Source: an uncultured virus (IMG/VR IMGVR_UViG_3300049595_003462)
Lineage: Duplodnaviria; Heunggongvirae; Uroviricota; Caudoviricetes
Length of the DNA stretch: 20,000 bases
Strand: one strand, 5' to 3'
IMG/VR virus record: IMGVR_UViG_3300049595_003462
This document shows positions 1-20,000 of the stretch, piece by piece. The translations under genes and the position numbers were made by a program. How positions within the stretch are numbered: position 1 is the first letter of the stretch; each line of letters starts with the position of its first letter. Below the pieces are notes generated by a model, which was given only the letters and a program-made list of their open reading frames with translations, was not told the DNA's origin and ran no database searches.

Positions 1-1
1 T

Positions 2-1120
2 TATAGAGCATCTTGTAAATATGGTGCTGGTACAAGATGGTGCACCGCAATGGAAAGTCAATCATCTTATTTTGAAACCCATACAATTGGTAACCAGGGA
101 TTATATTACATAATATTAAAGAATTTTGACCAATCAAATAAGTTTTATAAGATAGCAATACATATAACACCCAATACAGAAACTTGGTATGACGCGACAG
201 ACACTCCAATGAGCTCAAGAGAACAAGATATTTTTAGTCTTGGAGCACCAAAAGTTATTGAGCTGGTTAGAAAAAATTACGAGGAAAGTGTTCTTAAATC
301 AAAATACGATTTATTTGAAAAACTTTTTAGTGAAGGTTTATATACTGTGAGTGGAGAATTAAAAACTAAAGAATCAGTCGGAATTGAGTATTCTAACCCA
401 AATCTATTATTACCATTAGATATTAATGATGATATGACAAATCACGCAGCAATGGAGATGAACATTTCTATTGATGGTGAATATGTTGACCAATATACGG
501 TTATGATTGTTTTAAATTATGATATTAACTACCCCTCTCTTTTAGTTCTTAGTATCGGATTTAGTTGGGATGATAGTAATACCACTCTTGACTTTGATTT
601 ACATATTGAAAAGTTAGATTTTAACTTAGAATATAATATACCAAAACTCCAAACCGATAATGAGATTAAAAAAATATCTGAAGATATAAACTATCAAATC
701 ACTAGGAGGGTTGTTGATAAAATGAAACAATCTCCTGAATTTATGTCTTTAGTTCACGGAGGAAAGTCAACTTGGACTCCAAATAGAAGTAGTTACGGAT
801 TCACATTTAAAAGAAAAGATTCTGGATTAATTAAAAAACTAGTTGATTATTTAGACTCAGATAACAAAGGAACAAAATTAGATTTTTTAGTTGATATAGG
901 TTCACTACAGAAAAAAGACGTTAACGGAAAACCATACTATTCTCATAAAAATCAAAATAATTGGCAGATACCATCAGCATTTAGAGGACAACTAAGTGGG
1001 TTATTTAACTCAGCAAGATTAGCAGGAATATTAGATTACGACAAAAAAGGTAATCAGTTTTATTTGAAAAAAGGTCCGAATTTTGAGGCATTCAAATCAG
1101 GACAATTAAGTGAGCTTTAA
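2..1120 (+). CDS. hypothetical phage protein, 5'-truncated by window edge
   Basis: ORF track gives 50..1120, but the frame is open from position 2 (YRASCKYGAGTRWCTA-MESQ...), so the true start is probably upstream of the window. Confidence 0.8.
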   Translation, partial: YRASCKYGAGTRWCTAMESQSSYFETHTIGNQGLYYIILKNFDQSNKFYKIAIHITPNTETWYDATDTPMSSREQDIFSLGAPKVIELVRKNYEESVLKSKYDLFEKLFSEGLYTVSGELKTKESVGIEYSNPNLLLPLDINDDMTNHAAMEMNISIDGEYVDQYTVMIVLNYDINYPSLLVLSIGFSWDDSNTTLDFDLHIEKLDFNLEYNIPKLQTDNEIKKISEDINYQITRRVVDKMKQSPEFMSLVHGGKSTWTPNRSSYGFTFKRKDSGLIKKLVDYLDSDNKGTKLDFLVDIGSLQKKDVNGKPYYSHKNQNNWQIPSAFRGQLSGLFNSARLAGILDYDKKGNQFYLKKGPNFEAFKSGQLSEL

Positions 1121-1341
1121 GGTTTTTTAGATAATCTGCGAAAGTAGATATATAATCCAAAAAATACTACCGCAACACAATACAACACAAAGTTGGCTTT
1201 CCATAAACTTCCTGTCCATAAGATTAGTCCATACTGAACAGCATCGAACCCAAAAGGATTGAAGAATAGTGCTATCATTAGAAATAGTTGGGATAAATTG
1301 TCTTGGAATACCCTCCTCCAAGTTTTGTTTTCTACTGTCAT
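1117..1341 (-). CDS. small hypothetical membrane protein
   Basis: 74 aa with two hydrophobic segments and a basic C-terminus; convergent with the previous gene. Confidence 0.65.
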   Translation of the reverse strand: MTVENKTWRRVFQDNLSQLFLMIALFFNPFGFDAVQYGLILWTGSLWKANFVLYCVAVVFFGLYIYFRRLSKKP

Positions 1342-1379
1342 CGTCCATATGTGTGCATTAAAAATTTATGCGACTAAGC

Positions 1380-1410
1380 TTTGTATTTAAGTATAAATAT
1401 CTTATCTTTG
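1380..1410 (+). promoter_or_regulatory. Bacteroidota-type housekeeping promoter
   Basis: TTTG(1380-1383)-N19-TATCTTTG(1403-1410), immediately before ATG 1415. Confidence 0.7.
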
Positions 1411-1414
1411 CTTT

Positions 1415-1990
1415 ATGAAAGTTATATTTTTAGATCATGACGGTGTAATTTGTTTATTAACCGAATGGGGAAGTCGACATAAGAAACAAAAAAAATGGGG
1501 TGAACGGAATACATCCATCTCAATGAATGAAATACCACTTGAATATCGTTTTGATAATTTCAATCAAAAGGCGATTAACATCCTTAACGAAATTTTGGAA
1601 GAAACAGGAGCAGAAATTGTGGTTTCATCAGATTGGAAAAATTTTGCAACTCTTGAAGAGATGGGTAAATATTATGAATCCAAAGGGATTATTAAAAAAC
1701 CTATCGCATTTACATTAAATCTAGGTAATTGTACTTGGTATAATAAAGATGTTTGGGTTTGGAACCCAAAATGGGATTTGGAAATGAGTCGAGTTATTGA
1801 AATTAAACAATACCTACATGACCATCCTGAGATTACTCATTGGGTCTCAATTGATGATTTGAACATGGGTAAAAATGGGGAATCTTGGAAGGATTGGGGG
1901 TTGGATAACTTTGTCTTAACTCCAAATGGTAATGAAGGGATCAAACAATCGGGAATAAAAGAAAAAGTAATCAAATTTTTAAATGATTAA
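1415..1990 (+). CDS. HAD-superfamily phosphatase-like protein (resembles the HAD domain of Swiss-Army-knife RNA repair proteins)
   Basis: Motif I FLDHDGV, motif II VVSSDWK, motif IV WVSIDD. Confidence 0.8.
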   Translation: MKVIFLDHDGVICLLTEWGSRHKKQKKWGERNTSISMNEIPLEYRFDNFNQKAINILNEILEETGAEIVVSSDWKNFATLEEMGKYYESKGIIKKPIAFTLNLGNCTWYNKDVWVWNPKWDLEMSRVIEIKQYLHDHPEITHWVSIDDLNMGKNGESWKDWGLDNFVLTPNGNEGIKQSGIKEKVIKFLND

Positions 1991-2168
1991 TATTAAAGAA
2001 ATTTTAAAAAAAGAAGGTCCGATGTTAAAATTATCTAATATCGCTCCCGAAGGGTTTGTTTTGGTCCATGAAAAAACATTAGAAGATTTGAAAGATTTTG
2101 AAAATTGGAAAAGTTGGAAAAATAATGATTTAACTATTAAAGAACTAAATAATAAAAATTTTAATTAA
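1983..2168 (+). CDS. hypothetical protein
   Basis: 61-aa ORF overlapping the stop of the upstream gene, operon-like. Confidence 0.65.
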   Translation: MINIKEILKKEGPMLKLSNIAPEGFVLVHEKTLEDLKDFENWKSWKNNDLTIKELNNKNFN

Positions 2169-2172
2169 ATTT

Positions 2173-2355
2173 ATGAAAAAACTATGTAGGTCAAATTCAG
2201 GAATAATTGGTGGTGTATGTGGAGGATTAGGAAATTATTTTAATATTGATGATTCACTAATTAGGATTTTATTTGTTGTTTTAATGTTTACACCATTTCC
2301 AATCATTTTTACATATTTATTACTATGGATATCAACACCAAACAAAATAGTATGA
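2173..2355 (+). CDS. pspC: PspC-domain membrane protein
   Basis: KKLCRS...IIGGVCGGLGNYFNID..LIRILFV...YLLLW matches the PspC signature. Confidence 0.85.
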   Translation: MKKLCRSNSGIIGGVCGGLGNYFNIDDSLIRILFVVLMFTPFPIIFTYLLLWISTPNKIV

Positions 2356-2480
2356 AAAAAATAAAAGAAATATTTGTAAATTTTTTTAAATTAATATTTA
2401 AATCTAAAAAAATTAAATCTGATGTGGTTATTAAACCTGAAGTTAACAGATTAACTTACACCAAAAGAACCGACAATTAG
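2352..2480 (+). CDS. small basic hypothetical peptide (42 aa)
   Basis: ATGA overlap with the pspC stop; MKKIKEIFVNFFKLIFKSKKIKSDVVIKPEVNRLTYTKRTDN*. Confidence 0.5.
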   Translation: MKKIKEIFVNFFKLIFKSKKIKSDVVIKPEVNRLTYTKRTDN

Positions 2481-2494
2481 TCGGTTTTTTTTTT
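2468..2494 (+). terminator. intrinsic terminator
   Basis: AACCGAC-aatta-GTCGGTT followed by a T run. Confidence 0.75.
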
Positions 2495-2519
2495 ATTTAT
2501 AATAAACTATTTATATTAT

Positions 2520-3614
2520 ATGAGTAGTCAAACAAAATTAATTAAAGATATAATATCACTTTATGATACAATTCTTGAAAATAAGAATGTGTCTGAAGCC
2601 ATTGATGTATACGATAACGTGGATTTTAAAAGTATTGGTGATGGTAATCCTTCATCTGACAATATTAACACCACCCTTTTACGGGATATTCAAGTCGCTG
2701 CAAAGTCCGTTGGTCTTAAAGTAGATATTACAACCGCAGTAAGTGGCCATGGTAAAAAAACTAAAAGCGGTAATGCAAGTAGACACCCATCAGGAAACGC
2801 TGTTGATATTGCAATAATTAATGGTAAATCCGTTAGTCCTTCAAATAGAGCTGATGCCGACAAATTAGTTAGTGCATTAGTTTCAATGGGTTATACCAAA
2901 AATGCCGAAGGATCAAGTAACCCTAAGTCAGTTTTAACTTTTGGATTTCCAAACCATGATAACCACGTTCACATATCAAATATTACTTCATCTACAAGTG
3001 AGGAACCAAAAACTTCTTCAGACAATACATCGTCAAGTACTGAAAAGGCTGGTTCATTCGCAAGAGAAATTGGTAAATCCATATTAAACGCTGTTGGGAT
3101 TAATGAAGAAAAAGTATATTCAAGTTTTGGTAATAATATAGAATCAAGATACGGTTCAATTGTAATACCAAAAGAAAATAACTCAAAGATTAAAAGTCCT
3201 GTGGAGGGTGTAATAACAAGTTATTATAATTCAAATTGTGATAATCAAATTGTTATTAAATTTGATAATGGTAGTGACGTGGGGTATTTAGAATACTGTG
3301 GTATTTCAACACCTTTAGTTCAAAAGGGTCAATCTGTTAGTAAAGGAACAACAATAGGTAAAACAGATTCAGATGTTAAAGTTACTTTGTACGATTTAAA
3401 TAAAAACAGAGAAAATATTAATACAGATAAAGAAAAAAAATCAAAAGGTAAAGACAAGAATAAAGAAAAGGATAAAGACAGTGATTTATATGGTAAAAAC
3501 GAATATTCAAAACTTTTCATTAATTCATATAGAAATTTAAAAAAATCTTTTGAAAAGAAAGACCCTAAAAAAATAGAAGAAAATATAAATAGAATTAAAG
3601 GTCTATTAAAATAA
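2520..3614 (+). CDS. putative peptidoglycan hydrolase: M15-like Zn peptidase domain plus degenerate M23-like domain
   Basis: SRHPSGNAVD and HDNHVHIS (LAS-family HxxxxxxD / HxH), S/T-rich linker, then IKSPVEGVIT...VQKGQSVSKGTTIG without the M23 histidines. Confidence 0.65.
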   Translation: MSSQTKLIKDIISLYDTILENKNVSEAIDVYDNVDFKSIGDGNPSSDNINTTLLRDIQVAAKSVGLKVDITTAVSGHGKKTKSGNASRHPSGNAVDIAIINGKSVSPSNRADADKLVSALVSMGYTKNAEGSSNPKSVLTFGFPNHDNHVHISNITSSTSEEPKTSSDNTSSSTEKAGSFAREIGKSILNAVGINEEKVYSSFGNNIESRYGSIVIPKENNSKIKSPVEGVITSYYNSNCDNQIVIKFDNGSDVGYLEYCGISTPLVQKGQSVSKGTTIGKTDSDVKVTLYDLNKNRENINTDKEKKSKGKDKNKEKDKDSDLYGKNEYSKLFINSYRNLKKSFEKKDPKKIEENINRIKGLLK

Positions 3615-3641
3615 AAAAACCCACCAATTGGTGGGTTTTTT
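3615..3641. terminator. bidirectional intrinsic terminator
   Basis: AAAAAACCCACC-aatt-GGTGGGTTTTTT between convergent genes. Confidence 0.85.
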
Positions 3642-3658
3642 GTTTCATTAAGGTCTAA

Positions 3659-3829
3659 TTACTTAGTCTCAACAAAAATGGTTGAATCAACGATAAATGT
3701 TGTGTCTGTTATTAATGTTGAATCAACAGTTGCCACGGTAGAATCAGTTGATTTAACTTCAGTTGTTGATGTTCCGTTTCCACAAGAGGCTAATGCTACG
3801 ATTGCGAATAATGCTACGATTTGTTTCAT
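3659..3829 (-). CDS. small lipoprotein (56 aa), not in the ORF track
   Basis: MKQIVALFAIVALASC|GNGTSTTEVKSTDSTVATVDSTLITDTTFIVDSTIFVETK*: signal peptide with LASC lipobox. Confidence 0.8.
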   Translation of the reverse strand: MKQIVALFAIVALASCGNGTSTTEVKSTDSTVATVDSTLITDTTFIVDSTIFVETK

Positions 3830-3936
3830 AATTGTTTGTTTTTTTTTTATTTATAAATTGTTTGTAATTGTTTCGTTATTGATTTAATAAGTATAGACAA
3901 AGATATCATATTTGTCAATTATTGATGATTAATTTT

Positions 3937-5202
3937 TTAAATCATCCAAGAACCAATTTCTTCTAATGACTCATAGGTTAAGACATTAAGATGATTTAAA
4001 ATTTCCTCAACATTGTTTGGGTCTACACCTCCAATTGACATTCTAAACCATCCCTTGTTTTCTTTTGAACCAAAATATTCAAAAGGTACCAACCCAATAC
4101 TACATCTATTAATTAAAAATTTGATATAACTTTCAATAGTCGGAAACGATAAAGACTCACCCAAATAAATTGAAATATAAATTCCACCTTCAGGCCTTTG
4201 GTAATCAATACGGAATCCTTTATCTTTTAATTCTTGGATTTTATCACATATTTTGTTTGAAATATCTGAATATTGTTTTGTTTTTGAATTAACAAATTCA
4301 ACCATATTATCATAATCATTTAGGTACCTTGCAACTGCGTTTTGTTCTGGTTTTGGTGCCCAAGCCCCAATGTGTGAGAAAATCTCTGTCATCTTACCTA
4401 TAATGTCTTGTGGACCAAACATCCAACCAACTCTAATACCTGTGGCACATAGTGATTTAGAGATACCATCCACACAAATCAAATAATCACGGATTTCAGG
4501 GCATAACGTTAATGGGTGAACAAATAAACCCTCAACAGTTAAGTCAGAATAGATTTGGTCAAAAAACAAATACAAGGGTCTTGATCCAACTTGTGATGAC
4601 CTGACGTTATTTTCATTCACCACCAATTCACAAATACTCTTTAATACCTCAGGATTGATTACACGACCTGTTGGGTTTTGTGGTGAACAAATACAAATTA
4701 AAGATGTTTTATCATTAATTGCCATGTCAATATCTGACGCTGTTGGAAAAAATGAGTTCTCAGGTTTACATTCAATTTCTTGTTTAACCGCTCCATGTAA
4801 AAAACTATAGTGATTGTTATTCCAAGATGGTACAGGATAGATAACTCCTTCACCGTTATTAACCAATGCTTTGTAAACAGTATAAATTAATGGACGAACT
4901 CCACCACCAACTAATATTTCATTTTCGTTATAATCTATACCTTGTCTTTTCTTAAGATATTCACTAACTGATTGTCTAAGATTTAATTGACCAGCAGACA
5001 ATGGATAATTAGTTAGATTTTCATTGTAGGAATCAATGATGTAATCTTTAAGTTTTTCGGGGATTGGATTTATGCTTGAATCAAAATCACCAATTGTTAA
5101 ATTTTGGACTTTTTTTGTTTTTGAAATTTCTTTGATTTGTTGAGAGATTTTGATGATTTCAGAACCTACAATGTTGTTTCCTACGTGTGATAATTTTTCC
5201 AT
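3937..5202 (-). CDS. PLP-dependent class I/II aminotransferase (aspartate aminotransferase-like)
   Basis: SPQNPTG, FFDQIY, DGISKSLCATGIRVGW (PLP lysine), WFRMS. Confidence 0.9.
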   Translation of the reverse strand: MEKLSHVGNNIVGSEIIKISQQIKEISKTKKVQNLTIGDFDSSINPIPEKLKDYIIDSYNENLTNYPLSAGQLNLRQSVSEYLKKRQGIDYNENEILVGGGVRPLIYTVYKALVNNGEGVIYPVPSWNNNHYSFLHGAVKQEIECKPENSFFPTASDIDMAINDKTSLICICSPQNPTGRVINPEVLKSICELVVNENNVRSSQVGSRPLYLFFDQIYSDLTVEGLFVHPLTLCPEIRDYLICVDGISKSLCATGIRVGWMFGPQDIIGKMTEIFSHIGAWAPKPEQNAVARYLNDYDNMVEFVNSKTKQYSDISNKICDKIQELKDKGFRIDYQRPEGGIYISIYLGESLSFPTIESYIKFLINRCSIGLVPFEYFGSKENKGWFRMSIGGVDPNNVEEILNHLNVLTYESLEEIGSWMI

Positions 5203-5243
5203 GTATTAATTATAATTTTTAAAATTCTTTTTGTCAAACTATG

Positions 5244-5329
5244 CGGAAGGTGAGGGGCTCGAACCCTCGCGACTTTTACATCCTATCAGTTTAGCAAACT
5301 GACCCCTTCACCAACTTGGGTAACCTTCC
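5244..5329 (-). tRNA. tRNA-Ser(GCT)
   Basis: Acceptor GGAAGGT/ACCTTCC, anticodon arm TCAGT-TTGCTAA-ACTGA, long variable arm, G73. Confidence 0.95.
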
Positions 5330-5389
5330 TTGTATTATTAGTGTTCCAAAATTAATAAAAAAATAGAGTTTTGGAACACTAATAATTTT

Positions 5390-5707
5390 TTATATTAATT
5401 CTAATAGGACATAAGTTAATTTATATCCTGTAAATGCTCCGAGAGCGGACGGTATTGGAAACACAATCATCTTACCTAAATCGGTAACATACTTTGGTCT
5501 GTTAACAATCTTACCCATAAAAAAATAGTAGGTAATATATCCTAACAATACCGCCAAATCTGTCTTGGTTGCAATGAACACAACCAAGGTTGCACCTATA
5601 AATCCAAAGATGAAATTATCTCTAACTCCTTCCCATATTTCGTATGGGGTGGCGTCTTTATATTCTTTAACAATTTTTTGAAATGATTTTCTATTTCTCT
5701 TTAACAT
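5390..5707 (-). CDS. hypothetical membrane protein
   Basis: 105 aa with several hydrophobic helices; promoter directly upstream. Confidence 0.75.
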   Translation of the reverse strand: MLKRNRKSFQKIVKEYKDATPYEIWEGVRDNFIFGFIGATLVVFIATKTDLAVLLGYITYYFFMGKIVNRPKYVTDLGKMIVFPIPSALGAFTGYKLTYVLLELI

Positions 5708-5725
5708 ACTTTAATTTCTTAAATT

Positions 5726-5756
5726 CAAATATAAAAAAATCCCCCTGAATTTCAAA
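5726..5756 (-). promoter_or_regulatory. Bacteroidota-type promoter
   Basis: TTTG-N19-TATATTTG on the minus strand. Confidence 0.6.
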
Positions 5757-5792
5757 CTCAGAGGGATAAATTATTTCTAATAAAAAATTATC

Positions 5793-6260
5793 TTATTTTA
5801 AGAATCTCAATTTATAAAGAGTACTATAAATTAATTCCTGAACAGTATCAATTTGATTTTGAATAAAAGACTCTTTAACCGATTTTCTATTTTTTTCAAT
5901 ATTATCATCTAATCCTTTAAAGTAAGTTATTAGTTGTTCTGTTGACTTATAATCAACCATTTTAATCGTTTTATAACCTGTTAACAAATCGTTTTTACCT
6001 TGGTAACTTTCAACAATACCATCAACTAATCCATCTAATCCTTCATAATATTTTTGTAAGGCTTTGTGCTCAGCAAATGATGATTGTGATTTTGTTTGCC
6101 AATGAAATACATGAGTCTGACTTCTTGAATGAAGTAATGTTGAAATCATATCAACAATATCCCCATCCTCAGCAATATCATCAGCAGTTTCTTTTTTTTC
6201 GGCTTCATTTAAATGCATTACCTTAAATAATTGCTCTTTGCTTATCGTAATTTTATCCAT
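5793..6260 (-). CDS. ferritin/Dps-like four-helix protein
   Basis: HVFHWQT...AEHKALQKYYEGL..LVDGIVESYQG; start reassigned to MDKIT (6260) because the longer ORF runs through a tRNA. Confidence 0.75.
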   Translation of the reverse strand: MDKITISKEQLFKVMHLNEAEKKETADDIAEDGDIVDMISTLLHSRSQTHVFHWQTKSQSSFAEHKALQKYYEGLDGLVDGIVESYQGKNDLLTGYKTIKMVDYKSTEQLITYFKGLDDNIEKNRKSVKESFIQNQIDTVQELIYSTLYKLRFLK

Positions 6261-6295
6261 ACTAATAAATACCTTTCCATTTGGAAAAAAATAAG

Positions 6296-6367
6296 TTGCG
6301 ATAAAAGGAATTGAACCTTTGACATCTTGGATATGAATCAAGTGCTCTACCACTGAGCTATATCGCA
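6296..6367 (-). tRNA. tRNA with CAT anticodon (probably elongator Met)
   Basis: TGCGATA/TATCGCA acceptor, loop TTCATAT; lacks initiator GGG/CCC anticodon stem. Confidence 0.85.
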
Positions 6368-6372
6368 ATTTG

Positions 6373-6447
6373 TAGTCTTATAAGGACTCGAACCTTAACG
6401 TCTTTTTGTCCGTAGCAAAATGTTTTATCCAATTAAACTATAAGACC
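6373..6447 (-). tRNA. tRNA-Arg(ACG)
   Basis: TTTTG-CTACGGA-CAAAA anticodon arm, full cloverleaf. Confidence 0.92.
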
Positions 6448-6451
6448 ATTG

Positions 6452-6524
6452 TTGTCCCGACAGGTCTCGAACCTATACTCTTCTGGACCAAAACCAGACG
6501 TGTTGCCAATTACACCACAGGACA
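6452..6524 (-). tRNA. tRNA-Gln(TTG)
   Basis: TCTGG-TTTTGGT-CCAGA. Confidence 0.93.
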
Positions 6525-6531
6525 ATTTTTG

Positions 6532-6613
6532 TGGGAGCGATAGGACTCGAACCTATGAACTCTAAAGAGGGCGGAGTTACAGTCCGCAGCAATTGCCGCT
6601 ATGCGACGCTCCC
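6532..6613 (-). tRNA. tRNA-Tyr(GTA)
   Basis: GCGGA-CTGTAAC-TCCGC plus variable arm. Confidence 0.95.
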
Positions 6614-6619
6614 AAATAA

Positions 6620-6750
6620 GGAAAACAGAAGATGGTCGAGTGGACATCTGTTTTTACGATTAGCATTACTTAGGTGAATACCTCCCAACTCCGATTGTAC
6701 TAGTCAGTATTCACTCTCGAACTATCAGTACAATCATTCCCTAATCAACC
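6620..6750 (-). ncRNA. candidate pseudoknotted small RNA between tRNA-Trp and tRNA-Tyr
   Basis: Crossing helices 6674-81/6707-14 and 6693-6701/6727-35 inside 6658-63/6741-46; extra hairpin 6622-29/6647-54. Confidence 0.6.
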
Positions 6751-6754
6751 TTTG

Positions 6755-6835
6755 CACGCCAGGAAGGATTCGAACCCCCGTTAAATTAACTTACAGTTTT
6801 GGAGACTGTTGCCTAAGCCGCTCGGCCACTGACGT
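6755..6835 (-). tRNA. tRNA-Trp(CCA) with enlarged variable region
   Basis: ACAGT-CTCCAAA-ACTGT, G73, variable region AAGTTAATTTAAC. Confidence 0.9.
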
Positions 6836-6847
6836 GTATTTTTTTTG

Positions 6848-6918
6848 AGGTCGGTACAGGATTTGAACCTGTGTAAGCGGTTTTGCAGACCGATGCCTAA
6901 CCACTCGGCCAACCGACC
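6848..6918 (-). tRNA. tRNA-Cys(GCA)
   Basis: Loop CTGCAAA, U73. Confidence 0.93.
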
Positions 6919-7023
6919 TTAATATTTTATCAATTCACCGATTACCACAATTACGGTGAGACCATCGGGTACTCGGACCCGTGTTTTCTTTTTACCCGTG
7001 GATTAAACTATTTGATAGGGTAG

Positions 7024-7098
7024 TGTCCCCGATGGGGCTCGAACCCATGACCCCTAAATTAAAAGTTTAGTGCTCTAAACCAACTGAGCTACGAAGAC
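7024..7098 (-). tRNA. tRNA-Lys(TTT)
   Basis: CTAAA-CTTTTAA-TTTAG. Confidence 0.94.
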
Positions 7099-7104
7099 AT
7101 TGTG

Positions 7105-7176
7105 TTGTCACGATAGGATTTGAACCTATGACCGCTTCCGTATCAGGGAAGAACTCTACCGCTGAGTTACGTGACA
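7105..7176 (-). tRNA. tRNA-Ile(GAT)
   Basis: CTTCC-CTGATAC-GGAAG. Confidence 0.94.
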
Positions 7177-7213
7177 ATAAAAAAAGGTTCTAAATCATCC
7201 CCACGCCATTTTG

Positions 7214-7770
7214 AGAGAACCTTTTAAGTTTTAGATTTGGCGATATAGTATCCCACACCGATATGTCTAAGATTTGTTAGACAATAGTAACCATCCACGG
7301 TGGGTCTGTACTTTCACACTCCGTCCATGTTTACTTATCTAATCGGTTTGTCATAGAGTTTTCAACATAGCGTTCAGTGCTATCCTCAGAACATCTTCAC
7401 CCTACCCCCAAAGTTACGTGGTGAGTCTCACTCGGAAGAAGAGTGTGTACCGTAAGATTGTTCAGTATTCTTACGACTTGTGGATTCTATTACGACTAAT
7501 TAAAGCCCCTTACCCCCTTAATCCATAATGGGGAACTCTTCTAATTTGAGATTCCAATGTACCTGACGGAATTTCACCCAATCAATTAATCTCGTTCATG
7601 AAAGATTATACAAGTTTCACTCTGTGTTACCTCCCCCATAGCCTTGAAGCCTTCAAGTCAGGGTCACACACCATAACGAACAAGTACTTTTCGTTAATCG
7701 TGGGGTCTTAAGTAAAGTATGACGTTTGATCGTCCTATGGTTGTTTCCATCCGCGGACTCACGGTTCTCT
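7214..7770 (-). ncRNA. candidate large ornate structured RNA (~560 nt)
   Basis: No credible ORF, GC above flanking genes, ends closed by AGAGAACC/GGTTCTCT, many internal hairpins; lies between tRNA-Ser and tRNA-Ile. Confidence 0.65.
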
Positions 7771-7775
7771 TTACT

Positions 7776-7865
7776 TGGCGGAGAGGGAGGGATTCGAACC
7801 CCCGTTAGAGTCTCCCCTAAAACGGTTTTCAAGACCGCCGCGTTCGACCGCTCTGCCACCTCTCC
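7776..7865 (-). tRNA. tRNA-Ser(TGA), CCA encoded
   Basis: GCGGT-CTTGAAA-ACCGT, long variable arm, GCCA end. Confidence 0.96.
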
Positions 7866-7889
7866 ATTTAATAGGTACAAACCTAATAA

Positions 7890-8285
7890 TTATTTTATTA
7901 AAATCCAAGCTTCTTTACAATATTTTTCATGTTTTCTTGCTTCGATTTCCATTGGATGCTTTTCATATCCATGTGTTTTTAACATTTTATAATACCTACT
8001 TACAATTGGTTGTAATGTGTGGGCATATTCATGTAATGTTGTTTCAATTACATCTTTAACATTCTTACAATTGTTTTTAAAGATATAAATAGTATTAGTA
8101 TCAGGATTATACTCACCAAAATTTTGAATTTCGGCGTTTTTACTTTGATTCTTAACTACAACAGTACAACATCCTTTTCTTTTGTTAATTCCAAATTTAA
8201 ATACACTATATCTTATTGTTTTATCAACAATTCTTCTAATTTCTCTGTGATTTAAATTATTTAAATTTGTATTTAGTCTGATCAT
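7890..8285 (-). CDS. putative HEXXH zinc metallopeptidase
   Basis: TTLHEYAH...HPMEIEAR; start moved to MIRLNT because a promoter (8305-8335) overlaps the longer N-terminus. Confidence 0.75.
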   Translation of the reverse strand: MIRLNTNLNNLNHREIRRIVDKTIRYSVFKFGINKRKGCCTVVVKNQSKNAEIQNFGEYNPDTNTIYIFKNNCKNVKDVIETTLHEYAHTLQPIVSRYYKMLKTHGYEKHPMEIEARKHEKYCKEAWILIK

Positions 8286-8304
8286 ATGTTTATTGTTTGG
8301 AATA

Positions 8305-8335
8305 CAAATATACATAAAAATACCATATTAACAAA
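8305..8335 (-). promoter_or_regulatory. Bacteroidota-type promoter
   Basis: TTTG-N19-TATATTTG. Confidence 0.6.
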
Positions 8336-8439
8336 AAAATATTTTTAGGTCGTGACGAACCCATCTGTCACTTCTTACTAGATACTTGTGGCTTGATTAT
8401 CATGATTAACGCCGCTACCACTAGGGATCCCAACCTATT

Positions 8440-8517
8440 TGGGTGACTAACGGGAGTCGAACCCGTGACCTCTTGAACCACAATCAAGCACTCTAAACCA
8501 ACTGAGCTATAGCCAAC
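8440..8517 (-). tRNA. tRNA-His(GTG)
   Basis: CTTGA-TTGTGGT-TCAAG, G-1/C73 pattern. Confidence 0.92.
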
Positions 8518-8684
8518 ATGTAAAAGGTAGTGGTTGACTTTATCAAGAATCCCGCCTAGCGACCATAAGTTTGGGCCCAGCTTCACACACCATTAGAGAG
8601 TTGGGTATTACTACCTATCCTTAGTGTGTACCCTTGCGTCACGTCTCTCCACGCTTATCAACCTACGCATTTTACTACCAATTG

Positions 8685-8791
8685 CCGATTAAAAAGGATT
8701 CGAACCTTAATCTTACTCCCCTGGTTACCGTACCTAATCTGAAGACTCGAACTTCAGCGGGGGGTGTTGTGCGCCATTACACCATAATCAA
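8685..8791 (-). ncRNA. tRNA-like RNA (Gln-type D-arm) with branched insert replacing the anticodon loop
   Basis: TGATTA/TAATCG acceptor, TGGTGTAATGGCGCAC D-arm, AAGG-TTCGAAT-CCTT T-arm; insert contains CTGAAG-TTCGAGT-CTTCAG. Confidence 0.6.
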
Positions 8792-8840
8792 TCGAGTGTT
8801 TCGAATCACTCAGTCTCAGATTAATTACTCCTGAGATTTG

Positions 8841-8954
8841 TAATCAGGACAGGATTCGAACCTGTATTAGTTGTACACCTAACTGAATCAATTTCCTCCG
8901 AGTACATCCGAACCCTACTTTATCATCATGCATCTACCATTCTGCCACCTGACT
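8841..8954 (-). ncRNA. tRNA-Leu-like scaffold unit 1 (114 nt)
   Basis: AGTCAGG-TGGCAGAATGGTAGATGC...ACAGGTTCGAATCCTGTCCTGATTA. Confidence 0.8.
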
Positions 8955-9135
8955 ATTTCTTAAATGCTAATTTTATCTTTTCCCATATACTCATACTCTT
9001 ATAATCATAGTAAAAGTTTATTGCTCTTGGAATACCACTCGACCAATGATGACATTCTGTTGATAATTTTTCGTAATGTTCTAAATCTGATTCACGTAAA
9101 TCTTCATTAGTTGCTTGATAACATTTATTTTCCAT
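8953..9135 (-). CDS. hypothetical protein
   Basis: 60 aa; TAG stop overlaps the 5' end of unit 1. Confidence 0.65.
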   Translation of the reverse strand: MENKCYQATNEDLRESDLEHYEKLSTECHHWSSGIPRAINFYYDYKSMSIWEKIKLAFKK

Positions 9136-9208
9136 AATTTTATTTTTATTTAAAGTTTATCGTTCTAAATCCCGCCCTTCTGGTAGCTGCAAAACGGTAG
9201 AAGTAATA

Positions 9209-9457
9209 TCATTTATATCTTTTAAATCTATTATCACTTAAATCATCCACACCTTCACCAATTTTAATCCTATCTAATTTAGTTCTCTGTTCAAGTTCTA
9301 ATATTTTATTTTTCAATTCGTCTATAACCTTATTATATCCTTTTGTTCCTATTTCACCTTTAGATAAGTGTTTAGTTTTAGCTAAAATTGTTTCCAACTC
9401 TGTTCTTAACTTATCTATTTCTTTTTGTCTATTAATGATACTACTTGAACTTTTCAT
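9209..9457 (-). CDS. hypothetical coiled-coil protein
   Basis: 82 aa, K/E-rich, same strand as neighbours. Confidence 0.6.
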   Translation of the reverse strand: MKSSSSIINRQKEIDKLRTELETILAKTKHLSKGEIGTKGYNKVIDELKNKILELEQRTKLDRIKIGEGVDDLSDNRFKRYK

Positions 9458-9546
9458 CTTCGTAAGTTATTTTTTTGTTTTTAAATTAAATTATTATTTA
9501 GATACTTTATAAACTTCCCTACTGGGATTTGAACTCAACACTTTTG

Positions 9547-9688
9547 TAGTCAGGACAGGATTCGAACCTGTAACTCCTATTGCGTCTACTCATATCACTT
9601 TAGGATAGACTAATATGACCCTGCGGAGTAGAATCGTCTATCTTTCGATACCTATATTAGCGAGTCTAACCAATTCCGCCACCTGACT
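9547..9688 (-). ncRNA. tRNA-Leu-like scaffold unit 2 (142 nt)
   Basis: Conserved ends; insert closed by CTAATAT/ATATTAG with TATC-GAAA-GATA hairpin. Confidence 0.8.
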
Positions 9689-9818
9689 AAATTTGCTCGT
9701 CTATTCCGAGCTGTCAACGATCCTTGAAGCTTACCTACGCACTGTGAGGTAGACCGTGTGTTCGTTCGCATTGCCTAATCATTGAGCGCTTTTACATTTC
9801 GGCTGCCGTGCGTGTCAG

Positions 9819-9908
9819 TAGTCAGGACAGGATTCGAACCTGTAAATTTCCAATCGCAACGATACCATATCCTATCTTGGAGTCGAACCAACTTTAAACC
9901 ACCTGACT
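9819..9908 (-). ncRNA. tRNA-like scaffold unit 3 (90 nt, divergent D-arm)
   Basis: AGTCAGGTGG...ACAGGTTCGAATCCTGTCCTGACTA. Confidence 0.75.
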
Positions 9909-9915
9909 ATTTGTT

Positions 9916-10263
9916 TTATCTTTGATTTGTTTTTTCTAAATAATCTTTATACGATTTATATTTTTCCCTATGTTCGACAATTAACTTAATGTAGTCCTCC
10001 AACGGTTTTATCACACCTCTTTCTGTGATATACATTATTTCACCACCCATTCCTGGTTTTGCGTATAACTTATCTGGATTTTCATTACAGATTGGATAAC
10101 GTAAATCATATGAGTAACCATGGTTATTAACATTCGAGATGGGCATATCACATAACGCGGCAAATTTTTTCTTACTTGTGGTTACACATATCACTTCCAA
10201 CTCCATACCTCTACGGTACATTGTTATAGAATAGGTCTTATATTTTTTACTTAATTTTTCCAT
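9916..10263 (-). CDS. hypothetical protein
   Basis: 115 aa with own promoter; stop 7 nt before unit 3. Confidence 0.75.
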   Translation of the reverse strand: MEKLSKKYKTYSITMYRRGMELEVICVTTSKKKFAALCDMPISNVNNHGYSYDLRYPICNENPDKLYAKPGMGGEIMYITERGVIKPLEDYIKLIVEHREKYKSYKDYLEKTNQR

Positions 10264-10283
10264 CTTTTTTTATTATTGGAATA

Positions 10284-10315
10284 CAAAGATATGTATAATA
10301 TTTTAATCCACCAAA
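10284..10315 (-). promoter_or_regulatory. Bacteroidota-type promoter, repeat copy A
   Basis: TTTG-N20-TATCTTTG; near-identical to 13072-13103 and 13694-13725. Confidence 0.75.
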
Positions 10316-10321
10316 TCTTTT

Positions 10322-10543
10322 TTAAAAATATTTCCTACTTACCCATTCATCAGTACCAAGTTTTGGAGCCTCACCATTATTAAGTGTTAAATACATAAAA
10401 CCATTATAATTGTTGGTTTCATGTAATACATACTCAATCATTGTTATTACACCCAATTTCTCCTCCATTATAATGTTTGGATTAGATAATAACTTATTAA
10501 CCTTTTCTTTCACTAAATCCACATTTATAGTCTTTCTTTTCAT
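10322..10543 (-). CDS. hypothetical phage protein
   Basis: 73 aa, IEYVLHETNNYNGFMYL motif; promoter at 10564-10594. Confidence 0.75.
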   Translation of the reverse strand: MKRKTINVDLVKEKVNKLLSNPNIIMEEKLGVITMIEYVLHETNNYNGFMYLTLNNGEAPKLGTDEWVSRKYF

Positions 10544-10563
10544 ATTGTCTTTTGATTAGGATA

Positions 10564-10594
10564 CAAAAATACAAAAAATATATTAAATAACAAA
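10564..10594 (-). promoter_or_regulatory. Bacteroidota-type promoter
   Basis: TTTG-N19-TATTTTTG. Confidence 0.55.
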
Positions 10595-10604
10595 AAAAAT
10601 TTTG

Positions 10605-10708
10605 CAGTCAGGACAGGATTCGAACCTGTATAGTGCCTTTCACTTGGTTATCTTATGTCGAAATAAGAACTGTTTTTGCAGTGCGATAGCCATTCCGCTC
10701 ACCTGACT
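10605..10708 (-). ncRNA. tRNA-like scaffold unit 4 (104 nt, G discriminator)
   Basis: Conserved ends; insert with three small hairpins. Confidence 0.8.
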
Positions 10709-10838
10709 ATTTAAAAAATTAACTTACTAATTATAACCTATTTACGCTTGAGTTATAATCCCAATTTCCATCGTGGTTATTCGTAACTATCCCACACCTT
10801 ATTACCTACTTTCTTATTCGGTTCCTCAGTTAATTTTG

Positions 10839-10908
10839 TAGTCAGGACAGGATTCGAACCTGTAACGGAAACTATCGCAACCCCCTTTACCAGTTAAGTT
10901 ACCTGACT
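10839..10908 (-). ncRNA. tRNA-like scaffold unit 5 (70 nt, minimal)
   Basis: Conserved acceptor and T-arm; no canonical anticodon arm. Confidence 0.75.
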
Positions 10909-10966
10909 TCCATTCTAATGAGAGCATCTCACCTCAAAGGCTGTTCATAAACTAGCTTAATTAGTG

Positions 10967-11108
10967 TAGTCAGGACAGGATACAACCCTGTATAACACAT
11001 AATAGTTGGTGTGTGTTATTTAATCCATTAGACAAGGTAATTAATCCACTAACCAACATTGATAATCCCTCTCTTCTAACTTCTGCGTCTATATTCCGCC
11101 ACCTGACT
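10967..11108 (-). ncRNA. tRNA-like scaffold unit 6 (142 nt, degenerate T-loop)
   Basis: AGTCAGGTGGCGGAAT...ACAGGGTTGTATCCTGTCCTGACTA; ATAACACA/TGTGTTAT hairpin. Confidence 0.75.
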
Positions 11109-11114
11109 AAATAA

Positions 11115-11345
11115 CTATTCAATATAATACATTGAGTTTTCATTTGAGTAACAACCACCATTCCGGCTATCAAACCATTCACCATTATCAATCTGAAGAA
11201 TTTTAAATTTATCACCTGTATCAGGATCAAATTTATAATCAACTCCAATTATAGATGTTTTACGGAAGTTTTGTTGTGCCATTGATGTATAACCATCAAC
11301 ATGTACGTAATCACCAACATCTTTATTTTCAAGTATTTCTTTCAT
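11115..11345 (-). CDS. hypothetical protein
   Basis: 76 aa, ATGA-coupled to upstream ORF; stop 6 nt before unit 6. Confidence 0.7.
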   Translation of the reverse strand: MKEILENKDVGDYVHVDGYTSMAQQNFRKTSIIGVDYKFDPDTGDKFKILQIDNGEWFDSRNGGCYSNENSMYYIE

Positions 11346-11599
11346 ATTTTTTTATTTTTTTCAAACCATTCATCTAATGTAAAAATATATTGATCAATAT
11401 TTTCTAATAACTCTATCTTATGTTCATAAGCCGGATCCAACATCCATTCATATACACATTCAATTAGAGAATTAAGTAACATTGGATATTCAATCACATC
11501 AAATATAAATTTCTCTTTTGATTCATATTCAAAAGGAATATTATGTTCCCAACATTCTGGTTCAGAACAATGAGTATAATCAAGCACTAATCTTTCCAT
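11342..11599 (-). CDS. hypothetical protein
   Basis: 85 aa, AT-rich leader after unit 7. Confidence 0.7.
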   Translation of the reverse strand: MERLVLDYTHCSEPECWEHNIPFEYESKEKFIFDVIEYPMLLNSLIECVYEWMLDPAYEHKIELLENIDQYIFTLDEWFEKNKKI

Positions 11600-11616
11600 A
11601 ATTTTTATTTATTTTG

Positions 11617-11721
11617 TAGTCAGGACAGGAATCGAACCTGTATAATGTAGTATATTACCTTACTGAGAATCTACATTTTATCTCTAATGGTTTAGCGTCT
11701 AACCAATTCCGCCACCTGACT
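11617..11721 (-). ncRNA. tRNA-Leu-like scaffold unit 7 (105 nt)
   Basis: GGCGGAATTGGTTAGACGC D-arm; insert with AATGTAG/CTACATT helix. Confidence 0.8.
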
Positions 11722-11910
11722 ATGTCCCAAACTTCACTTAATGCGTCCATTAAGGATAGGTTTGGTAATCCACCATAACTTATGCCTTGGGCTATTCGTT
11801 TACGTGGAGAAATCACCACTGAAAATAGTGCTGATCTTACGGGAAGCATCGTGGTAGTTTTGTCGTCTTTCCGATCCGTCACCACGTTTCTAGTCTTAGT
11901 GTGGTTAACT

Positions 11911-12023
11911 TGGTAGTCAGGACAGGATTCGAACCTGTACGAGTGTTACTCTGTGTATCTGTTACCAGACGGTCAAGGGTTACGAACCCACACTTAGCGT
12001 CTAACCAATTCCGCCACCCGACT
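11911..12023 (-). ncRNA. tRNA-Leu-like scaffold unit 8 (CCA encoded)
   Basis: Ends CCTGACTACCA; anticodon position holds a branched domain (GGGTT/AACCC and TCTG-GTAA-CAGA hairpins) followed by GAGT/ACTC variable arm. Confidence 0.82.
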
Positions 12024-12072
12024 ATTTTTATTTGATTTTTGAGAATATATTTTCTAAATATCCAACTTCATT

Positions 12073-12411
12073 CTATCCAATCTTTTCTATTTTAATCACA
12101 CCTTTCATAAAATAACCCATATTTTCAACCCACCTATCCAAAGTGTCAAAACTATTTAGTTCGTCCCAAGTAAGGAAATTAGTGTCTACATTAGGAAAAT
12201 TAATAAATGGGTTATCTTCGTAATCAACGGTTCTAAGATTATATTGATAGTAAACACCAACAGGTCGACCCACTTTAATGGAATTTTTATCCATAAAATT
12301 ACATTCAACGATTTGTTCAATCTTAGCCGGAAAAAATATCCCCGGAAATTCTTTAGTTGATACGATTATGACATCGTCAAAATTTAATTTTGTATGATAA
12401 TTTGGTAACAT
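12073..12411 (-). CDS. hypothetical protein
   Basis: 112 aa between units 9 and 8. Confidence 0.7.
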   Translation of the reverse strand: MLPNYHTKLNFDDVIIVSTKEFPGIFFPAKIEQIVECNFMDKNSIKVGRPVGVYYQYNLRTVDYEDNPFINFPNVDTNFLTWDELNSFDTLDRWVENMGYFMKGVIKIEKIG

Positions 12412-12438
12412 ATTTGTTTATTTAAATTATTAATTTTG

Positions 12439-12524
12439 TAGTCAGGACAGGATTCGAACCTGTATACTTTCATCCTATTGATATTATCTCCTATTTGACC
12501 GTCATCCATTTGCGCCACCTGACC
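12439..12524 (-). ncRNA. tRNA-like scaffold unit 9 (86 nt)
   Basis: Identical to unit 11 except the first base. Confidence 0.8.
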
Positions 12525-12676
12525 ATAAGAAATATGAAGGCATATCGGTCGTTCCCAAGTTTTTGATGGTTAACCCCTGCCATACTCTTTGGACCGCTAA
12601 ATCCATACCATTTGAGATGTTAACCCTTGATTGATTGGACTATTACGTAATTTATCCTTTCAATTTCATATTTTTG

Positions 12677-12785
12677 TAGTCAGGACAGGATTCGAACCTG
12701 TAAGTAGTTTTCAAATTAGGCATTCATCTCTTTTACACAAAGCTTGGAGACGGCTTACTTTGGTGACCAATTCCGCCACCTGACT
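12677..12785 (-). ncRNA. tRNA-like scaffold unit 10 (109 nt)
   Basis: Conserved ends, unique insert. Confidence 0.8.
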
Positions 12786-12791
12786 ATTTTA

Positions 12792-12956
12792 TTACCTTTG
12801 TCCTTTTATATCTTTAATGGTGTTATCTACCATCCAATTTGCAATTTTTTCTCTTCCTTTTTGGTTTGGGACTAATTCAGGACTATCGATCCCAAATTGA
12901 ATTGCTGTTTCAACTAATTTTTTTAGTTCTTCTGTTGTAATATTAATCGTTTCCAT
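12792..12956 (-). CDS. small hypothetical protein (54 aa), not in the ORF track
   Basis: METINITTEELKKLVETAIQFGIDSPELVPNQKGREKIANWMVDNTIKDIKGQR*; fills the gap between units 11 and 10. Confidence 0.7.
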   Translation of the reverse strand: METINITTEELKKLVETAIQFGIDSPELVPNQKGREKIANWMVDNTIKDIKGQR

Positions 12957-12971
12957 AACATTTAATTTTAG

Positions 12972-13057
12972 TAGTCAGGACAGGATTCGAACCTGTATAC
13001 TTTCATCCTATTGATATTATCTCCTATTTGACCGTCATCCATTTGCGCCACCTGACT
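12972..13057 (-). ncRNA. tRNA-like scaffold unit 11 (86 nt, duplicate of unit 9)
   Basis: 85-nt exact direct repeat with 12439-12523. Confidence 0.8.
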
Positions 13058-13071
13058 ATTTTATAACAATA

Positions 13072-13103
13072 CAAAGATATGTATAATATTTTAATCCGCC
13101 AAA
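13072..13103 (-). promoter_or_regulatory. Bacteroidota-type promoter, repeat copy B
   Basis: TTTG-N20-TATCTTTG directly upstream of unit 11. Confidence 0.75.
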
Positions 13104-13114
13104 TTTTTTTTATG

Positions 13115-13204
13115 GTTAATAATTAACTTAGTTGTGGTTCCTCGCCACTATTAGTTAGCTTAATTCTTGCACTAAGTTAATTATTAACATTCCGCAACCT
13201 GACT
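13115..13204 (-). pseudogene. truncated scaffold unit 12 (5' half only) fused to a long hairpin
   Basis: AGTCAGGTTGCGGAATG followed by an 18-bp perfect inverted repeat (13115-32/13171-88); no T-arm or 3' acceptor strand. Confidence 0.6.
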
Positions 13205-13269
13205 AAATTCTAATTCTATGACATTCCCACTTTCTTCAGGTGCTATGAATTAGTAACAATCTGCCTTTG

Positions 13270-13360
13270 TAGCCAGGACAGGATTCGAACCTGTAAATTG
13301 AGGGCGCGACCCTCTTGACATTATCCCGAGGACTGCGTCTACCAATTTCGCCACCTGACT
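13270..13360 (-). ncRNA. tRNA-Leu-like scaffold unit 13 (91 nt)
   Basis: GGCGAAATTGGTAGACGC D-arm, GAGGG/CCCTC variable arm, no canonical 7-nt anticodon loop. Confidence 0.8.
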
Positions 13361-13365
13361 ATATT

Positions 13366-13674
13366 TTATTCTTCAAACTCTTTTTTAAGTTTTAAATAAC
13401 TTTCGTAACGTCTTTCTTTTTCCCATTTATTATGTAGTTCATTATTAGATAGACGTTTTTGATATTGTTCATCAGTTTCTTCAACCATTCTAGTGATTTC
13501 TCCGACATAGAGCCCGCGTCCGTCATCATCGTCCTCTTCCCATGATGACCTGATTACATCATCATCTTCTAATTGTAAATGCTTAATATCCGACCATTTG
13601 ATAAGGCGATTTTCACCAAGCCAAAACAATTGCGTTTCTCTTTTGATTTTATTTAATGATTTTTTATCTTCCAT
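13366..13674 (-). CDS. hypothetical acidic protein
   Basis: 102 aa with own promoter; stop 5 nt before unit 13. Confidence 0.75.
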   Translation of the reverse strand: MEDKKSLNKIKRETQLFWLGENRLIKWSDIKHLQLEDDDVIRSSWEEDDDDGRGLYVGEITRMVEETDEQYQKRLSNNELHNKWEKERRYESYLKLKKEFEE

Positions 13675-13693
13675 GACTATTTTTTTAACAATA

Positions 13694-13725
13694 CAAAGAT
13701 ATGTTTAATATTTTAATTCACCAAA
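13694..13725 (-). promoter_or_regulatory. Bacteroidota-type promoter, repeat copy C
   Basis: TTTG-N20-TATCTTTG. Confidence 0.75.
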
Positions 13726-13734
13726 TCTTTTTTG

Positions 13735-13865
13735 TAATCAGGACAGGATTCGAACCTATAACCGTGCGTAATCTTCTATTTCAACTCATTGTACTTTTGA
13801 GTCCGTCACAGCTTTGTTTGTGGTTAGCTTTACCACATAGCGTCTACCAATTCCGCCACCTGACC
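13735..13865 (-). ncRNA. tRNA-Leu-like scaffold unit 14 (131 nt)
   Basis: GGTCAGGTGGCGGAATTGGTAGACGC...ATAGGTTCGAATCCTGTCCTGATTA; TGTGGT/ACCACA and ACTCA/TGAGT hairpins. Confidence 0.8.
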
Positions 13866-13941
13866 ATTTTACCCCACTTCACCAGGTTAACGGACTGGCT
13901 GCCATGTGGGAGTGGGGGTTTCCCGTTATTTCGGGACTCCG

Positions 13942-14014
13942 TGGTGAGAGGTGGGATCGAACCACCGGCACGTAGATTTTCAGTCTACTGCTCTACCTAC
14001 TGAGCTATCACACC
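13942..14014 (-). tRNA. tRNA-Phe(GAA)
   Basis: GTAGA-CTGAAAA-TCTAC. Confidence 0.94.
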
Positions 14015-14020
14015 AAATTT

Positions 14021-14302
14021 GAGGTTGAGAAGTCCTCTGTGTTGTGCAAACAGTATTACATTTAAAATACGTCCGACTATTTCATTCCTATCTCACAGGA
14101 ACAACACAATATTGTTGATAATGTTGGGATACCCGTCTCGTCCCAATCTTAATTGCTTCCTGAGTTTTAATGAGGCCTCAGCAAAGGGTGATGAATTCTG
14201 ATTCCATTCTGGATTGTCGACATCCGTTGAATGGAGAAAACCATTATCAATTTCTTTTTGTCTGGGGGAGTAGGTACCAACCAACATAAAAACCTACTCC
14301 CC
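14021..14302 (-). ncRNA. candidate multi-domain structured RNA (~280 nt)
   Basis: Helices 14265-75/14292-302 (11 bp), 14115-23/14242-50 (9 bp), 14038-45/14101-08 (8 bp) with nested hairpins. Confidence 0.6.
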
Positions 14303-14312
14303 GACTTTACGG

Positions 14313-14384
14313 TAGCCCCTACGGGAGTCGAACCCGTCTTTTTAGGATGAAAACCTAATATCCTAACCGATAGATGAAAGGGCC
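14313..14384 (-). tRNA. tRNA-Glu(TTC)
   Basis: TTAGG-TTTTCAT-CCTAA. Confidence 0.93.
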
Positions 14385-14391
14385 AATTGTG

Positions 14392-14465
14392 TAGTCCCTG
14401 TAGGACTCGAACCTACGACCCTCTGGATGTAAACCAGATGCTCTAACCAACTGAGCTAAAGGACT
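14392..14465 (-). tRNA. tRNA-Val(TAC)
   Basis: TCTGG-TTTACAT-CCAGA. Confidence 0.95.
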
Positions 14466-14478
14466 ATTTTTTTCCAAG

Positions 14479-14542
14479 ATGTCAAAGAACTTTCTTCTTG
14501 TTTGTGAATACAAAGGTAATACGAAAGTTTGATAAAAACAAA
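14479..14542 (-). promoter_or_regulatory. promoter plus boxA-like element heading the Val-Glu tRNA cluster
   Basis: TTTG-N20-TACCTTTG (14511-14542), then GTTCTTTGACAT (14479-14490). Confidence 0.65.
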
Positions 14543-14577
14543 AAACCCCAAACTTTTTTTTCAAAGTTCGGGGTTTT
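14534..14577 (-). terminator. intrinsic terminator / attenuator hairpin
   Basis: AAAACCCCGAACTTT...AAAGTTTGGGGTTTTTTGTTTTT. Confidence 0.75.
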
Positions 14578-14628
14578 AATATCTTGTTATTTCTAACTTG
14601 TTATTAACGTACTACCTAATATCCGAAC

Positions 14629-14712
14629 TCAATTTTGCATATGACGATACCAGCTACAGAATACCTCTTGTTGCTTAATAATCGACGACATATGTTTAAT
14701 TGATGTTCTCAT
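14629..14712 (-). CDS. putative leader peptide (27 aa)
   Basis: MRTSIKHMSSIIKQQEVFCSWYRHMQN*; the stop overlaps a sequence complementary to the terminator 5' arm. Confidence 0.5.
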   Translation of the reverse strand: MRTSIKHMSSIIKQQEVFCSWYRHMQN

Positions 14713-14769
14713 TGTTTTATAATTATTACAATAATACGAAAAGTTTCGTATTTGTCAAATATTTTTTTT

Positions 14770-14853
14770 TGGTACCCCAAGTCGGACTCGAACCGACACG
14801 TCTTACGACACAAGTTCCTAAAACTTGAGTGTCTACCATTCCACCATCGGGGC
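14770..14853 (-). tRNA. tRNA-Leu(TAG), CCA encoded
   Basis: CAAGT-TTTAGGA-ACTTG, variable arm. Confidence 0.95.
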
Positions 14854-14955
14854 AAATATCATTATCGCTTCAGCCACATCGGGAAAGACGCCCCTCCCGT
14901 GTTGTTTAAGTGTATAAATTGCGTCGTATCTCACTAAGGTACGATAATGATTTTG

Positions 14956-15029
14956 TAGTCCCAGTAGGATTCGAACCTACGACCTACGGTTTAGAAAACC
15001 GTTGCTCTATCCATCTGAGCTATGAGACC
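14956..15029 (-). tRNA. tRNA-Arg(TCT)
   Basis: ACGGT-TTTCTAA-ACCGT. Confidence 0.95.
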
Positions 15030-15036
15030 ATATTTG

Positions 15037-15121
15037 TACCTGAGGCGGGACTTGAACCCGCACGGACGTTTATGTCCACTAGATTTTAAGTCTAGCGTGG
15101 CTACCGTTACACCACCCAGGC
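15037..15121 (-). tRNA. tRNA-Leu(TAA)
   Basis: CTAGA-CTTAAAA-TCTAG, variable arm. Confidence 0.95.
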
Positions 15122-15175
15122 GACTTTGGTTTCTTTCTTAATACAAATTTAGGAAATAAAATTAAAGATTACAAC

Positions 15176-15895
15176 TTATATTGAAAAGTTAACCTCAAAC
15201 AAAGTATTTGATTCACTTTCTTCTGTGTTGTAAGTATGGTCTAAATCAACGGTTGAATTGTTGAAATTAAAGATGAATCGTCCGTCAGAACCTTCGTTGA
15301 TTTCCCAACCACCGAAATGACTTTCAAGTTGACTATAACACCAATTTTCAATTGATGCAGGAACCGCATCCAAGACTTCGTCAAATGAACTTTCAATATA
15401 ACCAGAATCTCCACCGCCATTGTAACTTAAAGTTAAAATACCATCACTTGGGACCTCAACATCTTGCATGTCTTCTTCCATCCACTTATCAAATCTTTCT
15501 TTATCTTCATCAGAATCATATTCAACTGAGCTACCATCTCCTCTACCATAATATGAATAATTGTGACTTACTGTAAGTTCTTTTCGGGTACAATCAATTT
15601 CAATCTCAATTCTTTGATAACTCATTGAGTCAATATCAGGATAATCATATAAATCCTCATCAATAACATGATTCATTACTTTTTTAAGAATTGGTAGTAA
15701 TCCTTCAGGTAGTTCTGCTCTATAGTTATTATCAAAATGTTGAATGTATTTCCAATCAATATTTTCATGTGATAAGTCATATTGGTCTGAATCCATTTCA
15801 ACACCAATTAGACCTTCTGTCATACCTAATGACGCAAGATAGTTACAAGTTCTGTTTAAGTATTTTTTTTCTTCTGAAGTTAAAATTTCTATCAT
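15176..15895 (-). CDS. conserved hypothetical acidic protein (C-terminus resembles DUF6878)
   Basis: LSYNGGGDSGYIE...GGWEINEGSDG motifs; start at MIEILT (15895) preferred, 15910 possible. Confidence 0.7.
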   Translation of the reverse strand: MIEILTSEEKKYLNRTCNYLASLGMTEGLIGVEMDSDQYDLSHENIDWKYIQHFDNNYRAELPEGLLPILKKVMNHVIDEDLYDYPDIDSMSYQRIEIEIDCTRKELTVSHNYSYYGRGDGSSVEYDSDEDKERFDKWMEEDMQDVEVPSDGILTLSYNGGGDSGYIESSFDEVLDAVPASIENWCYSQLESHFGGWEINEGSDGRFIFNFNNSTVDLDHTYNTEESESNTLFEVNFSI

Positions 15896-15906
15896 AACAA
15901 TAAATA

Positions 15907-16254
15907 TCAATCTTCTATTTTAAGTGTCCTCAACATCCATTGAGGTCGTTTATTTTCTAAAATATTGTTCATCCATTCTTTTGCCGATGGTAAATAATTG
16001 TTACAATCTTCTTTTACGTGTTGTTCTCCAACATAACGAGTGTAAACAATTTTTTCATCACTATTAATGAATTCTGTCCCAAACTTTTTTTCCATTTCAA
16101 AAATACCCTCACTATGATGTCTGAACATTCTATGCAAAGAATCTCCCATCCAACTTTTGGTTTCATCTAACCACTCGTGTAAATGAATGTAGTCTTCAGG
16201 TTTCCCACCAAACTTTTTTGCGGAACTTTTTGCGTGTATATTAGGATGTGCCAT
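15907..16254 (-). CDS. conserved hypothetical His-rich protein (resembles DUF6915)
   Basis: MAHPNIHAKSSAKKFGG.PEDY..LHEWLDETK...HRMFRHHSEG...GEQHVKED. Confidence 0.75.
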   Translation of the reverse strand: MAHPNIHAKSSAKKFGGKPEDYIHLHEWLDETKSWMGDSLHRMFRHHSEGIFEMEKKFGTEFINSDEKIVYTRYVGEQHVKEDCNNYLPSAKEWMNNILENKRPQWMLRTLKIED

Positions 16255-16272
16255 ATTTTATTTATTTATTTG

Positions 16273-16346
16273 TGGAGAAGGAGGGACTCGAACCCACGAC
16301 TTCTTGAATGCAAATCAAGCGCTCTAGCCAACTGAGCTACATCCCC
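16273..16346 (-). tRNA. tRNA-Ala(TGC)
   Basis: CTTGA-TTTGCAT-TCAAG, G3:U70. Confidence 0.94.
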
Positions 16347-16354
16347 ATTGTTTA

Positions 16355-16462
16355 CTATACGATTTTTGTATTAGATAATATATAAACCATTCCAACAACC
16401 CACGCAATAAATACAAGAATAACTATCACATCTTTTCCCGAAATTTCTTTTAGTTTTTTCAT
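16355..16462 (-). CDS. small single-pass membrane peptide (35 aa)
   Basis: MKKLKEISGKDVIVILVFIAWVVGMVYILSNTKIV*. Confidence 0.5.
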   Translation of the reverse strand: MKKLKEISGKDVIVILVFIAWVVGMVYILSNTKIV

Positions 16463-16493
16463 ACAATTTTTGTTTATTTTAAAATTAAAAATG

Positions 16494-16567
16494 AGCCTCC
16501 TGTCGGATTCGAACCAACGACCTACTGATTACAAATCAGTTGCTCTAGCCAGCTGAGCTAAGGAGGC
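16494..16567 (-). tRNA. tRNA-Thr(TGT)
   Basis: ACTGA-TTTGTAA-TCAGT. Confidence 0.95.
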
Positions 16568-16573
16568 TTTTTG

Positions 16574-16646
16574 CGGTCTCAACGGGATTCGAACCCGTAT
16601 CTCGCACCGTGACAGGGTGGAATTGTAACCATTCAACCATGAGACC
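16574..16646 (-). tRNA. tRNA-Asp(GTC)
   Basis: Loop CTGTCAC, G73. Confidence 0.93.
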
Positions 16647-16651
16647 AAAAT

Positions 16652-16942
16652 TGTCAGTCTTTCCTGACCGTCACCCCTAACCCACAGGTATTAACCCGTA
16701 TCGTAGTTTAGCTTGGTTGGCTCCCCATCCTGAGATTGCGGATAAGTAGATTTTAACGGTTTAGTTTTCTTAAAAACAAACGCATTAGTGTCTTACCACA
16801 TGAAAATATAAATCAGCATTACTGGGAGGAAACATGCCAGTATCCTTTATTCCCATGACCCCCTCCTCTAAAGTCGTGGTGGGCGACAACTACACCATTT
16901 TAAAGCAAAGGTGTCAAATCTTATGAGTATCTCTTACTCAGT
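16652..16942 (-). ncRNA. candidate structured non-coding RNA between the endonuclease gene and tRNA-Asp
   Basis: Non-coding; hairpins TGAGTA/TACTCA, ACACC/GGTGT, TACTGG/CCAGTA, terminal GTCAG-GAAAGA-CTGAC. Confidence 0.45.
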
Positions 16943-16984
16943 GAGACGATAGTCGGTTTCGAACCAACTTTATTCCAATTTATT

Positions 16985-17665
16985 TTATATCGTCTTTTTT
17001 ATAGTTCTACCTAATTCCCATTCAGGATACAAATATAAGTCAATTTTTTTAATTTTTTTAGTTTCTTTTCCATTTGTTATCCAACAAGTACCAAATTGTG
17101 AATTTTTTTCACCTTTTTGATGTATTGCATTTTTTTCACCAATTATTTTTTTTGTTTCATCTTTGTGGGTTTTTCCTCTAAAAGTACCACCAAAATCAAA
17201 ACCAGAATCAATCTTACTTTGTTTTATTTTTTCAAGTTGTATTTTTCTTTTTTCAGGTGTCACCGTTTTATAATAATTTTTGAAAATCACACTTAAAAAA
17301 TTATCACCATATCTTTCTTGTAATATTTTATCAGTTGTTTTTCTACCTTTTTTAACACCTTCAGGACTTATAAAACCTCCACCCCCACCATAAACTAAAT
17401 TTATACATAATTTATCTTCTAATAATGTTTGGTTTACAATTTCTTTCTCTCTTTTTTTTAATAAATCTCTATTTGGTAACATTTCTAAAATCTCAATTTT
17501 AAAATTTTCTTTACCATATTTTTTTAAACTTCTTGTTATTCTTTCACCACTACCCATATAACCGTCTTCTAAATTACTGGTTGAGTGCATCCCAATGTAA
17601 AATTTTCCATTTATAATATTTGTTGTCTTATAAATGTAATGATATTTGTGTTGTTTTCTTGGCAT
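16985..17665 (-). CDS. free-standing GIY-YIG (Seg-like) homing endonuclease with NUMOD3-like DNA-binding motif
   Basis: YIYKTTN..NGKFYIG.H.....DGYMGSG, E in LKKREKEI, FRGKTHKDETKKII, GEKNSQFGTCWITNG. Confidence 0.9.
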   Translation of the reverse strand: MPRKQHKYHYIYKTTNIINGKFYIGMHSTSNLEDGYMGSGERITRSLKKYGKENFKIEILEMLPNRDLLKKREKEIVNQTLLEDKLCINLVYGGGGGFISPEGVKKGRKTTDKILQERYGDNFLSVIFKNYYKTVTPEKRKIQLEKIKQSKIDSGFDFGGTFRGKTHKDETKKIIGEKNAIHQKGEKNSQFGTCWITNGKETKKIKKIDLYLYPEWELGRTIKKTI

Positions 17666-17668
17666 AAA

Positions 17669-17700
17669 TTCCTTTTCTCAATAAATACCAAGAAAAGGAA
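17669..17700 (-). promoter_or_regulatory. RBS-sequestering hairpin upstream of the endonuclease gene
   Basis: TTCCTTTTCT-tggtatttattg-AGAAAAGGAA-ttt-ATG (10-bp perfect stem). Confidence 0.7.
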
Positions 17701-17715
17701 CAAAAACCGACTCAG

Positions 17716-17787
17716 AGCGAGTAGCCGTAATCGAAACGGCGTATCCTACTTGGAAGGAAGGCATAATAACCACTATACTATACTCGC
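17716..17787 (-). tRNA. tRNA-Gly(TCC)
   Basis: GCGAGTA/TACTCGC, loop CTTCCAA, U73. Confidence 0.9.
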
Positions 17788-17866
17788 ATTTTGGGTGGAA
17801 TCAGACGCGTTATGTCCACCGAGACCTCGTCGTTGACTTTCGTCAGAGCGGACCGAGACACATTTG

Positions 17867-17941
17867 CGTCCCCTACAGGACTTGAACCTGTGACCTATTG
17901 TTTAACAAACAATTGCTCTAAACCAACTGAGCTAAAGAGAC
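17867..17941 (-). tRNA. tRNA-Asn(GTT)
   Basis: ATTGT-TTGTTAA-ACAAT, G73. Confidence 0.94.
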
Positions 17942-17947
17942 ATTATG

Positions 17948-18020
17948 TAGAGTAGGCAAGACTCGAACTTGCACGCACTTACCCCCAAAATAAGGGACCT
18001 ACCAATTAGTCAACTACTCT
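17948..18020 (-). tRNA. tRNA-Pro(TGG)
   Basis: CTTAT-TTTGGGG-GTAAG; atypical A1-U72. Confidence 0.85.
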
Positions 18021-18031
18021 ATATTTTCCAT

Positions 18032-18078
18032 ATTTCAAAGAACACTACAAAGATAATCAAAAAACCTTATAAAACAAA
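18032..18078 (-). promoter_or_regulatory. promoter plus boxA-like element heading the Pro-Asn-Gly tRNA cluster
   Basis: TTTG-N19-TATCTTTG (18048-18078), then GTTCTTTGAAAT (18032-18043). Confidence 0.65.
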
Positions 18079-18109
18079 AAACCCCGAACTTTTTATGTTC
18101 AGGGTTTTT
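18071..18109 (-). terminator. intrinsic terminator / attenuator hairpin
   Basis: AAAAACCCTGAAC-ataaaaa-GTTCGGGGTTTTTTGTTTT. Confidence 0.75.
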
Positions 18110-18132
18110 AAATTTGGCTTTTTATTATTCCA

Positions 18133-18222
18133 TTATTTAAGATCTGAACATAAGCATAGATTACCTAATCCGTCGTTTGCCGGTGTTGGTTCTGTTCTAT
18201 TAAATGTGTTCAAATTTTTCAT
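18133..18222 (-). CDS. putative leader peptide (29 aa)
   Basis: MKNLNTFNRTEPTPANDGLGNLCLCSDLK*; the last codons contain a 10-nt complement of the terminator 5' arm. Confidence 0.5.
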   Translation of the reverse strand: MKNLNTFNRTEPTPANDGLGNLCLCSDLK

Positions 18223-18264
18223 AATGTTTTTATAAATATAGTCAAAAACCCTAAAAGTCAATTC

Positions 18265-18522
18265 TTATAAGTATTTTTTAAATAAATCTTCCAAAATACT
18301 TTCATCTTCTTTTGAAAGACGATAATATTTTTCTTTTAACTTTTCCATTTTTTCAAAGAAAAGACTTTCTAAAAACCCAAGATGATTGGGTAGTTTTGCT
18401 GCGCTTGGACTAATATGTCCATCCTCAATTAATGCGTCAATAAGTTCATCAATTTCTCGTTTACTACATGCTGATATATAGTCATCTACATCAACATCTA
18501 CGTATGTGTCAAATTCTGGCAT
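18265..18522 (-). CDS. hypothetical protein
   Basis: 85-aa ORF in an operon-like run. Confidence 0.7.
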   Translation of the reverse strand: MPEFDTYVDVDVDDYISACSKREIDELIDALIEDGHISPSAAKLPNHLGFLESLFFEKMEKLKEKYYRLSKEDESILEDLFKKYL

Positions 18523-18526
18523 ATGT

Positions 18527-18826
18527 TTATTTATTTAAAAGTGTTAAAATTTTTTCTTTTGCTAATTCGGTAGTGGCTTTATTATATCCTCCAATGTGCC
18601 ATTCAATTTCTTCATCCATCTCAATATTGCGATAATATTTCCAATCATATATTGTAATTATTTCTTCTTCACCCATTTCTCTAACCCATTCCATTGACAC
18701 CTTTCCGTCGCCAGATCCTTTATGGGTCATTTCACCTAATATTTCAACTAGTTGATTTGGTGTTGCTTTGAGTGTGGTATCATAAAAACTTGTTAGTTTT
18801 GCTAATTTTGTTGTATTGTTTATCAT
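18527..18826 (-). CDS. hypothetical phage protein
   Basis: 99 aa, GDGKV..EW...TIYDWK...WHIGG; TATCTTTG element at 18847-18854. Confidence 0.75.
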   Translation of the reverse strand: MINNTTKLAKLTSFYDTTLKATPNQLVEILGEMTHKGSGDGKVSMEWVREMGEEEIITIYDWKYYRNIEMDEEIEWHIGGYNKATTELAKEKILTLLNK

Positions 18827-18864
18827 AGTTATTAAAATTGGTAATACAAAGATAATACTTTTTT

Positions 18865-19251
18865 CTAACTTGCCAACTCCTGGTTCAACTTTTTTTCCAA
18901 ACCTGAAATAATATATGATGCGGTCATGTAGTTTGTTGCCAAAGGTGTGTTATACACATTACAAATCCTTAACAACATGTTTACATCAACTTGGTGAGGA
19001 TGAACTTCCAACGGGTCAATAAAGAATACAACCCCTGAGATTTCACCATCGGCAATCATTGACGCAATTTGGGCATCACCACCAAGTGGTCCTGACTTCA
19101 TACATTGAACATCTAATCCTGCGTGTTCAATATGTTTTCCTGTTGTTCCCGTTGCAATAACATCAACCCTTTTGAAGAATTCCAATCTTTTCATTACAAA
19201 GGCAACCATGTCAGCCTTTTTTCCATCGTGTGCAATAACCGCTATTTTCAT
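18865..19251 (-). CDS. mgsA: methylglyoxal synthase
   Basis: IAHDGKK, ATGTTG, SGPLGGDAQI, FFIDPL..HPH..DV..LLR.C.VYN.PLATN. Confidence 0.95.
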   Translation of the reverse strand: MKIAVIAHDGKKADMVAFVMKRLEFFKRVDVIATGTTGKHIEHAGLDVQCMKSGPLGGDAQIASMIADGEISGVVFFIDPLEVHPHQVDVNMLLRICNVYNTPLATNYMTASYIISGLEKKLNQELAS

Positions 19252-19254
19252 AAA

Positions 19255-19530
19255 TTATTTTGTCTTATTGTGAATTGGATTCTTACAATTTCCCTTGTGG
19301 GTTCCCCATTTATTGTTTCCAAAATCTACCACAATATATTCACATCCTTCTAAAGTGTAAATTTGATAATATCTATCATATGGTTCTGTAGATGTACCAA
19401 GTTGTTTAATTTCAACAGGTTGTGATACCGTATTTGGTTCAGGTTTTTTGTTCATATCAAAGTTGCAACCTGATATTATTATTGTTAATAACCCTACCGA
19501 AAATTGTTTTATTATTTTTCCGCTGTACAT
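19255..19530 (-). CDS. putative lipoprotein
   Basis: Hydrophobic N-terminus ending IISGC; EGCEYI...THKGNCKNPIH. Confidence 0.7.
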   Translation of the reverse strand: MYSGKIIKQFSVGLLTIIISGCNFDMNKKPEPNTVSQPVEIKQLGTSTEPYDRYYQIYTLEGCEYIVVDFGNNKWGTHKGNCKNPIHNKTK

Positions 19531-19533
19531 AAA

Positions 19534-19701
19534 TTATTGTTTTATGATATAACCAAAATGCGACATAACTAAAATTAATCCGTAAATAGATAACCCAAAT
19601 AGTAAGGTTTTAACTGAAACGTCTAAAAGACTTTTTTTCCCCCACATAATACTAAGTAAGAAAAATAAAATTGTTACGATAATGTTAAATATTAGTTGCA
19701 T
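19534..19701 (-). CDS. small membrane protein (55 aa), not in the ORF track
   Basis: MQLIFNIIVTILFFLLSIMWGKKSLLDVSVKTLLFGLSIYGLILVMSHFGYIIKQ*. Confidence 0.6.
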   Translation of the reverse strand: MQLIFNIIVTILFFLLSIMWGKKSLLDVSVKTLLFGLSIYGLILVMSHFGYIIKQ

Positions 19702-19724
19702 AATAGTTTATTTTTATTTGTTTG

Positions 19725-19798
19725 TGGACCCTGCAGGACTTGAACCTGCGGCCTTCGCGTTATGAGCGCGCCGCTCTGACCATCTGAGCTAAGGGTCC
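19725..19798 (-). tRNA. tRNA with CAT anticodon, probably Ile2 (lysidine type)
   Basis: GGACCCT/AGGGTCC acceptor and CTCATAA loop resemble bacterial ileX-type tRNAs. Confidence 0.85.
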
Positions 19799-19814
19799 AT
19801 TAGGATGTTTAGAA

Positions 19815-20000
19815 TTACACCAAATCTCCGTTGATGTTATCCCAATCATCTGTAAGGTTGTACGGTGGTTCGTTTTCTAAACCATCCATTAAGGTTACAT
19901 CCCACTCTGAGAACTCATCATCAGGTGGTATTGATTGAATAATGTCATCATTCGTGGTTAACATCATTTCAGACGCATTTTGAGGTATTTTGATTGTTGG
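19815..20000 (-). CDS. C-terminal part of an acidic hypothetical protein (starts beyond window)
   Basis: Open frame ...DEFSEWDVTLMDGLENEPPYNLTDDWDNINGDLV*. Confidence 0.6.
   Translation of the reverse strand, partial: PTIKIPQNASEMMLTTNDDIIQSIPPDDEFSEWDVTLMDGLENEPPYNLTDDWDNINGDLV

What the first reader, a model, noticed from the sequence alone, without database searches (positions are those of the whole stretch)
7180..7772. ~560-nt ornate ncRNA candidate with a switch-like 3' end
Seen: a non-coding block between tRNA-Ser and tRNA-Ile, closed by an 8-bp helix (7763-70 with 7214-21), with many hairpins (e.g. 7264-83, 7367-83, 7429-45, 7451-75, 7674-96, 7721-34, 7737-50). The 3' strand of the closing helix can alternatively pair with 7182-91 to form a terminator-like stem before a U run. 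Established: GOLLD and ROOL are large structured RNAs found next to phage tRNA genes. I cannot assign this one to either by eye, so it may be a new class.
Basis: partly seen in the sequence, partly recalled or inferred. Interest (0 to 1): 0.75.

Follow-up and report, generated by a model that had tools for sequence, protein, structure and literature searches.

The report
New knotted RNA among phage tRNAs
The flagged spacer is a real gene for a large, heavily knotted non-coding RNA of an uncatalogued family that uncultured lake jumbo phages carry inside their tRNA gene clusters, and its job is still unknown.

Summary
The block is non-coding and holds a real structured RNA. It must be read on the minus strand, like all 25 tRNAs of the window. 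It has two parts: a 66-nt leader (7710-7775) and a 533-nt core (7177-7709).

I collected 88 distinct full-length relatives from uncultured viral and lake or freshwater metagenome contigs. None turned up in 185,579 prokaryote species genomes. A model of 102 base pairs in 21 helices, four of them pseudoknots, was derived on 62 sequences. It held on 26 sequences found later with a different motif: 93.3% of cells paired against 35-47% in slid controls. Two further pseudoknots also covary.

No Rfam 15 family matches. GOLLD proper lies elsewhere in 11 of 27 records that carry this RNA, so this is a separate class.

Four of the five hairpins listed inside the core are.

Most likely the RNA is co-transcribed with the tRNAs, cut out by tRNA-end processing, and acts in trans as a folded particle, as GOLLD and ROOL are thought to. 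Its function is unknown.

This scan noted the same family earlier on another genome (e1-6058500). I found no published description.

The parts
7177..7709 (-). Core of the RNA (533 nt; RNA position p = window 7710-p). It starts at the conserved AAGACCCCAC and ends with helix P and a U run directly before tRNA-Ile.
   Evidence: It matches 88 distinct full-length relatives. The 102-pair model is supported.
7710..7775 (-). 66-nt leader: a 7-bp closing stem around three small hairpins, cloverleaf-like but not a tRNA. It is an optional 5' appendage of the family.
   Evidence: 17 distinct copies were found; 16 are followed within 0-2 nt by the core and 1 (L007) by tRNA-Ile. The outer stem covaries. 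The leader's signature word is present upstream of 20 of 62 cores. No Rfam match.
7776..7865 (-). tRNA-Ser(UGA), directly upstream of the leader.
7104..7176 (-). tRNA-Ile(GAU). It starts 0 nt after the RNA's last base, so RNase P cleavage here would make the RNA's 3' end (inferred).
   Evidence: In 23 of 62 relatives a same-strand tRNA starts within 10 nt of the 3' end.
7624..7696 (-). 5' domain: hairpin A (RNA 14-19/31-36); helix D (41-45/82-86) enclosing hairpin E (48-52/63-68). The E loop pairs with 79-81 (pseudoknot S). The A loop (25-28) pairs with 172-175 (pseudoknot B).
7539..7623 (-). Optional three-way-junction domain V (RNA 87-171; helices 98-102/148-152, 105-108/117-120, 125-129/143-147). 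About 18-19 of 62 relatives have it. Some others carry an unrelated insert at the same site.
7429..7538 (-). Central domain: F (176-180/193-197) with its loop in pseudoknot G (185-189/225-229); hairpin H (203-206/213-216, loop UUAAUU in this copy, its first four bases UUAA conserved or nearly so); hairpin I (233-241/253-261) with its loop in pseudoknot J (247-251/317-321); hairpin K (265-269/277-281).
7384..7421 (-). Most conserved, mostly unpaired stretch (RNA 289-326), holding the G-rich motif GGGGGUAGGGUGAAG. Part of it pairs in pseudoknot J.
   Evidence: In A1 its invariance is partly forced by the search patterns. In the independently found set A2 it varies at several positions.
7316..7380 (-). 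Variable domain closed by helix L (330-334/390-394), with inner helix M (354-356/369-371). In short forms it is replaced by a small loop.
7179..7304 (-). 3' domain: N (406-412/450-457) enclosing hairpin O (428-433/440-445); terminal stem P (485-491/522-528) and Q (494-497/508-511). The Q loop pairs with 468-472 (pseudoknot R) and the O loop with 514-517 (pseudoknot T). Three unpaired U's follow.

Best explanation
**What it is.** Window 7177-7709 (minus strand), with a 66-nt leader at 7710-7775, is a gene for a large, compact, multiply pseudoknotted non-coding RNA. Its family is in no catalogue I could search. The family lives in the tRNA arrays of uncultured freshwater jumbo phages.

**Shown:**
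- The family exists, with a strand-specific, covariation-supported fold of at least 21 helices including six pseudoknots.
- Optional domains sit at two fixed sites.
- The nearest tRNA lies on the same strand in every locus that has one.
- Distribution is sporadic.
- It is separate from GOLLD.

**Inferred:**
- It is transcribed as part of the tRNA precursor.
- Its 3' end is made by RNase P cutting at the 5' end of the next tRNA. Its 5' end is made by 3'-end processing of the preceding tRNA (or of the leader).
- The released RNA acts in trans during infection as a folded particle, as proposed for GOLLD and ROOL. It may self-assemble or bind a partner from the translation or tRNA machinery.

The biochemical job is unknown.
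For: - **Family size.** 62 distinct full-length copies came from two core motifs. A further 26 came from an unrelated 5' motif.
- **Structure, training set.** On A1, 102 pairs are 97.5% paired against 34-48% in slid controls. 72 pairs show changes on both sides against 19-25. 0 of 500 shuffles reach this.
- **Structure, hold-out set.** On A2, 93.3% against 35-47%; 72 pairs against 11-31; 0 of 500 shuffles.
- **Independent fold.** RNAalifold recovers nine nested helices on its own.
- **Extra pseudoknots.** S and T also covary.
- **Strand.** There are 495 G-U cells; pairing is 97.5% on this strand and 89.3% on the other.
- **tRNA context.** 41 of 62 loci have a tRNA in the flank, and the nearest tRNAs are always on the same strand. 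The next tRNA starts within 10 nt in 23 of 62. The previous tRNA ends within 5 nt in 8 of 62. At least ten different downstream tRNA identities occur.
- **RNA libraries.** Contigs of relatives cover 7245-7776 in four metatranscriptome runs from four studies, at depths up to about 330. One 523-nt contig spans almost exactly one RNA. One contig ends at the tRNA-Ser/leader boundary.
- **Catalogues.** No Rfam match at E up to 10 here or up to 1 in ten relatives' loci.
- **GOLLD.** It is found above its cut-off elsewhere in 11 of 27 carrier records.
Against: - There is no direct evidence of transcription, ends or processing for this phage. The RNA-library data are assembled contigs of relatives, and DNA carry-over cannot be excluded.
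- The single-sequence folding energy is not better than shuffles.
- Only 23 of 62 copies abut a downstream tRNA and 8 of 62 an upstream one, so tRNA-end processing cannot define both ends everywhere.
- The RNA is absent from 50 of 50 related phage records, six of them at least 90% complete. It is therefore dispensable.
- Nothing here tests oligomerisation or any partner.
- The structure was chosen on A1, so A1's controls are circular. Only A2 is independent, and its rows are related to one another.
Confidence: 0.55

Rival explanations
1. It is a cis-acting leader or switch. The 3' stem plus U run would be a conditional terminator. It would control read-through into the downstream tRNAs by pairing alternatively with an upstream segment.
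For: - In this copy GGUUCUCU can pair either with AGAGAACC in the leader (8 bp) or with the 3' strand of helix P, which is followed by U's.
- Complementarity is 7 of 8 in 11 of the 20 relatives that have the leader word.
Against: - 42 of 62 relatives lack the upstream word.
- In 6 of the 20 that have it, helix P changed with compensation only inside P.
- P, Q, R and T form one fixed pseudoknotted domain with covariation.
- Four of the seven U's pair with an A run as part of P.
- Two clades have no U run.
- Downstream genes differ widely.
- The consensus scan calls no terminator here.
- 410-540 nt is far more than a switch needs.
Confidence: 0.06
2. It is a ribozyme or a tRNA-directed RNA, for example an RNase P-like, self-processing or tRNA-binding activity that serves the phage's own tRNA array.
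For: - It has a long, highly conserved and largely unpaired core (RNA 289-326, also 2-10, 69-78 and 414-425), as catalytic RNAs have.
- It is strictly tied to tRNA arrays.
- The window also encodes a HAD domain of RNA-repair proteins.
Against: - There is no match to RNase P, tmRNA, group I or II introns or any self-cleaving family at E up to 10.
- It is absent from six near-complete relatives that keep large tRNA arrays, so it is not needed for tRNA maturation.
- Part of the core's conservation is forced by my search patterns.
Confidence: 0.12
3. It is the RNA part or a remnant of a mobile element (a guide-type RNA, an ORF-less intron or a homing cassette). Its conservation would reflect mobility rather than a role in infection.
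For: - Relative to L007, the core is a clean 528-nt insertion between the leader and tRNA-Ile.
- The same Ser-Ile gap holds an unrelated ORF in four relatives.
- It sits between many different tRNA pairs and is sporadic.
- A GIY-YIG endonuclease gene lies in the same array.
Against: - No nuclease or transposase gene is consistently beside it; the flanks are tRNAs or differ from locus to locus.
- There is no intron or guide-RNA family match.
- No target duplication is visible beyond a T run.
- Strong purifying selection on six pseudoknots points to a function of the folded RNA itself. Mobility and function are not exclusive.
Confidence: 0.08
4. It is not one RNA but decayed tRNA genes or chance hairpins in a spacer.
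For: - The single-sequence folding z-scores are not significant.
- The window holds many odd tRNA-like paralogs.
Against: - No tRNA-like match lies inside 7177-7775 at E up to 10.
- 88 relatives keep long-range and pseudoknot pairings through compensatory changes.
Confidence: 0.01

Closest known systems
GOLLD RNA (Rfam RF02032)
   Same: - A large ornate non-coding RNA of phages, found in lakes and near tRNA islands.
- Sporadic distribution and unknown function (passages of PMC12286853).
- It occurs in the same phage lineage: 11 of 27 carrier records.
   Different: - No match to the GOLLD model here or in relatives.
- Where both occur they are separate genes about 10 kb apart.
- This RNA is 408-540 nt, against more than 800 nt for many GOLLD RNAs.
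- The helix plan is different.
ROOL RNA (Rfam RF03087)
   Same: - Similar size: the model has 574 positions.
- Multiple pseudoknots and a variable internal region.
- Encoded by phages and prophages, often near tRNAs, with no protein partner known.
   Different: - No match at E up to 10, nor in 27 carrier records. That search had no positive control.
- ROOL is known from cultured Bacillota, Fusobacteria and rumen samples (recalled).
- This family appears only in uncultured freshwater viral contigs and in none of 185,579 species genomes.
tRNA-flanked RNAs released by tRNA-processing enzymes (for example MALAT1/mascRNA; also tRNA-linked RNAs in bacterial operons; recalled)
   Same: The RNA's ends coincide with tRNA ends (0-2 nt) in many copies. 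RNase P and 3'-end processing would therefore release it without signals of its own (inferred).
   Different: Processing is not shown here. The 66-nt leader is only cloverleaf-like and lacks T-loop features.
Terminator-type riboswitches and T-box leaders
   Same: A structured RNA that ends in a stem followed by U's, upstream of a gene.
   Different: There is no conserved alternative pairing. The stem is part of a fixed double pseudoknot. The downstream genes are tRNAs of many identities.

Membership tests
GOLLD (RF02032) | Match to the Rfam covariance model at or above its gathering score (150 bits). | tested here: not met
   No hit at gathering score. No hit at E up to 10 in 6900-8100. No hit over the RNA in ten relatives' loci at E up to 1. 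The model works on these phages: it scores 309-327 bits elsewhere in 11 of 27 records.
GOLLD (RF02032) | Phage-encoded, near tRNA islands. | tested here: met
GOLLD (RF02032) | Forms a 14-mer RNA-only nanocage. | not testable with these tools
   Needs cryo-EM or native sizing.
ROOL (RF03087) | Match to the Rfam covariance model (gathering score 99.1 bits). | tested here: not met
   0 of 27 records matched, which had no positive control.
ROOL (RF03087) | About 500-600 nt, multiple pseudoknots, next to tRNAs in phages. | tested here: met
   408-540 nt, six pseudoknots, tRNA arrays. This is a resemblance of kind, not homology.
tRNA, tmRNA, RNase P RNA, group I/II introns, OLE, raiA, HEARO | Match to the respective Rfam models. 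| tested here: not met
   Only a tmRNA_permuted fragment at E = 1 (15.7 bits against a gathering score of 47) and sX4 at E = 0.44 overlap the block. Both are chance-level.
Intrinsic terminator or riboswitch expression platform | Conserved mutually exclusive pairings (terminator against anti-terminator). | tested here: not met
   the alternative partner is absent in 42 of 62. It is not compensated in 6 of the 20 that have it.
Structured non-coding RNA family (general) | Compensatory base changes that keep helices, on sequences not used to derive them. | tested here: met
   (hold-out alignment A2).

The most novel reading that the evidence does not exclude
This is a third, independent class of phage "ornate" RNA that builds an RNA-only higher-order assembly. 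Some of the six covarying "pseudoknots" would then really be contacts between copies, as turned out for one ROOL kissing loop. Alternatively, it is a tRNA-directed catalytic or decoy RNA, used by jumbo phages in the contest with host tRNA-cleaving defences.
Probability: 0.2. Interest if true: 0.9.

Novelty: new variant of a known kind. Interest (0 to 1): 0.7.

Why it matters
- **Rarity.** Large, intricately folded RNAs of unknown function are rare. Two of the known ones, GOLLD and ROOL, are phage RNAs near tRNA islands and were recently shown to form RNA-only nanocages.
- **What this adds.** Here is a further, unrelated class in the same genomic niche, often in the same phages as GOLLD. It has 88 distinct sequences and a fold validated by covariation.
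- **What it enables.** It is a ready target for cryo-EM and chemical probing. It also gives a second handle on why phage tRNA arrays attract such RNAs. Its two tolerated insertion sites show where tags could be placed.

Tried and rejected
- **Phage records.** BLAST of the block against 50,697 phage records gave no match.
- **Close relatives.** nhmmer of the block against 80 loci around a neighbouring gene of related phages matched only the leader in L007, a cut end in L004 and the identical twin contig. A family-profile search of all 218 loci found no extra diverged copies.
- **Similar-sized gaps.** The 572-575-nt Ser-Ile gaps in L026, L028, L034 and L036 looked promising. They are AT-rich and hold an ORF, so they are unrelated.
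- **Recoding.** Reading the block as a recoded gene was rejected: all three stop codons occur in every frame.
- **5'-end pairing.** Pairing of the invariant 5' ACCCCAC with the 3' GUGGGG run is not kept in relatives. RNAalifold's alternative, ACCC 4-7 with GGGU 308-311, joins invariant columns and cannot be tested.
- **Conflicting helices.** Candidates 35-39/215-219 and 9-15/212-218 were dropped because they conflict with A and H.
Both were redone.
- **Cellular genomes.** The 11 pattern matches are chance; none matches the family profile at E up to 10. Viral loci L250 and L285 are chance matches too.
- **Uncovered flanks.** In the laid RNA runs the flanking protein genes have no cover. The contigs come from relatives, so this says nothing about expression of those genes.
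- **Literature.** Five searches found no description of this RNA. The supplements of PMC10690425, which lists candidates of 29-151 nt, were not opened, so fragments of it might be there.

Full report
**Setting.** The window is part of a 42,236-base uncultured virus record estimated at 10% complete, so it comes from a jumbo phage. A second viral contig is 100% identical over 6,027 bases.
- All 25 tRNA genes that ARAGORN finds lie on the minus strand.
- The flagged block 7177-7775 sits between tRNA-Ser(UGA) 7776-7865 and tRNA-Ile(GAU) 7104-7176.
- It has 8-17 stops in each of the six frames, of all three kinds. The ORF listing shows no ORF of 40 aa or more inside 7177-7652.
- Its G+C is 41%, against 26-32% in the neighbouring coding DNA.
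- Rfam 15 gives only tRNAs at gathering score. At E up to 10 nothing credible lies inside the block.
- Folding energies are not better than shuffles on either strand: z = -0.43 (minus) and -1.32 (plus). The sequence alone therefore does not prove structure.

**Two parts.** A relative that shares the tRNA order His-Ser-Ile-Lys-Cys-Trp-Tyr-Gln-Arg-Met has only 71 nt between Ser and Ile (L007).
- Those 71 nt match the first 67 nt of our block read on the minus strand.
- The block is therefore a 66-nt leader (7710-7775) plus a 528-533-nt insert (7177-7709).
- The leader has a 7-bp outer stem that covaries and three small hairpins. 17 distinct copies were found: 16 are followed directly by the core and 1 by tRNA-Ile.

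**The family.**
- An exact 15-mer from the core matched 29 viral loci, 6 of them true relatives including the twin.
- A second 15-mer matched 41 loci, 27 of them true.
- A longer degenerate form matched 60 metagenome loci and none in one genome for each of 185,579 prokaryote species.
- Profile search and de-duplication gave 62 distinct full-length sequences of 408-540 nt, aligned as A1.
- Those patterns force conservation of the motif. I therefore scanned again with an unrelated pattern from the 5' end: 71 viral loci, 69 of them true. This gave 26 new distinct full-length sequences, aligned as A2. In A2 the G-rich core does vary.
- The same 5' pattern hit 11 cellular contigs. None matches the family profile, so they are chance.
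- DNA runs that hold the stretch are freshwater or lake metagenomes.

**Structure.** A scan of A1 for stacked, covarying column pairs gave the helices. In RNA coordinates (p = 7710 - window position):

| Helix | Pairing | Note |
|---|---|---|
| A | 14-19/31-36 | hairpin |
| D | 41-45/82-86 | encloses E |
| E | 48-52/63-68 | hairpin |
| V1-V3 | within 87-171 | optional three-way junction, about 18-19 of 62 |
| F | 176-180/193-197 | |
| H | 203-206/213-216 | |
| I | 233-241/253-261 | |
| K | 265-269/277-281 | |
| L | 330-334/390-394 | closes a variable domain that holds M |
| N | 406-412/450-457 | encloses O |
| O | 428-433/440-445 | hairpin |
| P | 485-491/522-528 | terminal stem |
| Q | 494-497/508-511 | |
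| B (pseudoknot) | 25-28/172-175 | A loop |
| G (pseudoknot) | 185-189/225-229 | F loop |
| J (pseudoknot) | 247-251/317-321 | I loop |
| R (pseudoknot) | 468-472/502-506 | Q loop |

Support for this model:
- **A1 (training).** The 102 pairs are 97.5% paired against 34-48% when partners are slid. 72 pairs have changes on both sides against 19-25. No shuffle out of 500 reaches this. This test is circular, because the model was picked on A1.
- **A2 (hold-out).** The same 102 pairs give 93.3% against 35-47%, 72 pairs against 11-31, and 0 of 500 shuffles.
- **RNAalifold.** Run on its own, it recovers A, E, H, I, K, N, O, P and part of Q.
- **Further pseudoknots.** S (60-62/79-81) pairs in 182 of 186 cells in A1 and 81 of 81 in A2. 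T (436-439/514-517) pairs in 90.7% and 93.5% of cells, and all four of its pairs covary.
- **Strand.** 495 G-U cells in A1 would be A-C on the other strand. Pairing is 97.5% on this strand against 89.3% on the other, and 93.3% against 86.3% in A2.

- Four of the five hairpins listed inside the core are helices O, K, I and A.
- The fifth (7367-83) pairs in only 63.5% and 66.9% of cells and competes with L.
- The terminator-like stem is P. Its A run pairs with four of the seven U's that follow, which leaves three unpaired U's.
- The closing helix joins the leader word AGAGAACC to the 5' strand of P and Q. That word is upstream of only 20 of 62 cores. Among those 20, complementarity is 8/8 once (ours), 7/8 in 11, 6/8 in 2 and 5/8 in 6.
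- In those six, P changed to GAUCCU/AGGAUC without any change in the leader. The switch is not a feature of the family.

**Context.**
- 41 of 62 loci have a tRNA in the flank held, and the nearest tRNAs are always on the RNA's strand.
- A tRNA starts within 10 nt of the 3' end in 23 of 62. A tRNA ends within 5 nt of the 5' end in 8 of 62.
- Neighbours differ: Leu, Ser, Asp and suppressor-type tRNAs upstream; Phe, Ile, Thr, Met, Glu, Val, Asp and others downstream.
- The RNA is absent from 50 of 50 related viral records, six of them at least 90% complete (the positive control is).
- It is therefore an accessory cassette that moves among tRNA arrays.
- GOLLD proper is present above its cut-off in 11 of 27 records that carry this RNA, about 10 kb away. 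ROOL is present in 0 of 27, but that search had no positive control.

**Expression.**
- Six metatranscriptome runs share some words with the stretch.
- In the four I laid, from four studies, contigs 85-99% like the window cover 7245-7776 at word depths up to about 330.
- Several contigs skip 7535-7630, which is the optional domain V.
- One 523-nt contig spans RNA positions of about 8 to the 3' end. One contig ends at 7776, the tRNA-Ser/leader boundary.
- These are assembled contigs of relatives, so strand and ends are not proven and DNA carry-over is possible.

**Reading.** The best-supported account is a trans-acting, processed, folded RNA of a new class in the GOLLD/ROOL niche. Steps shown and steps inferred are separated under Best explanation. 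Its function is open. The rivals (cis switch, ribozyme or tRNA-directed RNA, mobile-element RNA, junk) are weighed in their own section.

**Prior knowledge.**
- Passages of PMC12286853 state that GOLLD and ROOL are phage and prophage RNAs, often near tRNA islands. They form nanocages and their function is unknown.
- Passages of PMC10690425 show that its IMG/VR candidates are 29-151 nt. Its supplements were not read.
- Five literature searches found no description of this RNA.
That context is one I also see.
- That note prompted my GOLLD check. The family, the fold and the RNA-library evidence were established here independently.

Noticed in passing
window 8814-13867 (minus strand): A paralogous family of tRNA-Ser-like genes. 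They share near-identical 3' ends (13 copies: T arm plus acceptor strand) and 5' ends (9 copies: acceptor strand plus D arm). Their middles vary, and the units are about 87-143 nt. ARAGORN calls only one of them (tRNA-Ser GGA, 13269-13360). Rfam gives weak tRNA hits at 9819-9908, 10839-10908, 11617-11721 and 11914-12023. The same 5' word follows the RNA in several relatives.
   Followed up: partly
window 1415-1990 (+) and 16985-17665 (-): A protein with the HAD domain of "Swiss Army Knife" RNA-repair proteins (E = 1.1e-19). A GIY-YIG endonuclease gene also sits inside the tRNA array. Both fit a phage that invests in tRNA upkeep and has mobile cassettes in its array.
   Followed up: no
L146 and L170, directly upstream of the RNA: ARAGORN calls a tRNA with anticodon CUA (listed as Pyl, that is, an amber suppressor type). 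It ends 0 nt before the RNA's first base. This hints at stop-codon recoding in those phages.
   Followed up: no
L087:2324-2384: A near-threshold match to Rfam's freshwater-1 RNA (61.9 bits against a gathering score of 72) in the same tRNA array as the RNA.
   Followed up: no
L026, L028, L034, L036 (Ser-Ile gap); L019:9012-9190: The same Ser(UGA)-Ile(GAU) junction holds an AT-rich insert of about 575 nt with an ORF in four relatives. In L019 it holds a G+C-rich 179-nt spacer. This junction is an insertion hotspot.
   Followed up: partly
L087, L100, L104, L105, L121 upstream of the RNA; L189, L154, L178, L282, L257, L274 at RNA position ~87: A different conserved leader of about 100 nt replaces the 66-nt leader in one clade. 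An unrelated insert of about 75 nt occupies the site of optional domain V in another.
   Followed up: no
L268, L277: Two strongly diverged family members (about 107 bits with the A1 profile against 320-490 for the others; 178-189 bits with the 88-sequence profile). They show that the family reaches further than the motif scans can.
   Followed up: partly

What the first reader, a model, noticed from the sequence alone, without database searches (positions are those of the whole stretch)
8841..13865. Array of 13+1 tRNA-Leu-like scaffolds with hypervariable cargo in place of the anticodon arm
Seen: 13 complete minus-strand units (70-142 nt) share a 5' end close to AGTCAGGTGGCGGAATTGGT(T)AGACGC (D-arm divergent in units 3, 5, 9 and 11) and a 3' end close to TACAGGTTCGAATCCTGTCCTGACTA. 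This gives a paired acceptor stem, a T-arm and mostly A73; unit 8 encodes CCA. The middles are unrelated to each other (except units 9 and 11), lack a canonical anticodon arm and are often independently folded. Established: bacterial LeuRS relies on A73 and the D/T elbow rather than the anticodon, and RNase P, 3' nucleases and the CCA-adding enzyme read the acceptor/T domain, so such RNAs could be matured and even leucylated. Inference: ends are conserved while the core diversifies, unlike uniform pseudogene decay. Candidate roles are a natural tRNA-scaffold display system for variable RNAs (antisense, guide or aptamer), decoys against tRNA-targeting defences such as anticodon nucleases, or processing punctuation. 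I do not recognise this as a described family.
Basis: partly seen in the sequence, partly recalled or inferred. Interest (0 to 1): 0.95.

Follow-up and report, generated by a model that had tools for sequence, protein, structure and literature searches.

The report
Phage tRNA-Leu shells with swappable cores
An uncultured lake phage carries 13 genes shaped like the outer frame of a leucine tRNA, each with a different unrelated middle, and they belong to a large phage-only family whose middles are exchanged between phages and whose job is unknown.

Summary
Thirteen minus-strand units (70-142 nt) plus one 5' fragment share a tRNA-Leu-type acceptor stem, D arm and T arm around unrelated cores. They are not decayed tRNAs, intron-bearing tRNAs or host sequence.

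- **Spread:** They are absent from cultured phages.
- **RNA-level selection:** stems covary. The flanks (U at -1, A73, C74) match the phage's 24 real tRNAs.
- **Core exchange:** near-identical relatives differ by whole cores, with breakpoints inside the constant ends.
- **Core conservation:** two core types are conserved in 38 and about 46 contigs.
- **Neighbour:** a SegB-like homing endonuclease lies in the same cluster.
- **Closest known:** T5 RNA1/RNA2 and T4 rnaC, stable tRNA-like RNAs of unknown function. They share the architecture but fall outside this sequence family.

Most likely these are tRNA-processed small RNAs that display a swappable core, trim neighbouring mini-gene messages and act as recombination joints. 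Expression, charging and core function are untested. This scan noted the same family earlier on other DNA.

The parts
13735..13865 (-). Shell unit U1, 131 nt, G1, A73
   Evidence: R1 70.3 bits
13270..13360 (-). Shell unit U2, 91 nt; ARAGORN calls it tRNA-Ser(gga). The whole unit is 84% alike in L082.
   Evidence: R1 72.6 bits
13188..13204 (-). 5'-only shell fragment (the '+1'), followed by a long hairpin and a promoter copy
12972..13057 (-). Shell unit U3, 86 nt. It starts 10 nt after a promoter copy, and its core is identical to that of U5.
   Evidence: R1 71.8 bits
12677..12785 (-). Shell unit U4, 109 nt, D arm truncated
   Evidence: R1 70.8 bits
12439..12524 (-). Shell unit U5, 86 nt, same as U3 except for base 1
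   Evidence: R1 66.3 bits
11914..12023 (-). Shell unit U6, 110 nt, followed by an encoded CCA
   Evidence: R1 75.0 bits
11617..11721 (-). Shell unit U7, 105 nt
   Evidence: R1 85.8 bits
10967..11108 (-). Shell unit U8, 142 nt, T arm degenerate
   Evidence: R1 54.0 bits (not in the training set)
10839..10908 (-). Shell unit U9, 70 nt, shortest, divergent D arm, no well-formed anticodon stem
   Evidence: R1 51.5 bits (not in the training set)
10605..10708 (-). Shell unit U10, 104 nt, G73
   Evidence: R1 65.3 bits
9819..9908 (-). Shell unit U11, 90 nt, divergent D arm
   Evidence: R1 60.2 bits
9547..9688 (-). Shell unit U12, 142 nt
   Evidence: R1 70.6 bits (not in the training set)
8841..8954 (-). 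Shell unit U13, 114 nt; overlaps the stop codon of the upstream ORF
   Evidence: R1 77.3 bits
8953..13674 (-). Nine small ORFs (54-115 aa) in six blocks. Each block is bracketed by two units: 13366-13674; 12792-12956; 12073-12411; 11342-11599 with 11115-11345; 10322-10543 with 9916-10263; 9209-9457 with 8953-9135.
   Evidence: No Pfam family; PHROGs gave only two weak matches to families of unknown function for 9209-9457 at E 4e-4 and 1.5e-3. In 5 of 6 blocks the stop codon lies 7 nt or less before the next unit.
13690..13725 (-). Copy 1 of a repeated 36-nt promoter-like element
   Evidence: 3 copies; 0 in shuffles
13068..13103 (-). Copy 2 of the promoter-like element, 10 nt upstream of U3
10280..10315 (-). 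Copy 3 of the promoter-like element
16985..17665 (-). GIY-YIG homing endonuclease, 40% identical to T4 SegB over its full length, in the same tRNA cluster

Best explanation
The 13 units are genes for 'shell RNAs' derived from a Bacteroidota-type tRNA-Leu. The acceptor stem, D arm and T arm are kept. The anticodon and variable arms are replaced by an unrelated core of about 18-90 nt.

**RNA level (inferred).** The units are transcribed with the tRNAs and the small ORFs of the cluster. RNase P cuts them out at the 5' end, and the tRNA 3'-end and CCA pathway finishes the 3' end. This would give stable small RNAs that could be charged with leucine and that display the core. It would also trim the mini-gene messages that lie between pairs of units.

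**DNA level.** Exchange at the constant ends is shown in related phages. The roughly 26-nt constant ends serve as homology for recombination, which swaps cores, whole units and the genes between them among co-infecting phages. This may be started by the SegB-like endonuclease, whose T4 relative cuts T-loop DNA; that step is inferred.

**What the cores do is not known.** Their number, their turnover and the conservation of some types suggest separate functional modules, plausibly used in phage-host or phage-phage conflict.
For: **Anatomy and family**
- All 13 units score 51.5-85.8 bits on model R1, against 34.5 or less for real tRNAs.
- Only 14 MAG contigs of inconsistent taxonomy carry them among 185,579 species genomes.
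- No cultured phage carries them.

**Selection on the RNA fold**
- Compensatory changes occur in the T stem in sets not anchored on it.
- Compensatory changes occur in the acceptor stem: pair 4-128 is CG in 19, GC in 5 and AU in 1.
- Compensatory changes occur in the D stem.

**tRNA-type processing context**
- T at position -1 in 219 of 261 distinct upstream contexts, and C74 in 255 of 265 downstream contexts.
- The window's own tRNAs show T at -1 in 18 of 24 and C74 in 24 of 24.

**Leucine type**
- Shell nucleotides 5-26 are identical to E. coli tRNA-Leu genes.
- tRNA-Leu(CAA) genes of Bacteroidota MAGs share the D arm and a near-identical T arm.
- A73, A14, A15, G18G19, U48, T54, T55, C56 and A58 are kept.
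- The review PMC9976931, section 12, reports that tRNA-Leu lacking the anticodon and variable arms is still charged.

**Cores are replaced, not drifted**
- 21 pairs have both 150-nt flanks alike and unrelated cores. Twenty of these come from seven loci at one site that carry six or more cores. The other pair has flanks 99-100% identical.
- 63 pairs have the same core in unrelated flanks.
- In two phages that are 96-99.7% alike, breakpoints fall inside the constant ends. One of the replacements copies a unit that sits 5.5 kb away.

**Cores can be constrained**
- Two core types occur in 38 and about 46 contigs, with conserved sequence. One of them has compensatory pairs in the core.
- T5 RNA1 is conserved over its full length in 487 T5-like records.

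**Link to ORFs**
- An ORF stop lies 10 nt or less upstream for 24% of 128 units, against 4% of controls.
- Six ORF blocks in the window are bracketed by units.

**Endonuclease**
- The SegB homologue is shown.
- T4 SegB recognises the T-loop motif (PMC2330249, abstract and discussion passages).
Against: - No expression data exist. No RNA run holds the stretch, so transcription, cleavage, CCA addition and charging are all inferred.
- As a class the cores are not thermodynamically special: z -0.48 against -0.28 for controls. They lack a consistent closing stem.
- None of the 12 distinct window cores has a homologue in the clustered sample. Only the unit at 13270-13360 is matched whole, by one contig, L082, at 84%. 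Selection on this phage's own cores is therefore not shown.
- Cores matched no non-unit DNA in 0.56 Mb of related loci, so no target is known.
- One third of 128 units have no ORF within 100 nt on either side. Message trimming cannot be the whole story.
- The acceptor stem (A1-U72, G2-C71, U3-A70) differs from the host-type tRNA-Leu. Its effect on LeuRS is unknown.
- The conservation of core types could partly reflect recent spread.
Confidence: 0.45

Rival explanations
1. Only the shell matters. The units are processing punctuation and recombination joints, comparable to PeSL cassettes, which delimit and shuffle mini-gene cassettes. Homing-driven gene conversion may keep them uniform. The cores are passengers that merely must not be a working anticodon arm.
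For: - Units abut ORFs tightly.
- Breakpoints fall at the constant ends.
- A SegB homologue is present.
- Cores are not notably folded.
- 175 of 207 core clusters are singletons.
- One real tRNA-Lys(UUU), scoring 66.3 bits on Rfam, is built on the same acceptor stem and T arm in L045. This shows that any body can sit between the ends.
Against: - Two core types are kept in 38 and about 46 contigs with conserved sequence. One has compensatory pairs in the core.
- T5 RNA1's core is conserved in 487 records.
- A third of units are far from any ORF.
- D-loop and T-loop identity positions beyond what cleavage needs are kept.
Confidence: 0.27
2. The units are decoys or mimics of tRNA-Leu. The shell binds and titrates a tRNA-directed host defence (anticodon-arm nucleases, 3'-end-modifying toxins) or LeuRS or EF-Tu. 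Having no anticodon arm, it is immune to cleavage.
For: - The LeuRS identity set and the elbow are kept.
- There are 13 copies in one phage.
- The record also encodes a T4 Rnl1-type RNA ligase and an RNA-repair HAD domain. This fits a host that attacks tRNAs.
- Defences that cut anticodon arms of host and phage tRNAs are described in PMC13056530 (abstract and passages) and in PMC10264068 and PMC12445682 (search listing only).
Against: - A decoy does not need hundreds of different cores or conserved core families.
- No defence that targets tRNA-Leu is known for the presumed hosts.
- Nothing was tested.
Confidence: 0.13
3. The units are decaying duplicates of a tRNA-Leu gene (pseudogenes), or tRNA genes interrupted by introns or insertions that are spliced out.
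For: - Rfam's tRNA model gives 27-42 bits for 11 of 13 units.
- ARAGORN calls one unit tRNA-Ser.
- Some family members look like complete tRNA-Leu(CAA), for example L042 at 49.8 bits.
Against: - The ends are kept, with covariation and tRNA-type flanks, across hundreds of contigs, while cores are replaced wholesale between 99-100% identical flanks.
- The constant parts (26 + 26 nt) contain no anticodon arm. Removing the core cannot give a decoding tRNA.
- Cores of 18-90 nt are too short for the self-splicing group I introns known in bacterial tRNA genes. That size comparison is recalled, not tested.
Confidence: 0.03

Closest known systems
Phage T5 RNA1, RNA2 and RNA3 ('tRNA-like stable RNA with unknown functions', record AY543070)
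   Same: - They lie in a tRNA cluster interleaved with small ORFs, promoters and homing endonuclease genes.
- RNA1 (144 nt) has a Leu-type D arm, a T arm and a pairing acceptor around a core of about 80 nt.
- RNA2 has a T arm almost identical to the shell's.
   Different: - They score like ordinary tRNAs on the shell model, at 28.8 and 21.6 bits.
- Each is a single copy.
- RNA1's core is conserved in 487 T5-like records rather than swapped.
- They are reported as stable RNAs in infected cells, whereas nothing is known about expression here.
Phage T4 rnaC and rnaD (species 1 and 2 small stable RNAs)
   Same: - They are encoded in the tRNA cluster beside segB.
- rnaC ends in a T arm plus acceptor-like 3' strand.
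- Their function is unknown.
   Different: - rnaC scores 21.9 bits on the shell model.
- It has no Leu-type D arm.
- Two genes rather than an array, with no shared constant shell.
PeSL (promoter-early stem-loop) cassettes of T4-type phages (PMC2839356, abstract read)
   Same: Short repeats flank small non-essential genes. Recombination between them explains insertions, deletions and replacements between close relatives (compare).
   Different: - PeSLs are promoter-plus-terminator DNA elements, not tRNA-shaped RNA genes.
- Here the repeat is split into two ends around a variable core.
- The repeated promoter is a separate element.
T4 SegB homing at tRNA T-loop DNA (PMC2330249)
   Same: - A GIY-YIG gene 40% identical to segB sits in this tRNA cluster.
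- Every unit carries the T-loop motif that SegB needs.
   Different: It is not known whether this enzyme cuts shell units. No cleavage site or homing event is shown here.
tmRNA
   Same: Its 5' and 3' ends form an acceptor and T-arm tRNA-like domain around a foreign middle, and RNase P processes it (PMC3985003, abstract in the listing).
   Different: - ARAGORN finds no tmRNA.
- The units are 70-142 nt and have a D arm and A73 (Leu type).
- There is no shared reading frame or pseudoknot set.

Membership tests
Canonical tRNA (Rfam RF00005 / ARAGORN) | Score at or above the Rfam gathering threshold (29 bits) | tested here: inconclusive
   - 5 of 13 units pass with default filters.
- 9 of 13 reach 29 bits or more with lax filters, 2 score 27-28, and 2 are not listed.
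- Real tRNAs of the window score 48-72 bits.
Canonical tRNA (Rfam RF00005 / ARAGORN) | Anticodon stem-loop of 5 bp plus 7 nt between the D and T arms | tested here: not met
   ARAGORN accepts 1 of 13 units, as tRNA-Ser(gga) with a poor stem. The folds show no such arm.
Bacterial tRNA-Leu (class II) | Leu-type D arm and elbow positions (A14, A15-U48, G18G19, T54-T55-C56, A58) and A73 | tested here: met
   - Nucleotides 5-26 are 100% identical to annotated E. coli tRNA-Leu genes.
- In the window, A14 is kept in 12 of 13 units, A15 in 13, GG in 12, T before the T stem in 13 and A73 in 12.
- The list of features comes from PMC9976931, section 12.
Bacterial tRNA-Leu (class II) | Leu anticodon and long variable arm; charging by LeuRS | tested here: not met
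   No anticodon arm or regular variable arm is present. Charging itself cannot be tested with these tools.
Phage tRNA-like stable RNAs (T5 RNA1/RNA2, T4 rnaC) | Gene in a phage tRNA cluster, with tRNA-like paired ends and T arm around an expanded non-tRNA core | tested here: met
Phage tRNA-like stable RNAs (T5 RNA1/RNA2, T4 rnaC) | Sequence or profile homology to T5 RNA1/RNA2 or T4 rnaC | tested here: not met
   Model R1 gives 28.8, 21.6 and 21.9 bits, within the range of ordinary tRNAs. Units score 51.5 bits or more.
Phage tRNA-like stable RNAs (T5 RNA1/RNA2, T4 rnaC) | Accumulates as a discrete stable RNA during infection | not testable with these tools
   No RNA run was listed, and there is no cultured carrier.
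PeSL-type shuffling cassettes | Differences between close relatives have breakpoints in the repeat | tested here: met
   Shown in related phages of the family, not in this phage itself.
PeSL-type shuffling cassettes | The repeat is a promoter plus a terminator stem-loop | tested here: not met
   The units are tRNA-shaped. The repeated promoter is a separate 36-nt element. No terminator-like site lies in the units on the coding strand.
tmRNA | Detected by ARAGORN with a tag peptide frame | tested here: not met
   no tmRNA

The most novel reading that the evidence does not exclude
Lake phages share a community-wide library of hundreds of small effector RNAs. Each is mounted in one tRNA-Leu shell that gives it tRNA-type maturation, stability and perhaps a leucine at its 3' end. 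The modules are traded between co-infecting phages by homing directed at T-loop DNA, and they serve in an arms race with host defences or rival phages. This would be a natural counterpart of the laboratory tRNA scaffold, and a new class of mobile RNA cassette.
Probability: 0.2. Interest if true: 0.92.

Novelty: new variant of a known kind. Interest (0 to 1): 0.8.

Why it matters
Small tRNA-like stable RNAs have sat unexplained in the tRNA clusters of T4 and T5 for about fifty years. This family shows the same build at large scale: one constant tRNA-Leu shell, hundreds of cores, arrays of up to 13 per phage, and clear exchange at the constant ends.

- **A testable idea.** The shell recruits the host's tRNA machinery and the core is the working part.
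- **A tractable model.** T5 RNA1 has the same architecture and is conserved in 487 cultured phages.
- **Annotation.** These units are missed or mislabelled as odd tRNAs.
- **Genome evolution.** The constant ends look like joints for shuffling accessory genes.

Tried and rejected
- **RNA evidence.** No RNA holder was listed. Twenty lake or freshwater DNA runs hold 93-98% of the words.
- **Laying contigs of 4 runs.** Contigs break at the repeats. The 'joints' have only 18-33 letters on one side, inside the constant ends, so they do not show rearrangements.
- **Close relatives among cultured phages.** Megablast found none. The distant search matched only ordinary tRNA parts.
- **Known RNA families.** Rfam gave nothing but tRNA in the window and in 99 kb of related loci.
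- **Cores as copies or antisense of nearby DNA.** There were no convincing matches outside units in 0.56 Mb. Host genomes were not searched for targets because the host is unknown.
- **Cores as stable independent folds.** Not supported.
- **A closing helix under the D stem.** Only a weak excess, -2.53 against -2.17 kcal/mol.
- **Cores as nested tRNA fragments.** T-loop motifs are not enriched: 7 observed against 7.1 expected.
- **A D-arm insertion in the unit at 9547-9688.** The model pairs the first D-stem copy, and I dropped the idea.
- **Core linked to a neighbouring ORF (toxin-antitoxin-like pairs).** The same core mostly sits in unrelated flanks: 63 pairs against 12 that share one or both flanks.
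- **Small ORFs.** No Pfam family. PHROGs gave only two weak matches to families of unknown function, for one ORF.
- **Gaps between units as folded RNAs.** z scores are -0.36 to -2.0, not convincing.
- **Literature.** Four full-text searches found no description of this family. Subscription-only papers on T4 and T5 stable RNAs were not available. No supplements were consulted.

Full report
**1. What is in the window**

The window is the minus strand of bases 15227-35226 of a 42,236-bp IMG/VR virus record that CheckV rates 10% complete. ARAGORN finds 25 tRNA genes, all on the minus strand. Between tRNA-Phe (13941-14014) and tRNA-His (8441-8516) lie 13 units of 70-142 nt.

- Each unit starts close to AGTCAGGTGGCGGAATTGGT and ends close to ACAGGTTCGAATCCTGTCCTGACTA.
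- The 3' 21-mer matches 14 times at up to 3 mismatches, with none in 200 shuffles. Thirteen matches are the units and one is tRNA-Cys.
- The 5' octamer matches 11 times, against 0.35 expected. That count includes a 5'-only fragment at 13188-13204.
- The first 7 and last 7 bases before A73 pair, and a 5-bp T stem with a TTCGAAT loop precedes them.
- Twelve cores are distinct. Units 12972-13057 and 12439-12524 are the same apart from base 1.
- No further copy lies elsewhere in the record.

**2. Not ordinary tRNAs, and in no other Rfam family**

- ARAGORN accepts one unit, as tRNA-Ser(gga).
- Rfam's tRNA model gives 27-42 bits for 11 of 13 units with lax filters. Nine reach the 29-bit threshold, and real tRNAs here score 48-72.
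- No other Rfam family matches in the window or in 99 kb of related loci.
- The constant parts (26 + 26 nt) hold no anticodon arm, so removing the core cannot produce a decoding tRNA.

**3. A large, phage-only family**

- The exact 25-nt 3' end occurs in at least 129 IMG/VR stretches, and the exact 26-nt 5' end in at least 124.
- One contig (L031/L032) is the same phage at 100% identity.
- Among one genome for each of 185,579 prokaryote species, only 14 contigs carry the 3' end. All are MAG contigs of mutually inconsistent taxonomy, five of them Bacteroidota. These are most simply phage contigs placed in bins.
- No record among 50,697 cultured phages has the shell.
- I built covariance model R1 from 60 units, 9 of them from the window. 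It scores all 13 window units at 51.5-85.8 bits, including the four left out of training. Ordinary tRNAs score 34.5 bits or less.

**4. The shell is a tRNA-Leu shell under selection as RNA**

- Shell nucleotides 5-26 are 100% identical to annotated tRNA-Leu genes in all 5,426 E. coli genomes.
- In five Bacteroidota MAGs the next-best R1 matches (34-54 bits) are genuine tRNA-Leu genes, four of six with anticodon CAA. They have the same D arm and a near-identical T arm but a different upper acceptor stem.
- In sets that were not anchored on the part examined, stems show compensatory changes:
  - T stem: for example ACTGG/CCAGT and GATGG/CCATC, and GC in 20 against AU in 6.
  - Acceptor pair 4-128: CG 19, GC 5, AU 1.
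  - D stem: three pairs with changes on both sides.
- The review PMC9976931 (section 12, passages read) gives the leucine identity set for E. coli. It comprises A73, the A15-U48 pair, G18G19, A20a and the D-loop/T-loop contacts. The anticodon and the variable arm are not part of it.
- The same review states that tRNA-Leu lacking both of those arms is still charged.
- These positions are kept:

| Position | Window units | Unanchored family set |
|---|---|---|
| A14 | 12 of 13 | 147 of 159 |
| A15 | 13 of 13 | 145 of 159 |
| GG in the D loop | 12 of 13 | 147 of 159 |
| T before the T stem | 13 of 13 | 80 of 82 |
| A73 | 12 of 13 | 64 of 82 |

**5. The flanks carry the same signals as real tRNA genes**

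Across 278 distinct instances, position -1 is T in 219 of 261 distinct upstream contexts. Position 74 is C in 255 of 265 downstream contexts and is followed by A-rich sequence. The window's 24 real tRNAs show T at -1 in 18 and C74 in 24. This is the best indirect evidence that the units pass through the tRNA maturation pathway. It is not proof.

**6. The cores**

- Among 254 distinct units, the cores fall into 207 similarity clusters, 175 of them singletons.
- Cores are A-rich (34% A) and are not more stably folded than shuffles as a class: mean z -0.48, against -0.28 for flank controls, p 0.03.
- They have only a weak excess of end-to-end pairing.
- They matched no non-unit DNA in 0.56 Mb.
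- T-loop-like motifs are not enriched in them.
- Two core types that I followed up are widespread. One occurs in 38 contigs. The other occurs in 51 pattern matches, about 46 of them inside a shell.
- Both types have highly conserved sequence. One shows compensatory pairs in a core stem: CG 17 against UA 4, and GC 19 against AU 1.
- One core also occurs inside a different, fully covarying acceptor stem (L286/L313).
- None of the window's 12 cores has a homologue in the clustered sample.
- The unit at 13270-13360 is 84% alike, over its whole length, in L082.

**7. Cores are replaced at the constant ends**

I compared 150-nt flanks and cores for all pairs of instances.

| Pair class | Pairs |
|---|---|
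| Both flanks alike (100 nt or more), cores unrelated | 21 |
| Same core, unrelated flanks | 63 |
| Both flanks and core alike | 7 |
| Same core, one flank alike | 5 |

- Seven loci (L056, L079, L099, L106, L109, L115, L212) share flanks at 82-96% identity yet hold six or more different cores at one site.
- Two phages that are 96-99.7% identical (L039 against the contig of L017-L019) differ by three events:
  - a unit-plus-spacer indel whose junction is the 26-nt 3' end;
  - a replacement that starts right after a 3' end;
  - a core swap bounded by the 3' end and the first 10 nt of the 5' end, where the incoming unit matches a unit 5.5 kb away at 96%.
- In the window itself, similarity to other contigs in the non-coding flanks stops at the core edges: 9664-9844, 8687-8867 and 11708-11862.

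This rules out slow decay as the source of core diversity.

**8. Layout with the small genes**

- Nine small ORFs (54-115 aa) form six blocks. None matches a Pfam family. PHROGs gave only two weak matches to families of unknown function, for one ORF.
- Each block is bracketed by two units.
- In five blocks the stop codon lies 7 nt or less before the next unit, or overlaps it. The start codon lies 15-89 nt after the preceding unit.
- Family-wide, 24% of 128 units have a same-strand ORF stop 10 nt or less upstream, against 4% of controls. Twenty per cent have a start 20 nt or less downstream, against 7% of controls.
- However, 33% of units have no ORF within 100 nt on either side.
- Three copies of a 36-nt promoter-like element lie in the array, one of them 10 nt before a unit.
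- That element has TTTG and TAnnTTTG boxes, which I recall as the Bacteroidota promoter type. A related pattern is enriched in the window: 5 matches against 0.26 expected.

**9. Neighbours**

- The ORF at 16985-17665 is a GIY-YIG protein 40% identical to T4 SegB over its full length (E 2e-37).
- T4 SegB lies in the T4 tRNA cluster, recognises a 27-bp site whose core is the T-loop motif GGTTCRANTCC, and drives preferential inheritance of the region (PMC2330249, abstract and discussion passages).
- The record also encodes a T4 Rnl1-type RNA ligase, an RNA-repair HAD domain and a metallophosphoesterase.

**10. Comparison with what is known**

- T5's tRNA region has the same mix of tRNAs, small ORFs, promoters and homing endonucleases. 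It also holds RNAs annotated as 'tRNA-like stable RNA with unknown functions'.
- T5 RNA1 has a Leu-type D arm, a T arm and a pairing acceptor around a core of about 80 nt. RNA2 has nearly the shell's T arm.
- T4 rnaC ends in a T arm plus acceptor-like strand.
- On model R1 these score 28.8, 21.6 and 21.9 bits, no better than ordinary tRNAs. They share the architecture but are not members of this sequence family.
- T5 RNA1 is conserved over its full length in 487 T5-like records, and most of the listed records do not annotate it. That makes it a conserved single gene rather than a swappable one.
- PeSL cassettes (PMC2839356, abstract) are the closest precedent for shuffling at short repeats, but they are promoter-terminator elements.
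- Four literature searches found no description of a constant tRNA shell with exchangeable cores. One survey of viral structured RNAs mentions only a few tRNA-like candidates (PMC10690425, passages).
- Earlier notes of this scan describe the same kind of shell on other genomes. I retested their main claim, exchange at the constant ends, on my own data, and it holds.

**11. Verdict**

The finding is real, non-random and widespread. The anatomy, the covariation, the tRNA-type flanks and the exchange at the ends are shown. Transcription, cleavage, CCA addition, leucylation, the role of the SegB homologue and any function of the cores are inferred.

I rate the combined reading at 0.45: processed shell RNAs that display a core, trim neighbouring messages and act as recombination joints. 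A shell-only reading gets 0.27, a decoy reading 0.13, and pseudogenes or introns 0.03.

Noticed in passing
window 16985-17665 (-): A GIY-YIG homing endonuclease 40% identical to T4 SegB lies inside the tRNA cluster. Relatives at 62% and 43% identity lie near shell units in L025/L026 and L047.
   Followed up: partly
window 9689-9818 (-): The 130-nt non-coding gap between two units is 77-80% conserved in three other contigs (L009, L089, L063), while the cores on both sides differ. Its fold is not thermodynamically special, z -0.36.
   Followed up: partly
window 8517-8840 (-): A 324-nt non-coding stretch between the last unit and tRNA-His is partly conserved in L017-L019 (77%), L039 (90%) and L025 (82%). 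It holds a lone T-arm-like hairpin.
   Followed up: no
window 14117-14248: The stretch between tRNA-Phe and tRNA-Glu is 83% conserved in L017-L019 and L039, and is also matched in L063 and L020. It may be another conserved RNA or a small gene.
   Followed up: no
window 10280-10315, 13068-13103, 13690-13725 (-): Three near-identical copies of a 36-nt promoter-like element with TTTG and TAnnTTTG boxes. I recall this as the Bacteroidota promoter type.
   Followed up: partly
window 1415-1990 (+); L276 1676-2788 (-) and 12513-13220 (+): RNA-repair kit: a HAD domain of 'Swiss Army Knife' RNA repair proteins, a T4 Rnl1-type RNA ligase and a metallophosphoesterase. This hints that the host attacks tRNAs.
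   Followed up: no
L045 4491-4561 (-): A full tRNA-Lys(UUU) of 71 nt, scoring 66.3 bits on Rfam, is built on the same acceptor stem and T arm as the shell units.
   Followed up: partly
L279 4502-4645 (T5 RNA1): T5 RNA1 is conserved over its full length in 487 T5-like phage records. In most of the 40 records listed it is unannotated or overlaps a 'hypothetical protein' call.
   Followed up: partly
window 6754-6835 (-): The gene called tRNA-Trp(cca) is 82 nt long and has an extra hairpin where the variable loop would be, which is unusual for tRNA-Trp.
   Followed up: no
L286 and L313: One conserved core type sits in a shell whose acceptor stem is entirely different but still pairs, with the D and T arms kept.
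   Followed up: no
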